A stretch of 64,000 nt of DNA, taken from Candidatus Bathyarchaeota archaeon (lineage in GTDB: Archaea > Thermoproteota > Bathyarchaeia > Bathyarchaeales > Bathycorpusculaceae). Under the pieces are notes generated by a model. The model had not been told where the DNA came from. It made no database searches and saw only the letters and a list, made by a program, of their open reading frames with translations. The stretch is taken from positions 1,952,001 through 2,016,000 of the forward strand of contig OY969706.1 of the NCBI GenBank assembly GCA_963702095.1, written 5' to 3'. Positions within the stretch are counted from its first letter, which is position 1; each line of letters opens with the position of its first letter. Positions 1 to 64,000 of the stretch are shown here, one piece after another. Both the position numbers and the translations under genes were made by a program.

Positions 1-7
1 AAGACGC

Positions 8-538
8 GTGGATAAACCTGATTACCTCCTCTGGAGCCGCAAATACGACAAAGCCTACGGTTACCTTGCGCAGCGTGAACGCGAGTTAGGCGCCAAATTC
101 CGCAAAAACAAAGCCCTCAGCACCAAAGACCTCGAATCAGTCGTGGAATGGAAATTCAAAGATGACCCAGAAAAACTTGCCCGTGCACAGGAGCTGGTTG
201 CCCGCAACACAGAGGAAAAAGTCCAGCGCATCACCAGCCAAACCCTAAGCATCCCAAACGCCGACGACACTTACCGCCTTAGCTGCCTCACCACACTCGA
301 AGGCATAACACCTGTCCTTGCCAGCATCATCCTCGCGTTCTTTGACCCGCATAACTACGGCATCTTCGACCAAGCAGTCTGGAAACCACTCCTCGGCAAC
401 GCCCCATCCGGCCTCTACACACCACAGAACTACGTTCGCCTCTTAACTGCAATGCGCAAAACCGCTGCCAAACATAACCTTGACGCCCGAGTCATCGACA
501 AAGCACTGTACAGGAAAGCCAAAGACATAGCCAACTAA
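8..538 (+). CDS. helix-hairpin-helix (HhH-GPD/glycosylase-like) hypothetical protein
   Basis: LTTLEGITPVLASIILAFFDPHNYGIFD resembles an HhH motif followed by a conserved Asp. Confidence 0.55.
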   Translation: MDKPDYLLWSRKYDKAYGYLAQRERELGAKFRKNKALSTKDLESVVEWKFKDDPEKLARAQELVARNTEEKVQRITSQTLSIPNADDTYRLSCLTTLEGITPVLASIILAFFDPHNYGIFDQAVWKPLLGNAPSGLYTPQNYVRLLTAMRKTAAKHNLDARVIDKALYRKAKDIAN

Positions 539-2535
539 ATCCGTTGAAGGGGCAGAGTTACAAAGAATTTTGTACCCACCCCCACCTTGCTCTCAAAGCT
601 TATGGTGCCACCCTGCGCTTCCACCAGTCGCTTCACCACCGCCAATCCCAGTCCCTGTCCTTTGGCTTTGGTGGTGAACATGGGCTTGAAAATCTTGGCT
701 TGAACTTCGGGTGGTATACCGACGCCGGTGTCTGCTACGGTGATGCAGACTGCCCCGTTTTTGGGTCGCGCCGAAATTGTGAGTTCGCCGTCGTTTGGCA
801 TGGCTTGGATGGCGTTGTTGATGAGGTTGGTTAAGGCTCGCCGTAGAAAGGTTGGGTCAACGTCTATTGTTGGAAGAGCGCTTATGTCGATTGTTAACTT
901 GATTTCGCTTGGCAACGTGATGGTTTCAAACATCTCGGTGATTAAACATGGCAAGTTTACCTTGTGGTACTCTGGGTTTAGTTGCCTTGAGTAGTCTTGG
1001 AGGTCGGCGACGATTTTGTTAATGTAACCAATGTTCTGCTCTATACTGTCGAGGCTTTCGTTCATCTCCGCTGTTGCCCCAGACTGGGGGAAACCGTTTA
1101 ACTCTGTTTTTATCAGGTACACTTCGCCCGTGAGCGCCTGCAGGGGGTTGCGGATGTCATGCCCCACCATCCCCGCCACCTGCCCAATCGCCGCCAACCG
1201 CTCATACTCAATAAGCTGCTTGGTCCGCTCCTCAACAAGTTCCTCAAGGCGCTTGCTGTACTGCTCAATTTCTTCTCTGTCCCGGGTCCGCTGGGTAATG
1301 TCGCGGACGCCGCCGATGAAAAGCAGGGTTTTGCCGTTTCTATCCTTTAAGGCTTTAGCAGTGTCTTTAACAACGATATAGTTGCCATTTTTATGCATAA
1401 CTCGGTACTGCATGCTGTATCGGTCTATGCTTGGGTTGTTCATAGCTTCATTCCAAGTTGCAACCACACGGGGAGCATCGTCTGGGTGTATGCGGCTTAA
1501 GACCCAATCCAGCGTGCGGTCAACGCCTTGATATTTGAAGCCGACAAGTTCTTCTTCGCCTCTTAAGGTCTGAATTTTTCCTGTTTCAAAATTACATTCA
1601 TAAACCATTATGTTGGCTGCCTCTGCTACAACTCTGAAGCGTTCTTCGCTTTTTTTAAGTGCTTCCTCGGCTTGCCTATGCTCAGTGACGTCCTGGTCGA
1701 CACCCACTACATTTTTTGCTTTACCCAGCGCATCTACTTCTCTAACTTGGCGTTGAGCATTAAGAATCCGAACTGAACCGTCAGGACGGATTATACGGTA
1801 ATCAAAGGTTTCCCGGTGGTTCAGAGATGAATTCAGCATTAGCTGCGCGTTTTTAAATGCGGCATCTCGGTCGTCTGGGTGGATGAAGCTTAGGTATTCT
1901 TCCCAAGTGAAGCCTAAGCGGTGGGCTTGGATTCCGAAGATGTGAAACATACCGGGGGACCATTTAGCCGTTAACTCTGAAACATCAAGTTCCCAACTGC
2001 CAAAATGCGCCACCTCCTCCGCTAAAGCTAGAAGCTTGGTGTTTTCAGCGGATACCTGCGCCGCAAGCCTCTGCTCAGTTACGTCTTGGTCGACGCCCAC
2101 AACAACCTTTAGTTGGCCATCCTCTGTGAGTTCTTTTACTTGCCGCTGAGAATGAATTATGCGCACTGAACCATCCGGTCGGATTATACGGTAATAGAGT
2201 TCTCCCTTCTGGTTTACTTTTGCTTGAATGAAAGCATTTTGCATTTTTTTGATTACTTTTTCTAAGTCGTCAGGATGGATAAAACTTCTGAACTCCTCTA
2301 ATGTTAGCCCCTCAGTTTGCGGTTCCAGTCCAAAAATCCGAAACAACTCTGGAGACCAGATTGCCCTTGGTTTAGTAACGTCCCATTCCCAGCTGCCGAA
2401 ATGCGCCACTTCTTCCGCTAAGGTGAGGAGTTTGATGTGTTGGTCGGTTGCTGGGGGGTCAGGTTGTGTTCTCGTTTTTCTGGATTTCTGTCTATCGGCA
2501 ATTAGAAGATGAAAACTTGTTATGGCGGCCGTCAA
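535..2535 (-). CDS. PAS-domain sensor histidine kinase (3x PAS_3, HisKA, HATPase_c)
   Basis: Repeated GSWE..IHPDD PAS_3 motifs; H-box VGHDIRNPL; N-box NLINNAIQA; G-boxes DTGVGI and GQGLGL. Confidence 0.95.
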   Translation of the reverse strand: MTAAITSFHLLIADRQKSRKTRTQPDPPATDQHIKLLTLAEEVAHFGSWEWDVTKPRAIWSPELFRIFGLEPQTEGLTLEEFRSFIHPDDLEKVIKKMQNAFIQAKVNQKGELYYRIIRPDGSVRIIHSQRQVKELTEDGQLKVVVGVDQDVTEQRLAAQVSAENTKLLALAEEVAHFGSWELDVSELTAKWSPGMFHIFGIQAHRLGFTWEEYLSFIHPDDRDAAFKNAQLMLNSSLNHRETFDYRIIRPDGSVRILNAQRQVREVDALGKAKNVVGVDQDVTEHRQAEEALKKSEERFRVVAEAANIMVYECNFETGKIQTLRGEEELVGFKYQGVDRTLDWVLSRIHPDDAPRVVATWNEAMNNPSIDRYSMQYRVMHKNGNYIVVKDTAKALKDRNGKTLLFIGGVRDITQRTRDREEIEQYSKRLEELVEERTKQLIEYERLAAIGQVAGMVGHDIRNPLQALTGEVYLIKTELNGFPQSGATAEMNESLDSIEQNIGYINKIVADLQDYSRQLNPEYHKVNLPCLITEMFETITLPSEIKLTIDISALPTIDVDPTFLRRALTNLINNAIQAMPNDGELTISARPKNGAVCITVADTGVGIPPEVQAKIFKPMFTTKAKGQGLGLAVVKRLVEAQGGTISFESKVGVGTKFFVTLPLQRI

Positions 2536-2680
2536 AGACGTTTGCCCGTATATAATTAGACTCGAAGTTAACTAAATAAATTGCCCTTTCTCGTCGTAAG
2601 AGCAATTCGCAGAATCTTGTTTTGCTTCATGGTGGCGCCCACACATTCTTTTATCTCCAAACCCCGCTGTAAATGACGTC

Positions 2681-2827
2681 ATGGTTAAGTGTCAATACTG
2701 TGGGAAACCGCTGGAGCCCGAACGTATCTTGGAGAACAGTGTTTTCCGTCTGGAAGCCTACTGCTGCGACCGCTGTGGAGAAGAATTCAAAATAGCATAC
2801 TATCCCCTGCCCCCTGTTACACTGTAG
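2681..2827 (+). CDS. 48-aa Zn-ribbon microprotein (Cren7-like pattern), absent from ORF track
   Basis: Hand translation MVKCQYCGKPLEPERILENSVFRLEAYCCDRCGEEFKIAYYPLPPVTL*; two CxxC. Confidence 0.7.
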   Translation: MVKCQYCGKPLEPERILENSVFRLEAYCCDRCGEEFKIAYYPLPPVTL

Positions 2828-2890
2828 TGACACATAACCATATATTTTACCAACCCCAAACCGAAATGCCAAAGGAAGGGATAGGGAGAA

Positions 2891-3013
2891 ATGGCTGTCT
2901 GCCCAAACTGTGGAAAACACCTCACAAAACCCACCAAACAGTTCGAAAACATAGCATTCAAAATCTCCGCTTACACTTGTAGCAACTGCGGAACAACGTT
3001 TAAAACCACTTGA
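2891..3013 (+). CDS. 40-aa Zn-ribbon microprotein (Cren7-like pattern), absent from ORF track
   Basis: Hand translation MAVCPNCGKHLTKPTKQFENIAFKISAYTCSNCGTTFKTT*; GGGAG upstream. Confidence 0.75.
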   Translation: MAVCPNCGKHLTKPTKQFENIAFKISAYTCSNCGTTFKTT

Positions 3014-3070
3014 TGATTATTTGCATAAATCTTATGTATTACAATGTATTCTCTAGCTATCGGGGTATAC

Positions 3071-3379
3071 ATGACTGAAACCGAACAAACCAGCATAGTC
3101 ACCGTCCGCCTCTCCAAACGCAACCTCAGCAGAATAGAAGCCGTCCAGAAACTCGAAAAAGTCGACCGCAGTACCCTCTTCAAAGAATTCATCGAAGACG
3201 GCCTACGCCAAAGAGTCCTGCGCTTCTACAAAAAAGGCAAACTAACCCAACGATGCGCCGCCGAACTCTTAGGCGTCACCCTGAGAGAATTCCTCGAACT
3301 ACTCGAAGAGGAAGGCATACCGATAAACTGGGATTCCGACAGCATAAAACAGTACATGAAGGAAAAATACGGGGAATAA
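3071..3379 (+). CDS. RHH/UPF0175-family antitoxin
   Basis: IVTVRLSK RHH-like N-terminus; FYKKGKLTQRCAAELLGVTLREFLELL UPF0175 motif; adjacent to a PIN gene. Confidence 0.85.
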   Translation: MTETEQTSIVTVRLSKRNLSRIEAVQKLEKVDRSTLFKEFIEDGLRQRVLRFYKKGKLTQRCAAELLGVTLREFLELLEEEGIPINWDSDSIKQYMKEKYGE

Positions 3380-3381
3380 GC

Positions 3382-3900
3382 CTGCCGCATCGGGTTGTTG
3401 TCGCTGACTCAGGACCGCTTATCCATTTCGCCCAGATAAACAGGCTTGGGATTCTTCAGCAACTTTTCGACTACGTCGAGGTGACAGCAAGAGTCAAAGT
3501 TGAAGTTGTAGATGAAGGCATCAAACGCGGCTGCCCAGATGCAGAAATTGTGGGGCAGGCGTTTAGGGATGGATGGCTTAAAGTGGAAACCCTATCTACA
3601 ACCCAATTAAAGCAAGCCCAAAAATTATCGGAGGGCGAAGGCATTTCACTGGCTGACGCTGAAGTAATCCTCTTGTCCGAGAAGAAAAAAGCATTGTTTC
3701 TCTCAGATGACACAGCCCTTTCAGTGATAGCCACAATGTATGGCTTGAAAACCTGGGACACTTGGAATTTGCTTCTTGAAGCTTCAAGCAAAAACTTGAT
3801 TACCGTACCCCAAATTGAAGAAGCAACAAGAAAATTCTACCAAAAACTTCAGAAGCGCAGCAAAGAAGCTAAGAATACCCAGAAAAACTGGTGCCCTTAG
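3382..3900 (+). CDS. PIN-domain toxin (DUF3368-like); start uncertain
   Basis: VVADSGPLIHF, EV, ADAEVI and FLSDD acidic PIN motifs. Confidence 0.85.
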   Translation: MPHRVVVADSGPLIHFAQINRLGILQQLFDYVEVTARVKVEVVDEGIKRGCPDAEIVGQAFRDGWLKVETLSTTQLKQAQKLSEGEGISLADAEVILLSEKKKALFLSDDTALSVIATMYGLKTWDTWNLLLEASSKNLITVPQIEEATRKFYQKLQKRSKEAKNTQKNWCP

Positions 3901-3969
3901 ACGACATTTAGAAATCGCAGCCTGCCTGCTCCAATTAACAAAACACACAACAGAAAGCTAACTGCTGAA

Positions 3970-4413
3970 TTAACTTGTTGGTTCATCAGTTATGTAGGCT
4001 TTCTCTTCCCGTTTATCGTAGATGAGCGCGTAGTGGTTTAGGATGTCTCTTCCGAGGATACTTGGAATTCTTAGAATACGCTCGTTTAACTGCGGATGCT
4101 TAACTACGCAGATTTTTTCAAGCGTTTCCTCATGGGTTTTTCTGCGTCCTTGGTTAAATGTGAATTTGACGTCTTTTAAGTTGTATGTGTCCACGGTTCC
4201 GCCGATGCCCAACATGCCCTCACCGAGCTTCTCAAGCGCCAAATAATCAATGCCTAACCTAACTGCATCTTTATCGCTGATGGTTGTTCTTGTAGCTCCA
4301 GTGTCCACCAAAAACTCCACTGTGGCGTAAACATGCAGGGTCTGCGATTCAAGTATGGCGGCGACATAGGCTGCTTCAAGGGGTCCGGGCTTGAAAAAGC
4401 AGGGAATCCGCAA
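3970..4413 (-). CDS. retropepsin-like aspartyl protease
   Basis: FLVDTGATRT catalytic motif, GIGG flap, SILGRDIL. Confidence 0.9.
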   Translation of the reverse strand: MRIPCFFKPGPLEAAYVAAILESQTLHVYATVEFLVDTGATRTTISDKDAVRLGIDYLALEKLGEGMLGIGGTVDTYNLKDVKFTFNQGRRKTHEETLEKICVVKHPQLNERILRIPSILGRDILNHYALIYDKREEKAYITDEPTS

Positions 4414-4423
4414 ACCGCTGCCC

Positions 4424-4675
4424 CTAAAGAATTAAATCCAACTCTTTAGAAGTCACATACTCAACGGTGATTTGACTGTAAACCCCAGCGTACTTCTTTT
4501 GAAGACGCTTAACAAGCTTGGATAGGTCGCTATCGTGGTCTACTACTGTTTTTTCTAAAACTGCTACCCATTGATCATTAAACTCTTTCCGCAAACTCTT
4601 CAAGTTAGCGGAGAGCCACTTAGCATTTTCTTCATAACTTAAAAGCACCGAAACAGCAGACACCATTCGAACCAT
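4424..4675 (-). CDS. DUF5678-like small protein
   Basis: W..N...L..EF..QWVAV....VVDHD pattern; directly upstream of the retropepsin. Confidence 0.75.
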   Translation of the reverse strand: MVRMVSAVSVLLSYEENAKWLSANLKSLRKEFNDQWVAVLEKTVVDHDSDLSKLVKRLQKKYAGVYSQITVEYVTSKELDLIL

Positions 4676-4864
4676 CCGAATAACACAAGGGGGTATAACT
4701 CTTAAAACATTTTCCTAAAGATGCCTGTCACCAATTGACTGCCTAACTCACAACAAAACACCTCTGAAAACGGGAGCGGTTGGTTTGCACAAAATAGAAA
4801 AGAAAGAGCCTCTATTATGATTGTCACAAAACTTTTTCTAAACTCAATCAAGGGCTGACAAACA

Positions 4865-5220
4865 GTGACCGAAAAAAAGAAACCGCCTCAAAAACGCAAC
4901 TAGATAAACTCAGCCAAGAAGCAGACCATCCAGAAAACTTCATACCGCTAGAAGACTTGCTAAAAAAATATCCCATCCCAGAGCAAACCGACGAAGCCCT
5001 CGACTACGAAAAGCGTCCGCCAAAACACTGCCCAAACTGTGGCTCAACGAACATAGACAACCAAGAATTAGAATCACGCCAACCCACCTCCGAACTCTAT
5101 GACACCTACTGCAAAGACTGCCAATGGAGCGGCGACATCTCACCAGACATACCATCCACTATTTCAGGGGCAAAACAGAAAAGAAAGAAAAACCGTAGTA
5201 GTGATAGTAATAGCCGATGA
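4865..5220 (+). CDS. Zn-ribbon protein; probable 5' frameshift near 4890
   Basis: CPNCGS...YCKDC in ORF 4957-5220; upstream GTG 4865 joins this frame if one A is added in the A-run near 4890. Confidence 0.55.
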
Positions 5221-5515
5221 AGAACCTAAAAGAAATCACATCCACCATAGAAACGCTCAAGCCACTGCTTAGTGAGCGATATGGAGTGGAAACCATAGGC
5301 GTATTTGGCTCATACAGACGAGGAGAACAAACCCAAAAAAGGACATAGACATCCTCGTCACCTTCAAAGAAGAGGATTACCCGGGGCTGTTTGAGTTTAT
5401 GGCTTTGGAAGAATTCCTATCAGAAAAGCTAGGGTCAAAAGTGGATTTAGTATCAAAAGGAGCCCTAAAGCCCCATATTGGTAGAGGCATCCTTGACGAA
5501 GTCGTCATGGTATGA
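5217..5515 (+). pseudogene. MNT nucleotidyltransferase antitoxin, frameshifted near 5340
   Basis: Hand translation MKNLKEITSTIETLKPLLSERYGVETIGVFGSYRRGEQTQK/DIDILV...KVDLVSKGALKPHI; GS-DxD motif; break at an A-run. Confidence 0.85.
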
Positions 5516-5551
5516 AGAACCGCGACTACTGATTTCCTGCATGATATTTTA

Positions 5552-5590
5552 TGCGCAAAACTTAAGTGCAATGTAAACACATCTGTTTAC
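5552..5590 (+). promoter_or_regulatory. BRE/TATA-like box and inverted-repeat operator of the RHH-RelE module
   Basis: GCGCAAAA-CTTAAG followed by GTAAACA-catc-TGTTTAC (5573-5590). Confidence 0.55.
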
Positions 5591-5601
5591 GGTGCAACTA
5601 A

Positions 5602-5820
5602 ATGGCCCAAGTGCAACTTAGGCTTCCCGAAAAAACTCTCGAACAAATCGACCAATGGGTAGCTGAAGGCAAATTCAAAAGCCGCAGCGATGCCATAAAA
5701 ACAATAATCAGCCTCTACGAAGAAAAAGAAAAAACTCTCCGATTCTATGAAATGCTACAAAAGGAAAGCAAAGAAGCCAAAGAACACCCAGAAACACTTA
5801 TCCTCCTAGAGGACCTCTAA
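5602..5820 (+). CDS. ribbon-helix-helix (CopG-like) antitoxin
   Basis: VQLRLPE...IDQWVAEGKFKSRSDAIK. Confidence 0.85.
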   Translation: MAQVQLRLPEKTLEQIDQWVAEGKFKSRSDAIKTIISLYEEKEKTLRFYEMLQKESKEAKEHPETLILLEDL

Positions 5821-5821
5821 C

Positions 5822-6088
5822 GTGTATAATGTGCTTTTGCGCCCTAAAGCTGCGAAGGCACTGCAACAACTCGACCAAACCAATAGGGAACGGATAAAAA
5901 ACGCGCTCAGACAAGTTGCAGACGACCCCTACCAAACCGGAGAACCACTACACCCCTCAGATTTCTGGAAAATAAAAGCAGGCGACTACCGAGCCATCTA
6001 CCAGATTGACGATGACAAAAAAGAGGTAATCGTGCTTTTTGTGGGGCATCGCAAAAATGTGTACGACAACCTCTCAAACGTAATCTAA
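5822..6088 (+). CDS. relE: RelE/ParE-family toxin
   Basis: YNVLL...KALQQLD...GEPL...WKIKAGDYRAIY...VGHRKNVY. Confidence 0.9.
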   Translation: MYNVLLRPKAAKALQQLDQTNRERIKNALRQVADDPYQTGEPLHPSDFWKIKAGDYRAIYQIDDDKKEVIVLFVGHRKNVYDNLSNVI

Positions 6089-6313
6089 CATGTTATAGAC
6101 TATGACATGGCTGGAAGGCAACCAATCCTGCGGCTACTTCGGAATCGACACAGACACCATCTACAAAGCAGCCAAAGAAAATCTTCAACCACTAAAAAAC
6201 CAAAATCTAAAAAATATTAAAAGAACAAGAAACAATAACCCCTATATTCTAAAGTCTCTGCCCCGCCCGCCCAACCATAAAACACACAATAAAAGAGTGC
6301 GACTACAACAAAC

Positions 6314-7148
6314 GTGCATATCCATAAGCGCTATGGCAAAGAAGTCACCGTCAAATACCACCCCAAAGCCAAAGCTGCTCGATGTTCGCTGACACGGCAA
6401 ATGGCTATCTTTGAGGGCACTTCAGCCGACTACAAGGCGCTCTGCGAATTCCACTACCGAGCACACCGAACACCACCCACACGCAAAATCTTCACCATAA
6501 AACGCAAAAACGAGCTCTGCGGAGTCATCGTGTATTGTTATCCGCCGCCGATGCGTTTCGGACGCAGACAAGTCTGGAAAGGCAGCATCAAAGAACTGCA
6601 GAAGGAAGTCAGCGTAATCAGCCGCATAGTCATCCACCCAAAATACCGCAGCATTGGCTTAGGCGAAAAACTGGTGCACGACACCCTCCTTTTTGCTGGA
6701 ACCCCCTGCGTCGAGGCAGTTGCGGTGATGGCAAAGTACAACCCCTTCTTTGAGAAGGCGGGAATTCAAAAGATCACACAGAGCAAACCCAGCAAACACG
6801 TCACCAACGCGTTGGAGCAGCTTGCGGCTTTAGGTTTTGATATTTCACTTCTGGCTTGTAGCGGCGCTCATCGAGCAGAAGCTGCTGGAAACCGGTGTTG
6901 ATCCAGTCAAAAACCTCCTCAACGAACTTTCAACGCACGACGGCAGCGTTCGCCGCAGACTCTGCAGCACCGAGAACCCTTTTCCAAGGCACGAAGAGTT
7001 TCTCCAAAAGATTGTGGGTTGGGACGCTGGGGATTTGGCGTTGGCACTTAAGCGGCTTAGTTTTTGTGCCCAGAGCAAGTTTTACTTGTTTTGGGATTCC
7101 AAACTTAAAATAAACGTTCAATGCAGAAAAGAGAAGAGAGGAGATTAG
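6314..7148 (+). pseudogene. GNAT-fold acetyltransferase-like protein, frameshifted near 6870, probably 5'-truncated
   Basis: ISRIVIHPKYRSIGLG acetyl-CoA motif, NPFFEKAG; continues in ORF 6837-7148. Confidence 0.7.
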
Positions 7149-7270
7149 TTTTGGTCTACCAGATGTGCGGTGCCGTCGGGGCAGTAGACTTTTTCGTCTT
7201 TGCCTACTTTGCGGTATCTTTCACTGCACATGTGGAGCATTTCACATCCGTCGCAGTCTCGGCTTAGCAT
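7145..7270 (-). CDS. 41-aa Cys/His microprotein, absent from ORF track
   Basis: Hand translation MLSRDCDGCEMLHMCSERYRKVGKDEKVYCPDGTAHLVDQN*; GGAGG upstream. Confidence 0.65.
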   Translation of the reverse strand: MLSRDCDGCEMLHMCSERYRKVGKDEKVYCPDGTAHLVDQN

Positions 7271-7708
7271 GGATTTTTTTCGCCTCCTGTTGGGGGTAGC
7301 TCCATCTGCATTTTGTGCTTATAAGCATATGTAATATGGATGTATAGCTCTGGGAGTAGCGGCGAGCAGGGAGAGGCTGTTTTGGATTGCATCCGCTTGT
7401 ATCGCAGACCAGGACTCTACGGGTTGCCCCGTGATTTTAGCGCGTGCCGAACGCGGGAACGGACATACCCCATGAATATGAAGGGCAAGGCGCAGAGATC
7501 TGCTGCTAACACGAGGGTTGCAGTATCCAACATGCCGTCATCCATCTGTCTTCGGTTTTGCTCTGTTAACAGTATATTCCGACGGCTGATATAAAGGGTG
7601 TTGAGAACTGTTCATAACAATTAAGAAAAACCAAACATACGGTCACACCAATTACATATTGCTAATCATACATGCAGAAAAACCCATAGCACCACAGACG
7701 AACGCAAC

Positions 7709-8272
7709 CTAAACCAGATTATCCACACGCACAATTGGCTTGCCCATCACATTGCGCACAGTGTCGACAACCATATAGGGAGAACGCACATACACCATCC
7801 GAGTATGTCTCTCACCCTGAGAGTTCACGGTTAAATCCCCATAACCGAAAACACGACCGCCCAACCCCTGATACAGCATTAAATCACCAAAACCCGAAGG
7901 CGTAACCATAAAAGAATGCAAGCGCACGATGCCACGGCGGACTTCTAATCCGTCTTGGCGTAGGATGTAACTGTTGGCATAGTAGAAAAGCAGCAGCTGC
8001 AGCATACTGATTAGCCATACAAACGTAAACACCAAAAGCGTCCACAAGTACAGAGGAACCCCCAAAAGCAGCACTATCGCTATGCCGCCGTACATTTCAA
8101 GAAACATTACGAACAAAGTGAACAAAACTATCAGTACGGTGCGCACGATCGCTGAGGGTATAACCCAAGGTTTAGCCATCCAAACCACGACACCGCGGTA
8201 AGGCGGCTTGCCAGAAAGAGTCAACGAAAAACACTGTCCACAATATAAAATGGGGAAGGGCGATTTAAGCAT
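7709..8272 (-). CDS. membrane protein with bacterial PH (bPH_2-like) domain
   Basis: Two TM segments, then Y.L...GLEVRRGIV and GRVFGYGDLTV. Confidence 0.75.
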   Translation of the reverse strand: MLKSPFPILYCGQCFSLTLSGKPPYRGVVVWMAKPWVIPSAIVRTVLIVLFTLFVMFLEMYGGIAIVLLLGVPLYLWTLLVFTFVWLISMLQLLLFYYANSYILRQDGLEVRRGIVRLHSFMVTPSGFGDLMLYQGLGGRVFGYGDLTVNSQGERHTRMVYVRSPYMVVDTVRNVMGKPIVRVDNLV

Positions 8273-8284
8273 TCAAGATAGAAG

Positions 8285-8605
8285 CTACATGACCGGTCGA
8301 TGCAACACTACACGCTCGACGGAACGCAGCAGCTGATAACCGAATAAGATTGCCACAAAGTAGGTGGGCCAAAGAATCACCGGCCAGTTCCCCGGGGTGT
8401 AGTTCCACAGACCGGTGGAGACAGCGAAAAACTCCATCATCGCCAAAGAAACCATGCCTCCGCAAGCCAACAGTAACTGCTCTTTAATTTCATGGACAGA
8501 ATCATGCTTTCTGCGGACGAGCATTAAAAGTGCCCAAGCGCCTAAGAAGGCGAATAAAAGCGCATACCAACTTGAGTTAAAATCAAAAAAGACATTCATT
8601 TTCAT
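8285..8605 (-). CDS. small multi-pass membrane protein
   Basis: Three hydrophobic segments; E...V..GLWNY motif. Confidence 0.7.
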   Translation of the reverse strand: MKMNVFFDFNSSWYALLFAFLGAWALLMLVRRKHDSVHEIKEQLLLACGGMVSLAMMEFFAVSTGLWNYTPGNWPVILWPTYFVAILFGYQLLRSVERVVLHRPVM

Positions 8606-8613
8606 TTACCTAA

Positions 8614-9282
8614 CTAATGTTTTATTGTTTTTCTTCCTTTACGTGGGTGAGGGTAAACAGGTTTGTGGTTTGACCAGCATTTCTGGCAGAAAACCGGTTT
8701 GTCTGCTTTAGGCTGAAAAGGCACATCGCATTCAGAGCCGCATTCACTGCAAACCGCCTTATAAGTTGGGGATGTATGGAACGGCTTGAAAAGCTGATAC
8801 TTCTTTAGTTTTGGCCAACCGGTTTTTGCGTAGCGGATCATTTCAGGGTTATTTTTGAGCCACCGCATCATGTGGAAAAAGTTTTTGCCTCGCTTCTCAT
8901 CCCGCTCAGCTAGGGGTTCGTAGCCTAGGTTGCGGATTTCGTCGAGGTAAGCGATTTCTACGAGACGTTGGGTTTCACCTTCGACGTGGATGCGTTTAAC
9001 TCGGTCTTCGCCGTAGACTTTTTGGAGTTCTTCGGCGGCGACGTCGAAGATGCAGCCTTGGCAGATGTGGATGGGCTCGTCTGCTTTGAGGTCAAATTTG
9101 GAAACAAGGCTTGATACAACACGTGAAGATTCTTGGAGGTATTCTTTTTCTCGGAAGATGTCTTGGTAGAATCTGACATCGATTAACTCGTATTTGAATT
9201 CGCCTGTTTCTTCATGGTAAGCGCCGACTACAACGCCGAAAAGCAAGTCGCCGCTTCCTGCGTCGTCAACGATAAGTGTCAA
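8614..9282 (-). CDS. RNase HII-like fold protein with C-terminal CxxC-x17-CxxC Zn finger
   Basis: IVDDAGSGDLLFGVVVG resembles RNase HII DEAGRG.L.GP.V; C-terminal CSECGSECDVPFQPKADKPVFCQKC; probable TTG start at 9282. Confidence 0.65.
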   Translation of the reverse strand: MTLIVDDAGSGDLLFGVVVGAYHEETGEFKYELIDVRFYQDIFREKEYLQESSRVVSSLVSKFDLKADEPIHICQGCIFDVAAEELQKVYGEDRVKRIHVEGETQRLVEIAYLDEIRNLGYEPLAERDEKRGKNFFHMMRWLKNNPEMIRYAKTGWPKLKKYQLFKPFHTSPTYKAVCSECGSECDVPFQPKADKPVFCQKCWSNHKPVYPHPRKGRKTIKH

Positions 9283-9340
9283 TTGTGCTGTTTCACTCTC
9301 TCTTCTCAACTCAAATTGTCGGGGTAATATAAAAACCCGT

Positions 9341-9348
9341 CTTACCCA
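9341..9348 (+). repeat. left 8-bp target-site duplication CTTACCCA
   Basis: Identical to 15415-15422; both abut the TIRs directly. Confidence 0.92.
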
Positions 9349-9450
9349 GGTTCTGTTAACTTCATGGGCGATGATTCTCTGTGTTAAGAATCGGGTGATA
9401 AATCCTCTCTTTTTTGTGGGCTGGATTTGGGCTGTTAATTTTCGGGTGAT
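9349..9450 (+). repeat. left TIR (9349-9372) and subterminal repeats (9382-9399, 9433-9450)
   Basis: GGTTCTGTTAACTTCATGGGCGAT; TGTTAAGAATCGGGTGAT; TGTTAATTTTCGGGTGAT. Confidence 0.9.
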
Positions 9451-9663
9451 GACCGAACCGAGCATTTGAGTTCTGAAGTATCGGGTTGGGCTTCTGATTT
9501 CTGGGGCATCGGGCTAACATTGAGAGTTCTGAACGGGGCTGGCTGTTACTTGAATCGGCTAAATATAACAGCTAAAAACTAAATACCGATTGCACTCGCT
9601 AAATTGCAAAAAAAGTTACAATTAGCCTTAAATACTAACAATATCAGATAACCAACATCAGAA

Positions 9664-9936
9664 GTGTTTAGTATGGAGATAAAACTATTCGAGTTATTTA
9701 GAACCGACACTTTGCGCCATCGCGAAACAGCTAGAATAGTCGTTAATCTCTTAGAAGAAAAAAAAGAAACGCAAAATGTAATAGATTTTGACCAGATTGT
9801 ATTTGCCTCTCGTTCTTTTCTTCACGAATTATTGTGCGATATCGGCAATAAAAAAGTAGTCTTCCATAACACAAACGAGGAGATTAGACAAATGATGGAA
9901 ATAGCGAAAAAGGGAGTACATCCCTTACTAGCCTAA
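9664..9936 (+). CDS. STAS-like (DUF4325-type) protein
   Basis: VIDFDQIVFASRSFLHELL motif; about 90 aa. Confidence 0.75.
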   Translation: MFSMEIKLFELFRTDTLRHRETARIVVNLLEEKKETQNVIDFDQIVFASRSFLHELLCDIGNKKVVFHNTNEEIRQMMEIAKKGVHPLLA

Positions 9937-10751
9937 CTAACGAATTTATAAATTTCAATATCCTTGGGCGTAAAGTTTAGGGCAACTAAGGAACCATCCC
10001 ATCCAGATTTTAGCTTCAATATCTTCGTTTCATCAGCTTTATGATAAACTAACGCCTTTCCAGACATTATTATCATTTTACCGCCAAACCCATTTACGCA
10101 TAGTTTAGAAATACTTTGTATACCGTTGCCTCTGCCTTTCCAGTCTTTTTTAGAAGACTTGCCCTTAAAGGCATTAATTATTGCCTCATCATCTGTTTTT
10201 GCTTCGTATTCCGTGCCCTTATATGATTTTTTATAACCAATCCCGCAATCGGCAATAACAATCTCGCAAGTTTTTACTTTTGGTTTTTTATAATATTGAG
10301 CAAGAAGCCAATAATTATCAATATGAGCATGTTCATTTACGTTGTTGATTATTTCACTCGTAAAATACTTTAGCGCTGTTTTTTCTACGTTCATTTCCTT
10401 GATAATCCTATTTTCATACTCGCTGAGCATTTCACTGTCGGCTTCTTTGGCAACCATTTTAGTTATTGGTAAGTATTTTTTTGCTTTAGAAAAATCAGCA
10501 ACACCCTCTTGGAACCCAATAGTCTCAAGATAACGGCAAACATCTTCATCTTCTTCCAAACAATTGATTGTTAACTCATTATTGTTGGCATAGACAGCTA
10601 AGGGTAAAATTGAAAGAGGCGTAACAAACTTAACCTGTATTAAGTCAATTGACTTTTTACCACTGTTTATTGCTTTTTCCATTTCTGCAATATTTTTTAT
10701 TAGCTCATCGATTCGTTCTGATATCCCAAAAGGGTTAGCTATTACCTGCAT
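9933..10751 (-). CDS. STAS-like + HATPase_c (anti-sigma-kinase-like) protein
   Basis: IDLIQVKFVTPLS; SEIINNVNEHA N-box; IADCGIG; GRGNGI. Confidence 0.8.
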   Translation of the reverse strand: MQVIANPFGISERIDELIKNIAEMEKAINSGKKSIDLIQVKFVTPLSILPLAVYANNNELTINCLEEDEDVCRYLETIGFQEGVADFSKAKKYLPITKMVAKEADSEMLSEYENRIIKEMNVEKTALKYFTSEIINNVNEHAHIDNYWLLAQYYKKPKVKTCEIVIADCGIGYKKSYKGTEYEAKTDDEAIINAFKGKSSKKDWKGRGNGIQSISKLCVNGFGGKMIIMSGKALVYHKADETKILKLKSGWDGSLVALNFTPKDIEIYKFVS

Positions 10752-10816
10752 TTAGCCATACCTCGGTAGCCCTCAATGAGGGGAAAGTTGTATTTAAAAT
10801 TGTGTATCTAATGGCG

Positions 10817-11947
10817 CTAAGTATCAATTACCTGCTTGCTTGCGTTTTCTATGATAGTTCGCCATTTATCCTGTCCCTGAATCATAATGCCGCAAGCCTC
10901 GGCGGGTGTTTTGCCGTTTAAAGCCTCATGGGGTCTAACGTAATTGTGGTAAAGTTGATAGCCCTTAAGAATCTGAGTATCGGTCTTCTTTAATCCCCGC
11001 ATGACCTTTTCTCTATCTCGGATTTCTCCGTTCATGCGCTCCATTTTGTTGTTGTGAATATCCCCTCTAAGTTTGATGTGTTTAACATGCTCTGTTCTTG
11101 GTCCTTTTAGTGTCCAGAACTCTTTTTTGTAAGCATCATGATAAGACGCTAACCCATCAGTGACAAACACTGTGGGTTTTTTGCCCATAAGTTCCTTAGA
11201 CATTCTAAGTAGGTTGCGTGCATCATGCTTGTATTTTGTATCTGCGACTTCTTGGGCTATCCAGAAGCGGGTTTCATCGTCCATCATAGCAAACAAGTAT
11301 TTCATATCGCCGTTAATTTTTACCCAAACCTCATCAGCCCGCCACTTATCACCCACATTCGGCTTTATCTTTTCAAGATATTGGGTCATAAGTGTGGTGT
11401 ACTTGTTTATCCATTTTAGGATTGAGACATGGCTGATTATTACGCCTTGGAGTTTTAGGAATTTCTGGACATTGCGTAGGCTTTCTCCTGTGAAGTAGAG
11501 TTGCATGGCAGAGGTAATAACTTGTGGGCTTGCCTTCATCCCGTTAAAACCGACATTGACGCTAAAGCGTTTACCACATGCCTTGCAGAGGTAACGTTGT
11601 AGGTCATACTTTTTGTTGTGACGTATGGCATCCTTAACGATATTTTCTGAACCACAAAAAACACAGCTAGCCATATTTAGGGGTTGGATAACAATATTGC
11701 GTTTGACCTGTTCCTTCATTTTAAGGCTGACTTCAACGGCAACCATGTGTTTGCATTTTACATGACGGAATTGATGGTCTGGGCATTCACAGTTCCATTT
11801 ACCATCTACCATAAAAACCGCATATTCACCGTTTCCGCTTTGAGATTTCACGGTGTAAAAGTTCTCTTCTATACAATTTACTTGACTCTCTTTTGCTTGG
11901 GCGATTTCTAAGCCCCGACTTTCTCTTAAACTGCTAATAGCGTTCAA
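10817..11947 (-). CDS. IS6/IS240-type DDE transposase with SWIM and Zn-ribbon domains
   Basis: CECPDH..CKH (SWIM); CVFCGS..QRYLCKACGKRF; WRADE, VTDG, NNKMER (DDE); YHNYVRPHEALNGKTPAEA. Confidence 0.92.
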   Translation of the reverse strand: MNAISSLRESRGLEIAQAKESQVNCIEENFYTVKSQSGNGEYAVFMVDGKWNCECPDHQFRHVKCKHMVAVEVSLKMKEQVKRNIVIQPLNMASCVFCGSENIVKDAIRHNKKYDLQRYLCKACGKRFSVNVGFNGMKASPQVITSAMQLYFTGESLRNVQKFLKLQGVIISHVSILKWINKYTTLMTQYLEKIKPNVGDKWRADEVWVKINGDMKYLFAMMDDETRFWIAQEVADTKYKHDARNLLRMSKELMGKKPTVFVTDGLASYHDAYKKEFWTLKGPRTEHVKHIKLRGDIHNNKMERMNGEIRDREKVMRGLKKTDTQILKGYQLYHNYVRPHEALNGKTPAEACGIMIQGQDKWRTIIENASKQVIDT

Positions 11948-12000
11948 CCGCTAACACCTTGCAGTATATTACTAATAGGTATAGCATATATATGCTTTAC

Positions 12001-12055
12001 GCTATTATACAAGCGCTATAATAGCAATCGTTATATACAATTGCTATTATACAAG
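12001..12055. promoter_or_regulatory. operator/promoter between the divergent transposase and cargo operon
   Basis: GCTATTATACAAG direct repeat (12001, 12043); 12-bp inverted repeat TATAATAGCAAT (12017-12028)/ATTGCTATTATA (12040-12051) around TTATATA. Confidence 0.75.
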
Positions 12056-12068
12056 TAACCGATGCCTT

Positions 12069-12239
12069 ATGGGCAAAGTACAGATTGAAGCATGGAAATG
12101 TGAGAGATGCGCACATGTATGGTTGCCGAGAAACACCTTTCAAGAGCCAAAAGTTTGTCCAAAATGTAAAAGCCCTTACTGGAATGTACCAAAGCGCAAT
12201 CAAAACATCTCAAAAGAGAAAAAAGGGATTGAAAAATAA
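12069..12239 (+). CDS. 56-aa Zn-finger microprotein, absent from ORF track
   Basis: Hand translation MGKVQIEAWKCERCAHVWLPRNTFQEPKVCPKCKSPYWNVPKRNQNISKEKKGIEK*; TAATG coupling to the next gene. Confidence 0.85.
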   Translation: MGKVQIEAWKCERCAHVWLPRNTFQEPKVCPKCKSPYWNVPKRNQNISKEKKGIEK

Positions 12240-14807
12240 TGTCAGAAAGTCTTTCTCAAGGATTACCTTTTTTGGAACTTAATCAGCAAGGCTTAAAACT
12301 TTACAAAGCAAACGATATACCCTTTACTAATCTCAAAGAAGCAGGATTTAATTGCCAAAAAAGCGCTAAAAAGCCTGACCAGTTTGTAGCGCAAGGCAAA
12401 AATATCTTAATTGGAATTGAGGATAAGGCATCATCAAGCGAAATTGATATTGCATCCAACCAATTAAAAACAAATTATTTAGATGCTCTTCCAGATACAA
12501 AATACTTCATAGCGAGAGCTGGTGAAAGAACTAAAGTATACTATCGAATTGCCTCTAACAAAATTATTGAAATCGGCACAACATCAAAAGGTAAGGAAGT
12601 TATTTGTTTCGCTGCAAAAATAATAACAGGTGAAAACAAAGAAATCCAAAAAAACCTACTTTATTTACCGAGCAAGTTCTTGCTGGGAAAGAGCCTATTA
12701 ACGGTTCAATCGAAATTCAACCCCCAAAAGAGTATTACAACCCTCTAATCGTCAAACAAAATACCATCTATAACCTATGGCAAAAAATATTCGTTTGCAC
12801 AGGCGAGAATGCACATAAATGCCTAGAAACCTTTGTAGAACTCCTATTATTCAAGGGAATATCAGATGCAAAGCTATTACCAAAAGATTTTTCGATAGAA
12901 ACTTTAGCAGACCCTAGTAAAAGCAACTCTCTTGAAACATACAAAAACACAGTTAGAAATTACATAAAAACCAACATATTCCCCACGATATCCAATCAAC
13001 CAGGTGTCATCAATGGTTTCGCATTTCAGGATGAAGAAACAGTTTTTAAGACTGTACTAAAGGACTTAATAGGTCTGGGAAATATAGCTCAGAAACAAAT
13101 CGACCCTGATTTTAAACGCAGAATAATTGAAGCTTTCTTAGGCTCAGCACATAGAGAAGGAACCATAAAAAATGGAAAACATCTAACACCAAGAGCAATT
13201 ATTCAAGCAATCTGGGAGATGGCAGACCCTCAAGAAGGAAAGCGTATCTGTGACCCCGCTTGTGGAGTAGGTGGCTTCGTTCTTAGAAGGTCTCAATTAT
13301 CCTTACGAATTTGACCCCATCAAATACAACTGCTTAGGGATAGATAGGGACGAACAAATGATAATCACGTCGAAAGCTAACATGATACTTCACATACTCG
13401 ACAAATTTCTTGATACAAGCATTGGAAAAAATGCTTTATCTGCAAAGATTAACTCGACATTCTATCAAGCTAAAAATAACGGAACAGGAACTCTGGGCGA
13501 ACTTGTAGAAGTTGCAGACAAAACGGCACAATTCCAACCTAAGCATCAAGCAGACTATGTTTTTTCCAATGTCCCCTTTTACATAAACGGAGTCACGCAA
13601 ATCGATGATAGCCTACGAGATTTAGGGTTCGCAAGTTTCTATAATGGGTGTGGTTTAGGAGTCGAAAGCCGATTTATTAAATATGTTTTGGGTCAGATAA
13701 AGAATGGCGACCCTGGACTTAGCTTTTGTAATTGTAACTGACGGCATATTATATCGGCACAAAGATAAGGCAAGAGAAACAATAAAGGAAAATGCGGATG
13801 TACTCGGTATAATCTCATTACCAGAAGGCGTTTTTCAAAACAACAACTGGAAAACCTCAATTCTAATCCTAAAAAAGAAAGGAGTACAACCTGAGTATTC
13901 ACCCGTATTTCTTTATAATGTTGACAACATTGGAATTTCCCTTGATTCTTACAGGACTCCTACTGAAGAAAATGATATACCTAACATGAAGAGAGCATGG
14001 CAACAGCGTTTTTCGGGAAAAACAAATGATGACCCAAAATGTAAATTGGTTCCAAGAGAGGATTTTATTAACGCTGATAAGTGGTCAGACCTGTTTGCAG
14101 ACTGGAGAAAAGCCGATACATCCAATAACATATCAATTTCGGAGTTTATTGAAAATGCAAGCAGTGTAAACGCTGATATCGGAAAAATGCTTAATGACGC
14201 AGATAAAAAACTTGGAGAAATCTTTGCTATGGATAGATACGCCGAGTTACAACTAAGTAACAAAATTTATTTCCAAGTTCAAACTTCGCCATTTAAAACG
14301 ACTGTAAAAACTGCTCGGCTTAACCCTGGAAGATATCCGTTATTCTCTTCTCAAGTTAATGGTCCAATCGAGTTTATGGAAGACAAGAAAACGCCACCTA
14401 TCTTAATTGGTAATGAAACAAATGGAGAAAATAAGAGACTTATCAGTTGGAATATAAAAGGTGACCCTTGTAAAGATATTAGGGTACACGAAGAACCGTT
14501 TTATGCCACCGAAAATAGAGGACTAATATCTGTAGTAAACGACAAGATTGATTTTCACTATTTGCTTTATTACTTGAGAGAGCATTTGGTTACATCAGGG
14601 AAGTTTAAGCGTTCTAATGAAGCCCATGCTGGTAAAGTAAAGAATATCAAGATTAAAGTTCCGATTGATGATAAGGGCAAAATCGATTTGTCGAAACAAA
14701 GAGAAATAGCTAAGAACTATGAAAAAATAGTGGATTTACGCAAGAAAATGACTGAGAGAATAACAGAGATGCAGACACTATTAAGTGAAATCGATATTTT
14801 CAAGTAA
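12239..14807 (+). pseudogene. type IIG-like restriction-modification fusion (PD-ExK nuclease, N6-adenine MTase, specificity domain) with three frameshifts (near 12667, 13283, 13719)
   Basis: KPDQFV..IEDK; hand-read middle frame LWQKIF..CLETFVELLLFKGISD..HLTPR..ICDPACGVGGF; SNVPF; IISLPEGVF; HsdS-like IKVP..LSKQREIA. Confidence 0.8.
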
Positions 14808-14924
14808 CGGTTTCTTGGTTTCAATTTTATTTTCCTATCTATCACTTTAGAGATATGTTAAGCGAAAAATAGGCAAACCTTATTTGCTTTCAGTTTTAAT
14901 AATATTTGATTTGGTGGTGTCATT

Positions 14925-15311
14925 TTGCCTAAATGCCCATCTTGTGGAACTAATACAGAGAGGGTTTTAAAGGAATGGGATTACTCATCATTCCATGTAA
15001 AGAATATGGAGTGCCCTAACTGTCTAAAAACCTTTAAAGTATACTTCAAAGAAGGCAAGCTTAGCCACATAATTGAGACCAACGAGGCAAATGCTAAAAA
15101 AAGAATAAAAGATTTTTTGGAAAAAACTGGGGGGGCAACAACATTAGAGATAGCTGATATTCTGGAACTTGATGTAATGGATGTTATACGGTTGCTTGGT
15201 GACCTTGAAGACGGTTTCGTTATTGAAAGAATCTCTCAACCAAAAGAGAAAGAGCATATGTTCCGTAAAACAAATAATAAACCAATTGAAAGCGCAATTG
15301 TTGATAATTAA
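14925..15311 (+). CDS. Cren7-like Zn ribbon fused to winged HTH
   Basis: CPSCG..KEWDY..FHVK..ECPNCLKTF; GGATTLEIADILEL..VIRLLGDLE. Confidence 0.7.
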   Translation: MPKCPSCGTNTERVLKEWDYSSFHVKNMECPNCLKTFKVYFKEGKLSHIIETNEANAKKRIKDFLEKTGGATTLEIADILELDVMDVIRLLGDLEDGFVIERISQPKEKEHMFRKTNNKPIESAIVDN

Positions 15312-15322
15312 CCCATCCTATT

Positions 15323-15414
15323 ATCACCCGACTGTTAACATGGACAATTTCCGCACCTAAACAATCACCCGAAACTTAACAAGAAGAAGTATCGCCCACG
15401 AAGTTAACAGAACC
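15323..15414 (-). repeat. right TIR (15391-15414) and subterminal repeats (15364-15381, 15323-15340)
   Basis: Reverse complement GGTTCTGTTAACTTCGTGGGCGAT; TGTTAAGTTTCGGGTGAT; TGTTAACAGTCGGGTGAT. Confidence 0.9.
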
Positions 15415-15422
15415 CTTACCCA
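15415..15422 (+). repeat. right 8-bp target-site duplication CTTACCCA
   Basis: Identical to 9341-9348. Confidence 0.92.
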
Positions 15423-15497
15423 AACTACATAAAAACAGGGAAAAACAGTACTAGATACATATTTTTGGAATAAGCATTGTAGAGTTACTACTTTTTG

Positions 15498-15905
15498 TTA
15501 GTGGTTGAGAGAATTATCACAGAATGGCGAGGTTTGCCTTGCAACCCCTGTGATGTTGCCTTCTACTGCTTTGATTAGTAGTTCTGTGTTTACTGGTTTT
15601 GAAAAAGCTATGTCGGCACCACACGCGATTGACGCTATAGTATTTTCCAGTGAAGGATAATCAGTTAAAACTACAGCTATTGTGCTTGGCAGCTGCTTCT
15701 TGGTGAACGTTAGGAGTTCGGTTGCATCGTTGCAGGAAGGACCATAATTGACAATTATGCATGAATAGGCGCTGTTTTGTATCTTCTTTTGGGCTTGCAA
15801 ATGGTCGCCCGCCACCTCAACATTGTAGCCTAATCTGCTAAATAATCTGTCGAAAGCTCCGGAAGTGCGTATGTCCGAATCAACAATCAAGAGTTTTTTA
15901 GCCAT
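15498..15905 (-). CDS. stand-alone receiver (CheY-like) domain, atypical
   Basis: LLIVDSD, VVLTDY, GAD.AFSKP; phosphoacceptor position reads IIVNY. Confidence 0.8.
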   Translation of the reverse strand: MAKKLLIVDSDIRTSGAFDRLFSRLGYNVEVAGDHLQAQKKIQNSAYSCIIVNYGPSCNDATELLTFTKKQLPSTIAVVLTDYPSLENTIASIACGADIAFSKPVNTELLIKAVEGNITGVARQTSPFCDNSLNH

Positions 15906-16062
15906 ACAATCCCCTTTTTGCTGTGAATTACCGTTTGGAAGGTTATAGAACAATGGTTGCTTTGGTACATATTTAGGGGTTTGTTGTAACAGCGTGTAAC
16001 CAACAAAGTCACCAAGCAGCCCTTTTCGCCTCAAAAAAGTGTTTTTTGTTTTTTCTAGTTTA

Positions 16063-16179
16063 AGATGAAGGCAGCGTCGCCCTTACTCATCTTCTTCTGG
16101 CGGGTCATGCAGGCGACTGCATTTTTTGTCCTGCAATTGATAGAGGTTTCTGGCTGGTTGTGGACGTTTCCACAAGCAG
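16063..16179 (+). repeat. diverged 117-bp direct repeat, copy A
   Basis: Ungapped hand alignment with 18934-19050, 86/117 identical. Confidence 0.75.
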
Positions 16180-16316
16180 AACAACGGAATGTTGAATAAC
16201 AATTAGATAGCGCTTTTTATTCCTGTTTGAGTAATGAAAACGGTGAGATCTACCAAAACACACGCTTTATTTCTAGAAAAATCCAAAAAAGGGGATGACG
16301 CTGCATTTAGCTGCAG

Positions 16317-16442
16317 TTACTTCCAGAAGCATATGCCATGATGTTTCTCTTCTTTCTTTGCTTTAACAAACATTTTCAATCCAATCGCAGTCATAGCGGC
16401 TCCGATGCCTGCAAGCACCAGATATTTCTTGTAATGATGCAT
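16317..16442 (-). CDS. small single-TM protein
   Basis: MHHYKKYLVLAGIGAAMTAIGLKMFVKAKK; GGTGA upstream. Confidence 0.5.
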   Translation of the reverse strand: MHHYKKYLVLAGIGAAMTAIGLKMFVKAKKEEKHHGICFWK

Positions 16443-16513
16443 AAAATCACCCAGAAAACCCAACGGAAAAACATCTAATAAATTTGTGTTGGCACAAAAG
16501 AGAAGAACTCCCA

Positions 16514-16702
16514 CTAAACAGGGGTACCCCCCTCTACTTTTAAACGTTTGATTAGTGCCTCCATGTATTGCCTGTCAAACACCCGGTCTTCAAGTAAAGC
16601 ATTCGCCAACACATGAAGCTTCAAATCGTTTAGCACCGCAGTCTTCCGCAGTTCCTTATGGATGTTCTCGCGGACTTCAACTACAACACGCCTACTCATC
16701 AC
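16514..16702 (-). CDS. small RHH-like protein
   Basis: RVVVEVRENIHKELRKTAV beta-helix-helix pattern; GGTGA upstream. Confidence 0.6.
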   Translation of the reverse strand: MMSRRVVVEVRENIHKELRKTAVLNDLKLHVLANALLEDRVFDRQYMEALIKRLKVEGGTPV

Positions 16703-16707
16703 ATCAC

Positions 16708-18293
16708 CTACGGCTTGGAGGTTTTGTATCGGCTTAAACTGCTGGTTCGGCTACGCAGTACATACACGTAATCCGCTAACAGAGGCTTCTCATGCCCCAA
16801 CTCCAAAGTCGCCTGCATGGTCTGGGTTTTACCGTCAACCCTGTATTCGACGGATTCCACACGGAAATCGCTCTCTACACCTTCGTTGGGTAGGACGACG
16901 TGGATTTTGTCGCCTGCAAGGATGGGGTTGTTGCCGTAGTCGAGCACGGTGGTTTGGAGGCTCAGTGTTTCGGCGGGGTCTTTGAGGTTGGCAAGTAATG
17001 CTTTGGCGTGGGATTCACATTGCAGGTCGCTGGCATACTCTTCGTTGGCATCTACCAGTTCGCGGAGGCCGATGCTGTTTTGGCTTGCCAAATCGTTTTG
17101 GATGCTGCTGTAGCGTCTGCCCCCGAAGTTTAGGCCATCAACCCAGAAGTTGCCTGAACCTACACCCGTAAACCACAACGAGACCTGTACACTGTGGATT
17201 TGGTTCCAGTTGAATTGCCCTGGAATCTGCCATTGATCAGCGCTGTTGGACCCTACTGAGAGCTGTGTCTGGAACCATTTCCCGTCGCCCAAAGTCAATT
17301 CACGGGAGACAAGGTTGCTGTTGACGTCGTGGAGTACGATGGTTGCGTTGCCGTTGAAGCTGGCATCTCGGCTAAGCCAAAGGTTAAGGGTTGGGTATTG
17401 GTCAGCGTCGATTTCTTTGCCGCTGGCTAAGGTGAATCGAGAGCTGGCATAGTAGAGGTTTTGGGCTGCGGTTTTTATGCTGGCGGCGCCTTTGGCATAG
17501 TTGGAGGTGTCTTGGCTGATGCTGCCTGAAACCGCCATCCAAGCGCCGTCGCTGCAGGAGAGGGCTTCGGTCCACCCGTCCTTGTCTAGGGGGACGCTTT
17601 TGTCTTGGGCGCCGTAGATGATGATTCGGTTGCGGACGCGGGTGATGTCTTTGCTGTATTCACACCCTTCGATGCGTTCACTGAGGTCTACCTGGCTGTT
17701 TTTTGTGTTTTTGGGGTAGACTCGAATTTTCCGTCTGGGGCAACCCGATAATCGTAGCCTATTACGCCTGCTTTGTCAGCGCTGCCTGCGATTTCGCGGA
17801 GAATATCCATGACTGGGGTGTCGCTGTAGCTGAGTTTGGTGTAGGTGGTGTCGGTGGATTCTATGAGTTCGGCGCCGCTGCGGCTGTGGCTTAAGCCCAC
17901 GTAGTAGTCGAGGAGGTCTTTGACTATGTCTTCGCCTTTGATGTTTTCGTAGGTTGCGGTGACGACGCGGCGGAAGAGGCGTTCGCCCCAGCAGCGCCCG
18001 CTCACTGTGAGATAGTTTTCTGCTGGGCTGGATTGATACTTGATGTTTTCGACCCGGCAAGTAATCAGCTGGGGACAGCTGGCGCCTCTGCATAGGCTTA
18101 TGCTGCCATCTAAGCCCACGGTGATGGGGTATGAGCCGTTGGGACTGTATTTGCCACTCCAATTCTGCAGCACCACCTCAAAACTGCTGACTTCTTTGGT
18201 GCAGCCCAAATGCAACATCAACTCCACAACGTCACCCTGCGGAGGAGTGACGGAGCCGAAAACGATGGCTACATCGGGGGTGTCAAGGCTCAT
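16708..18293 (-). pseudogene. tailed-virus tail/baseplate hub-like protein, single frameshift near 17720
   Basis: ORFs 17688-18293 and 16708-17538 join via FE/YPKNTKN..RVRNRIIIYG; LTVSGRCW and ILAGDKIHV..FRVESVEY tail-type motifs. Confidence 0.65.
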
Positions 18294-18569
18294 TTATTCG
18301 ACTCCTCTACGGTAGAGTTCGTCTTCGCCTGCCCGGATGATTTTCCGTGTGGCGGTAGCGGTTTGGGCGGTTGTGCTGTTGAAGTTTTGCATGCTGGCGG
18401 TGGCGGTGTTCATGCTGTTAGCGAAGCCATACATGGCGGCGGCTGCGGCGACGATGGCGTCGATGCCTTCTCGGGGGTTTAGGATGATGGTTTTTAAGGT
18501 TTCTGCTTGAAAGTCTTCGGGGCTTCTGTGCCCGCTTTTTATGGTTTTATCGGTTTCTTCCCATGGCAT
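18294..18569 (-). pseudogene. chimeric viral gene: head-gene-like N-terminus fused to tape-measure-like C-terminus
   Basis: Abrupt change from charged MPWEET..SGHRSPEDF..EGIDAIV to an Ala/Thr-rich helix, directly upstream of the tail gene. Confidence 0.5.
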
Positions 18570-18656
18570 ATTACTATACCTCACATGTCTGATAGCCAGT
18601 TAATAAGCAAAGAAAGTGAAAAGGCGAATTGTACAACGGGTTGAGCCACGCGGTGA

Positions 18657-18668
18657 GTCACCGGTGAC
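18657..18668. promoter_or_regulatory. 12-bp palindrome between divergent genes, candidate RHH operator
   Basis: GTCACCGGTGAC, preceded by GGTGA. Confidence 0.45.
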
Positions 18669-18712
18669 CATCCTGTTGGGTCATTTACCAGAAAATGGGA
18701 GAAGAGAAATGT

Positions 18713-18913
18713 ATGCCTAGAAAGTGTATAGTTAGAGTTGTGCTTAGCAAGGAGCAAAGAGAGATACTTACCGTGTTGTCTACGCGTTTGGGGACAAGCG
18801 AGAGCGAGGCGATGCGGATGGCGCTTATGGATTACGTGAAAGAATTGAGTTTGATGTCTGAGACGCTGCATCGAAACAGAAACAAGCGCGTGGAGGATCA
18901 AAGCAAGAATTAG
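18713..18913 (+). CDS. ribbon-helix-helix regulator
   Basis: VRVVLSKEQREIL..LGTSESEAMRMAL. Confidence 0.8.
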   Translation: MPRKCIVRVVLSKEQREILTVLSTRLGTSESEAMRMALMDYVKELSLMSETLHRNRNKRVEDQSKN

Positions 18914-18933
18914 CTGCAGATTATTTTTAGTGT

Positions 18934-19050
18934 AGATGAAGGCAGAAGTGCCCTTACTCATCATCTTCTTGCGGGCTTTGCTGGCGACTGCTTTTTTGTA
19001 TCTGCGTCTTGTTTGGGTTGCAGTCTGGTTGAGGCAGATTCCGCAAGCAG
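18934..19050 (+). repeat. diverged 117-bp direct repeat, copy B
   Basis: Matches 16063-16179. Confidence 0.75.
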
Positions 19051-19413
19051 TTCGGTATGCAGCGATTAAGAAGGCTCTGTTGCTCTGCCGACCTATCCCC
19101 TTCCTTATAGGTAGAAAGACAGATTTTCTCTCTTTGTGTGGGTGTGGCGGTTTAGGGGGCACCACAAGACTGCAATTGTGGGCGGTTGCTTTTTGGCTTT
19201 GCAACGTTTTTCTCTGTCTGTTTCGGTGTGGGATACACTTTTTTCCCCACATGCGGTGCATGGCTCTATGTTGAAGCAATCAGGATGTGGATGCGAAGCA
19301 TGCACAACCCCCAAAAGAACCCACAATTCCACAGGCAAAAAATGCATCGTGACCACCAATCTGCATCGAAACAGCTATTAAATTCAAAATTGATTTCTAA
19401 GCAGGTTTGTCTT

Positions 19414-19485
19414 ATGATTTTTGAAGAAGAAGACGATGACTGCTGTTGCGATGAAGATTGCGACTGCGAAGAAGAGGAAGAATAA
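19414..19485 (+). CDS. 23-aa acidic Cys-rich micropeptide
   Basis: MIFEEEDDDCCCDEDCDCEEEEE*; TATTAAA upstream, T-rich tract downstream. Confidence 0.5.
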   Translation: MIFEEEDDDCCCDEDCDCEEEEE

Positions 19486-19611
19486 GCAAATCCCCTTTCT
19501 TTTTTATAAGTGTGCTCATCATCCGCATACATTGATTTTGAAGTCAATATCGTTCGTAAACGCTTTAAGCCTCCACAGTCTAGTGATGTATTGCTTGATG
19601 AGGCGCAATAA

Positions 19612-20322
19612 ATGCAGGTTAAAAGAGTAGTCCTTATAGCAGCCCTAACAATCGTATTAGCCACCGTCGGCACTGTTGCCGCTGACGAAGCAGGCATAAT
19701 CACGATCAATATATTCAACGATCCAGGCAGCCAACTTAACACCGAAATAGTCAACAGCACAGTTCAGGGACAAACCAACTACACCAACAGCAACGCACAA
19801 CAAAACGTCACCCTAACCAACTCCACCCTAACCATAAACGTCAACGGCCAAAACATCACAATCTCCGCCCAAGGAGACAACCTTACAGTAACAACCCCCA
19901 ATCAAACCCCCCCAAGCAACCAAAACCCAAACAACACACCCCTACTCAGCATAGCCTTTCTCAAATCAGGCCCAAACCAAGAACATTTTCTCTCTGGCAA
20001 CGCCAGCTACCAATATAACTTCAACATCACAGTCGGTGTCCCAACAAGCATGAACTACCCCTACGGAAGAAACGTCACACACGAAGCCCTCTCTAAAGCG
20101 TTAATGCCGCTGGCCGCCAAATACAACTTGGCAACCTACCAAACCGTGGAACCAGGGGACTCTATACAGGTGACGAAAGTTGCGGCGTTAACCACGCAGG
20201 TCGTTGGAGGAGAAAACGTGTTTATCGTATTTAGCAGCAACTACTACTCCTCTGAACAAATACAACAGTTAACAGATGACCTCTACAACGCTTTCAGCGC
20301 AGCGATGAATGGAAACGTGTAA
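19612..20322 (+). CDS. secreted Asn/Thr-rich hypothetical protein
   Basis: N-terminal signal peptide; 236-aa ORF. Confidence 0.75.
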   Translation: MQVKRVVLIAALTIVLATVGTVAADEAGIITINIFNDPGSQLNTEIVNSTVQGQTNYTNSNAQQNVTLTNSTLTINVNGQNITISAQGDNLTVTTPNQTPPSNQNPNNTPLLSIAFLKSGPNQEHFLSGNASYQYNFNITVGVPTSMNYPYGRNVTHEALSKALMPLAAKYNLATYQTVEPGDSIQVTKVAALTTQVVGGENVFIVFSSNYYSSEQIQQLTDDLYNAFSAAMNGNV

Positions 20323-20726
20323 CCCATTTTTCTATATGATCACCTTTTACCTTCAAGCTACGTAGATTATAACTTCGTTATGTAGATAGTATACTCAAAA
20401 TTAGTCAAGGCATCTTTAGGATTTGTGCTATCAAATCAATCAGACTGCTAATTTTTATGTATAAAATTAGTTTGCTTTTTGTTAAAATATCTTTTTTTTG
20501 CTAGTTTGGTGCATTAAGATAAAAGCATTGCAAAAACTAATTTCCGACGAAAGAATATTTACACGGCACTGTTAAGACATATGACATATTCCAAATTTGA
20601 ATGTATGACAAGCGTGTTATACTACCTTTTATAATACTTAATCTTGCTTGAGCTAATGTGCTTGCAAAAGCGATTAGTTCTAGTTAGAAGGCTGAGAAGT
20701 AAAACCATTGGCGAGATTGTGATAAT

Positions 20727-21764
20727 ATGCAAAAGCGAAATTTCTATCTTACAGCTGTAATGGTTCTCATTGCGCTAATGTTTCTCTCACTTGGCGTTCC
20801 ATTGGCAAGTGCGTATAAAGCCTCTGCTAACTGGGGCTCCTACTACTTACAAGATGCTAATGAAATCGCAGATGAATACGAAGTATGTCAATCCATATAC
20901 AATTACATGGATGGTGCCTACAACTGGGATGCCGTGAACTTTTGTGGTAGTTCAACAACAGCGTCAAACGTTTACCAAACAAATATCAATGTAAGAGACA
21001 GTGGCACTTGCAGTTATTTGGCCACCTTTCATGTAGGTAATTGGTTCTGTTCAGGCATTGAAGGAGGCTATTGGGATTTTGTTTACTATGGCGAATGGCC
21101 CATATGGGAATGGATATCTCTAGGCTATACCACACACTATAATTATTACTCTTATGATGGAACTGGAGCGCAGATTGCGGAGTACTTAATACCATACTGC
21201 TCAAAAACCCACTTTACATTCATATATACCTGCATGAACGGCGGTTTGTATTGGAACGAGGAAAACGGTCAAATAGTTGAGGGCCCAGTCGATGCTGGAA
21301 ACCAGTATTCCCAGTACCCTAATGACAATGAGTTGTACGCATACTTGGACACTGAGAAAGGAACTGGTAGAGTGGGAATGCCGTATGCATGGTTAGGAAC
21401 AACATCAAGGAGTACCGACGGCTACAATGATCCCGACGGATCTGGTTACTGCTATATTGGCTTTCAAGGCAGAGACCCAGATTTGCACCAAGTCTGGGAA
21501 CAGGGAAGCTTTGACGGTACTTTTAGATACAAGCATTGGGTACAATACTTTTATTATCGTCTCTCTAGTGGCGATACAATAAAAGAAGCCCTTGATTGGG
21601 CCACCAACCAAATGGGCGGGGATTATGACTATTTTGACGATTCTCTATTCTATAAGGGCTATAACTTTGGTTATGATACACGACCTGGTTCACCCACATA
21701 CCATGAATGGGTGCTCCTTCGTCAGATGCGAGTTTTCGGCGATGGAAATATATATCTAGTCTGA
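20727..21764 (+). CDS. secreted Tyr-rich protein, possible caspase/gingipain-fold peptidase
   Basis: Signal peptide; TFHVG, FTFIYTC, YIGF, GDTIKEALD, MRVFGDG. Confidence 0.6.
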   Translation: MQKRNFYLTAVMVLIALMFLSLGVPLASAYKASANWGSYYLQDANEIADEYEVCQSIYNYMDGAYNWDAVNFCGSSTTASNVYQTNINVRDSGTCSYLATFHVGNWFCSGIEGGYWDFVYYGEWPIWEWISLGYTTHYNYYSYDGTGAQIAEYLIPYCSKTHFTFIYTCMNGGLYWNEENGQIVEGPVDAGNQYSQYPNDNELYAYLDTEKGTGRVGMPYAWLGTTSRSTDGYNDPDGSGYCYIGFQGRDPDLHQVWEQGSFDGTFRYKHWVQYFYYRLSSGDTIKEALDWATNQMGGDYDYFDDSLFYKGYNFGYDTRPGSPTYHEWVLLRQMRVFGDGNIYLV

Positions 21765-21778
21765 AGGGTGAAATAAAT

Positions 21779-23011
21779 ATGAAAGTGTTAACTTCAAAAA
21801 ATTTTTGGAAATATGCCATTATCCTTATGTTAGTTGCACCTCTTTCTATGAATTGTTTTGCCATCGCTGAAAATAACTCCTCGACAGAACAACCTTTTGT
21901 TTCAGTGTTAGATTCACCGAATTCGCTTCAACTTGAACATAGAGCCCAAGTAAGTTCTTCAATGAGTAACCTATTTGGTCTTGACATGTCAAAATATAAT
22001 GTTACCTTAACAAAACATAACTTAGAGACTAATGGGCCAAATAAGGGGAGAACAGGCGCAGAGAATCTTAAGTATAATCTCTCGACGAGCGGTGGCAACT
22101 TTATTACCATTTCCGCCGATATTTCAGGAGACTCAGTCTATTACCTGTTATCATATTTTGGTAACGATTCAATTCATTATTCACAGGCTTTGCCACAGTC
22201 GCTTTCGGATAAAGCTTCCGCTATTCTTAACCGCTACCAAACGCTCAAGAGCGGGGCATCGTATATCGAGCCAATGCTTGAAGTTGCTAATCATAACTCA
22301 CTAGACCAGTTAGTAACTACAGCAAAAAGTAATAAAAATGGTACTGCCTCAATAGTTGAGAATAACCTGAAAATGGAGATAACATCTAATGACTATCATA
22401 CAGCAGTCTATTTTAAGCCGAGTTTTGAGGGTTTTGATTACCCGAATGTCTTATCGATGAGATTTGACAACCGATTAAATGTAATTGATGGTTTTTCTGA
22501 TAGATGGACTACATATAAGATAGGCGATACTCACGTTAAGATTTCTATGGATGAAGCTGTAGATTTAGCTTGGAAAGCAGCCAACAACATTTCAACTGTA
22601 ACCATTTTTGGTGTTGGAGACGTCTACATTCACTTGATCAAAGACCCGTTGGTCTCCATATCGGGTGCTGTTAGGGATAATATGACGGCTTATCCGCTGT
22701 ATTGGATTCGGATTCCCACTGACAAAGTATACTATACTATCGATCAGGTTCAAGTTGGCGTTTGGGCAGATACAGGCGAAATTGCTTACTGTCAAGCGAC
22801 CGGTTTTGAGGGGCAGCCTGAACCTAACGGTGAAGTTGCACCATCAAGCTCAGTTGCGGCTTCGGCCACTCCAGCTACGTCTGAGGTAACAGATGCAAAT
22901 GCTGCTTCAAACAATACAGCTCTCATCATAGCCGCGGTAACTTGTGGTTTTATTGCCGTAGCTGCTGTTACCTTAGTCGCAGTAAAAAAGAGAAATCATC
23001 GAGGTCGTTAA
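21779..23011 (+). CDS. membrane-anchored surface protein with PepSY-like segment
   Basis: Signal peptide; ISMDEAVDLA; VWADTGEI; C-terminal TM plus KKR. Confidence 0.7.
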   Translation: MKVLTSKNFWKYAIILMLVAPLSMNCFAIAENNSSTEQPFVSVLDSPNSLQLEHRAQVSSSMSNLFGLDMSKYNVTLTKHNLETNGPNKGRTGAENLKYNLSTSGGNFITISADISGDSVYYLLSYFGNDSIHYSQALPQSLSDKASAILNRYQTLKSGASYIEPMLEVANHNSLDQLVTTAKSNKNGTASIVENNLKMEITSNDYHTAVYFKPSFEGFDYPNVLSMRFDNRLNVIDGFSDRWTTYKIGDTHVKISMDEAVDLAWKAANNISTVTIFGVGDVYIHLIKDPLVSISGAVRDNMTAYPLYWIRIPTDKVYYTIDQVQVGVWADTGEIAYCQATGFEGQPEPNGEVAPSSSVAASATPATSEVTDANAASNNTALIIAAVTCGFIAVAAVTLVAVKKRNHRGR

Positions 23012-23204
23012 ATCAAAGAATACGATGAATTGCTGTTTAATGTGGGTCTGTGCAACGTTTTCTTAGGAGTTCAAGCGGTTTGGCGGCTAAAAGACTAAAG
23101 GATAAGCCTAAAAAAAATCGACGATAGGTTCTTATATTTCAATTAAGTCTCATAGGTGCACTCAACGTATATAAAACGGCAAAACAATGGATTGATGGAC
23201 CAAT

Positions 23205-23513
23205 ATGGTTAGAAAAGCACGAATACGCCTCACAAGCACCGATTACGCGAAACTAGAAGAGGTTTGCGGAGAACTACGAAGCATCGCTTCCAAGACAGGG
23301 GTCAAAATGAACGGCCCAGTCCCGCTGCCGACCAAACGCCTACGTGTTCCAGTCCTCAAAGGCCCATCAGGCGAAGGAACCGCGACATGGGACCGATGGG
23401 AAATGCGCATCCACAAACGCCTCATCGACATCGATTCTGAAGAACGTGTCATGCGTCGTATCATGCGTATCCGCGTTCCCGAAGAAGTACACGTAACAAT
23501 CGAGCTTATCTAA
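23205..23513 (+). CDS. rpsJ: 30S ribosomal protein uS10
   Basis: [25 protein letters not shown]. Confidence 0.97.
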
Positions 23514-23873
23514 AGCTTAAACTTTTTAATTTTTAGTTCTTCTTTAATTAGCATAGGCCCTAAATCTGTCTCGGCTTAAGCTAACCCATTTGCAGCAGAT
23601 CAGTAGAACAAAAAGTTTCTTACGGGCGGCTTGTGGTTTATTGCACAACCAGCCTACAACCCGAAGCTGACGCTGATACCAAACTACAATGCGGCAGGCG
23701 GTCTGCGGGTTGTTGTTGTGTATAGGCGGTTTCTGCCAACAACACACTGTAGAAAAAACAAACACCCGCACAATAGTAACATAGGGAATCGGTAAGTTAG
23801 ATGTCAACTTCTTGGCTTTGCAAACACCTTAAATCCTGCCGCCGTAACCTCAAACGTTTAAGAGGTGAATGGA

Positions 23874-24053
23874 ATGAAGGAGTGGCGATGCATCTTAGTC
23901 ACCCATCACGACGAAGTAGCCAAGGTGGTTGCGGAGTGGGAAGCACAGGGTTGGCGATTACACACTTACAACACTGCGGGCATGGGCGGCGCATGGAACT
24001 ACACCGTTAACCATTACCTGCTTTTTGTAAGGGGGAATAATCCCCCGTTTTAA
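23874..24053 (+). CDS. small DUF4177-like protein
   Basis: E..AQGWRL...HYLLF.R; GAGGTGA upstream. Confidence 0.6.
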   Translation: MKEWRCILVTHHDEVAKVVAEWEAQGWRLHTYNTAGMGGAWNYTVNHYLLFVRGNNPPF

Positions 24054-24877
24054 CCGAATATAATGAATGGGAATACTGCGATAACTACTATAACGAGGAC
24101 AATGCTTATGATGAATGCGCCTGCCCAGATTTTCTTGTTTAGAACGAATAACTTGTAGCCATCTAATATTCCGAATGGAATTAGGTTGAATATCGCCATG
24201 AATGCGTTAATGTATGCTAGGAATGCTACTGCAAGATAAAATGGGATACTCATTGGTATTATGGCTAAGGACAGAAATGTCAACGTGAGAATCATATTAG
24301 TTATCACTCCAGCGATGGAGATTTTTATCATGTCTTTGGCGTTTGTGGGTTGACCGCCGATCATCATAGCTCCTGGAGAAATCATCTTGAATGGTAGAAA
24401 TACTGAGATTAGAGTTAAGACTGCGCCCCATGTTGTAAGACGGAATTCAGCCCATAATCCTGCTTTTTGAGCTGTCACTTTGTGTGCTATTTCATGAACC
24501 AAAAATGACACTGTCATCAACCCTGCAAAAAGCGACATTGCTATTATGTCCCAGTAAGCTTGATTGAATAAATATAGATACATAGAGTAGCCGATGCCTA
24601 TGACGAGCAAAGCTGCAATGCCTATATGCTTGATTTCTTTTGGACTCGAGGTAATATAACGCTTTTTCTTATAGGGATCGTGGCCATACACATAGGTATA
24701 ATTGTAAGAACCATCGCCTTGCCGCGTCATCACGCGCTGCTGGGTTTGTGCACGGGCGTTGCTGATTCTGGGGCACTGGTGGTTTTCGGGTAGACGGTGT
24801 GCACTACAGAATTGTCCACCGCAGAAGGGGCAACGGAACGGCATCATGGTTTCTGTATTGCATACTTGACACTGCAT
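24050..24877 (-). CDS. AN1-type Zn finger fused to M50 site-2 protease
   Basis: C..C...PFRCPFCGGQFCSAHRLPENHQC; HEIAH; FNLIPFGILDG. Confidence 0.9.
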   Translation of the reverse strand: MQCQVCNTETMMPFRCPFCGGQFCSAHRLPENHQCPRISNARAQTQQRVMTRQGDGSYNYTYVYGHDPYKKKRYITSSPKEIKHIGIAALLVIGIGYSMYLYLFNQAYWDIIAMSLFAGLMTVSFLVHEIAHKVTAQKAGLWAEFRLTTWGAVLTLISVFLPFKMISPGAMMIGGQPTNAKDMIKISIAGVITNMILTLTFLSLAIIPMSIPFYLAVAFLAYINAFMAIFNLIPFGILDGYKLFVLNKKIWAGAFIISIVLVIVVIAVFPFIIFG

Positions 24878-25033
24878 GGGGAATGGCGCCTTTTTTAGAG
24901 TTAATGTAGTTGCTTTCTTATATTTTTACGCCAAAAATAACCCAAAAGTTTCCTGAACTCCAAGTTGCATAAATGCTTTAAACAAGTAGACTATAACAAC
25001 AGGCTAAAAGGCGTTTGATGGAGAATCGCTGAG

Positions 25034-26239
25034 TTGAAGCCGTTTAGCTTTGTCCACGCATCCGACCTCCACTTGGGATACGCCCAGTACGGGCTGGAAC
25101 AACGCAGACAAGACTTCGACAACGCGTTTAGCGAAGTCGTCGACAAAACAATCAAACTCAAACCCGACTTCATGATAATCGCCGGCGACCTCTTTCACCA
25201 AGCCCGACCCAGCAACCACACCTTAGAAAACACCATACGCAGCTTCAAACGCCTAAAAGACGCCGGCATCCCCGTCTTAACCGTCGACGGCAGCCACGAC
25301 TCCGCACCCAACACCATAACCAGCACCATCCTCTACCCCCTCGACAGCGCAGGCTTAATCTTCCATCTGCCAAGGCACCGCGGCGCATGCTGGAGCAAAC
25401 CCGGCTGCTGCTACGTGTATGGCATCCCCAACTACCACAACCGCCACAAAACCGAAGAAGCCCTGCCCAAATTCATGGAGGAAAACCCGCCTACACCCCA
25501 AACGGACGTCGCAGACATCTTTGTTTTCCATGGCGCCGTTGACCTCCCAGACATAAAACCACCCTACATTGAAGCGGAAATATCGCCTGAGTTGCTGCCG
25601 GATGGCTTCTGCTACTATGCGGCGGGGCACATACATGACCGTCACATGGGCAAATTCAAAAGCGGCATCTTAGTGTACAGCGGATGCACCGAGTCAGTGG
25701 GCTACGATGAAGCTAAAATCGCCAAAGGCTTCTACCATGTCCAAGTTGACGCGAAAGGACAAGCGTCGCCAGAACTGATAGAGTTAACTTCGCCCCGCAG
25801 ATTCATCATACTAGACGAGGATTATTCGGGGATGGCTTCTGCTAAGATTACTGAGCAAGCGGTCCAGATGGTTAAAGACGCCGACGAAGCAGACGCAATA
25901 ATCATCCCTGTCCTCAGAGGCACCTTGCCCGTGGAAGCCAGCCGCGCCGAAGTCGATGTACCCAAAATCCGCGGCGCCGCACAGAAAGCCCTCCTCGTAC
26001 ACCCCATCGTTCAACTTAAGGAAACAGCGGTCTCCGACGAAGTCGTCGCCTCCATCTTCGAGGGCGGAGTTAAGGACCTTAAAACCAAGGCGTTTGACTA
26101 TTTTATGCAGATTTTCTGTGACCGATACAGCAAAGAAGACGCCGAAAGAATAGCCCACGGCGCCTTGGGCTTAATTGACCCTTTAGCACGTAAACAGGAA
26201 GAGCGAGTCCGCCAAGCCATAGAGGAGCTGGCGAAATGA
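25034..26239 (+). CDS. mre11: Mre11/SbcD nuclease
   Basis: SDLHLG, AGDLF, GSHD, AGHIH. Confidence 0.93.
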   Translation: MKPFSFVHASDLHLGYAQYGLEQRRQDFDNAFSEVVDKTIKLKPDFMIIAGDLFHQARPSNHTLENTIRSFKRLKDAGIPVLTVDGSHDSAPNTITSTILYPLDSAGLIFHLPRHRGACWSKPGCCYVYGIPNYHNRHKTEEALPKFMEENPPTPQTDVADIFVFHGAVDLPDIKPPYIEAEISPELLPDGFCYYAAGHIHDRHMGKFKSGILVYSGCTESVGYDEAKIAKGFYHVQVDAKGQASPELIELTSPRRFIILDEDYSGMASAKITEQAVQMVKDADEADAIIIPVLRGTLPVEASRAEVDVPKIRGAAQKALLVHPIVQLKETAVSDEVVASIFEGGVKDLKTKAFDYFMQIFCDRYSKEDAERIAHGALGLIDPLARKQEERVRQAIEELAK

Positions 26240-28331
26240 AAATAGACGTCGTGCAGCTCGAGAACATCCGCAGCCACATCAAATCCACCGTACCCTGCAC
26301 ACGAGGCTTCAACTGCGTCGTCGGCGGTGTAGGCTGCGGCAAATCCAGCGTGCTGTACGCTTTGGACTTCGCGTTTTTCGGCGACTCCGTGGGACGTAGC
26401 TTTGACTATTTGATGCGGGAAGGCGAAGACTCGTGCAGAGTCACCGTGCAGTTCACCCATAACGGCAGCACCTACAAGTTAACTCGCGGCTTAAAACGCA
26501 AAGGCAAAGGAATAAGCCAAGATTTTGAGCAGCTAAAACTCTGGGAGGACGAGAAACTCGTCGCCAGCATGAAAACCGAAGCCATCGCCGAACAATTCAA
26601 AGCCATCACGGGGCTCGATAAGGAGCTTTACCGCGAGATTGTTTGGTTCCGTCAAGAACACCTAAAAGAACTCCTCGACGCGGCACCACGTGACCGTCAG
26701 AGGCGGCTCGATGAACTCTTCGGTTTATCGGACTATGAGGTTGCATGGAGCAACATCGCCCATTACCAGCGCGACTATGAAACCGAAAAACGCCTCCTCG
26801 AAAAAGACCCCGACGTCAACGGATTGGAGAAACTCAACGCCGACTATAACAGGGCAAGCGAAGAATTCACCCTCCTCGAAATGGATTTAGAAGAATCAAC
26901 ACAGAAACTCGCAGTTGCAAAATGGGGGCTCGAAGATGCTAACCAGCGGCTCAAGCGTTGTGAAGAGAAAAAGCTTGCCCTTGAGGATCTTAAACGCAGA
27001 GAAACACGCTTAAACGCAAACATCTCTAACCACACACGCACTTTAGCGTCGCTTACAGAGCAGGTTGAAGGCAAAAAAACCATAATTGACAACCTTCTCC
27101 AGCGTCAGGCGTCATTGGATTCTCAGATGAAGCTGTGTTTGGGCAAGCTTGAGCAGGCTGGGCTGCCAACAAACCAGCCCATCGACGAGTTAGGCGCCTA
27201 CTTATTGGGTTTCGACGACAAAATCTCCCAGTTACGCGCGGAGCAAGAAGCCACTTCACGGAGCATGCAGCAGGACCAGAAAAGAGTCGCCACCCTCTCG
27301 GAAGCCGCACAGGAGAGCAAATGCCCCATCTGCAACCAACCCCTCATGGGCACCTACAAAACCGATCTGCTCCAAAGCATCAAACAGGAAAACACTGAAC
27401 GGGAAAAAACCATCAACCACCTTCGCCTCGAAGTTGCGTCGCAACAGAAAACCAAAACCCTTGCCAACGACGCTTACAGTGGCCTCCAAACTTGCCTGAC
27501 GCGAGGTGCAGATTTGAAGGCTCGCATCGGCGAAGAAGAAGGCAACCTGAAAAATATTTCAGTGCAGCTTGAGAGTCAGCAGCGGCTTGGCGCTGATGAT
27601 CAGAAAGAACTTGAAGCGCTGCTGGTGGAAATAGGCAAATTCGACCTCTCAGAGCTTCAGGCGGCTAAAGACAGGAAAGACCAAGCTCTCAAACAGTACT
27701 ACGCCGTTGAATATAACCTCAAAAACAAAGAGAGTCGCAAAGCGGACTTAGCCGCCGCTTAGACGAAACCAAAGAGCGAATCGGCATAGCGCAGGAGAAA
27801 CTGGAGCGGATGGAAAGAATCCGCCGCACCGTCGAGCTCTTGGGTGCCATCCGAGACGCCTACCGCAGTATCCAACCTAAACTACGAAGCGAATTCGTCA
27901 AGGTTCTGCGCAACTTTGTCCAGCAAGTCCTCGACAGCTTAGTCGGCGGCGAAGGCCCCATGCTAAACGTAGTCATCGACGAAACCTATACGCCGTATGT
28001 GAAGAGTGAGGCAGGGGTGGACCGTGAAGTCAGCAACCTCTCGGGTGGCGAACGCACGTTGTTGGCGTTTGCTTACCGGTTGGGACTGGGACAGTTGATT
28101 ATGCAGTCGCGTACGGGGCACGGGTTGAGCATGCTGGTGCTGGATGAGCCTACAGAGAACTTGGGCAGTGAAGACGGCAGCATTGAGCGGTTGGCGGAAG
28201 CCATCGGCAAATTCAAAGCCATCGAGCAAATCATTGCGGTGACGCATAGTGAGGCGTTTGCGGCTAAGGCGGATCATGTGGTTACTTTGGAGAAAGAGGC
28301 GGGAGTCAGCAAAATTTCAATCGAGCGGTAG
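26236..28331 (+). CDS. rad50: Rad50/SbcC ATPase, frameshift near 27755
   Basis: GGVGCGKSS Walker A, CPIC Zn hook, LSGGER, VLDEPT, VTH; split over ORFs 26236-27762 and 27810-28331. Confidence 0.9.
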
Positions 28332-28495
28332 TTTTTCTCCTTTTTTCGTCCTGGATTCTGGGTTGTTCGGTAACATTTTATACTTTTGTAAGCTTTTTTC
28401 TTAAATAAATTGATATTTTTAAATTGGTAGCCGTATTTTTTGAAAAAGCTTATATTGATTTTAGTTGAACAAAGTAACAAGTAATCGGTGATTCA

Positions 28496-29026
28496 ATGAA
28501 TAAAAAAACAATCTATATAGTTGTCGCAGTTTTGGTTGTCGTGATTGTTGTCGGCGTAGCCGGCGTTCTGTTATTAAACAATAATAACGGAAACAATGAA
28601 ACAACTCCAACACCAACTCCGACCCCCGCAACCGTCGTTGACGCGAGTACTCTACAATTCAATGTAGCTGAAGACACAAATGGTGCAGTAGTGAACTTTG
28701 AGTTTTCAGCTAAGGACGTACACACTTCAACGGTTGAATTACGAGTAAACATACCAAGTGACTCCGGCAACTACACATACATTTTAAATGCGGGCACTGA
28801 AGAATCATACATCAGTATGGACGATGGCGCTACATGGACTCCGAGTGACTTCACTGTCGACTGGCCATCTGTTGGCGCAATATTCGAAGAAGCAGTAACT
28901 CAACTGGTCCACTGGAACGGTATTGACGCAACCTATTCATACACCGCCTCAACAGGCTCTTCGAACGTTGTCTCAGACATCGTTGTTAATCCAACACTTG
29001 CAGATTCATTATTCGCAACGAGTTAA
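28496..29026 (+). CDS. N-terminally anchored hypothetical protein with PT linker
   Basis: TM segment, TPTPTPTP, beta-rich domain. Confidence 0.75.
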   Translation: MNKKTIYIVVAVLVVVIVVGVAGVLLLNNNNGNNETTPTPTPTPATVVDASTLQFNVAEDTNGAVVNFEFSAKDVHTSTVELRVNIPSDSGNYTYILNAGTEESYISMDDGATWTPSDFTVDWPSVGAIFEEAVTQLVHWNGIDATYSYTASTGSSNVVSDIVVNPTLADSLFATS

Positions 29027-29032
29027 ACCATA

Positions 29033-29068
29033 GTTGGTTTTTAAACCAACCCCCTCTTTTCCTTTTTT
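29033..29068 (+). terminator. hairpin plus pyrimidine tract
   Basis: GTTGGTTT-TT-AAACCAAC followed by CCCCTCTTTTCCTTTTTT. Confidence 0.55.
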
Positions 29069-29194
29069 GACTGCAACCTGATGCTAAAAATAATTGCGTT
29101 TTTTTGTCGTCTGCTCCTTTTAATTCAACCAGTAGTAGTCTGCGGTTGAGCAAAAATTAATAAGGGTAGGGCTGGATAAACCATCCCTAAACCA

Positions 29195-30184
29195 TTGGGG
29201 AAAAGAGGGGCAGACTTGAACCTAAAAAAAATCGCCGTAATAGCAACCATCGCTGTCATTGTTTTGGCAGCGTTTATCTACGTGTATTATTCAACCAACA
29301 CCTCCGCATCACAAAGTGAGGAGGGCATAACGATAACAGATGCTGAAGGGTACCAAACCACCCTCACAGCTGTTCCACAAAGAATCATTTCACTGGCACC
29401 CAGTGTGACACCCATCCTCTACCAGATAGGCGTCGGAGACAAAGTAGTTGGACTAACAGAATATGACAATTATCCATACAACTTCACAGCGTGGTTTGAA
29501 GCAGGAAACATGACCTGTGCCGGCGGTTTCTCAACACCCAACATGGAAGCAATCGCCTCACTTGCCCCCGACGTAATCTTCACAACCAACATAAACGACC
29601 AGTATATACCCAACATGCGCGAACTCGGCTACAAAGTAATAGTAGTCGGCCCCACCAGCATACAAGGCGTCTACGACACCATCAACATGATTGGAAAAGC
29701 AACAGGCACACAAACCGGCGCAGCCACCCTAGTTGACTCCTTAGGCAACCAGATCAGCGGCATAACCGAGAAGATAGCTGCGGCAGGCATAACTGAGAAG
29801 CCAAAAGTGTACTATGAAGTATGGTATGACTCCGCAAGCATCATGGCAGCTGGAGGAGGCTCATGGATCAACGATGTAATCTCAACAGCAGGCGGAATCA
29901 ACATATTTGCCAACGAAACCACAGAGTTCCCAAGCAGCAGTTCCGAAGTGATTGTTAAAGACAATCCAGATGTAATCCTTATACCCACAAACATGGGCGA
30001 CTACCATGGAAGCATTGACGATATTAAAGCTAGACCAGGCTGGAACGCAATAAACGCAGTGAAAAACAACCGCATATACATAATCGACGAAGACGTTTTC
30101 AATCAAGCTGGAATCAGAATTGCAGATCAGGTCCAAGCAGTGGCAGAAAGCCTCTACCCCAACCTTTTTAATTCCTCTTCTTAA
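29195..30184 (+). CDS. btuF: cobalamin/Fe-siderophore ABC substrate-binding protein
   Basis: PQRIISLAPS, PNMEAI, WNAINAVKNNR; adjacent to the cbi cluster. Confidence 0.85.
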   Translation: MGKRGADLNLKKIAVIATIAVIVLAAFIYVYYSTNTSASQSEEGITITDAEGYQTTLTAVPQRIISLAPSVTPILYQIGVGDKVVGLTEYDNYPYNFTAWFEAGNMTCAGGFSTPNMEAIASLAPDVIFTTNINDQYIPNMRELGYKVIVVGPTSIQGVYDTINMIGKATGTQTGAATLVDSLGNQISGITEKIAAAGITEKPKVYYEVWYDSASIMAAGGGSWINDVISTAGGINIFANETTEFPSSSSEVIVKDNPDVILIPTNMGDYHGSIDDIKARPGWNAINAVKNNRIYIIDEDVFNQAGIRIADQVQAVAESLYPNLFNSSS

Positions 30185-30201
30185 GTTAGTGTGGAAAAAT
30201 A

Positions 30202-31278
30202 TTGACAAATGACATCCAAACCGCCTATTCAAAAAGGTCAAAACGTTGGAAACTTATCCTGCTTGGACTAGTAATTACACTGGTTTTTACAGTAATCGTT
30301 TCCCTAAACATTGGGTATGCACCTATTCCATTCTCTGAAATCATCGCAATTCTGGGCAACCATATCCCGTTCGTGGGTGGTGGAGTTAGCCCCGACTCCA
30401 TTTCAGCGGTCAACCAAGCAATCATCATAGACATTCGGCTTCCAAGAATCTTGGCCGGTGTACTTATCGGTGCCGCCCTAGCCACGGCAGGCGTGCTTTA
30501 TCAGGGTGTCTTCAAAAACCCAATGGCTGACCCCTACGTTTTAGGAGTTTCCGCAGGCGCTGCCCTGGGCGCTGGACTGGGTATAATGTTTGGTGCGGGC
30601 TTGAGTTTGCTGGGTTTTCCCATTGTTCAAACCACTGCGTTCATCGCCGCATTGGTCACTATCTTTGTGGTGTATAACATTTCAAGAGTAGGTACAAGGG
30701 TTCCGGAAATGACTCTACTGCTTTCAGGCATTGCCATTACCATCTTCCTCTCAGCTTTATTCCAGATACTGCAGGTTATTGCCCCCAACACTCAACTGCA
30801 TGCTCTAGTGTACTGGCTAATAGGTGGCATATCAAACATAACTTGGGGTGCCTGGTGGTCGATTTTCCCCTTCATTTTTGCGGGAATATTGTTGTCGTAT
30901 TTTTTCGCTCGAGACCTAAACATGATTGCCATGGGTGAGGACACCGCGCAGCATTTAGGCGTCAACACTGAGAGAACCAAACAGATCTTGTTGGCTCTGG
31001 GTTCAATGGTGACGGCTGCAGCAGTATCTATAAGTGGCCTCATCGGATTTGTTGGGTTAATGATTCCCCACATAACCAGACTAATATTCGGCCCTGACCA
31101 TCGAATCCTAATACCTGCCTCAGTCGTCATAGGCGCCATCTTCCTAGTAATCTGTGACGCAATCGCAAGAGTAGCCACCGGCGCTATTGAATTGCCCGTC
31201 GGCGCTATAACCGCCCTTGCAGGCGGACCCTTCTTCATATTCCTACTTAGAAGAAAAAAGACAAGCTACCGCATGTAG
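30202..31278 (+). CDS. btuC: FecCD/BtuC ABC permease
   Basis: IRLPRI, NPMADPYVLGVSAGA, IGFVGL.IPH. Confidence 0.9.
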   Translation: MTNDIQTAYSKRSKRWKLILLGLVITLVFTVIVSLNIGYAPIPFSEIIAILGNHIPFVGGGVSPDSISAVNQAIIIDIRLPRILAGVLIGAALATAGVLYQGVFKNPMADPYVLGVSAGAALGAGLGIMFGAGLSLLGFPIVQTTAFIAALVTIFVVYNISRVGTRVPEMTLLLSGIAITIFLSALFQILQVIAPNTQLHALVYWLIGGISNITWGAWWSIFPFIFAGILLSYFFARDLNMIAMGEDTAQHLGVNTERTKQILLALGSMVTAAAVSISGLIGFVGLMIPHITRLIFGPDHRILIPASVVIGAIFLVICDAIARVATGAIELPVGAITALAGGPFFIFLLRRKKTSYRM

Positions 31279-31288
31279 AGTGAACCTG

Positions 31289-32590
31289 ATGGTTACGTTA
31301 AACGTGAATAGTGTCGAATGCCGTTACGGCTCCACTAAGATACTGTCAGACATCAACTTGACGGTTAAGCCAGGGGATTTTATAGGGATCCTAGGACCCA
31401 ACGGGTCGGGAAAAACAACTCTCCTAAAAAGCATAAGCAGAGTCCTCAAACCCTACGGCGGCTCCATCTTAATCGATAAAGAAGACATTTACCAACTAAA
31501 ACCTCTTGACGTCGCCAAAAACATGGCAGTAGTTCCCCAAGACACCGCTGTCGGCTTCAACTTCTCCGTCTTAGACGTCGTTTTGATGGGACGAAACCCC
31601 CACATGGGACACTTCCAAATGGAATCCCCAAAAGACGTTGAAATCGCCCGAAAAGCAATGGAATTAACCAACACATGGAGCTTGGCACAGAGACCCATCC
31701 AAGAATTAAGCGGTGGAGAACGCCAACGCGTCATAATCGCCCGTGCTTTGGCTCAGGAACCGAAAATTTTGCTTTTAGACGAACCCATGAGTCACCTAGA
31801 CATAATTAACCAGTTAGAAGTCATGGACCTCATCAAAAGCCTATGTGTAAACAACGGTTTGATGGTTTTAGCGGTTATCCATGACCTCAACATGGCGGCA
31901 CGTTACTGCAACACAGCCGTGATGCTCAAAAACGGAAAAGTTTACGCGCTGGGCCAAATAGAAAGTGTGTTGACAAGCGAAAACATCCGCAGCGTCTTTG
32001 AGGTTGACGCCATCGTCCGCAGAAACTTTGTCACTAATACCCTCAACGTTATCCCTCTCTCACCCAAGAAAGCTTCAACGCAAAAGAAATGCGGCATCCA
32101 CGCCATTTGTGGTGCAGGAACTGGAGCCCTTCTTATGAAAGCCCTAATTGACGAGGGATATAGCGTTACAGCAGGTGTCTTAACTACGCTCGACACCGAC
32201 TTTGAAGCCTGTGAAATGCTAAAAATCCCAGTTGTAACCGAAGCGCCATTCACAACTATAACCGATGAAGCCTATTCGCAAACACTAGAAATGGTTGGCA
32301 ACGCAAGCATGGTCGTTTTAACTTCGGTGCCCTTTGGCTTGGGCAACCTCAGAAACTTGGAGATAGCTAAAGAAGCGCTTAAACGCGGGACCCCAACCTA
32401 CGTCATCGATGAGGTGCCTATCGAAAGCCGCGATTTCACCGGCGGAAAAGCAACTAAACTCATGTCGCAACTCAAGGAGGGTGGCGCAGTTTTTGTTAAG
32501 AGCCCCTTGGATGTGCCTTCACTGCTCAACGGCGCTAAGGAAAAACCTGACTTGTCCGTGCAAACGGCGCTTGCCGGCCACACAAAATAA
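31289..32590 (+). CDS. btuD: ABC ATPase (BtuD/FepC) with C-terminal extension
   Basis: GPNGSGKTT, LSGGERQR, LLDEP; extra domain starting HAICGAGTG. Confidence 0.88.
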   Translation: MVTLNVNSVECRYGSTKILSDINLTVKPGDFIGILGPNGSGKTTLLKSISRVLKPYGGSILIDKEDIYQLKPLDVAKNMAVVPQDTAVGFNFSVLDVVLMGRNPHMGHFQMESPKDVEIARKAMELTNTWSLAQRPIQELSGGERQRVIIARALAQEPKILLLDEPMSHLDIINQLEVMDLIKSLCVNNGLMVLAVIHDLNMAARYCNTAVMLKNGKVYALGQIESVLTSENIRSVFEVDAIVRRNFVTNTLNVIPLSPKKASTQKKCGIHAICGAGTGALLMKALIDEGYSVTAGVLTTLDTDFEACEMLKIPVVTEAPFTTITDEAYSQTLEMVGNASMVVLTSVPFGLGNLRNLEIAKEALKRGTPTYVIDEVPIESRDFTGGKATKLMSQLKEGGAVFVKSPLDVPSLLNGAKEKPDLSVQTALAGHTK

Positions 32591-32601
32591 TTTACGCTAG
32601 G

Positions 32602-33432
32602 TTAAGCTGAGAGGTCGTAGCCTCTTGCAGTAACCATCTTTCCATTGATGATTTTGGTAGCAGAGTTGCCAACGACTATGGTTGTGACCATGTCGATGTC
32701 GCAGTTTAGCATATCCTTGAGTGTGGTAATGGTGAAGTTCTGTCCTTCCCTGCCCGCTTGCCGAACAACACCCACAGGCGTTTTGGGGTCAATATGCTTT
32801 AGCATAATCTCGTAGGCTTTTATCAGCGGTTCCGTGCGTCCTTGGCTCTGAGGGTTATAGAGCACAATCGACATGTCAGCGGACGAGGCAGCTTCCAAGC
32901 GGCGCTCGATTTTTGCCCATGGCGTCAACAGGTCGCTTAGGCTGATGACGGCGAAGTCGCTGATCAGGGGTGCGCCGAGAATGGCGGAGGCAGCTGTTGC
33001 CGCGGTCACGCCGGGGACAATTTCGACTGGCACGGGGTTTTTGTCTTTTGCAGCTACTTCCAAAACGACGCCTGCCATGCCGTAGACTCCTGGGTCGCCG
33101 CTGGAAACCATCACCACGGCTTTGCCCTCTTTGGCTTTGTCGACTGCGATTTGGGCACGTTCAACCTCTTTGCCCATGGTGCCTGAGATGACTTCAGCGG
33201 TTTTTTTGACTACGTTTTGGACAAGTTTGATGTATATGCCGTAGCCTACGACTACGTCGGCGCCCTTGATTTCACTGCGTGCCTTAGGCGTTAAGTGCTC
33301 GAGGCTGCCAGGTCCGATGCCGACGACGCTTATTCGCCCTGGGCTACCGCCACTGTTACCCCGTTTAGCTTCGTCTTTTTTAGAATCAACTTTGCGTTGT
33401 TTCCCGCTACCAGTAACGCTGCTCGTTCGCAT
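32602..33432 (-). CDS. cbiH: cobalt-factor III/precorrin-3B C17-methyltransferase; start uncertain
   Basis: VVGIGPG, SSGDPGVYGMAG, ISLSDLLTPW, LYNP. Confidence 0.92.
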   Translation of the reverse strand: MRTSSVTGSGKQRKVDSKKDEAKRGNSGGSPGRISVVGIGPGSLEHLTPKARSEIKGADVVVGYGIYIKLVQNVVKKTAEVISGTMGKEVERAQIAVDKAKEGKAVVMVSSGDPGVYGMAGVVLEVAAKDKNPVPVEIVPGVTAATAASAILGAPLISDFAVISLSDLLTPWAKIERRLEAASSADMSIVLYNPQSQGRTEPLIKAYEIMLKHIDPKTPVGVVRQAGREGQNFTITTLKDMLNCDIDMVTTIVVGNSATKIINGKMVTARGYDLSA

Positions 33433-34415
33433 ACTCCTCCAACACCTATTTTTTCTTGAACCATCGCTGAATCAGGCGACAAATCCTCGTTAGTGACCAA
33501 ACGAAGTGCCTCGACACTTAAAAACTCCAGCGGTGCCCCCAACTTCTCCACTGCCTCAAGCATCGGCTGCGAATCCCGTTTGATATCAACTGTTGCGAAG
33601 CGGTACACCCGCGATAGTGGCACATGGACTTTTTCGAGTGCAGTGTCGACCGCTGTTATTATGCTATCCGCTGACGCATCCTTGCGGGCTCCTAACCCAA
33701 CCACAACATGCCTGGTTTTTAGTATAGTGAAGGGCTTCACAAAGCTGGCGACGGACAATGGTTCATGGGTGATTATGATGCCTGCGTCAAACCTGTTGAT
33801 TACGTCAAGCGCTTCTGCACCATTCTGTGCAGTTTGCACTTCAAACGCGCCTATGGCGTTAGCTGGAATCTTGGGCTCGGCAACCAAAACAATCACAACG
33901 CGGTCTCCGTTGACAATTGCAGAATTCACTGCGACGAGGCTGTCAGGATTCTGGATTGAAAGATGCAGGGTTTGGGCGAGTCCATCCACGCTTTGCTTGC
34001 CCATCACATCAGTGGCGGTGGTGATGACGGGTACGGCGTTTATGGCTTTAGCGACGATGTGCGCTAAATCGTTGGCTCCGCCTAGATCGCCGCTGAGGAG
34101 GCTTATGGAGAATTTTCCCGCTGCATCCACCCCGACCACTGCAGGGTCAGTTAGTTTGCTCTCTAAGAGCGGTGCAACGGATCGGATGATTATGCCTGAA
34201 GCCATAACCGCCACGATAGCGTCCACTTTGTTGTAGATGTCTTTTAGGAAGTCGGCGAGTTTTTTATCCATCGAGAGGACGCCGTTTTGGCTGTACTTTT
34301 TTGTGGCGTAAACCGTCGAGTTTAAGCCGGCGACGTCTAAGCCCTTCTGGATTTTCAGCGCTGTCTCGATGCCTCGACGCGTAATTGCAACAACAACTAT
34401 GCCGCGGTCATACAT
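33330..34415 (-). CDS. cbiG: cobalt-precorrin-5A hydrolase
   Basis: DPAVV, SLLSGDLGGAN, VITTATD, GVCERAA. Confidence 0.92.
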   Translation of the reverse strand: MYDRGIVVVAITRRGIETALKIQKGLDVAGLNSTVYATKKYSQNGVLSMDKKLADFLKDIYNKVDAIVAVMASGIIIRSVAPLLESKLTDPAVVGVDAAGKFSISLLSGDLGGANDLAHIVAKAINAVPVITTATDVMGKQSVDGLAQTLHLSIQNPDSLVAVNSAIVNGDRVVIVLVAEPKIPANAIGAFEVQTAQNGAEALDVINRFDAGIIITHEPLSVASFVKPFTILKTRHVVVGLGARKDASADSIITAVDTALEKVHVPLSRVYRFATVDIKRDSQPMLEAVEKLGAPLEFLSVEALRLVTNEDLSPDSAMVQEKIGVGGVCERAALLVAGNNAKLILKKTKLNGVTVAVAQGE

Positions 34416-34416
34416 C

Positions 34417-35181
34417 TTACTCTTCGCCTTTACGGAACCCCGTCGTGAATTTGGGGTCATAGAGCTTAGATAAATCGTAAGCTGGGGGGTCTAAAACTTT
34501 TCCCACAAAAATCAAGGCTGTTTCCGTTATGCCAGCCGCTTTAACCTTCCAAACGATGTCTGCTAGGGTTCCTTTGACGATTTTCTGCTGTGGCCAAGTG
34601 GCTTTGTATACGACTTGACAGGGCGTGTCTTCTGCGTAGCCGCCTTTCTGGAGTTCCTCCACGACTTTGGCGATGTGGGGGGTGCCCAAGAAAATGACCA
34701 TGGTGGCTTGGTGGGTGGCGAGTTTTCGGATGCTTTCCGCTTCGGGGACGGGTGTGCGGCCTTCTGGTCGGGTGATTATGACTGTCTGGGAAATGTTTGG
34801 CAGAGTCAATTCGCGGTTGAGTGATGCGGCTCCGCCTTGTAGGCAACTGACGCCGGGGATGCGAAAGTATTCTATGCCTTCGCGGTCAAGGGCAGTCATG
34901 ACTTCTTGGATTGCACCGTAGAAGCTTGGGTCGCCGTCGTGGAGGCGCACGACGAGTTTGTCGGCTTTGATGCCTGCCACTATTACCTTGAGCATTTCGG
35001 GCAACCCCATCTTTGCGCTGTCATAGAGTTCCACGCCTTTTTTGCAGTACTTGAGGTAATCTGGGTTTAGGAGGCTGCCTGCGTAGATGACGACGTCAGC
35101 TTGCTCCAGCACTTTTTTGCCCTTAAGAGTGATTAACTCAGGGTCACCGGGGCCAGCGCCGATAAACACGAGTTTCTTCAT
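34417..35181 (-). CDS. cbiF: cobalt-precorrin-4 C11-methyltransferase
   Basis: GAGPGDPELITLKG, YAGSL, RLHDGDPS, KATWP. Confidence 0.94.
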   Translation of the reverse strand: MKKLVFIGAGPGDPELITLKGKKVLEQADVVIYAGSLLNPDYLKYCKKGVELYDSAKMGLPEMLKVIVAGIKADKLVVRLHDGDPSFYGAIQEVMTALDREGIEYFRIPGVSCLQGGAASLNRELTLPNISQTVIITRPEGRTPVPEAESIRKLATHQATMVIFLGTPHIAKVVEELQKGGYAEDTPCQVVYKATWPQQKIVKGTLADIVWKVKAAGITETALIFVGKVLDPPAYDLSKLYDPKFTTGFRKGEE

Positions 35182-35951
35182 TTTTTGCCGCATCCGTTTC
35201 CGTTTTCTTTCCAGTGAATAGGAACCTGACTTTTCTTGACTATAGCAACTGAGAAATAGTCTTCTTTCACATCCCACTTGGCAACGTCGCCGAGTTTACC
35301 AACCATCACCTTCTCCTCAGGCAAAGTGCACCGCTTCACTAAGGCGACGGTGGAGTTTTCGGTGAAGCCAGATTTAAGCAGGATGGGGATGAATTCTTTG
35401 AGGTGATAAGCGCATTTCATAAAAACCAGGTTTTCTGCGTGTTTAGCTGCATCTTCCAAATGGGCGGGGCTTAAATCTGTTGGAATAATGGTCACGACTT
35501 CTTCTTTCTCCGCCAACGGCAATTTGGAGCTGGCTGCCACGGCTGTGACTGAGGTGACGCCCGGGATGATTTCAAGTTCTATCTCGGGGTAAGTTTCTTT
35601 CACAAACTCATAGAGGTAGAGGAATGTGCTGTAGAGCATGGGGTCGCCCAGTGTAATGAAGACAACGCTGCCTCTTCGGGCTCTATCGGCGACGATAGCT
35701 GCGTTTTCAGCCCAGAGTTTGCGGCAGTTTAGTTCATCTCGACTCATGGGGAAAACAAGTTCGAGGATTTCAGCGGGTTTAGTGCGTTCATCCAAAATCG
35801 GTTTAATCATGCCCAGTGCCATGCTGGGTTTACTTGCGTGGCTTTTAGGTACACAGATTACATCTGCTGCTTTGAGCGCTTTTGCCGCTTTAATTGTGAG
35901 GAGTTCGGGGTCGCCTGGACCAACACCGATGCCTATGAATACGCCAACCAA
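35178..35951 (-). CDS. cbiL: cobalt-factor II C20-methyltransferase
   Basis: GVGPGDPELLT, FPM, TLGDPMLYST. Confidence 0.93.
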   Translation of the reverse strand: MVGVFIGIGVGPGDPELLTIKAAKALKAADVICVPKSHASKPSMALGMIKPILDERTKPAEILELVFPMSRDELNCRKLWAENAAIVADRARRGSVVFITLGDPMLYSTFLYLYEFVKETYPEIELEIIPGVTSVTAVAASSKLPLAEKEEVVTIIPTDLSPAHLEDAAKHAENLVFMKCAYHLKEFIPILLKSGFTENSTVALVKRCTLPEEKVMVGKLGDVAKWDVKEDYFSVAIVKKSQVPIHWKENGNGCGKK

Positions 35952-35964
35952 ACCAATTTTCCCC

Positions 35965-36579
35965 CTAAAGTTTTGTCGCTGAAACTACCGTAATTGGATT
36001 TCTCGCCAACATCATGGTTCCACTGTTTATTTGTTTTCCTTTAGCCACAGAAATATTGGCTATATCAATGTCTCTGTAGCCTAAAGCTTGGAGTTCAGTT
36101 ATTGCAGCAGTTGCGGTTTCCAGCAGTATGGCATTGATGACGATTCTGCCGTTCGGTCTAAGTTTGCTGCTGGCAATTTGGAGAATTGCCCTAAGGGAAG
36201 CGCCTCCTCCGCCAACGAGGACAACATCAGCGTCTGGGACAGTAATAAGAGCCTGAGGCGCTTTGCCGCTTAAGATTGTTACGCTGCTTTTGACGCCGAA
36301 TTTTTCGCAATTGCTCGATGTCAATTTGATTGCTTCTGGATCTTCGTCGATGGCGTACACTTTGCCTTTTGACCCCACTTGGAGCGCTGCCTCCACTGTT
36401 AAGCCGCCTGTGCCACAACCAACGTCGACAACGATGTCTCCTTCGCTTAGCCTCGCTTTGGCGATGGTGACTACTCGTATTTCCTCTTTTGTCGGTCCTG
36501 GAACCGCTTCGCTTTGTATGAATGCTTCGTCAGGTATGCCTGGCGTCTTGTATGCCCATTCTTTGGTCATTTCCTTCAA
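35965..36579 (-). CDS. cbiT: cobalt-precorrin-6B C15-methyltransferase (decarboxylating)
   Basis: PGIPD..F, TKEEIR, DVGCGTG, ARNPI. Confidence 0.94.
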   Translation of the reverse strand: MKEMTKEWAYKTPGIPDEAFIQSEAVPGPTKEEIRVVTIAKARLSEGDIVVDVGCGTGGLTVEAALQVGSKGKVYAIDEDPEAIKLTSSNCEKFGVKSSVTILSGKAPQALITVPDADVVLVGGGGASLRAILQIASSKLRPNGRIVINAILLETATAAITELQALGYRDIDIANISVAKGKQINSGTMMLARNPITVVSATKL

Positions 36580-36595
36580 CTTCTCGTTTAGTTCG

Positions 36596-37252
36596 TTATT
36601 GTTTGATAACCATTACACATAGATGCCTAAAACTTTGGGTAGCTGCCTTTTCAAGGGTGGTTTGGGTGATTTTTTCGTTTTCTAGGGTGATGTTTTCACA
36701 GGCGTAGACCGGGGTTTGGGGGTCTGCACCGGTCTCGAGGAGTAGGGCTGCGATGTCTTTGGGTGCAAAATCCTTCTGCGCAGGCAACAGGAGGATGGTG
36801 CGTCCACATTGGTAGGCGGAGACCAATTTGCCTTTAGCGTCGTCGGATACGTCGCCTTCATGGAAAGTGAAGAGGCGTGTGTTGTCCCAGCTTATGTTTA
36901 AGCGGGCTGCGCAAGCCTGTATTGAGCTGACTCCGGGAATGACATGGATGTCTTTTTCTTGGAATAATCCGCTTTCCAGAACCGTATGCAGTAGCCCAGA
37001 GAAACCGGGGTCGCCTGTGGAAAGCAAAGCAACGTTTTTTCCTGCTTTAACTGATTGGGCCGCTTTTTTTAGCGAGTCTTCTAGGTTTTTGGCGGTTAAA
37101 ACAACTGTTTCCGCTTTGATACCCCCAGAAAAGAGTGCAACACTTCTTTGCGCCCCAAAAACCAAATCTGCGTTCTGCACAGCCTTTTCTGCGGCTGCTG
37201 TAACATAATCGGGTGAACCTGGCCCGACGCCGACTATTTCAAGTTTAGCCAA
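36596..37252 (-). CDS. cbiE: cobalt-precorrin-7 C5-methyltransferase
   Basis: GVGPG, STGDPGFSG, PGVSSIQ, CENIT. Confidence 0.92.
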   Translation of the reverse strand: MAKLEIVGVGPGSPDYVTAAAEKAVQNADLVFGAQRSVALFSGGIKAETVVLTAKNLEDSLKKAAQSVKAGKNVALLSTGDPGFSGLLHTVLESGLFQEKDIHVIPGVSSIQACAARLNISWDNTRLFTFHEGDVSDDAKGKLVSAYQCGRTILLLPAQKDFAPKDIAALLLETGADPQTPVYACENITLENEKITQTTLEKAATQSFRHLCVMVIKQ

Positions 37253-38340
37253 GGCTTATCACACCGTGCGTTCGTGTCCATCCCAAGGACTTTGCCGTCC
37301 ATGGCGACGATTACAACACTTATCTTTATCTTATTTTCTACCCTGTCACTGACTTGCTTGTGGATCCGCTCGGCGATGAGGTTGTATGTGGGTTCAACGA
37401 GGTTGGTTTGGCGGAGGATTTCGGTGGCTTCGTCGGTGGTGTTTGCTTCGAGGAGTGCCCTGATGGTTTTGGTGTCTGCCCCTGCGGCTCCTGCGTAGGA
37501 TGCGACGACTTCGTTGCGTGCGTCGCCGACTTTGTGGTGAGTGTTAAAGATTCTTGCGGCAACTTTGACAAGTTTCCCCGAATGCCCGAGCATGATAATT
37601 TCTTTGACGCCTCTCTCGACGGCTTTGTCAAGCATGTAGCCGACGAAGTCGCCTGTCTGCACAATCGCATCCTCGGATACGCCGAATTTTTCTTTGGCGA
37701 TGCGTTCGCCGATGTTGCCTGGTACGTAGAGTATACGCTTGTAGCCTCGGGCGATGGCAACGTCGATTTGGGGCACCAGTGAACGGCGGCATGCTTCGAG
37801 CGAAAGCGGCTTCACAACGCCTGTTGTGCCCAAGATGGATACGCCGCCTTTTATGCCGAGCTTGTCGTTCATGGTTTTCTTGGTGATGCTGGCGCCTTCG
37901 GGTGCAGATATGAGGATTTCTGCGCCTTTTCCGGGCGGGAGGACTTCTTTGACGGCTTCGATTATCATGGCTTGGGGCACGGGGTTGATGGCGCCTTCGC
38001 CGATGGGCACCTGCAAACCGGGTTTGGTGACTACGCCGATGCCTTCGCCGCTTTTAATGGTAATTTTGCCGTCGTCAGTCAAGGTGACTTTGGCAGTGAT
38101 TTCCATTTTGTCGGTTACGTCGATGTCTTGCCCCGCGTCCTTTACGGTGACTGCTTCTGCGGAGTCCACGCCGAGTTTTCTGCTGCTTTTAATTGGCACC
38201 TCAAAACGTAGCCCGATTGGGGTAGGGATAACAACGCGGTCCACCGGCTCCTTTTGTGCTGCGATTGCCGCGGCTTTCGCCGCCGCAGCCGCTGTTGCAC
38301 CCGTCGTTATGCCATACTTCAAAAACCGAGCCATAACCAA
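37234..38340 (-). CDS. cbiD: cobalt-precorrin-5B C1-methyltransferase
   Basis: GITTGATAAAA, KDAG.D.DVT, AINPVP, LGIKGGVSILGTTG. Confidence 0.95.
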   Translation of the reverse strand: MVMARFLKYGITTGATAAAAAKAAAIAAQKEPVDRVVIPTPIGLRFEVPIKSSRKLGVDSAEAVTVKDAGQDIDVTDKMEITAKVTLTDDGKITIKSGEGIGVVTKPGLQVPIGEGAINPVPQAMIIEAVKEVLPPGKGAEILISAPEGASITKKTMNDKLGIKGGVSILGTTGVVKPLSLEACRRSLVPQIDVAIARGYKRILYVPGNIGERIAKEKFGVSEDAIVQTGDFVGYMLDKAVERGVKEIIMLGHSGKLVKVAARIFNTHHKVGDARNEVVASYAGAAGADTKTIRALLEANTTDEATEILRQTNLVEPTYNLIAERIHKQVSDRVENKIKISVVIVAMDGKVLGMDTNARCDKPWLNLK

Positions 38341-38346
38341 TCACTT

Positions 38347-39417
38347 TTAACCGTATAGTTTGCCTTCTGCTTTTGTGAGTAACGCGTTGAAAATTGCAAC
38401 GGCTATGGTGCTGCCGCCTTTGCGTCCCCTTGTAATGACATAGGGAACGGGGAGTTTAGCTACGACTTCTTTGGATTCCGCTGCACCGACGAAGCCCACG
38501 GGAACAGCCACAATCAATGCGGGTTTGACTTTGCCAGCTTTGACTTGGTCAGCGAGTTCTAAAGCTGCAGTGGGCGCGTTGCCAATGAGCACAATCGCAC
38601 CGTCTAAGCCATCGTCAATGGCAAGTCGCATGGCGGCTGCAGAACGGGTGAGTTTTTCGGATTTAGCCAATTCCATGACACGATAATCATTCATGTAAGT
38701 TTGCACTTGCGTTCCGAATTTCTTGAGGCGCACGTCATTGATGCCTGCTTTGACCATCTTGACGTCTGATATGACTTTGGCGCCTGCTTTAATCGCGTCA
38801 ACGCCAGCTTGAACTGCGTCGTCGCTGATAACTAGGAGTTTTGCGAATTCGGGATCGGCTGTGGTGTGAACAACTCGCTCAACAACGGCGACTTTGTCTT
38901 GGGGGAGTTTGGCGAGGTCTTCTCCGATGGCTTCTCGGATAAGCATCATGGACTTGTCCACGATTTTTACTGCTGCAGCAACGGAGTAGGCGTCTTGGAT
39001 CTCGCTGTCTTTTTTGATTTCTGCACCGGCGGCTTTGAAGGCTTTCTCTTCAAGGATGTCGGCTATGCGTTCGTCGCTGCCGATGGGTTCGCCGTAGACG
39101 AGTTCGATGCCTCTTGCTTTGAGGTCAGGCTGCTTCTCTTTCACCCCGATGAGTCCGGGAATGTCTTGTGTAGTGTGGACACCCTGTGCAAGAAAAGCGG
39201 GAACCAACACAATTTTTGTTACGCCTTTGGCTGCGACGGTGTCGATGGCTTCTTCGACGGTAGGGGTGTCGCGGACCATAAAGGCGATTTCCACGGTTTT
39301 GAATTCTTGGCGACTGCGCAGTATGTCTGCTAGTTTTTCGAGGTTTTCTCGGTTATGGGGCAGTTTGCTTCCGTGTCCAATCAGTATTAAACCAACTGTG
39401 CTTAGTGACTTTAACAA
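38347..39417 (-). CDS. CbiX cobaltochelatase-CbiC precorrin-8X methylmutase fusion
   Basis: GHGS..P.FLAQGVHT..DIP (CbiX), then RVVHTTAD, IGNAPTA, PVGFV.AAESK, GRKGGS (CbiC). Confidence 0.92.
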   Translation of the reverse strand: MLKSLSTVGLILIGHGSKLPHNRENLEKLADILRSRQEFKTVEIAFMVRDTPTVEEAIDTVAAKGVTKIVLVPAFLAQGVHTTQDIPGLIGVKEKQPDLKARGIELVYGEPIGSDERIADILEEKAFKAAGAEIKKDSEIQDAYSVAAAVKIVDKSMMLIREAIGEDLAKLPQDKVAVVERVVHTTADPEFAKLLVISDDAVQAGVDAIKAGAKVISDVKMVKAGINDVRLKKFGTQVQTYMNDYRVMELAKSEKLTRSAAAMRLAIDDGLDGAIVLIGNAPTAALELADQVKAGKVKPALIVAVPVGFVGAAESKEVVAKLPVPYVITRGRKGGSTIAVAIFNALLTKAEGKLYG

Positions 39418-40704
39418 TTAGTTTTTCTCCGCTTTATCAAACAGTTTCGCCGCAACTTCAATGGCTTGCCTATCACCATTTTTGGCGGCTACCCTAAGAT
39501 TTTCAACTATAGGAATAAAAGTTTGCTTGAGCAAAATAGAAGTTAAATCGTTGAGAACCCCTTTTTGGCGTTCGTCAAGGTTGCCCATCATACCTATTGC
39601 AGTAAGGAGTTCTCTTTGCCGTATCTGTTCCGCTTGGGAGAGCAAGTCCGAGACAATCAAGCGCACGCTGAGGCCTTTCATGTCATCTTCGAGAACAAGG
39701 AGGTCTTTGTCTAGGATGGTTTGGGCTTTCTCGATGGCTTTCTCGCGCTGTGCCTTGTTTTTCTCAGCGATCATCTGGAGGTCGTCGATATTGTAGAGTT
39801 TGGCGCCTTCGACTTCACTGACGGTTTTTTCCACGTTGCGGGGGTTGGATATGTCGATGATTATCATGGGAGCTTTGTTTTTGCGCTGCTTCATCAACCG
39901 CGACATAATCTCTTTAGTGAGCAGGTAGTGGGGGGCTGAAGTCGAGCAGATAACCACATCTGCATCAACCATGACCTCGTCAAACTTGTCAAACTTTACC
40001 GCTTTACCCGAGAGGTCCTCTGCCAGTTTAACTGCACGGTCATAAGTGCGATTTGCTATGAAAATCGGGCTGAGGCATCGGCGTGCTAATGCTTTAGAGA
40101 CTAAGGTGCCGATTTCTCCTGCGCCCATAACGAGGATTTTTTTGTCCTCCAAATTGCCAAGCAAAGTGACTGCTAATTCTACGGCGGCGGACCCGACCGA
40201 AACTGCACCCTTGTTGATGCCGGTTTGGTTGCGGACCCGCCGACCGATTGTCATGGCTCTGTTGAAAAGGTGTTTAAGTACTGGACCTAAAGTTTTTGCG
40301 TTGTCAGCTTGAAGGTAGGCGTCCCAGGCTTGGTTGAGGATTTGGTCTTCGCCGATAACCATGGACTCCATGCCCGAGGTTACTCGGAGGAGATGGTTTA
40401 TGGCGTCGTTGTCAGACGCGGTTTCTATGGCTTTGAAGGCTTCCGCGGTGTGTTCCCCAGCTCTCTTTGCAAATAATTCCTTAGCCAATGCGGCTGTGTT
40501 TTGGGCTTCTTCTGCGACAAGATAGATTTCTATGCGGTTACAAGTCTGCAGGTACAGGCATTCCTCCACGCCTTCTATGGCGTGTAGTTCGGCAAGGGCT
40601 TGTGTTTTCTCTTTGAAGGCTACTGCTTCCATCAGCATCACACGCGCTGTCTTATGCGTGATGCGAACGTTGAGTATGTGATCCGTCTTTGCCGAGGAAT
40701 GCAT
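39418..40704 (-). CDS. hemA: glutamyl-tRNA reductase
   Basis: TCNRIE, SMVIGEDQIL, GAGEIG, NRT. Confidence 0.96.
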   Translation of the reverse strand: MHSSAKTDHILNVRITHKTARVMLMEAVAFKEKTQALAELHAIEGVEECLYLQTCNRIEIYLVAEEAQNTAALAKELFAKRAGEHTAEAFKAIETASDNDAINHLLRVTSGMESMVIGEDQILNQAWDAYLQADNAKTLGPVLKHLFNRAMTIGRRVRNQTGINKGAVSVGSAAVELAVTLLGNLEDKKILVMGAGEIGTLVSKALARRCLSPIFIANRTYDRAVKLAEDLSGKAVKFDKFDEVMVDADVVICSTSAPHYLLTKEIMSRLMKQRKNKAPMIIIDISNPRNVEKTVSEVEGAKLYNIDDLQMIAEKNKAQREKAIEKAQTILDKDLLVLEDDMKGLSVRLIVSDLLSQAEQIRQRELLTAIGMMGNLDERQKGVLNDLTSILLKQTFIPIVENLRVAAKNGDRQAIEVAAKLFDKAEKN

Positions 40705-40767
40705 GGTTGGATAAACCGACCGGCTTAAATATAAGGTTTACTCGTAAATAGCCGATGGCGCTCTTCG

Positions 40768-42333
40768 ATGATTTTACGTCACAAAATAGGCTTAGTTTAC
40801 CTCCCAGGCGCACTTCCCTGCTTTGAAGACTTCGGAAACCTCCCAACAAACCTCGTTTGCGCCGACGCCTTAGTCGACGGCAAACCCGCTTCAGAGGTTT
40901 TAGACATGCTCATCATTCCAGGCGGCAGCTTAGTAGAATCTGGAAGCATCAACCCACAAGTCACCAAAGAAATCATAAAAATGGCTGAATCCGGCAAGTA
41001 CGTGCTGGGTATCTGCTCGGGCTTCCAAGTTTTAGCTAAAGAAACCGATGTGGGGCGCCTCTCCACAATTCCAATCACCCGAGAAGGCCTCGGCTTATTA
41101 GATGCAGAGTTTTCTCCACTTATCTGCACCGACCGTGTAACCGCCGACATCGTGGACACAAGCTTTCTCACCAAAGAAGTCGGCAAACAAGTAACAGGGT
41201 TCCACTGCCACACCTACGGAGAAATAAAACTGGGAGGCGACGCCAAACCCATCCTTATCACCCACGCCCAGCACGTTAACTATTTTGTGAGGGGCAAAGA
41301 TTTGGTGTCAGGCGTTTCAAATAAAGACGGCAACGTAGTGGGCGTCTTCATCCATGGTTTACTGGATAATAACCCAACAATCACTGGGAGCATCATAGAA
41401 TCGCTTGACCTAAACCAAACCGACCTCGCGGCAATTAAGGAGGCTAACGCTAAGCTTCTGGAGAAAATTAAAGGCGAAGTCGGCGTCTCCACCGGCATAC
41501 ACCAACAGCCCCCCATCGTGAGCAAAGTGCCAAAACTTTTGTTGGTGACAGCGTTAGCCAGTGGTTCAGGAAAAACTTTTGTGGTAACAGGAATCGCTGG
41601 AGCCTTAAAGAAATGCGGGTACAAAGTCGGCGTAATCAAAGTGGGCGGAGACATCCGAGATGCTGTTCCCTCACTTTACCTGATTAAGGAACCCATGAGA
41701 GAGTACTCCTCCATCAAGGTTGGGCAAAGCGGCTGGATGTCGCCCGAACAAGCAGTCAAAGAGGCAGCTAAAGACTACAATTTCTTGCTTGTTGAAGGCG
41801 CCATGAGTGCCTTCACCGGGTTACTAAACACCAAATATACTCGGCCCATGTCAACTGTTGAAGTAGCCGCCGCTTTAGGTGCCTCAACTGTTCTGGTGGT
41901 GGCATGCGACCAAGAAGGCTTAGAAGGCGCCTTGCTCGACACACTCAACAACATTGTTGCCCTAAGAAGCTTAGGTGTAAACACGACCGGCGTCATATTA
42001 AACAAACTCCACATCAGCTACATGACTAAAGAAACCGTGGCTATGATGAAGGATGCTTTCGCAAAAGTGGGCGTGCAACTGCTGGGTATGCTTCCACGTC
42101 TGGATTTGCAGCACCGGGGAATGATTCCGGAAGTGGAAATTCGCTATGACGATTTCTGCGCACAAGCAGTTGAAACCGTCGAAAAATGTCTTAACTTAGA
42201 TTTGCTAACGGAGGTGGCTGCACCGCCTAAACTCGCCAAAATCGACTATGACGCTTTGACTGCTAAATTCAAAAACCTCTTAACCAACTACACCATTAAC
42301 GCTTCCAAAGGTGGCAAACAAGAAAAGTGTTAA
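40768..42333 (+). CDS. cobyrinate amidase-family protein (CbiA/CobB-CobQ) with permuted domain order
   Basis: N-terminal GATase (PGGS, GICSGFQ, IHG); C-terminal synthetase (SGSGKT, KVGGD, VEG). Confidence 0.85.
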   Translation: MILRHKIGLVYLPGALPCFEDFGNLPTNLVCADALVDGKPASEVLDMLIIPGGSLVESGSINPQVTKEIIKMAESGKYVLGICSGFQVLAKETDVGRLSTIPITREGLGLLDAEFSPLICTDRVTADIVDTSFLTKEVGKQVTGFHCHTYGEIKLGGDAKPILITHAQHVNYFVRGKDLVSGVSNKDGNVVGVFIHGLLDNNPTITGSIIESLDLNQTDLAAIKEANAKLLEKIKGEVGVSTGIHQQPPIVSKVPKLLLVTALASGSGKTFVVTGIAGALKKCGYKVGVIKVGGDIRDAVPSLYLIKEPMREYSSIKVGQSGWMSPEQAVKEAAKDYNFLLVEGAMSAFTGLLNTKYTRPMSTVEVAAALGASTVLVVACDQEGLEGALLDTLNNIVALRSLGVNTTGVILNKLHISYMTKETVAMMKDAFAKVGVQLLGMLPRLDLQHRGMIPEVEIRYDDFCAQAVETVEKCLNLDLLTEVAAPPKLAKIDYDALTAKFKNLLTNYTINASKGGKQEKC

Positions 42334-42981
42334 TCGACCTAAAACTCGAAGGCAAAACCGTCATGGTAGTCGGCGGAGGCGCAGAAGCCCACCGCAAACT
42401 CCAAAGCATAATCGGCTCAGGCGCTAAAGTCTGGGTGATAAGCCGAGAATTCTCCGACGAAGTTAAGAAACTCGGCGAGGAAAAGAAGGTTGCCTTGCTC
42501 AAGACAGGCATCAAAGACGCCCAAGCCTTCGTGGACAGCCTCAGCCCAAAACCCTACATACTCTTAGCCGCCACCAACGACAGCGGCCTTCAACTTGGGG
42601 TTGGTTAAAGCCGCCAAATACTACGACTGCATGGTTTATGCGGTGGATAATCCGCAACTGAGCGATTTCATTTTGCCTGCAGTGGCGCATGTAGGCGATG
42701 TGAAAGTGGCTGTTTCCACAGGGGGCAAAAGCCCAGCGATGGCACATGTGCTCCGCGAAAGGATAGAGAAACTAGTCACTCCGCAAGACCTACTTGAAAT
42801 CGAATTACAAGAAAAAGCCAGAACCGCCCTCAAAACCAAGATCTCCGACCCAAGTCTGAGAAGTAAATTGTTATATGAGATATTGAATAACGTAGACATC
42901 AAGCGTGCCCTCTCAGAAGGTAAGCTGACTGAGGCAGAAGAATTAGCTACCAAACGCATCGAAGGAGAAACAAGACAATGA
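42327..42981 (+). CDS. sirC: precorrin-2 dehydrogenase (SirC/CysG N-terminal type), frameshift near 42597
   Basis: VVGGG..A..K, AATND, VDNP..SDF..PA, STGGKSP; split across two ORFs. Confidence 0.88.
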
Positions 42982-43952
42982 GTTTTCCAACTGTACGAAT
43001 GAGAAGACTACGCAGAACCCAAGCCCTGCGCGATATGCTTAACCAGATTACACTCAACCCAGCGCACCTGATTTACCCCATCTTTGTTGAAGAAGGCATC
43101 AAGAAGCCTGTTCCAATCGCGTCTATGCCAGGCTACGCCCGACTGCCCCTCTCCATGGTTGCGGAAGAAGGCAAAGCAGCGTTGGCACAGGGCGTCAAAA
43201 GCGTGCTCCTATTCGGCATACCCGCCAAAAAAGACCAAGAAGGCACCTCAGCCTACGCCCAAAACGGCATAGTGCAGCAAGCCATCCGCGAACTCAAGAA
43301 AGCCCATGGAGACGAACTCGTCGTCATCGGCGACGTTTGCCTCTGCGAGTACATGAGCCACGGTCACTGCGGTATCGTCAAAAACGGTGAAGTACAAAAT
43401 GACTCTACATTGGAGTTACTGGGAAGAATTGCTGTAAGCTATGCCGAAGCAGGTATCGACATCGTTGCGCCCTCTGCGATGATGGATGGTCAAATCATGG
43501 CTATCCGCGAGGCACTTGATGAAACTGGGCACGAGAACAGCCCAATCATGGCATATGCCGCCAAATATGCTTCGGGCTTCTATGGACCCTTCCGTGAAGC
43601 AGTTGAGTCCACGCCTAAATTTGGAGACCGACGCAGTTACCAGATGAGCCAAAGCAGCCCAGAGGAGGCGTTGCGTGAAATGGAACTTGATGTTGCAGAA
43701 GGCGCCGACATGATAATGGTCAAACCCGCCTTGGCATACCTCGACATCATCGCCTTAGCCAAAGCCAACTTTAATGTACCAGTCGTTGCCTACAACGTCA
43801 GCGGCGAATACAGCATGGTCAAAGCTGCAGCTGCCAACGGGTGGATAGACGAAAAAACCATCATCCGCGAAATCCTTGTCGCTATGAAACGCGCCGGCGC
43901 CGACCTAATCATCACTTACCACGCTAAAGACGCAAAATCCTGGTTGACATAA
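42978..43952 (+). CDS. hemB: porphobilinogen synthase
   Basis: RMRRLR, DVCLCEY..HGHCG, FYGPFREA, MVKP. Confidence 0.97.
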   Translation: MSFPTVRMRRLRRTQALRDMLNQITLNPAHLIYPIFVEEGIKKPVPIASMPGYARLPLSMVAEEGKAALAQGVKSVLLFGIPAKKDQEGTSAYAQNGIVQQAIRELKKAHGDELVVIGDVCLCEYMSHGHCGIVKNGEVQNDSTLELLGRIAVSYAEAGIDIVAPSAMMDGQIMAIREALDETGHENSPIMAYAAKYASGFYGPFREAVESTPKFGDRRSYQMSQSSPEEALREMELDVAEGADMIMVKPALAYLDIIALAKANFNVPVVAYNVSGEYSMVKAAAANGWIDEKTIIREILVAMKRAGADLIITYHAKDAKSWLT

Positions 43953-43953
43953 C

Positions 43954-45255
43954 TTGACTGAACCCAAATCCAAAGTGCTCTTTGAGAGAGCCAAAAAAGT
44001 CTTGCCCGGCGGAGTAAACAGCCCCGTCCGCGCATTCGACCCCTACCCCTTCTTCGTCGAATCCGCTTCAGGAAGCAAACTATACAGTGTAGACGGCAAA
44101 ACATACGTTGACTACTGCATGTCTTACGGTGCCTTGCTTTTGGGTCACGCATTCCCAGAAGTCATGGAAGCTGTGAGGGCACAACTTGCCAAAGGCACAC
44201 TCTACGGCGCCCCAACCGAACTCGAAATCCAGTTTGCCGAACTCATAGGCAAAGCCTCGTCCTGTATGGAGATGCTGCGTCTCGTCAGCACGGGCACAGA
44301 AGCCACCATGCACGCCATCCGGGCAGCCAGAGGCTACACCGGCCGCAAAAAAATCGTTAAATTCGACGGTTGCTTCCATGGCAGCCACGACAACGTCTTG
44401 GTCAAAGCGGGGTCAGGCGCAGCCACTTTTGGCACCCCCAACTCATTGGGCATCCCCGAGGAAACAACCCGCAACACTATCGTGCTGCCCTACAACGACG
44501 TGGAAGCGCTCGAAGCCACTTTCAAAGCGGAAGGCAACGACATCGCAGCAGTCATCATCGAGCCGGTGTTGGGAAACGTGGGTTTGATTCTGCCCAAAAA
44601 AGATTATTTGCAAAACTTAAGAAAAATCACCGCTTCAAACGGCACCGTTTTGATTTTCGACGAAATCATCACAGGCTTCCGACTGGCCCTCGGCGGCGCA
44701 CAGGAGTTCTTCCGCGTTAAACCCGACATGGCAACCTTAGGCAAGGTTTTGGGCGGTGGTTTTCCGTTGGCGGCGTTTGGCGGCAAAAAAGAAATCATGC
44801 AAACCATAAGCCCCGTCGGCAAAGTCTACCAGGCGGGCACTTTTAGCGGCAACCCCGTCTCAGCCACCGCAGGCTACACCATCCTCAATTACCTAACCAA
44901 GAACAAGAGCCAAATCTACCCTAAACTCCAAAAAAACGCCTCCGAACTCACCAAAGCCCTAACCGACCTAGCCACAGCCCACAATGTACCCGCACAAGCC
45001 TACAATGTTGCCAGCATGTACCAAATCTTCTTCACCTACAAACCCGTCGTCGACTACGCCTGCGCCAAAACCTCAGACACAACCATGTTCACCACGTACT
45101 TCCAAACCCTACTCAAAGAAGGCGTATTCATTCCACCCTCCCAATATGAAACCTGTTTTGTCTCCGCAGCACACACTGAGGAAGACCTCAAATTCACCAT
45201 CGGCGCCTTCGACAAAGCCTTAGCAGCGGCGGGTAAACTGAGGAAACAGGCATGA
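43954..45255 (+). CDS. hemL: glutamate-1-semialdehyde aminomutase
   Basis: PGGVNSPVRAF, FDEIITGFR, YQAGTFSGNP. Confidence 0.97.
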   Translation: MTEPKSKVLFERAKKVLPGGVNSPVRAFDPYPFFVESASGSKLYSVDGKTYVDYCMSYGALLLGHAFPEVMEAVRAQLAKGTLYGAPTELEIQFAELIGKASSCMEMLRLVSTGTEATMHAIRAARGYTGRKKIVKFDGCFHGSHDNVLVKAGSGAATFGTPNSLGIPEETTRNTIVLPYNDVEALEATFKAEGNDIAAVIIEPVLGNVGLILPKKDYLQNLRKITASNGTVLIFDEIITGFRLALGGAQEFFRVKPDMATLGKVLGGGFPLAAFGGKKEIMQTISPVGKVYQAGTFSGNPVSATAGYTILNYLTKNKSQIYPKLQKNASELTKALTDLATAHNVPAQAYNVASMYQIFFTYKPVVDYACAKTSDTTMFTTYFQTLLKEGVFIPPSQYETCFVSAAHTEEDLKFTIGAFDKALAAAGKLRKQA

Positions 45256-46187
45256 AGTTGAAAGTTGGCACAAGGGGCAGTAAACTCGCGTTAGCACAGA
45301 CAAACCGCACGCTTGAGTGGATTAAAGCCAAAAACCCCAAGGTAGAGTTCGAACTGAAAATCATCCACACAATCGGCGACAAAGAACACGGCAAACCCCT
45401 CTTCAGCATCGACTGCAAAGGGATATTTGAGAAGGAAATCGATCAGGAAGTTGTTGCAGGCGAAATTGACTTTGCAGTGCATAGCTTAAAAGACGTGCCC
45501 ATTGTGGAGCAGCAGAGTGGCACGGTTTTAGCCTCAATTCCCAAACGAGACTCACCCCACGACGTGTTCATCTCCAAAAACAAGGTTCCGCTAACAAAGT
45601 TGCCCCAAGGCGCCGTGGTTGGTACAGGCAGCCTCCGCCGCCTCGCAGAAATCAAGTACATCCGCCCCGACCTCCAAGTGGAACCCATCAGGGGCAATGT
45701 GGACACACGCATCGGCAAAGTCCGCAAAGGCGACCTCGCAGGCATAGTCATCGCCGAAGCTGGGCTGGAACGCATGGACATCACCAGTGAAATCACAGAG
45801 CGACTCCGCCTCAACGAGTTTCCCTCTGCAGCTGGACAAGGCGCCATTGCAATCGTCGCCAAAGAAGACAACACCGAAGTAATCAAGCTCCTTCAATCAG
45901 TCGAGGATAACGCCAGCCGAGCCGAAATCACCGCTGAACGCAGCCTTGTCCTCAAGTTGGAAGGCGGATGCCGCGTGCCCATCGGTGCAGTCGCCAAAGC
46001 AGACGGCGACAACCTTAGCCTCCACGGCTGTGTGTTCTCGCTGGAGGGGGGCAAAAAAATATTTGCCCAAGCAGAAGGCACAATTTCTCAGGGAGTAGAT
46101 TTGGGCAGAAAAGTGGGCGAAGACCTAATAGCGCAGGGCGCAAAAGACTTCGAAAAGGAATGGAGAGAAAAATATGGCGTATGGTAA
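45252..46187 (+). CDS. hemC: hydroxymethylbilane synthase
   Basis: GTRGSKLALAQ, AVHSLKDVP, IRGNVDTR, EGGC. Confidence 0.97.
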   Translation: MKLKVGTRGSKLALAQTNRTLEWIKAKNPKVEFELKIIHTIGDKEHGKPLFSIDCKGIFEKEIDQEVVAGEIDFAVHSLKDVPIVEQQSGTVLASIPKRDSPHDVFISKNKVPLTKLPQGAVVGTGSLRRLAEIKYIRPDLQVEPIRGNVDTRIGKVRKGDLAGIVIAEAGLERMDITSEITERLRLNEFPSAAGQGAIAIVAKEDNTEVIKLLQSVEDNASRAEITAERSLVLKLEGGCRVPIGAVAKADGDNLSLHGCVFSLEGGKKIFAQAEGTISQGVDLGRKVGEDLIAQGAKDFEKEWREKYGVW

Positions 46188-46929
46188 AGTTTTCCTTGTC
46201 GGCGCAGGCCCCGGCGACCCCCAACTACTCACAATCAAAGCCGTTAAAGTGCTAAAGGAAGCAGACGTAGTAATCTACGACCGACTGGGCGTCAGCGCGG
46301 ATGTGCTTTGTTTAGTGCCCGATGACGCCGAACGCATTTTTGTGGGCAAACGCACGGGCATCCATGAGGTGCCACAGGACAAAATCACTGAACTCATCAT
46401 CGAGAAAGCCAAGGAGGGCGGCAACGTGGTGCGGCTCAAAGGCGGCGACCCCTTCATCTTCGGACGGGGCGGCGAAGAAGCCGAGGCACTCGTCGCGGAA
46501 GGCATCGAATTCGAAGTGGTGCCCGGAGTCAGCTCGTCGGTTGCGGCTCCGATGTATGCGGGTATACCGTTGACTCACCGTGACTACGCTGCGTCAGTTG
46601 CCATCATAACGGGGCACCGTGCGGGAGACTCCGAGAAACCTATCGACTGGGTGAAAATCGCCAACGCCGTCGACACCATGGTCATCTTGATGGGCGTCGA
46701 ATCGCTGGAGGGCATTGTGGGGAAGCTACTGACAGGCGGCATATCTCCAAGCAAGCCAGTCGCAATGGTTGAATCAGGCACTCTTCCACAGCAACGCACC
46801 TTAATCGCCAATTTAGGCACCATCATCAAAGAAGCCGAGGAGAAGCAGATCAAGCCGCCCTCAGTCATAGTTATCGGTGAAGTCGCCAATTTAGGCAGGA
46901 AACTGGCATGGTTCAAAGAACCCCTCTGA
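46174..46929 (+). CDS. cobA: uroporphyrinogen-III C-methyltransferase
   Basis: GAGPGDP, YDRL, RLKGGDPFIFGRGGEE, GIPLTHR. Confidence 0.96.
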   Translation: MAYGKVFLVGAGPGDPQLLTIKAVKVLKEADVVIYDRLGVSADVLCLVPDDAERIFVGKRTGIHEVPQDKITELIIEKAKEGGNVVRLKGGDPFIFGRGGEEAEALVAEGIEFEVVPGVSSSVAAPMYAGIPLTHRDYAASVAIITGHRAGDSEKPIDWVKIANAVDTMVILMGVESLEGIVGKLLTGGISPSKPVAMVESGTLPQQRTLIANLGTIIKEAEEKQIKPPSVIVIGEVANLGRKLAWFKEPL

Positions 46930-47732
46930 GCGGCAGAGTCATCGCCATCACCCGCCCCATGGGGCAAGCTGAAGAAGCAGGCGAACTCATACGCGCTAAA
47001 GGCGGCGTCCCCTACTACATACCCGCCATAGAAATCAAGCCCCTAAACAAGCCGGAGCCCATGAAGAAATTCATCGCCGAACTCCAAGAAGGCACTGTGG
47101 ACTATGTTATTTTGATGAGTACCAACGGCGTCAAGTATCTTTTTAGCGCCGCTGAAGATTTGAAGCTAACTATGCAACTTCGCGAGGGCTTAGCCAAAAC
47201 CTTCGTCATCGCAGTCGGTCCCAAAACCGCAGAAGCCATAAAAGAAACAGGCGTCCACGTGGATTTGGTGCCTCAAAAATACAGTGGCGAAGGCTTACTT
47301 GAAGCCCTAAAAGACACCGACGTTGCGGGTAAAAAAATCCGTATGCCAAGAACCAGCAATGCGCCTCCAACGCTAAGCCAAGCCCTCAAAGCCAGAGGCG
47401 CTGACGTGGAAGAGATTTACGTGTACGAGTCGGGTTTGCCCGTGGATGAGGCGTTGAAAACCAAATTCTACGACGACCTCACAGGCGGACGCATAGATGC
47501 AGTTCTATTCGGCAGCGGGCTAAGCGCCAAAAACATCTTCAAAATGCTCACCGAAAAAGCATCCATGGAGCAACTAAGAAAGGTCCTCGCCGAAAAAGTC
47601 ACCGTCGTCGCCATCGGACCCACAACCGCCGAAGCCCTAAAAGAACTCCAAGTCAAAGTAGACGTGATGCCGGACGACTACCTCTTTGATAAAGCCCTCG
47701 ACGCCCTTGCCGACTACTGGGCAGAGTGTTAG
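46908..47732 (+). CDS. hemD: uroporphyrinogen-III synthase
   Basis: ITRP, S.NGV, VGPKTA, IGPTTA. Confidence 0.93.
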   Translation: MVQRTPLSGRVIAITRPMGQAEEAGELIRAKGGVPYYIPAIEIKPLNKPEPMKKFIAELQEGTVDYVILMSTNGVKYLFSAAEDLKLTMQLREGLAKTFVIAVGPKTAEAIKETGVHVDLVPQKYSGEGLLEALKDTDVAGKKIRMPRTSNAPPTLSQALKARGADVEEIYVYESGLPVDEALKTKFYDDLTGGRIDAVLFGSGLSAKNIFKMLTEKASMEQLRKVLAEKVTVVAIGPTTAEALKELQVKVDVMPDDYLFDKALDALADYWAEC

Positions 47733-49015
47733 TCGGTTTTTATTTCGATGTTTATGCGGCGGATTATGGGGATAGCTAACGCCGTGATAACCGCAGCCAA
47801 AGCAAAACCTACCGCGTAGCCGAATGTGCCTATGACGACTCCGCCGATAAGCGCCCCCAAAACGTTTGCCAACGAAACCACCGCCAACAACTCACCCTGT
47901 ACAGTGCCCTTTTTGTTATATTGTGCCTGTGAAATCGCAAAACACATAATTGGGTACCAAACAAGCGCGTAGCAAATCAGAAAAAGAATCTCGAAGATTA
48001 ATGGAAAAATAAACGCGAAAGACACTTGGGTCAATAAAAACACGGTTAAACCCGCCCAAGACAGGATAATCACTGACCGCGACGCCATCATCAAAGTCAT
48101 CAGCCGCTGATACTCCAACTTCACTCTGGGCATCAAACTTGAAAAGGAAAAAACCGTTGCAACGTTTTCAGCTACGGTGATGGAGAGGATAAAGCTTGCA
48201 GACAACCCGATGGCGCTCATAAACGGCACCTCACCGACACTGTAAGCGTAGACCCCTGTCCAATGAATTAGGCAAGCAATGAATAGCAGATGTAGTGGTT
48301 TGAGGCGGCGTAGGCTCTTGGGCACCCTGATTTTTCTTATGTCAAAATATTCGAGCACCGACATCGATGTTGGCTGCTCCTCATCCTGCACGTTGATTAT
48401 GGCGTAGGCTTCGCGTTCCAGAGGCAACATTGGCTCCTTGGCAGTGCGCCAAAGAATCAACGCTGAGCCCACACAGAACCACGCAGCTAAATAAAGCACC
48501 CAACTCAGCGGAATCACCAATGTTATTAGGCTGTTGACGACTAAGCCTATGATGACGCCTAGGTTCCAGTAAGAGTTGTATTTGATGATTTCTTTCTGCC
48601 AGTCTTTGCCTTCGCGGGACTCGACGGCGTACATGGCAGCGATGGGTTGGATGCCAGCAGTAAACACCGCCAAAACCGTATAGAGCAAAATAAGCTGCCA
48701 CACTGCCCCAGCTAAACCAAGTAGGACAAACACGGGTGCAGAAGCCAAAAAGAGCACCAGCATAAACCGAACGCGTAACCCATAATAGTCTGATAATCTG
48801 CCCCATGCAATCGACATGACTATGGTGGCCCCTGAACTGGCTGCGATGATTAAACCGATTTCAAAGAGGCTGGCGCCCAGTGACAGCGCCGCAAGCGTGA
48901 TTACAACTCGTATGGAGCCCACTGCCATGTTGATGGGAACCAAAGAAAAATACCATTTAGAAGAGTTGCGGCTGATTCGGCGGATAGAACACATAAAATC
49001 CCAGAGCGCCAACAT
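47729..49015 (-). CDS. MFS transporter
   Basis: WGRLSDYYGLR motif A; about 12 TM segments. Confidence 0.88.
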   Translation of the reverse strand: MLALWDFMCSIRRISRNSSKWYFSLVPINMAVGSIRVVITLAALSLGASLFEIGLIIAASSGATIVMSIAWGRLSDYYGLRVRFMLVLFLASAPVFVLLGLAGAVWQLILLYTVLAVFTAGIQPIAAMYAVESREGKDWQKEIIKYNSYWNLGVIIGLVVNSLITLVIPLSWVLYLAAWFCVGSALILWRTAKEPMLPLEREAYAIINVQDEEQPTSMSVLEYFDIRKIRVPKSLRRLKPLHLLFIACLIHWTGVYAYSVGEVPFMSAIGLSASFILSITVAENVATVFSFSSLMPRVKLEYQRLMTLMMASRSVIILSWAGLTVFLLTQVSFAFIFPLIFEILFLICYALVWYPIMCFAISQAQYNKKGTVQGELLAVVSLANVLGALIGGVVIGTFGYAVGFALAAVITALAIPIIRRINIEIKTD

Positions 49016-49167
49016 CGAGGCGGGCTCAAATATACGTTTACTGTGAAGCTTAATTTCTCTTTAGCAACACTGTTGCTGTGCCTATACAGCCACTTACGTT
49101 TAAGATGCTCAACCGCCAACCAATAAAATGGATGAATCGTCTTTTTTGATTTTTAGGAGGTGGAATT

Positions 49168-49365
49168 ATGGAAGCAGCAGATAAAACAGGTAAAATCAAG
49201 TTGACCATGGAGTTAGAAATTAACCCTGCCGCCATGGAGCTCATTAAAGAAAACATGTCCAACATGATGGAGATGGCTCAGCAGTGGCGACAGAACATGG
49301 GTCAAGGCGGCAAAGGAAAGATGGGCGAAGGACACATGGGCATGATGCATCATGGCTCAGAATAG
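49168..49365 (+). CDS. small Met-rich protein with Met/His/Gly tail
   Basis: GGAGGTG upstream; ends GKMGEGHMGMMHHGSE. Confidence 0.7.
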   Translation: MEAADKTGKIKLTMELEINPAAMELIKENMSNMMEMAQQWRQNMGQGGKGKMGEGHMGMMHHGSE

Positions 49366-49368
49366 CCG

Positions 49369-50208
49369 CTATAAATAATCAGAGGTGAATGATGGTTCAT
49401 CAGCTACAGAAGCGATGACTTGAGCCGCAAACTCCTCTTGCTCTATTTCTCCCGAAACAGCCACCCAAACTGAGCCTTCGGCACCACATACGCCGCCAGC
49501 CGCAATCAACTCCACCTCGGCAGCAGTCAACGCCCGCAAAGCCTCTAACTCAGTGAACACTTCACCGTTGATTGGCAGCAAACGGTATCCGCCTGCACCG
49601 GGGGCGTTGATTTTCGCTGCCAAAGCATCTAAGTCGCCTGTTATGCGCTTCTCTAATCCAACGGGTATTATGAGTTTAACTCGGCGTCCCACAACTGCGG
49701 GCAAGGCTAAGCCTATGGTTCCAGCTTTGGGGTGACCAATCAAAAGAGCAGCACGATTATGCTCTAAGTCCAAGGCGTTTGCACCCTTCAAAATCACATC
49801 GCCCTCTTTTAAGTCGTCAACTACGTCGGCGATGGTTTTGCCCTTCTCCCAGACGCCCTTGACTATGACGACGTCGCCGGGGAATTTACTTTCGTCAGAC
49901 AACCTTCCTTCCTTTGTTACGGGCCCATTTGGAGGCATGGTTATGCCACGGAAAAAATGTTTTCTCAAAAAGTCGCCTGCTATGTTGTGGGTTTTAAAGA
50001 TTTCTTCAACTACATAGCCGTTGGTTGTTCCAGCGACTATAACGATTGTACCGTTTTTGAGGGCTTTTCGGATGGCCGGGTGGGTGGCGAGTGTTTTGGC
50101 GATTAAACGTTTACCCATAGCGGGTGTAATCAGGAATTGCTTCAACTCAAAGGCTCCTTTTGGGTACATTGATAATCCAGTTGGGCTTAATAATTTAGTG
50201 CTTCGCAA
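49369..50208 (-). CDS. conserved hypothetical protein (possible NagB/RpiA-like fold)
   Basis: [31 protein letters not shown]. Confidence 0.7.
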
Positions 50209-50265
50209 GGTTAGTCAAGAAACATGTACAAGAACCCTTTAATTTGATGGTGAACCGAGCATTCT

Positions 50266-51633
50266 ATGGGAACTAACATGCGAAAAGTCTACGGGTTTAC
50301 ACTACTTTTGGTTTTAGCTATCGCACTTCCGGTGCCGTTTGGATCAGCACAGAGCGGAACATTCAAGGGCGGAGTAATCAGCGCCAACGAAACATGGACT
50401 CCAGAAGGCAGCCCCTATAACCTTACAGGCAACCTCCTTATAGCCAGCGGTGTAACCCTGACTGTTCAATCCGGCGTAACCATCAACTTCGGCAACTACT
50501 TTCTATGGGTCAATGGCACCATGAATCTGCAGCCGGGCGTCACCCTCAACATGAACCTATTAGGCGAAAGCCTGCGCGTCAACGGCGTCCTAAAAGCAAT
50601 AGGTACACCCAACAATCCTGTACACATTAACGGGGTAGCGTTGGGCCACAATTTCCCACAGCCCTTCTACTCCTACTCGTCCCTTACCTTCGCCGAGGGC
50701 AGCTCAAGTGACACGGTGGTAGAATATACAGAGTTCACTCAGTCATACCTGGAAATCAGCAACTCCATGAAATTCCAGTACAACAACATGCCCAACGGCA
50801 GCATCATAGTGCATGAGGGCACACCAACCATCAAAGGCAACACCATTCCTGACGGACTCAGCGTTGGAGGCGGCTCCCCAACAATCACCGACAACACCTT
50901 GGGAGCAGTCATGTTCTACAACCTCAACAGCCCCGGAAACGCGGCGGTGTTGCAAAACAACCAGATCCACGGCAGCTTAACAATCTACGCCGAGTGGCAA
51001 CATCTATTGGTTCAGGGGAACACTATAAGCGGCGCTGGCATTGGCATTCAAATCTCTACCGGTCAAAGCGGCGACTCTTTTGATCCACGCTTATACCAGA
51101 ATTCGCAGACCATCATCCAATACAACACCATAACGGGCAACATAGTCGGCGTCTACGTGCCAATCTCCTACACGCCCACTATAACCCACAACAACATTTA
51201 CGGCAACCAAATGAACCTGAAACTTGGCACGTGGGGAGGCATCCCAGCATCAGGCAACATTACCATGATCAACAACTGGTGGGGAACAGCCGATCAGGCG
51301 GCAATACAACAGTCAATCTATGACTACAACAACGACTTCACCTTGGGACACGTCAACTTTGTTCCCTTCCTGTCAGCCCCCGTTTCCGGAGCGCCACCGG
51401 CAACCCCGACAAATTCGACCACTACCCCAACGCCTCAGCCGACAGCTAATCCAACATCTGTTTATCCGACGACAACGCTTCTGCCCCCGTGGAATGGAAC
51501 CACAACACCCCATGGACCCAGCAGCAACAACGGAAGCGGCTCTGACGTGGTGGAAATTGCGATTTTGTCGGTTCTGGTTGTTTTGGCTGTTCTTGTCGCA
51601 GTCTTAATTGTCACATTAAGACGCAGACGATGA
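50266..51633 (+). CDS. secreted right-handed beta-helix protein with C-terminal anchor
   Basis: WT..GSPY..TG, PTI..NTI repeats, NNWWG, P/T linker, TM plus RRRR. Confidence 0.85.
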   Translation: MGTNMRKVYGFTLLLVLAIALPVPFGSAQSGTFKGGVISANETWTPEGSPYNLTGNLLIASGVTLTVQSGVTINFGNYFLWVNGTMNLQPGVTLNMNLLGESLRVNGVLKAIGTPNNPVHINGVALGHNFPQPFYSYSSLTFAEGSSSDTVVEYTEFTQSYLEISNSMKFQYNNMPNGSIIVHEGTPTIKGNTIPDGLSVGGGSPTITDNTLGAVMFYNLNSPGNAAVLQNNQIHGSLTIYAEWQHLLVQGNTISGAGIGIQISTGQSGDSFDPRLYQNSQTIIQYNTITGNIVGVYVPISYTPTITHNNIYGNQMNLKLGTWGGIPASGNITMINNWWGTADQAAIQQSIYDYNNDFTLGHVNFVPFLSAPVSGAPPATPTNSTTTPTPQPTANPTSVYPTTTLLPPWNGTTTPHGPSSNNGSGSDVVEIAILSVLVVLAVLVAVLIVTLRRRR

Positions 51634-51906
51634 TTCTGCTGTGGAAAACGCCACAACCAAACGCAACGTTTGCCAAACGCTTGAAGTTTGTTCCACAACC
51701 ACATAGCAACCTGCCGCAAACACCAAACAAAAAAAGCAGCAACCTGCCAAGCCCGCTGGTAGTTGTTGTGCATAGGCGACTTTTCACTACTACTAAGACA
51801 CTAAAAAACGAAAAGCCAAAGAGAAACAACTAATCAAAGAACAACTGAAAGGTTAAAAATAAAAAAAAGAAATTTAAATTGTTAGGACAGATGCATAAGC
51901 TTGCGC

Positions 51907-52050
51907 TTAGTATCTTCTTGGGGGTCTACGCTTAGAGTAGCACTCACGGCAGTAAACTGGTCTTGTTCCGTCTGGTTTGAAAGGAACATCGCATTCTTTT
52001 CCACAGTCGGCGCAAGTTGCCTTGTGCATCTCTCTGTTACCATATGACAT
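51907..52050 (-). CDS. 47-aa CxxC-x17-CxxC domain protein, absent from ORF track
   Basis: Hand translation MSYGNREMHKATCADCGKECDVPFKPDGTRPVYCRECYSKRRPPRRY*; AGGAG upstream. Confidence 0.9.
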   Translation of the reverse strand: MSYGNREMHKATCADCGKECDVPFKPDGTRPVYCRECYSKRRPPRRY

Positions 52051-52330
52051 TTCGCTATTTCAACTCCTACTTACTTCGTGTGCAAAAACTTCTTTTCGCA
52101 CAGTACCCACATAGACGAAGTCGATGCTTATAAATTGCATGCTTCATTAACTAAATATGCAACGAAAAAAACAATCCAAAACACCAACGAAACGCCGACG
52201 TGGTAAATGGAAAAACGATGAATAGTCAAACTAATATAGTTAAAACCCCATAATAGATGTCCTATTCGAATTTAAAATACGAATAAAAGGGAAAAGCAGA
52301 CAACGCGGCAAGAAAAGGCTTTTCTCAAAA

Positions 52331-52990
52331 ATGAGTGAGGGCAGTTTGAGACAAAAAAAATCAACTTTAGGTGAGCATTTGGCTTTGCTCTCCGTAAAAT
52401 ACAGCGTTTACCCAAACGAAGTTTTCCAAGCCCTCGTTCAAGCAAAACAAAACGAGAGAGCTATCTGCGGCAACCTAACCGTAGAATACCGCGGCAAAAC
52501 CAAAACCGAAACAATCTTCCTCATTACCAAAGATAACGACGTCGTCGCCCAATTCCGCGTTGAGGAAACGTTTCTCCACCGTAAAGACAACCCCTTTGAA
52601 ACTTGGATGAGCACTGATAAAATCAAAAGGAAACTCGCCAAACAAAACACCGAATCTACCCAAACCCAAATCAAAGACCTCCGAGCCGGAATGAAACGAG
52701 TAAACCTAAAAGCCACGGTCATTGAAGTCCCCAAACCAGCTCAGGTACATACTCAATTCGGCAACACAGTCATGGTTGTTAACGCTATAGTCGGGGATGA
52801 GTCAGGAAAAGTTAAGCTGTGCCTCTGGGAGGGACAAATCGGCATCATAAACGTCGGGGACAGCATTGAAATCAAGAATGGGCAAGTCTGTGTGTTCCGC
52901 GGCGAAAAACAGTTGCGGCTGGGAAAGAATGGTTCGCTCTGCGTGCTCAAGGGCGCAGATGTTGACCCGCAAATCGCAACAATCCAATAG
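52331..52990 (+). CDS. OB-fold single-stranded DNA-binding protein with N-terminal extension
   Basis: IKDLR.GMK.VNL..V, VGDESG.VKL.LW, INVGD.I.I.NG. Confidence 0.85.
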   Translation: MSEGSLRQKKSTLGEHLALLSVKYSVYPNEVFQALVQAKQNERAICGNLTVEYRGKTKTETIFLITKDNDVVAQFRVEETFLHRKDNPFETWMSTDKIKRKLAKQNTESTQTQIKDLRAGMKRVNLKATVIEVPKPAQVHTQFGNTVMVVNAIVGDESGKVKLCLWEGQIGIINVGDSIEIKNGQVCVFRGEKQLRLGKNGSLCVLKGADVDPQIATIQ

Positions 52991-53124
52991 TTGTTCTGCA
53001 TCCCTAATAATTAGCTCTACAGCCTCCATAGAGGATTGTGAGCCGCCGCACCCTATTTCTCCAACATCACTGTCGAAAGGAGATTAGAAAAGACAGATTG
53101 CCGATAGCTTTGGCGGTTTACCTC

Positions 53125-54624
53125 TTATGGTTTTGCTGCTCCTAATTGGGGGATCTTTGAGTTAGCCAATGCTTCCTCGATGTTCTTGCCTTCACTGACT
53201 TTCAGGTCATAAGCCTGTGCAAAGTTGCGAGCGTTAGGCGTTAAGCTAGGGATTGCGAAAAGCAGAAAGTCACATTCTATGTCGCTAATTTTACCGAGTA
53301 TCCGTGTGATTTCCTCCACATCGACTGGTTTTGAGGAAATGAGCACTTCAACTGCGGTGTTGCCGTTGCCGATTTTAGGTGAAGCCTTATTCGGGCTGGT
53401 GTTTTGGGTTTCCATCCAGCCAACACGCCCCAAGATTAGGATGTCAAAGAGGTGCTGGGTGCCTGATCGCCCACTAATAAACGCAGGTGCCACAATCGTG
53501 TAACCTAGCGCCTTGAAGAATTGGGCGCAGGTGTAGAGCGGCTTTATATGGGGCAGTTCCCGCAGAGGAACACGCAAGTTGGCTGTGTACTTATTGAGGA
53601 GAATTTCAGGTTCATCATCCACATCTTCAGCAGAGGTGCAGTCGCCGCATTTGAGGGCAATTTTGGGTTCACTGCTAATTGCGTTGCAACTTAAGCATTT
53701 GTAGGCAGATGGCAATTGGCGGTAATCTGAACCGATAGATTGAAGCTTGCTTTGGCAATTAGGACAGATTAGATCACCGTTTTGCGTTTTGAAATCACTT
53801 TGTGTATCTACTTCACCGCAGGAGAAATGCTCGATTAAAGCTTCTTTACGGATAAGCGGCGACCCGCATTCGGGACAAGTTTTTATCAGCCTAAGGTTAC
53901 CTGAACCGCATGTCTGGCAAACGATAACCTTGTCGACGGGTTCAGCATTCAAGTAGCCTTTTTGAACAAGCGTATCGAGCACTTGTCGACTGTGCTTAGT
54001 ATCCCAGTCCAATTGGGGGATACCCTCATAGAAGTAACCCTCAGGTTTGCTTGCGTCAACTATTGGAGTGATTTTGCTGACTTTACCGAATAGAAAGAGC
54101 TCCATTATACATTGCTCGTCCCGGCGCAAACCCTGATCAAAGTCGGTTTCAGGGGTTTTAGATAAAGCTATGTTGGCGGCAGTTGTGGGTTGAGTTTGGC
54201 TGGCGGCTTTTACGGGGGTTATAACGATTGGTTCATCGTTTTCGTGGGTAACGGCGGATTTGGCGGAACGTTGCCCTATTGCAAAAACGATTCCAAAACC
54301 TAAACCCAATCCTGCTTCCAGCGCCGCTATGAGAAAAATATTCGCAACTAATGGAGCGTTATATTTTATGATATCAATATTTACGCCGACGAAGATAGTG
54401 GTGAAGTTTTGGAATAAACTAAGCGAGCCCAAAGCGTTACTGACTGTGCTGGTGAACAGAAACGCCACTGCTAAGCAAACCGCACCGGCTATTACGGCGA
54501 AGAGTACCAGGGGAAGAGCCTTACGGCTTTGGGATTTAACTGGAACAAAATTGAAAAGTGCCCCTATAATTATTGCGACGGCTATTGTGAGAACGGGAAA
54601 AAGCAGGGAATCAACTGTTACCAT
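53125..54624 (-). CDS. membrane protein with TackOD1-like multi-Zn domain and PD-(D/E)xK-like C-terminus
   Basis: Three TM segments; C..CGS, CPECGS, LIEHFSCG, CPNC; ISGRSGTQHLFDIL. Confidence 0.75.
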   Translation of the reverse strand: MVTVDSLLFPVLTIAVAIIIGALFNFVPVKSQSRKALPLVLFAVIAGAVCLAVAFLFTSTVSNALGSLSLFQNFTTIFVGVNIDIIKYNAPLVANIFLIAALEAGLGLGFGIVFAIGQRSAKSAVTHENDEPIVITPVKAASQTQPTTAANIALSKTPETDFDQGLRRDEQCIMELFLFGKVSKITPIVDASKPEGYFYEGIPQLDWDTKHSRQVLDTLVQKGYLNAEPVDKVIVCQTCGSGNLRLIKTCPECGSPLIRKEALIEHFSCGEVDTQSDFKTQNGDLICPNCQSKLQSIGSDYRQLPSAYKCLSCNAISSEPKIALKCGDCTSAEDVDDEPEILLNKYTANLRVPLRELPHIKPLYTCAQFFKALGYTIVAPAFISGRSGTQHLFDILILGRVGWMETQNTSPNKASPKIGNGNTAVEVLISSKPVDVEEITRILGKISDIECDFLLFAIPSLTPNARNFAQAYDLKVSEGKNIEEALANSKIPQLGAAKP

Positions 54625-54968
54625 GTAGACTCACCATTAACTTTCTTGTTATTGTTAGGTTGAGGGAGATCAAAGCAAACGGTGTTTTTGGTAGGTTTGA
54701 AAGTCAAATGTTGCTTCTCTAAGCAATGAACGGTTTGGCCTTCTACTACAACCATTGTTGTGACACTTTGCGGTTTAGGAAGCAAATTCTTGATTATGGA
54801 AATGATCGTGGATAATTTGTCGAAGGTTTCCGCTTTAACTCTAACCACTATGTCGTAGGCGCTTTGGACAGGATAAGCTTCTTGAACGTACTCCTGTTTC
54901 CTTAGGCAATGGAGGATGGCTTTTTCGGTTCCTGCTGCCGCACTTAACAATATGATAGCTGAAGGCAT
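54618..54968 (-). CDS. stand-alone Lrp/AsnC ligand-binding (RAM) domain
   Basis: VQEAY.V..AYDIVVRVKA...TTMVV. Confidence 0.8.
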   Translation of the reverse strand: MPSAIILLSAAAGTEKAILHCLRKQEYVQEAYPVQSAYDIVVRVKAETFDKLSTIISIIKNLLPKPQSVTTMVVVEGQTVHCLEKQHLTFKPTKNTVCFDLPQPNNNKKVNGESTW

Positions 54969-55571
54969 CTTTTATCCTTAGCCACAGTAGGGCTCGCTAA
55001 TCAATTAAGCATTTTTGAAAAGAGCATTTTGCATGATTTGCAAACTACTCTATAGCTCGCAATAGGGGGCTATTTTCCTTAGCAAAGCCCAGTTCGCTTG
55101 GTGGTTTAAGTCGAGAATTGTCTGTTCAACATTTTTCTTTATTAGTGAGTGATTAAAGGTGGGCTTGTCTTTTACTTCGTTAGTAGGAATATGAAAAGCA
55201 GTTGCTGTATTGTGGCAGTCACGTGATTATTTATGCATCAATAACACTGTAATGCATAATTCAAAGCTAGAGTGGTTAAATTTTGGAGTTCGTAAGCAGC
55301 TATAAGCCTCATAATGCCCTGTTTGGTATTGCAAATGTAGAATCGTCAGATGGCAACTGTAGACTTACAATCGGATACTACTTGGGCGAATCAGCGTTGA
55401 CGCTCATTCTACCGCAGTCCTGTCAAACCTGCCAGCGTATAGTTGTTTGCACAAGGGAATTCGGCGAACAAATAATACAAAAATACAATGAGTCACATAA
55501 GGGCGCAGAAATTTATTTTCTATTGTAGGGTCTCCTTGGAGCGGGACTGACTTTGTGTGGACAAATTTGGG

Positions 55572-55997
55572 CTAGAGATTCTGCCGTATTTTCTCTGCAT
55601 CTAGCTCCAGCGCTTCAGGCATCCGTCCCTGAGAGTGGTCCCTGTAAGCCTTACCGTGCATAAACCCCTGATGTGGCTTCATGGGAATAACGTGCACATG
55701 GAAATGGAATATTACTTGCCCAGCCGCCCAACCATTGTTCTGCACCACCCTAATTCCCTCTGCAGCCATAGCATCCCTGACGCCGACTGCGACACACTTG
55801 ACTATCTTGAAAAGATAAGCAATTTCTTCGTCAGGTATCTCGTAGATGTTTTCATAATGTTTTTTTGGAACCACCAAAGTATGTCCCTCGTTGACTGGGC
55901 GGTTACTCAGGAAAGCCACTACTTTGTCGTCTTCGTAGACTATGCATGCGGGGGCTTCTTTGCGGATTATCTGGCAGAACACACAGTTCTCAGACAT
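55572..55997 (-). CDS. HIT family hydrolase
   Basis: CVFC.I, GHTLVVPK.H, GQVIFHFHVHVIP. Confidence 0.95.
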   Translation of the reverse strand: MSENCVFCQIIRKEAPACIVYEDDKVVAFLSNRPVNEGHTLVVPKKHYENIYEIPDEEIAYLFKIVKCVAVGVRDAMAAEGIRVVQNNGWAAGQVIFHFHVHVIPMKPHQGFMHGKAYRDHSQGRMPEALELDAEKIRQNL

Positions 55998-56070
55998 AGA
56001 ATGTCATACCTTTCAGCGGTTTGATGTTAGGGTAATGGTTTAATAGAATTTGCCCTTTCAATAATACTTT

Positions 56071-57093
56071 ATGGAAATCTACGTTGACGACATCGGCAGT
56101 TTCCCCTTGCCTGCGGGAATAAGAAGAGACGATTATGCGAAAGCGTACGAAATGGCACGGGACTCCATAACAAGTGGCCAAGACCCCTACAGAGACGAGT
56201 TCATAGAGAAAATCTTCTGCGCAACAGTCGTGGAATCGTTTAAGAAAAAACTCGCCTCAGGCTTAGACGTGCCCAATTTCCCCCAGCACTTCAGCGGGCT
56301 CAGACAGGTCGGCGACGCCATACACACTGCAATGGCGAACGGTTCATTTGTGGTTGAAGAAAAAAACGCGGTTCTCCCAGAAATTTTTGTTTTGAACAGA
56401 GAAGCAAAGCTTCTGAGCGAGGAAATCGGCAAAAAAATAGAGTTACGAGTGTCAATTTTTGGACCCATAGAACAGTACCTCAACGAAGTGGGCGCAACAG
56501 CATACCCCGATGTGCTCGACGGATTTGCCCAAACCATAAATCGATTCGCAAAAAACAGCATCCTAAACAACAAGTACATCGAAACCAAAGTTGTCTCCAT
56601 CGATGAACCCAGCCTCGGCCACAGCCCCTTCACTGGCTCCGCTGAATTGGTTAGGGAAATGCTGGAAAAAGCCTACGATTTTCATGGACCTGTCCGCCAG
56701 ATTCATCTGCATTTTGCTTCAGGTTTACAGGACCTGTTAGCCGTGAAAGGCTTGGATGTGGTTTCGTTTGAGTATGCGGCTTCGCCGAAAAACATCTATG
56801 CAGTCTCTAAAAACGTACTTGAGCAAGCCGACAAACATATCCGTGTGGGCATCGCCCGAACAGACATCGACGCTATATGGGCTGAACTCTACGAAAAAGG
56901 CATCACTCAACCATCCAACGAGCAAATCGTTGAGCCTCTAGAAACCATCAAGAAGCGCTATCGATATGCGAAGGAAAAGTATGGGGAGCAGATGACGTTT
57001 ACGGGTCCCGACTGCGGCATGGGCAGCTGGCCCAGCCAAGAGGCAGCGGCACTCTTGTTGAAGCGCACGGTTGAAGCGGTAAAAACCGCTTAA
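56071..57093 (+). CDS. core (single-barrel) MetE-like methionine synthase family protein
   Basis: DDIGSFP, SIDEPS, QIHLH, FEYA, GPDCG. Confidence 0.75.
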   Translation: MEIYVDDIGSFPLPAGIRRDDYAKAYEMARDSITSGQDPYRDEFIEKIFCATVVESFKKKLASGLDVPNFPQHFSGLRQVGDAIHTAMANGSFVVEEKNAVLPEIFVLNREAKLLSEEIGKKIELRVSIFGPIEQYLNEVGATAYPDVLDGFAQTINRFAKNSILNNKYIETKVVSIDEPSLGHSPFTGSAELVREMLEKAYDFHGPVRQIHLHFASGLQDLLAVKGLDVVSFEYAASPKNIYAVSKNVLEQADKHIRVGIARTDIDAIWAELYEKGITQPSNEQIVEPLETIKKRYRYAKEKYGEQMTFTGPDCGMGSWPSQEAAALLLKRTVEAVKTA

Positions 57094-57097
57094 GCGA

Positions 57098-57991
57098 TTA
57101 TTCCTGTGGTTCTTCGGGTTGAGTCGGTTCAGGGAACGGAGGTGTAGGTCTGGACCCTGTTTTCTTTACTGGTTTCTCGCCGGGTTGAGCTTTGGGTAGT
57201 TCTTTGAAACCGAACGTGCCAACGGGCGGCCACCCTGCTTCAGGCATCGCGGAGGGTATGAGCATTATGGTGTTTGTGCCAGCTTGTTGACCAAGCTCAT
57301 AGATAATATTCATCCATCTTAAACGTAAACCTTGCTCGCTTGACTCATACATTTTTGCTGCTTCAATCATCTTTGCTGATGCTTCAAACTCGGCAGTTGC
57401 CAAAGTTACCCTTGCAATACGTTCGCGTTCTGCTTGTGCTTGGCGACTCATTGCATCTTGTAAGCTGCCCGGGATGATAACGTCTCGAACTTCAACAGCT
57501 GTGGCTTTGATGCCCCACGCCTCTGTCTTCTCATCGATGATTTCTCGCAGGTGCGCCCCGACTTTTTCACGTTCAGCAAGTAGTTCGTTGAGGCTGACTT
57601 TGCCGATGACTTCTCGCAGTGTTGTCTGAGCCGCTAATTGCGTGGCTTGGTAGTAGTTTTCGACTTGCAACACAGCTTTCTCCAAGTCCACGGGCTTCAT
57701 GTACATAACGGAGTCAACGTTTACGGGTACGTTGTCTTTGGTTAAGGTTGATTCTGTACGAAACTGGATTGTATCAAGCCGTGTTGAGATACGAATAGGC
57801 GCTCGGTCAATCAACGGAAACAGATAAGCTAAACCTGGTCCACGCAAACCTACATAGCGTCCCAGTCGCAGCACAGGCATGCGTTCCCATTCTTTGAGAA
57901 TACGGATACCACTTAAGAAGAAAATTGCGATAAAAATAGCTACAATACCTATTATTGGAAGTATAACATCAACCATACGCTTCGCCTTCAA
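57098..57991 (-). CDS. SPFH/band-7 stomatin-like protein
   Basis: RLGR..GPGL, TKDNV, AQTTLR.VIG, AMSRQAQAERE. Confidence 0.93.
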   Translation of the reverse strand: MKAKRMVDVILPIIGIVAIFIAIFFLSGIRILKEWERMPVLRLGRYVGLRGPGLAYLFPLIDRAPIRISTRLDTIQFRTESTLTKDNVPVNVDSVMYMKPVDLEKAVLQVENYYQATQLAAQTTLREVIGKVSLNELLAEREKVGAHLREIIDEKTEAWGIKATAVEVRDVIIPGSLQDAMSRQAQAERERIARVTLATAEFEASAKMIEAAKMYESSEQGLRLRWMNIIYELGQQAGTNTIMLIPSAMPEAGWPPVGTFGFKELPKAQPGEKPVKKTGSRPTPPFPEPTQPEEPQE

Positions 57992-58014
57992 TAGGCTATC
58001 GGTAGTTTAGAGAG

Positions 58015-58410
58015 TTAAGCTTTTTGCTCAACTGGCGTAACGATTAAAAACATGCCTTCCATATCGACCACTTCAACAGTTTGCCCAACAGGAAGCGAGC
58101 CAGTTTTAGAAGTTGCTTCCCAGAACTCGCCAAGGACACGAACTTCCCCTTTAGGTGCAAGCGCAGTGGTTACGATGCCTTTGGCGCCGATTAGGGCCTC
58201 TTTGCCAGTTTTGATTTTTTTGTGCTGCGCTCTAACGCCGACATAGAGCAGCCAGGTTACAATAAGACCGAAGACTATGAGGATTAAAGCGATTACGGTT
58301 TCAACTTGTAGGGCTAAACCGTAATATACTATGCCAAAACCAGCGGATAAAATAAGAAATACGCCGACGGCGAATAAAACTCCTGCCAGAAAGGCTAGCC
58401 AAGCATGCAT
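58015..58410 (-). CDS. NfeD-like C-terminal domain protein
   Basis: TGKEALIG, G.V.V.GE.W.A; upstream of the SPFH gene. Confidence 0.9.
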   Translation of the reverse strand: MHAWLAFLAGVLFAVGVFLILSAGFGIVYYGLALQVETVIALILIVFGLIVTWLLYVGVRAQHKKIKTGKEALIGAKGIVTTALAPKGEVRVLGEFWEATSKTGSLPVGQTVEVVDMEGMFLIVTPVEQKA

Positions 58411-58615
58411 GCGAAATCCCTCTAAATAGGATAAGGGGATTCGGCTTATAAGTTATTACAAAAAAAAGTGGATTAGTTCCACTGTTGATTCACGAACAGT
58501 CTTAGTGACGAAGGCTCGTTTATGCTGCTAAACTGCGGCGTTATAGATGGTCGTTTGCGTAGTGGTGGCGCAGGCATCGGAGACGGCGGTTCGAGTTCAA
58601 TGGGGATTTCAGCGA

Positions 58616-59551
58616 TCAGTCTTGCTCGCCTCCATTGGCTGTTGGGATAACGGTTGTTTCAAGGAGGGTTTCTCTGCGGATGATGACAACTTTGGCTTCT
58701 TTGCCAACAACATCTTCTGCTAGCAGCCTTGGCAAGTCATAGAAGTGGGTGACGGGTTTGCCGTTGAATTTCACCAGTACATCGCCCATGGCTAAGCCGG
58801 CTTTGCGTGCGGGGGAGCCTGCTTCGACACTGAAGATCATGACGCCTGTTTCCTGTTCTAGCCCTGCTTGCTCGGCGATTTCTTCGGGGATGGCGACGGT
58901 GTTGGCTATGATGCCGAGGTAGCCGCGTTGTGCGGTTTTGCCGGTCATGAGTCGGTCTGTGATGGCTTTGACTTTGCTGCTGGGGATTGCTATGCCTCTT
59001 TGCCAGACGTAAGCGGTGTTTATGCCGATGAGTTTGCCTTCTGCGTCGATGAGTGGTCCGCCGCTGAAGCCGGGGTTGAGTTGTGCGTCGGTTGCGATGA
59101 CGTTTTCCATGGCGGTGGCGCCTCTCCAGCCGCGGATGGTGCTGTTTACGCTGGTCACCATGCCCGATGTGGCGGTGGGCTGGCTTCTGTTGAACGGGTT
59201 AGCCAACGCCAAAACATATTGGCCCACGTTTAGTTTTTCGCTGTCACCCACCTCAATGGGCGTAAATTCCCCCTTCTCAGCCTTCAGCAAGGCAACGTCG
59301 TTGTATGGGTCAACCCCCACGATTTTTGCGTTTATGGTTTTTTCGCCTATGCCGATTTTGACTGTGCTGCATCCTTGAAGCACATGGCAGCAGGTGACTA
59401 TGTAGCCGTCCGCTGTGAGGACGACTCCTGTGCCCCGTGACATTTGAGCTTTTACGGCAACGACGGACTGCGCGGTTTTCTGGATTAGGCTGCTGGTTGC
59501 GTCTGAGAGCGACTTGAGGACTTCAAGCGGATTAGCAAGTTGTTGAGTCAT
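58616..59551 (-). CDS. HtrA/DegQ-like serine protease with PDZ domain, no signal peptide
   Basis: TCCHV, DVALL, NPGFSGGPL, SPA.KAGL..GD. Confidence 0.93.
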   Translation of the reverse strand: MTQQLANPLEVLKSLSDATSSLIQKTAQSVVAVKAQMSRGTGVVLTADGYIVTCCHVLQGCSTVKIGIGEKTINAKIVGVDPYNDVALLKAEKGEFTPIEVGDSEKLNVGQYVLALANPFNRSQPTATSGMVTSVNSTIRGWRGATAMENVIATDAQLNPGFSGGPLIDAEGKLIGINTAYVWQRGIAIPSSKVKAITDRLMTGKTAQRGYLGIIANTVAIPEEIAEQAGLEQETGVMIFSVEAGSPARKAGLAMGDVLVKFNGKPVTHFYDLPRLLAEDVVGKEAKVVIIRRETLLETTVIPTANGGEQD

Positions 59552-59871
59552 ATTTTTTCACTGCAACAGTAATAGGCAAAAAAGTATTTGTTGACTAAGG
59601 AACCCCAAAAGTCAGTCACAAAAGCAGCGGTTTAGCGAAAGAGGCCCCTCCCTCTATAGGTTTCTGCATAGATATGCTATTAGGATCCTAATATGATTCC
59701 CAAAGTCCTGAATTTGCAAATTAGTGAAGCAATGAACAGCAAAATACAGTCGGGCACTAGGCATGACCCATTCGGACAACTTCCGCCCGCACCACAACTA
59801 ACCCCCAGCCAACCCTATAAGCAATTTTGCGCCACAAAACATCCTTCTAAAAAAACCTAAACAAACAGTTG

Positions 59872-60097
59872 CTACTCGAATTCGGAACGGGGCTTCTCCG
59901 TCTGCTTAATAATGTACTGAATAACAAAAAACCGAAACTTCCCCATGATGCGGAACCCACGTAGTCAAAACCCTGCCCCCAGCGCTCTTCTTAAAAGTCG
60001 TATGCTTACCCGAACGAACCTCAACAAAACCGTTCGACTGCAGAATCTCAATGACTTTTCGCTGAGGAAGCGGTCGAAGCTTGCGTATCAGGATCAT
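59872..60097 (-). pseudogene. hicA: HicA-family toxin, frameshift near 59927
   Basis: KVIEIL..NGF..VRSGKH..F...VPHH; continues VIQYIIKQTEKPRSEFE* if one base of the T6 run is removed. Confidence 0.75.
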
Positions 60098-60245
60098 GGA
60101 GGTAATCGTTAATCAAATCCGCCATGTTCTCCTTAACCTCCACCTCAGACTTGCCTTGCGTAGCAATATCCAGCAGCGGGCAAGAAGCAACAAACCACTT
60201 CCCCTCACGCGCAATAATAATGGGAAACGGCAATTGAACAGACAC
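60048..60245 (-). CDS. hicB: HicB-family antitoxin
   Basis: EGKWFVASCP.LDIATQGKS..E..EN. Confidence 0.85.
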   Translation of the reverse strand: MSVQLPFPIIIAREGKWFVASCPLLDIATQGKSEVEVKENMADLINDYLHDPDTQASTASSAKSH

Positions 60246-60450
60246 ATCGAACACCCTTACAACAAACAACCACAATAAAGATATAAATTATTTCTAAAAA
60301 CCAGCGCCACTACAAAACCCAAACAGGAAAAAATGGATACTCTAACACGATTTAGGCTCTGGGGGCTACACCAGCCTTTCGTTTTAAGGGGCGTATAAAT
60401 GTCAATGCACTTCAACGGAAGACTTTCCAGCAGCGCCCCGCGCCCTTGGG

Positions 60451-60828
60451 CTAGATTATTTTGATGTTTGCCTCAGCCAGACACTCAAACCCCTTATCCC
60501 TCGTCAACAACACATCCCCACACGCAACCACAACCCCCGCAATCAACAAATCATTCTCATTAATCATCGTCCCCTTTCCCCGCAGCCTCCCAAAAAGCAA
60601 CGCAGCCTGCCTAGCCGCAGCCCCATCAAACGGGCAAACCCTAACGGCAGAGAGAAACTTTTCTGCAACCTCCCGCTTCAACACATCACCATGCTTGAGC
60701 AGTTCATACTCGGTTATGGCTGTGGTCTTAAGGGTATCCCGCTTCGCAAGACCCTTTATCATCGAGACCACCTTTTCGTCGCCAGCCAAAAAATCAATCA
60801 CAACGCTGGTATCAAGAAACGTCATCAA
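60451..60828 (-). CDS. vapC: VapC PIN toxin
   Basis: FLDTSVVID, T..EL, NDLLIAG, LLTRD..F. Confidence 0.92.
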   Translation of the reverse strand: MMTFLDTSVVIDFLAGDEKVVSMIKGLAKRDTLKTTAITEYELLKHGDVLKREVAEKFLSAVRVCPFDGAAARQAALLFGRLRGKGTMINENDLLIAGVVVACGDVLLTRDKGFECLAEANIKII

Positions 60829-60829
60829 A

Positions 60830-61063
60830 TCACTTCAAGCTACGCCCGTAGTTAGCTTCCCGTTCCTCTGCGATCTTGGCTTTTAACTCTTCAAGAGCCT
60901 TCTTTTCACCCTTGAGAGCGCCCGCAAAAACCATGATGTCGGGTTTTTCTTCTTTGCCGCAAAGGCTTTCCTTTATGACCTCTGAGAAACTGCGTTTGCC
61001 TTTCTTCTCTAACAGTAACTCGTACACTTCGTTTGAAACGGAAATTTGTCTAGCCAATTTCAT
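60830..61063 (-). CDS. vapB: VapB-type antitoxin
   Basis: ISVSNEVYE.L..KK..RSFSEVI. Confidence 0.85.
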   Translation of the reverse strand: MKLARQISVSNEVYELLLEKKGKRSFSEVIKESLCGKEEKPDIMVFAGALKGEKKALEELKAKIAEEREANYGRSLK

Positions 61064-61080
61064 CAACACTCTTTCAAGCA

Positions 61081-61094
61081 TATACATATGTATA
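61081..61094. promoter_or_regulatory. 14-bp palindromic operator candidate upstream of vapB
   Basis: TATACATATGTATA perfect palindrome. Confidence 0.55.
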
Positions 61095-61178
61095 CATATC
61101 GATAAAAATGCTTCTGCTCAAGAAATAAGGGCAAACCAAAACCGCTTAACAACCTTCACAAAAAACCCTGTGCGGCCA

Positions 61179-61280
61179 TCACTTTTTGCCGCCCTTCTTC
61201 GCACAAGCACTACTACAATACTTCGACTTCGCATCAAACGTAGTACAGGTCTTCTTACAGACTGAACATTTCTTTTCCAT
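61179..61280 (-). CDS. 33-aa Zn-finger microprotein, absent from ORF track
   Basis: Hand translation MEKKCSVCKKTCTTFDAKSKYCSSACAKKGGKK*; GGAGG upstream. Confidence 0.65.
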   Translation of the reverse strand: MEKKCSVCKKTCTTFDAKSKYCSSACAKKGGKK

Positions 61281-61608
61281 AACATTCCCTCCTCCATATT
61301 GCGGTTTTAATAAATTAATATTTTACCCAAATCACGGTGACTTCTGCTGCTCTCAAGAGACCCCCCTCCCCCCTATAAAAAGGCGAAACAGGGCATACGG
61401 AAAGATCGGAGTGACTTTCTAAGGCGGGAGAGCGAACACAAACTGTCAAAAATTGACTAAAGTATTACACACGAAGCCTAAAGGGCGAGTAGTCGGTCGG
61501 ACAGTCTGTCAATTTTAGTAGGATTAAAGGGGAAGTAAACGCAAAAACTAAAAGCTGTAACAATAAACATTTGCAGAAAGACTACCAAATAGCATGAGTG
61601 AATAGTCT

Positions 61609-62385
61609 GTGCGAACAGAACACCATCATCCAGTATTCAAAGAGCTTGATGCAAAAATAAAAATTTGGCATTATATGAGTTTTGCTAAATACGTCTCACT
61701 TCTCGATAGAAAGGCATTACACTTTTCGAGAGTAGACTGTTTTAAAGACGACCCACTTGAGGGTGCCTTGCCAGAGCATATATTTGACCCAATTCTTGAA
61801 GCACAAGCTACAGAAGAACAACGGCGCATTCTTAAAATTAACAAAGAAAGGCTCAAAACAGGTAATGAATTGACTATGAGGGAGCTAGTTATAAACTGCT
61901 GGCACATTGATGAATGTGCATCTGATTATATGTGGACACAATTCTTGAAATGCGAGGAAGGGGTTGCCATCCAATCAACTTTTAAACGGCTCTCAGATAC
62001 TTTTGCCAACTATAACGAAAATGACGTGTACATTGGTGCGATAGATTACATTGACCACGAAAAGGACACTATACCGTGGGACAATGCATTTTATCCGTTT
62101 GTTCATAAAAATAGAAACAAGTTTGAACACGAAAAAGAGCTAAGAGTCGTTTTGTCAAAAAATATTAGATTGGAACTTGCCAAAGCCCAAGAAAGAGGCT
62201 ATGACAAAATAGTGGATACTATTGAATTTCCAGTTAATGGTATAGAGGTTCAAATTGATTTACAAACATTGATTGAAAAAGTAGTCGTTTCTCCAAAAGC
62301 TGGAAAATGGTTTGAAGAAGTAGTACAGTCAGTAACAAAGAAATATGGTCTAAATAAAGCAGTAATCAAATCTTTAGCTACTTAA
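61609..62385 (+). CDS. DUF2971-like protein
   Basis: WHYM..K..LL, NCWH, MW, GVAIQST, F.HK..FEHEKELR. Confidence 0.7.
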   Translation: MRTEHHHPVFKELDAKIKIWHYMSFAKYVSLLDRKALHFSRVDCFKDDPLEGALPEHIFDPILEAQATEEQRRILKINKERLKTGNELTMRELVINCWHIDECASDYMWTQFLKCEEGVAIQSTFKRLSDTFANYNENDVYIGAIDYIDHEKDTIPWDNAFYPFVHKNRNKFEHEKELRVVLSKNIRLELAKAQERGYDKIVDTIEFPVNGIEVQIDLQTLIEKVVVSPKAGKWFEEVVQSVTKKYGLNKAVIKSLAT

Positions 62386-62499
62386 CGCTTCAACCTCCCC
62401 TACTTCCGCCCATGTACAATTTTAATTTTTTCAAAAAGTGACTTCTAAAAAACGCTAATCCGAATCGTTCAAAAATCTTAAATCTGCCAACAAGCAGAA

Positions 62500-62841
62500 T
62501 TGGCTAATATGAATCAAAATAGCTCTAAAAATCAAATGCGTTTGGTCTTTTGGTTTGCTATATTTCCTCCGTTCATTTTAGGGCTATATCCCTTTGTTGT
62601 CAACACCGAGTACGTCGTTACAATTGCCAATGGCTTAGTGACGGCACAAAGTATACTTGTCGCTCTCGCTATTTTTTCAATTGATAGAGGCAATAAAAGT
62701 AAACGTTCTTTACACCTTTTTGCACTTTTGCTTCTTTTGCTTGTTGATGTAGTTGGTGGTTATCAGTTAATTTTAGCTAACGAATTGTTGGTGGCGGCTA
62801 AAGTGTTCTTAGAGTGTTTATTGTTTCATGCTGGTTTTTGA
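62500..62841 (+). CDS. small membrane hypothetical protein
   Basis: Three to four hydrophobic segments. Confidence 0.55.
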   Translation: MANMNQNSSKNQMRLVFWFAIFPPFILGLYPFVVNTEYVVTIANGLVTAQSILVALAIFSIDRGNKSKRSLHLFALLLLLLVDVVGGYQLILANELLVAAKVFLECLLFHAGF

Positions 62842-62973
62842 TGGACTTGTGGATGACACAGTAAGTTATTCATATTTTCATGTTTACCACTCTTGAGCAT
62901 ATTCACTAAGGTTTGATTTACTTAGGAACTAAGTATATGACATAATCCCACTTTACCAAAAACTTAAATCAAA

Positions 62974-63480
62974 ATGCATAAAATAGGGCAAATGAGGATG
63001 ATTGAACTGTCTGAAGAGAAGAAAGGAACCCTTAACATTCTGATAGGTTTCAAAACAAGTAATGCTGATTGTGGAACGTTTAATCCATGGAATGCCTATG
63101 CCCTCAAAAGTATGGGTTACACAGGAGGCGCAGTAGACCCAAAAAATTGGTCATACAATGTGCGAGGTGATTTATATGAAGTCCCAGACATAGCTCGCAA
63201 AAACCATGAATGTGGTGGCAGCGTAAACGTTTGCGGATTAGACCCTACAGGCTGTAGCATTGCGTTATCGCATGTTTTTTACATTGACGAAACTGGTCAT
63301 GGTGAAAAACCTTACCATTGGAATCACGAGATTTATACTAGAAAAGGGGATGGAGAATGGGTTCTGTTCGATAAAAAAATGACAGAGAATCACATAATTC
63401 CGATTTCAGAGTGGATTGAAATATCAGTAAAAGAATCCGATGGAAACGTTGTGGCAAAAAAAGTTAATAGAAACAAATAA
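62974..63480 (+). CDS. hypothetical protein
   Basis: 168-aa ORF preceded by AAAACTTAAA; no motif recognised. Confidence 0.6.
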   Translation: MHKIGQMRMIELSEEKKGTLNILIGFKTSNADCGTFNPWNAYALKSMGYTGGAVDPKNWSYNVRGDLYEVPDIARKNHECGGSVNVCGLDPTGCSIALSHVFYIDETGHGEKPYHWNHEIYTRKGDGEWVLFDKKMTENHIIPISEWIEISVKESDGNVVAKKVNRNK

Positions 63481-63708
63481 AACCTCCGCGGTCTAAAAAC
63501 ATATTCCAACACGTAAGCAGTTCTAAAAAAAATAAACCATCTTTTCAAAACGGTTTGGAATTAAAAAGAATTTTACAACAACTTCAAAAAGCCGTAACAA
63601 GCTTCCAATCCGCTTTTTCTGAAAGCGATCAAATAAACGACCATGCCTAAAACAGAATTTGCAGAATTCATCTTTCAGATGTCTTGTCACAGTATTGCGA
63701 AGCAAGCG

Positions 63709-63987
63709 TTAAGGTCCAAGTATTTTTTCTATCTCCGCTAAATGCTCCGCTACCTTTTTTCCCCTATCACTCAAGGAATATTTAGGTGCGCCTGACGACA
63801 TGTCGATGTCTAAAAGCCCGTTTTCGTCTAGGAATTGTTTTGCCGAGTAGAAAGCCCTCTGACCTGAAGCAGAACTTTTTAGAATTTTTGTGGTTTTTGA
63901 GTTTGGATGCTTGTAGAGATATAAAATTAGCCTGTTAACAGCAGTTAATTCATCGAATTCGTCGAATTTCATGCCGATTTCAGCCAT
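63709..63987 (-). CDS. winged-helix DNA-binding protein
   Basis: LILYLY..P...T......L.ENGLL...KYSLSDRGKKVAEHL. Confidence 0.75.
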   Translation of the reverse strand: MAEIGMKFDEFDELTAVNRLILYLYKHPNSKTTKILKSSASGQRAFYSAKQFLDENGLLDIDMSSGAPKYSLSDRGKKVAEHLAEIEKILGP

Positions 63988-64000
63988 TACAAGTTTATCG

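Follow-up and report, generated by a model that had tools for sequence, protein, structure and literature searches.

A probable IS6-derived unit transposon with passenger genes in a Candidatus Bathyarchaeota genome, and its relatives

Positions 9349 to 15414 of the window, the 64,000-nucleotide stretch of a Candidatus Bathyarchaeota genome that was analysed, very probably constitute a non-composite unit transposon whose own single IS6-type DDE transposase acts on its ends. An earlier note on this DNA had described a complete element of 6.07 kb; the element is real, at 6,066 bp, but the span given for it (9341 to 15422) takes in both target-site duplications. The family to which it belongs is large and spread over the phylum. 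The same note had located the novelty in this particular architecture, a claim that had to be given up, since the element proved to be among the larger members of an extensive family.

Ends, insertion site and transposase

The element is bounded by 24-bp terminal inverted repeats (TIRs), IRL at 9349 to 9372 and IRR at 15391 to 15414, which are complementary at 23 of 24 positions; the inverted repeat as a whole reaches 51 nt at 84%. Directly outside lie two identical 8-bp copies of CTTACCCA, at 9341 to 9348 on the left and 15415 to 15422 on the right, as the note had reported for both repeats and flanks. In a congener, one contig (G007:C67) aligned with the left flank up to window position 9348 at 93% and with the right flank from position 15415 at 81%. 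Because these two matches overlap by 8 bp with one CTTACCCA between them, the contig represents the unoccupied target site, which the note had predicted for a relative. From the empty site it follows that all 6,066 bp entered as one unit; insertion was into an intergenic site via an 8-bp staggered cut, with the CTTACCCA duplication left behind. The G+C content is 37.3% in the element versus 46.6% in the window. Further TIR copies had also been expected in the same genome, yet a search of its one 2.94-Mb contig with the TIR 24-mer (up to 3 mismatches) returned just two, both of them the ends of this element, while the reversed-pattern control gave 0 hits.

An 18-to-19-bp motif, TGTTAA-N4-5-YGGGYGAT, occurs three times at each end. 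In the left end (9349 to 9450, plus strand) the copies lie at 9354 to 9372, 9382 to 9399 and 9433 to 9450, and in the right end (15323 to 15414, minus strand) at 15391 to 15409, 15364 to 15381 and 15323 to 15340. These six are exactly the occurrences found in the 64 kb, and none of 100 shuffles contained any copy.

The transposase (376 amino acids; 10817 to 11947, minus strand) comprises a SWIM zinc finger, a zinc ribbon, an HTH region and a DDE domain. It is the sole transposase ORF within the element and has other ORFs on both sides, in agreement with the internal transposase and flanking passengers first noticed. The protein matched PF13610 (DDE_Tnp_IS240) at 58.3 bits against a cutoff of 27 and the IS6 model NF033587 at 125.2 bits, exactly at the cutoff of 125; the second-best model, IS1, scored 55.6 against a cutoff of 100. 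The SWIM match scored 23 bits. Residues D205, D264, E303 and R310, together with the SWIM and ribbon cysteines, were invariant in 16 transposase homologues. When plasmid records were searched, an IS6-family transposase was annotated under the match in 12 of the 15 rows listed out of 4,680 matching records (23 to 29% identity), two of the listed rows having no annotated feature and one an unannotated record. On these profiles and residues the transposase is best assigned to the IS6 family, as had been proposed.

Passenger genes and the state of the window copy

Left of the transposase gene lies a pair of convergent, overlapping genes. The first (9664 to 9936, plus strand) encodes 90 amino acids and had no match in Pfam, NCBIfam or PADLOC; its nearest clusters by protein-language features, with a very high score, suggest a DUF4325 (STAS-like)-like protein, which we treat as a lead only. 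The second (9933 to 10751, minus strand) encodes a 272-amino-acid protein with a GHKL-type ATP-binding fold. It fell, with a score close to the maximum, among atlas clusters named ATP-binding protein/histidine kinase, and for 2 of its 41 homologues a source gives the name anti-sigma factor/Ser-Thr kinase. Its AF2 model (pLDDT 85) gave histidine-kinase catalytic domains, Topo VI-B and CheA P4 as best Foldseek hits (E, 2e-4 to 1e-3). The kinase/STAS cargo of the earlier note thus stands as a GHKL-fold ATPase with a DUF4325-like partner, but a defence role is putative; PADLOC reported nothing for the pair.

On the other side of the transposase gene, the divergent intergenic region from 11948 to 12068 contains palindromes and GCTATTATA repeats and may be an operator/promoter region. 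Its inverted repeats are 12017-12031/12037-12051 (93%) and 12001-12009/12017-12025 (100%), and a direct repeat is formed by 12006-12023/12034-12051. Divergent from the transposase gene, a 56-amino-acid zinc-ribbon protein (CxxC...CxxC) is encoded at 12069 to 12239 (plus strand), and its stop codon overlaps the start of a restriction-modification (R-M) gene. The protein clusters with equally placed small ORFs of three other elements (cluster C12). It may be a partner of the transposase, of the R-M cargo or of both; we did not assign it solely to the R-M cargo because its position matches that of the small ORF present in 34 of 51 family elements.

The R-M gene itself (12239 to 14807, plus strand) resembles type IIG enzymes, with an N-terminal region, an N6-adenine methyltransferase and a specificity domain, and is a probable pseudogene. 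Three-frame translations divided it into four frame segments by three frameshifts, near 12650-12700, 13270 and 13700. N6_Mtase and MTase_I/Specificity_I matches fell on the last segment, the middle segments contained methyltransferase motifs, and no profile identified a nuclease domain in the gene. A tblastn search with an intact 763-amino-acid enzyme from another element (L074) was colinear over the gene, crossing frames. The R-M cargo noticed first is therefore present as a type IIG-like gene but is split, in place of the single intact polypeptide of type IIG enzymes, and is probably dead. An A7 run near one of the breaks could point to an assembly error; this origin is nevertheless unlikely given the intact remaining genes of the element and the 85% coding density and long ORFs of the rest of the window, and because of the latter the frameshifts are taken to be specific to the R-M gene. 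Since this cargo is broken, the defence label is weaker for the window copy, and "carrying defence" fits the family more than it fits this element. The last passenger (14925 to 15311, plus strand), a 128-amino-acid protein of zinc-ribbon plus wHTH-like type, adjoins the right end and reads outward. It is 35 to 37% identical to ORFs of two other loci (L054 and L056) that are likewise end-proximal and outward-reading, the L056 homologue giving weak TrmB/TFIIE-alpha hits. An Rfam scan of 9000 to 16800 (E ≤ 0.1) yielded no RNA family.

These features bear on whether the window copy is an immobile relic, that is, a recent insertion with decaying cargo whose transposase no longer acts. The three frameshifts, the single-copy state of the element in its genome and the one mismatch between its TIRs would be expected of such a relic. 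However, the transposase gene has an uninterrupted frame and retains all the residues invariant in the 16 homologues, the duplication is perfect, none of the six end motifs is damaged, the remaining four cargo genes have open frames, and the window around them is densely coding. Taken together, we consider a relic possible, though rather unlikely.

The family and its movement

Fifty-one related elements, the window copy included, were delimited. In every case GGTTCTGT-type ends enclose a transposase homologue and are flanked by a perfect 8-bp duplication (which served as a search criterion for 17 of the 51). The elements measure 2,179 to 7,477 bp (median, 3,429), so that all of them exceed the size of a transposase-only IS. 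The 51 duplications all differ in sequence, and no target-site consensus was evident among them. Within the genus, the TIR 24-mer (up to 3 mismatches) was present in 31 of 101 genomes, with 1 hit in total for the reversed pattern, and transposase homologues (E ≤ 1e-60) were present in 32 of the 101. At 39 of 44 genus loci the transposase lay inside similar ends with an 8-bp duplication: 32 loci (L053 among them) had a TIR pair of at least 18/24 and an 8/8 duplication, five were accepted under a looser TIR threshold, and two were set by 100%-identical 2,434-bp copies at separate sites of one genome, each with its own duplication. The same structure was found at 12 of 20 loci in other families of the phylum; the TIR/duplication scan found no pair at 5 of the 44 genus loci and 8 of the 20 phylum loci. 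Similar ends around transposase homologues and, in relatives, other copies with different duplications and variable cargo were both among the expectations of the earlier note. Most lineages are represented by one copy in a genome. A pair of identical 4,027-bp copies (L120/L121) lacks matching duplications, and flank exchange by recombination failed to explain them on inspection. Complete copies with their own duplications also sit inside tailed-virus-like contigs; because of this, viruses may be a vehicle of the elements between cells.

Across the 102 family ends, GG tips were universal, this being a requirement of the end scan, and the ends are longer than those of the IS6 repeat consensus. 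Consensus positions 5 to 8 (CTGT) were 84 to 100% conserved and positions 10 to 13 read AAgT, the IS6 "caaa" block not being evident in the consensus. An end's own core 9-mer was repeated subterminally in 23 of the 102, at 16 times the interior density, and end sequences co-vary with the transposase lineage.

Each element holds one to eight passengers, and these differ even among elements whose transposases share 73 to 82% identity. The cargo includes type II and type IIG R-M systems, ParE, HEPN, NYN, SocA and many unknown genes. PADLOC, run on 16 and then 74 cargo proteins, gave clear matches to R-M methyltransferases, a restriction-enzyme model (L055) and one NYN/HEC-09 protein, and weak hits to DarG, PDC-M19A, TmtA, Specificity_I and Cas2_II. 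Most genes between GGTTCTGT ends have no known family, and there may be new defence or counter-defence genes among these passengers. The small ORF mentioned above, which comes in four kinds, adjoins the transposase gene in all maps but two (L118 and L054) and is divergent from it when adjacent. Co-directional small ORFs, considered as an upstream "OrfA," were actually antisense shadows of an AbrB-like gene on the opposite strand.

The conserved backbone of the family consists of the ends, the transposase and, usually, the small DNA-binding-type gene beside the transposase gene, with the cargo freely exchanged. The transposase, with its added SWIM finger and zinc ribbon, would recognise both inverted ends with their three motif copies each, everything between the ends would travel as passengers, and the small protein may regulate the divergent promoter region. 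By analogy with the IS6 family, movement would be replicative: a cointegrate would form in which the complete element is present twice in direct orientation, to be resolved afterwards by homologous recombination of the host. Classical IS6 ends are simple 15-to-20-bp repeats; because the ends here are multi-site, the mechanism may differ from that of IS26. It is conceivable that the element, as a genuine family member, moves by cut-and-paste rather than by the IS6-type replicative cointegrate route: most lineages have one copy per genome, the multi-site ends are reminiscent of transposons that build elaborate transpososomes, and an 8-bp duplication with a clean empty site fits either route. Identical copies at two sites of the same genome, present in G053 and likewise in G128, however, show copy gain, and the catalytic domain is of the IS6 type, a family that the available text of the 2021 IS6 review describes as cointegrate-forming (PMC7986276). 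Cut-and-paste is therefore doubtful, and we retain the replicative route as the working model.

Transposase-less cassettes with the same TIRs do exist (L052, L055, L056 and L057), which means that ends and transposase can be uncoupled, but that the transposase belongs to a small ordinary IS nested by chance in an unrelated non-autonomous cassette is highly improbable, since the inverted-repeat scan of the element found no inner pair bracketing 10817 to 11947, a GGTTCTGT-type pair with a duplication encloses the transposase in 51 independent elements, even the smallest is not transposase-sized, and the ends co-vary with the enzyme.

Comparison with known systems

In the available text of the 2021 review, IS6 members such as IS26, IS257 and IS1216 are about 0.7 to 1.8 kb with one ORF, have a repeat consensus with GG tips and cTGTt and caaa motifs, and mobilise cargo solely in pseudo-compound transposons, which have two IS copies in direct orientation (PMC7986276). 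The same text notes N-terminal zinc-finger extensions in clades h and i, a mainly clostridial zinc-finger clade, short archaeal clades (700 to 750 bp) and a single passenger-carrying member, ISDsp3, with one passenger gene (PMC7986276). The elements described here share an IS6-model DDE transposase and an 8-bp duplication with these members, and their GG tips and CTGT core, though not the rest of their ends, recall the IS6 repeat consensus; they differ in having one transposase copy inside 2.2-to-7.5-kb elements with one to eight passengers, multi-site ends, a SWIM domain and, usually, the small accessory gene beside the transposase. The window element, with at least five genes besides the transposase, lies outside the compact one-gene form.

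Literature searches over article texts and the 2021 IS6 review gave no description of a cargo-carrying archaeal IS6-type family or of this structure, a result in favour of the earlier note's reading. With only modest confidence, we lean towards the view that this is perhaps the first recognised autonomous cargo-carrying DDE transposon family native to Archaea: IS6-derived, present in at least two classes' worth of families in the phylum, with a SWIM/zinc-ribbon transposase acting on multi-site ends and an interchangeable AbrB-, RHH- or zinc-ribbon-type small protein, and always accompanied by freely swapped passengers (R-M, toxin-antitoxin-like and unknown). If it is indeed undescribed, dozens of precisely delimited elements would stand beside the single passenger-carrying member of the review, an IS6-type enzyme would be shown to serve a unit transposon as well as pseudo-compound ones, the GGTTCTGT ends would offer a simple handle for collecting mobile accessory genes from archaea of the Bathyarchaeia type and related ones, and a route would be apparent for the spread of R-M systems among uncultured archaea.

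The term transporter IS (tIS) appears in the available text of the 2021 review (PMC7986276). Like a tIS, the elements combine IS-type ends and a transposase with passengers unrelated to transposition, and the window element agrees with a tIS or unit transposon in its single transposase, one TIR pair, insertion as a whole unit and unrelated cargo among relatives. Mobile insertion cassettes (MICs) have IS-type ends and cargo and lack a transposase, and same-end derivatives of this kind exist here (L055 and L056). The present lineage differs from both in its archaeal hosts and in that cargo is the rule throughout and no occasional variant (51 of 51 elements exceed 2.1 kb).

Tn7-like transposons with defence cargo have been described (PMC8649781, available text). 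The elements resemble them in their variable cargo, defence genes included, and in ends with several repeated motifs of the transposase-binding type. They differ in having a single small DDE protein, without TnsABC(D/E) or att-site targeting. They are also much smaller, and their duplication is 8 bp whereas that of Tn7 is 5 bp. Members of the Tn3 family have a TnpA of about 1,000 amino acids, 38-bp repeats, a 5-bp duplication and a resolvase; no Tn3-type proteins were found among the element ORFs, which, with the 8-bp duplication, places the element outside that family. Work from the Kobayashi group reportedly described bacterial mobile R-M units, either as IS-flanked composites or as units with long repeats. 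Here too R-M genes move as a transposable unit with a target duplication, but with one internal IS6-type transposase, interchangeable R-M and non-R-M cargo, and archaeal hosts.

Insertion of the element at a single site

The left end of the element was read from position 9341 as CTTACCCA followed by GGTTCTGTTAACTTCATGGGCGAT, and the right end was read as the reverse complement of the left terminal inverted repeat (TIR) with one mismatch, followed by CTTACCCA as far as 15422. The 24-bp TIRs and 8-bp target site duplication claimed for this element in the earlier note were thus borne out by direct reading of both ends. A repeat finder extended the inverted repeat to 51 nucleotides at 84% (9349 to 9399 with 15364 to 15414) and also detected further subterminal repeats at the element ends. 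The motif TGTTAA-N4-5-YGGGYGAT occurred exactly six times in the 64-kb window, with three copies in inverted orientation within about 100 bp of each tip, and it occurred in none of 100 shuffles. Across the genome that contains the window, a single contig of 2,937,366 bases, the 24-mer was found at three or fewer mismatches only at the two ends of the element, and a reversed-24-mer control gave no hits. The G+C content of the element was 37.3%, versus 46.6% for the window.

The earlier note had also proposed that relatives would possess an empty site with a single CTTACCCA, and a DNA search of 40 relatives recovered such a site on contig C67 of a congener (G007). One match stopped at window position 9348 (93% identity) and the next started at 15415 (81%), the left- and right-flank matches overlapped by 8 bases, and in the alignment the two flanks were joined directly by one copy of CTTACCCA. 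This locus is an unoccupied target site; therefore, the 6,066 bp arrived as one unit, duplicating 8 bp upon insertion.

The insertion site is bounded on one side by the stop of a response-regulator gene (15498 to 16034, minus strand) and on the other by the start region of a gene for a zinc-finger protein. This protein has a C-terminal CxxC-x17-CxxC finger, and the real start of its gene is probably near 9283. An open reading frame (ORF) of 283 amino acids spanning the left TIR (8614 to 9465, minus strand) was rejected as an open-frame artefact, with 39 codons running into the element; on the strand of this ORF, the insertion falls about 5 bp upstream of a TATA-like TTTTTATATTA. Next to the response-regulator gene, on its right side, is a sequence of about 140 bp (16042 to 16183) that has at least six more copies in the same genome (77 to 82% identity) and is present in congeners too. 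It had no match in an Rfam search and may be either a MITE or a small zinc-finger coding module that occurs in repeated form.

Transposase and cargo of the element

The transposase (10817 to 11947, minus strand; 376 amino acids) combines a SWIM finger, an IS1/IS1595-type zinc ribbon, and a DDE domain. It scored 58.3 bits with PF13610 (DDE_Tnp_IS240) and 125.2 bits with the NCBIfam IS6 model, exactly at the cutoff of 125, whereas the runner-up NCBIfam model, IS1, reached 55.6 versus a cutoff of 100. In an alignment of 16 homologues, D205, D264, E303, and R310, the SWIM residues C53, C55, C65, and H67, and the zinc-ribbon cysteines C95, C98, and C121 were invariant. A search of 72,556 plasmids with the transposase matched 4,680 records, all at less than 60% identity. 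Among the 15 matches listed, 12 corresponded to a gene annotated as an IS6-family transposase, two had no annotated feature, and one was a record without annotation; those listed included a clostridial IS6-family transposase (28% over residues 64 to 362) as well as IS257, IS1216, and ISEas1 (23 to 29%).

A small gene (12069 to 12239), encoding a 56-amino-acid CxxC...CxxC protein, and the transposase gene diverge from a 121-bp palindrome-rich region that separates them. The stop of the small gene overlaps the start of a type IIG-like restriction-modification (R-M) gene (12239 to 14807), which we read as a single gene divided among four frame segments. One frame holds the region of methyltransferase motif I, a second that of motif IV, and a third the C-terminal methyltransferase and specificity part; the breaks fall near 12650 to 12700 (adjoining an A7 run), 13270, and 13700. 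The intact 763-amino-acid enzyme of a related element (L074) aligned colinearly across these frames. Because the window is elsewhere 85% coding with long ORFs and the other genes of the element are intact, the frameshifts are read as probable real decay rather than assembly noise.

On the other side of the transposase lies a gene for a GHKL-type protein of 272 amino acids (9933 to 10751, minus strand), which had no profile match. Its AlphaFold model (pLDDT, 85; pTM, 0.87) gave histidine-kinase catalytic domains, Topo VI-B, and CheA P4 as best PDB matches (E values of 2e-4 to 1e-3), at low TM because only part of the protein aligns. The nearest feature-based neighbors were "ATP-binding protein/histidine kinase" clusters, and 2 of 41 homologues bore the source name anti-sigma factor kinase. 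A 90-amino-acid ORF, convergent and overlapping with this gene, resembles DUF4325 clusters (score, 0.92), which we treat as a lead only. Since the structure matches and neighbors of the 272-amino-acid protein and the DUF4325 resemblance agree with it, the "kinase/STAS" label of the earlier note is reasonable, but PADLOC found nothing that would point to a defence function for this pair. The GHKL/DUF4325 module may also accompany this transposase elsewhere: matches to the transposase and to the GHKL protein coincided in the lengths given for their longest contigs (5,848, 428,441, 2,858, and 3,772), one of which (5.8 kb) is near the element's own size. The right-hand ORF (14925 to 15311; 128 amino acids) has homologues of 35 to 37% identity in two other elements, end-adjacent and outward-reading in both.

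Extent and content of the family

In the genus, the TIR 24-mer (three or fewer mismatches) was present in 31 of 101 genomes, with one hit for the reversed control, and transposase homologues (E ≤ 1e-60) were present in 32 of 101. Seven facing-end pairs were fetched; three had a perfect 8-bp duplication (L053, 5,343 bp; L054, 7,477 bp; L058, 5,375 bp), L056 had a 7/8 duplication, and L052, L055, and L057 had none. Flanks of about 9.4 kb were then fetched on both sides of 40 homologues, and 44 loci were scanned by brute force for inverted GG...CC 24-mers. A TIR pair of at least 18/24 around the transposase with a perfect 8/8 duplication was found at 32 of the 44 (31 from the scan plus L053, whose terminal pair came from the facing-end search), a looser TIR threshold with a perfect duplication added five more, and two others were defined independently. 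The five loci without a TIR/duplication pair were L103, L107 (contig edge), and L109 to L111, the last three having transposases only 34 to 40% identical. Elsewhere in the phylum, homologues (E ≤ 1e-40) occurred in 38 of 401 genomes and in 28 of 56 of one other family (f21), and 12 of 20 fetched loci had the same ends and perfect duplications (2,179 to 5,210 bp). Transposase homologues were therefore generally bounded by similar ends, and the other copies with different 8-bp duplications and varying cargo expected in the earlier note were recovered: in the 51 delimited elements, the duplications all differed.

One looser-threshold locus (L104:8114-11542, equivalent to G000:C1:1160513-1163941, outside the window; 3,429 bp; duplication CCTTTGAG) belongs to the same genome as the window and is thus a further, diverged member there; its transposase is 55% identical, and its cargo consists of 380- and 173-amino-acid membrane-like ORFs of no family. 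The two independently defined loci (L084:8461-10894 and L085:8415-10848) are two copies of a 2,434-bp element, 100% identical and located at separate sites in one genome (G053), flanked by CTCTCTCT and TCGAACAG and encoding a 271-amino-acid unknown protein, the transposase, and a 61-amino-acid AbrB-like protein. They are direct evidence of recent copy gain, identical copies having been gained within a genome.

The 51 elements had a median length of 3,429 bp, with the window's element second largest, and none was of transposase-only-IS size. Their ends followed the consensus GGTTCTGTnAAgT..., and a further TGT(T/A)AA block occupied +34 to +39; at 23 of 102 ends the end's own core 9-mer recurred in the subterminal region, where its density was 16 times that of the interior. 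Each element has one transposase, and in ORF clustering the transposase was the sole universal gene. An AbrB/SpoVT-like protein of 55 to 79 amino acids was encoded by 26 elements (23 after overlap filtering), and further small-gene groups comprised a second AbrB-like (4), a ribbon-helix-helix (4), and a zinc-ribbon group (3, the window's included), so that 34 of 51 elements had a small gene of some such group. It adjoined the transposase gene in all maps except L118 and L054 and was divergent where adjacent.

Cargo differed even where transposases were 73 to 82% identical. R-M genes were found in 7 of 32 strictly defined genus elements, and most cargo ORFs belonged to no family. Elements carried an HSDR_N nuclease-domain protein with an N6/Eco57I methyltransferase (L053); an AlwI-like nuclease fused to a methyltransferase, an S subunit, an EVE-like protein, and ParE (L054); NOV_C, a type IIG enzyme, and an S subunit (L058); an N4/N6 methyltransferase (L072); the 763-amino-acid type IIG enzyme, preceded by a small zinc-ribbon gene of the window's kind (L074); a BsaWI-like endonuclease with a methyltransferase (L077); a class-24 methyltransferase (L086); Trypco2 (L090); NYN (L091); HEPN (L093); or SocA/Panacea with DUF4145 (L095). 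The R-M cargo of L058, like that of L074, is intact. Four cassettes had family-type TIRs and no transposase (L056:1001-6465, L055:1001-7469, L052:1001-3560, and L057:1001-4569). L056 carried a PLD-type endonuclease and two methyltransferases, and L055 carried a methyltransferase with GHKL proteins; L055 and L057, from two genomes, share a site but not their content.

Several other loci were observed. A distant relative in G291 (transposase 35% identical) exists as identical 1,420-bp copies (L125:9175-10594 and L126:9305-10724), the size of a simple IS, and could be the ancestral form. In G128, one chromosome carries a 4,027-bp sequence as two identical copies that are inverted relative to each other (L120:6742-10768 and L121:9132-13158); they have ends of the GGAACTGGTAAC type and no matching duplications. 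Two left-end-like TIR copies lie in direct orientation about 1 kb apart (L059:2001-2024 and 3000-3023; G007:C14); no facing partner was found at five or fewer mismatches, and these may be solo ends or a rearranged element.

An IMG/VR scan found five loci encoding transposase relatives, and two of four scanned contained complete elements with their own 8-bp duplications. One (L133:6576-9159; 2,584 bp) has flanks matching PHROG helicase, clamp loader, reverse transcriptase, and tail protein, and the other (L135:6650-9586; 2,937 bp) has flanks matching PHROG tail protein. This provides a lead that viruses, free or as proviruses, carry these elements and are possible vehicles.

Proposed mechanism and relation to the IS6 family

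According to the sections of the IS6 review drawn on here, IS6 transposition proceeds via cointegrates that host recombination resolves, and cargo normally moves between two direct IS copies (PMC7986276). If the IS6 assignment extends to mechanism, replicative transposition would yield a cointegrate in which the entire element is present twice in direct orientation, and this would be ample substrate for resolution. We favor such replicative movement, with conservative (cut-and-paste) movement considerably less probable and a small remainder left to neither. The presence of three motif copies at each end, like the addition of SWIM and ribbon domains to the transposase, is suggestive of a synaptic complex more elaborate than that of IS26. 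Plausibly, the small protein would repress the shared, palindrome-bearing promoter region.

A full-text literature search, covering main texts, found no description of this element family. The same sections of the review record one passenger-carrying IS6 member and place zinc-finger-extended transposases mainly in Clostridia (PMC7986276). Public annotation already names some of the 5,573 homologues "IS6 family transposase" in metagenome-assembled genomes labelled Bathyarchaeota or Bathyarchaeia, so that novelty appears to lie in the type of element, as judged from the main texts searched, and not in the enzyme. The transposase and duplication, together with tips that agree in part (GG and CTGT, with no evident caaa motif), place the element with the IS6 family, which it would also resemble in its mode of action, yet that family is by definition one of compact one-gene ISs, a definition that this element does not fit.

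Follow-up and report, generated by a model that had tools for sequence, protein, structure and literature searches.

The window analyzed here, a stretch of 64,000 nucleotides of a Candidatus Bathyarchaeota archaeon genome (contig OY969706.1, positions 1,952,001–2,016,000), contains a transposon of 6,066 bp at positions 9349–15414, the tips of which read GGTTCTG. Its terminal inverted repeat spans 51 nt with 84% identity, and extension scoring of the inverted repeats gave a match of 23/24 for the outermost 24 nt (9349–9372 versus 15391–15414). The element is flanked by an 8-bp target-site duplication, CTTACCCA, located at 9341–9348 on the left side and at 15415–15422 on the right side. The exact empty site was found in another genome of this genus (G007), in which both flanks are joined by one CTTACCCA. 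Since the flanks are contiguous there with a single copy, the borders of the element and the 8-bp duplication are certain. A TATA-like sequence, TTTTTATATTA, lies at 9328–9338 on the minus strand, only a few bases off the insertion point; as judged by eye, the insertion is just upstream of this likely promoter of the neighboring minus-strand gene (8614 to ~9260). The 283-aa ORF listed for this gene begins within site 3 of the left end (see below), which is probably an artifact of the insertion.

A single transposase gene is located at 10817–11947 on the minus strand (376 aa), so that the left end is downstream and the right end upstream of it. The remaining ORFs lie on both sides of the gene (9664–10751 and 12239–15311), inside the repeats, and the element is thus a passenger-carrying unit transposon. 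On the left side, a 90-aa ORF on the plus strand (9664–9936) is paired with a 272-aa ORF on the minus strand (9933–10751), and neither has a family match; motifs resembling those of Bergerat ATPases can be seen by eye in the latter. The two ORFs occur together, as a module, in three different elements (those of the window, L018, and L026), and the L018 homolog of the 90-aa ORF gave a weak match to the STAS-like DUF4325. On the right side, 12239–14807 (plus strand) holds remnants of an N6-methyltransferase/specificity fusion gene. Its ORFs at 13271–13741 and 13704–14807 matched N6_Mtase in Pfam and MTase_I and Specificity_I in PADLOC, and they are colinear with residues 393–503 and 506–863, respectively, of an intact 890-aa gene in L018 with 22–25% identity. 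The split fusion gene is probably a decayed gene of the restriction–modification type. Upstream of it, a 169-aa ORF (12239–12748) gave only a match with an E value of 0.14, and its relation to the fusion gene is uncertain. A 128-aa ORF whose translation contains CxxC pairs (14925–15311, plus strand) adjoins the site array of the right end, and homologs of it were found in four others of the 46 elements described below (L016, L018, L025, and L040), the one in L040 with a weak MarR-like match. Profile searches with the ORFs of the window element gave no match to an ATPase family and none to a resolvase or integrase family.

The transposase consists of a SWIM finger (Cys53, Cys55, Cys65, and His67), a zinc ribbon (Cys95, Cys98, Cys121, and Cys124), a helix-turn-helix (HTH) region, and an IS6-type DDE core (Asp205, Asp264, Glu303, and Arg310). 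The residues of the SWIM finger, the zinc ribbon, and the core are invariant among 36 aligned sequences. In Pfam, the protein matched DDE_Tnp_IS240 with 58.3 bits (cut-off, 27) and SWIM with 23 bits, and the zinc ribbon corresponds to a match of 30 bits to the zinc domain of IS1/IS1595. The best profile was that of IS6: the NCBIfam model NF033587 just passed with 125.2 bits (cut-off, 125) over profile positions 1–201 of 202, and the scores of the IS481, IS3, and IS66 models were far under their cut-offs. There were 5,574 homologs at E ≤ 1e-5; those that have a name at NCBI are called "IS6 family transposase" or "DDE-type integrase/transposase/recombinase". The structure model was of moderate confidence (mean pLDDT of 69.2), showing separate modules with low-confidence linkers between them. 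A fold search with this model retrieved chains of IstA, TnsB, and ISCth4 at E values of ~1e-5 to 1e-4, indicating an integrase-like catalytic core. These hits are generic integrase and transposase cores, and neither a close solved relative nor an IS6-family chain was among the matches listed. A homodimer prediction scored 0.40 (mark, 0.42) and was given no weight for or against a dimer. The element belongs to an archaeal branch of the IS6/IS26 family, with a transposase to which an N-terminal SWIM finger and a zinc ribbon have been added.

Each end of the element has one terminal two-box site and two inner copies in the same orientation. The terminal site consists of TGTTAA (box A), a 4-nt spacer, and RTGGGCGAT (box B) and stands beside the tip GGTTC. 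The inner copies consist of TGTTAA, a 3-nt spacer, and TCGGGTGAT, and they are without the tip. At the left end (plus strand), tip and terminal site occupy 9349–9372 with ATGGGCGAT as box B, and the site itself, as read from the sequence, is TGTTAACTTCATGGGCGAT at 9354–9372. It is followed by inner site 2 at 9382–9399 (TGTTAAGAATCGGGTGAT), which matches the consensus exactly, and by inner site 3 at 9433–9450 (TGTTAATTTTCGGGTGAT). The right end mirrors this arrangement on the minus strand: the terminal site and tip occupy 15391–15414 with GTGGGCGAT as box B, the site itself reads TGTTAACTTCGTGGGCGAT as an inverted copy at 15391–15409, site 2 is another exact match at 15364–15381 (TGTTAAGTTTCGGGTGAT), and site 3 is at 15323–15340 (TGTTAACAGTCGGGTGAT). 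Measured from start to start, successive sites are 28 and 51 bp apart at the left end and 28 and 41 bp apart at the right end. In most of the relatives, site 2 stands 33–35 from the tip. A preliminary description of the window had placed three repeats at each end at these positions and spacings, which is borne out by our reading of the sequence. It had also given the consensus TGTTAA-N3 with a separate sequence for the terminal copy, and so had seen in part how that copy departs: N3 holds for the inner ones, but in the terminal copy the spacer is of 4 nt and the second box is degenerate (the window's terminal box B matches its inner box B at only 6/9 positions). A tentative, degenerate fourth site was noticed on the plus strand at 9472–9489 (TCTGAAGTATCGGGTTGG), 39 bp after site 3; it was flagged by self-similarity, and ~10/15 of its box positions match as counted by eye, the calling threshold being 12.

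The pattern TGTTAA-N3-TCGGGTGAT, with 15 specified bases, has four matches without mismatches in the window, all of them within the two ends, and shuffled sequences gave a mean of only 1.58 matches at ≤3 mismatches. In the whole genome (2,937,366 bases), the same four are the only exact matches, one more was found at one mismatch, and the reversed pattern gave no match. Coding constraint was rejected as a source of the site conservation because the arrays of the window are noncoding and the two ends have the same sites in inverted orientation to each other.

A scan of one genome per species identified 79 related loci, nearly all of them in assemblies of Bathyarchaeia and Nitrososphaerota. Elements were delimited by GGTTCTG-type tips (≤1 mismatch), a repeat identity of ≥14/24, and an 8-bp duplication. 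This was achieved for 45 of the 79 loci, which gives 46 elements with that of the window; the other 34 were left out because of short contigs, truncated copies, or ends that were not found. The 46 elements are a selected set because the tips and the duplication were required for delimiting them. They are 2,153–12,099 bp long and contain passenger ORFs, and each duplication pair listed consists of two identical copies. The 46 have no gene in common but the transposase, the transposases of the site-bearing relatives being ~52–82% identical, and the cargo differs among relatives that share ends of one type. Several features of individual loci were also recorded. Some (L016, L044, L056, L023, L032, and L058) come from bins with bacterial labels (Limnocylindrales, Saccharibacteria, Williamwhitmania, and "bacterium"); on loci with an archaeal-type transposase, such labels may reflect mis-binning or transfer. 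L024 has two transposase genes in opposite orientation, and in L026 the GGTTCTG tip recurs at position 82 of the upstream end, 81 bp inside, in a nested or tandem arrangement. In many of the 2–3-kb elements (e.g., L036, at 2240–2523; L021, L053, L020, and L039), an ORF of ~80–120 aa at the upstream end runs outward through the terminal sites and past the tip, with its stop codon in the flank, and overlaps an ORF of 130–200 aa that has no family assignment.

In all 46 elements, the terminal site of either end begins at position 6 and is accompanied by one or more inner copies in the same orientation. The inner repeats are therefore present in the related elements as well; their absence from these, which the preliminary description had named as a refutation of its reading, is not what was found. 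The ends span 51–102 bp and contain two to four two-box sites each. As a control, the terminal site with its spacer cut by one base was compared with the windows 25–66 nt inward, using mock ends taken from the same loci. An inner window matching the element's own terminal site at ≥11/15 positions was found in 77 of 92 real ends versus 24 of 2,236 mock ends. Matches of ≥12/15 to the element's own inner sites numbered 119 in 10,120 end positions, 92 of these being the seeds themselves, versus 35 in 1,697,434 positions elsewhere, which is ~570 times denser. The 4-nt spacer was the unique best fit for the terminal site at 84 of 92 ends, and the mean match of the terminal box B was 7.32/9 with this spacer and ≤3.55 with others. 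Within a lineage, boxes A and B are nearly invariant and the three spacer bases vary freely. Boxes that are kept around a free spacer are the signature of a two-part protein-binding site.

Three sites are present at both ends in 11 of the 46 elements, and a fourth site occurs at +41 on one end each of L016 and L056. In a tree of the 40 full-length transposases, from which six fragmentary genes (L064, L065, L079, L082, L086, and L089) were left out, the three-site ends fall into one clade of eight that includes the window (support, 90), corresponding to one change. On this tree, two sites are ancestral and the third site is a gain of one clade. A third site as a general feature was rejected, as the 35 two-site elements are at the background rate: matches of ≥10/15 in the 80 nt inside site 2 were found at 9 of 5,600 positions, and in the element interiors at 355 of 242,122.

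The spacings between the sites fall into discrete classes. Sites 1 and 2 are separated by 27–29 bp at 64 ends, 37–39 bp at 22 ends, and 46–49 bp at six ends (n = 92). The distance between sites 2 and 3 is 30 bp at three ends, 40–42 bp at 16 ends, and 51–52 bp at three ends (n = 22), and that between sites 3 and 4 is 41 bp (two ends). No spacing was found between the classes, though the search window was continuous. The spacings thus step by about 10 bp (28/38/48 and 30/41/51). On the tree, the class has changed at least six plus three times for sites 1–2 (upstream plus downstream ends) and at least one plus four times for sites 2–3. Because the classes are discrete and have changed many times, insertions and deletions of about one helical turn have been tolerated repeatedly and others not. 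Such one-turn classes are expected if the proteins on neighboring sites must face each other. The preliminary description had interpreted the window's unequal spacings as asymmetric ends suited to long cargo, and neither part fared well among the relatives. Six of the 11 three-site elements are symmetric (41/41, within 1 bp), and the ends of the other five differ by ≥10 bp in either direction; by this comparison, the difference between 41 and 51 bp in the window is one helical step and not a conserved asymmetry. The association with long cargo is weak, as there are two-site elements of up to 12,099 bp and three-site ones of as little as 2,506 bp; the medians of the two groups are 5,343 and 3,211 bp (Mann–Whitney p = 0.04, uncorrected for relatedness). 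Cargo is also present in the SWIM-less relatives described below, which have one terminal repeat per end.

The sequence of box B differs among lineages, with variants that include TCGGGTGAT, TCGTGGGAT, TCGTTTGGT, TCGTCTGTT, TCGTCACCT, and TCGGTTGAT, and in each of the 46 elements the two ends, as well as the terminal and inner copies, always share one variant. Among 40 elements, the distance between box B sequences tracks the zinc-ribbon segment of the transposase best (ρ = 0.49; partial given DDE, 0.47), and the distance between box A sequences tracks the HTH segment best (ρ = 0.28; partial, 0.27); the elements are related, and these Mantel tests, as well as the counts of ends, overstate independence. 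Since relatedness inflates the Mantel tests, the comparison of segment with segment is their informative part. A natural exchange is seen in L015. In the tree, its transposase pairs with that of the window as its sister (support, 97), and the two share 84–92% identity over the HTH and DDE segments. The box B of L015 is TCGTGGGAT, as in L084 and L056, and its zinc-ribbon segment shows 58% identity to that of the window and 67–71% to those of L084 and L056; this contrast is a single event. The window's genome (G000) has further ends of the family at 1163941 (minus strand) and 1237029 (minus strand), with other types of box B (TCGTCTAG; GTCACC/GTTACC-like). The former belongs to a paralog of 55% identity (L002), of which the upstream end only, with two sites having box B TCGTCTAG, was found; no partner end turned up.

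A sister group without the SWIM finger has ends of another kind. The four members analyzed are at 1193229–1197102 in the window's genome (L003/L101), 7535–12367 in L131, 2359–6720 in L132, and 654–3112 in L133; they are 2.5–4.8 kb long and cargo-carrying, and their transposases have ~294–314 residues as estimated from the open-frame lengths. Their eight ends have GATACTG tips, a single perfect terminal repeat of 22–27 bp, and direct repeats of 8–9 bp. No inner copies were found in these eight ends, where the best matches were 9–11/15 despite the many spacer combinations tried. This association of the SWIM finger with inner sites is based on one split between two sister groups.

Here, we propose as the likely explanation that the ends of the window element are arrays of transposase-binding sites, on which a helically phased complex of several protomers is built. 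As the sites are multiple and are conserved in the manner of binding sites, several protomers per end is their natural reading. The N-terminal modules of the element's own transposase would bind every copy, the HTH probably reading box A and the zinc ribbon probably reading box B. The GGTTC tip adjoins the terminal copy alone, which would hence be the cleavable one, and the protomers on the inner sites could not cut because these sites are without the tip. The inner protomers would be held in a fixed helical phase to the terminal protomer, forming a synaptic complex with 2 + 2 sites in the ancestral design and 3 + 3 in the clade of the window. This complex may license the terminal protomers to cleave and then to join the ends to the target with an 8-bp stagger. 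The SWIM finger may serve either contacts between protomers or the binding of DNA. The binding, the stoichiometry, and the licensing role are what we infer from comparing sequences.

The inner sites might instead be bound by the transposase and act mainly as brakes or regulators, by titrating protomers, by blocking unproductive single-end reactions, or by an immunity-like or copy-number control, and not as a scaffold for assembly. The inner copies have no GGTTC tip and so cannot be substrates, the number of sites ranges from two to four per end with no obvious loss of mobility (the duplications are intact in all elements), and the relatives without the SWIM finger are mobile with one terminal repeat per end, all of which suits such a role. 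However, the strict phasing through at least 14 inferred spacing changes fits contact between protomers better than titration, and all 46 elements have a second site at each end, so that we regard a mainly regulatory role as unlikely, though worth keeping in mind. It is considerably less probable that some other protein than the transposase binds the inner repeats, either an accessory protein encoded by the element or a chromatin or architectural factor of the host. The 128-aa CxxC ORF adjoins the right array, and its homologs in L016 and L040 have the same location; in 12 elements, a small ORF of the AbrB/MazE-like kind is found upstream of the gene for the transposase. Neither protein is universal, however, and the 128-aa protein was rejected as the binder because it is present in just 5 of the 46 elements and is missing from L014, L015, L056, and L084, which have three sites. 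Moreover, both boxes of the terminal site recur in the inner sites, the zinc ribbon of the transposase and box B vary together, and a host factor would leave the lineage-specific box B among the elements of one genome unexplained. That the repeats are nonfunctional relics of duplicated or nested earlier insertions, or chance similarities, is scarcely credible: nested ends do exist (L026), and stray sites with foreign types of box B are present in L025 and L026, but the four exact 15-base matches in 2.94 Mb are all inside the two ends, the sites are kept across transposases of ~52–82% identity with boxes retained while spacers drift, the spacing is quantized, and the tip is never found on inner copies.

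The proposed assembly of several transposase protomers on each end has counterparts outside the IS6 family. Mu, Tn7 and the CAST elements, Tn552, Tn402/Tn5053, and IS21 have several directly repeated transposase sites per end, of which generally the outermost alone adjoins the cleavage point. The element of the window resembles this group in its site arrays (three per end here and two to four in the relatives), as far as sequence can tell, and in its integrase-like catalytic core. The transposases of these systems generally pair with an AAA+ regulator (MuB, TnsC, TniB, or IstB), and the duplications are mostly of 5 bp. In contrast, no AAA+ partner family was found in the ORFs of the window element, the 46 elements share the transposase alone, the best profile is that of IS6 and not one of a transposase like MuA, TnsB, or IstA, and the target duplication has 8 bp. 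A single transposase without an ATPase partner acts on two sites per end, and thus on four per element, in the IR/DR group of Tc1/mariner (such as Sleeping Beauty) and in piggyBac and piggyBat. The inner sites of these elements are without the cleavage tip, and the asymmetric inner repeats of piggyBac are read by a zinc-binding domain. These eukaryotic transposons are unrelated in sequence to the present elements and differ in their target duplications; in Sleeping Beauty, the inner sites lie ~165 bp from the outer ones, versus 28 bp here. Members of the IS6/IS26 family transpose through cointegrates (copy-in), which are resolved by host recombination.

As to the IS6/IS26 family itself (IS26, IS257/IS431, and ISS1), the likeness extends from the DDE transposase, with its matches to DDE_Tnp_IS240 and NF033587, to the ends. 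The tips GGTTCTGTT equal the first nine bases of the family consensus GGTTCTGTTGCAAA given by Harmer and Hall in 2019, in the available text of which archaeal members are 696–778 bp long (PMC6807381). At both ends, GGTTCTGTTAAC fits the GG start, the G at position 7, and the cTGTt motif described in the accessible portions of the two family reviews (PMC6807381, PMC7986276). The duplication is also of 8 bp, CTTACCCA being present twice in the window and once in G007; in the relatives, the 8 bp are a selection criterion. The differences are that a simple terminal repeat on a compact single-gene IS is replaced here by two to four sites per end on elements of 2.2–12.1 kb with passengers, and that these archaeal transposases have an N-terminal SWIM finger and zinc ribbon. 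Terminal repeats of the family are 14–20 bp long, or 15–20 bp according to Varani et al. (2021), and the word "subterminal" occurs in the accessible portions of neither review (PMC6807381, PMC7986276). The preliminary description was thus right in regarding multi-site arrays as foreign to classical IS6, for which the same portions of these reviews give one short terminal repeat (PMC6807381, PMC7986276). In the available text of Pong et al. (2021), Tnp26 recognizes 14-bp repeats (PMC8477213). Zinc-finger extensions in IS6 are reported in the available part of Varani et al. (2021) for Clostridial clades only: clades h and i have a CxxC zinc-finger extension before the HTH and DDE regions in proteins of 340–450 aa (PMC7986276). 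As compared by description, these share an N-terminal extension with the transposase of the window; they differ in being bacterial and in having a repeat consensus that is given to 18 bp only (PMC6807381), and inner sites or cargo are not reported for them in the portions available. In the ISfinder set, as presented in the same part of that review, ISDsp3 is the one passenger-carrying IS6 member (PMC7986276). The available text of Krupovic et al. (2019), a survey of thaumarchaeal mobile elements, counts passenger-carrying DNA transposons among the classes undetected in archaea (PMC6563490). No prior description of multi-site IS6-type ends was found in the literature, with most subscription journals and ISfinder lying outside the scope of the search. 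By this comparison of ends and transposases, what is new is an IS6-type element with multi-site, phased ends, in archaeal cargo transposons.

IS6/IS26 elements are among the most important mobilizers of resistance genes, and the one-turn spacing variants and the natural swap of zinc ribbon and box B between the window and L015 provide material on how IS6 ends are recognized and paired. The elements are also unit transposons with varied cargo, including methyltransferase/specificity fusions, in uncultured archaea of soil and sediment. A broader and more tentative reading, rather less likely than not, is that the SWIM-bearing IS6-like transposons of Bathyarchaeia and Nitrososphaerota form a distinct, undescribed group of true archaeal cargo unit transposons, in which the HTH would act on box A and an exchangeable zinc ribbon on box B, the ends would be brought into a helically phased complex of four to eight protomers without an ATPase partner, and a swap of the zinc ribbon would re-program the end specificity. 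If this is true, such swaps would make it possible for several lineages to share a genome with no cross-mobilization.
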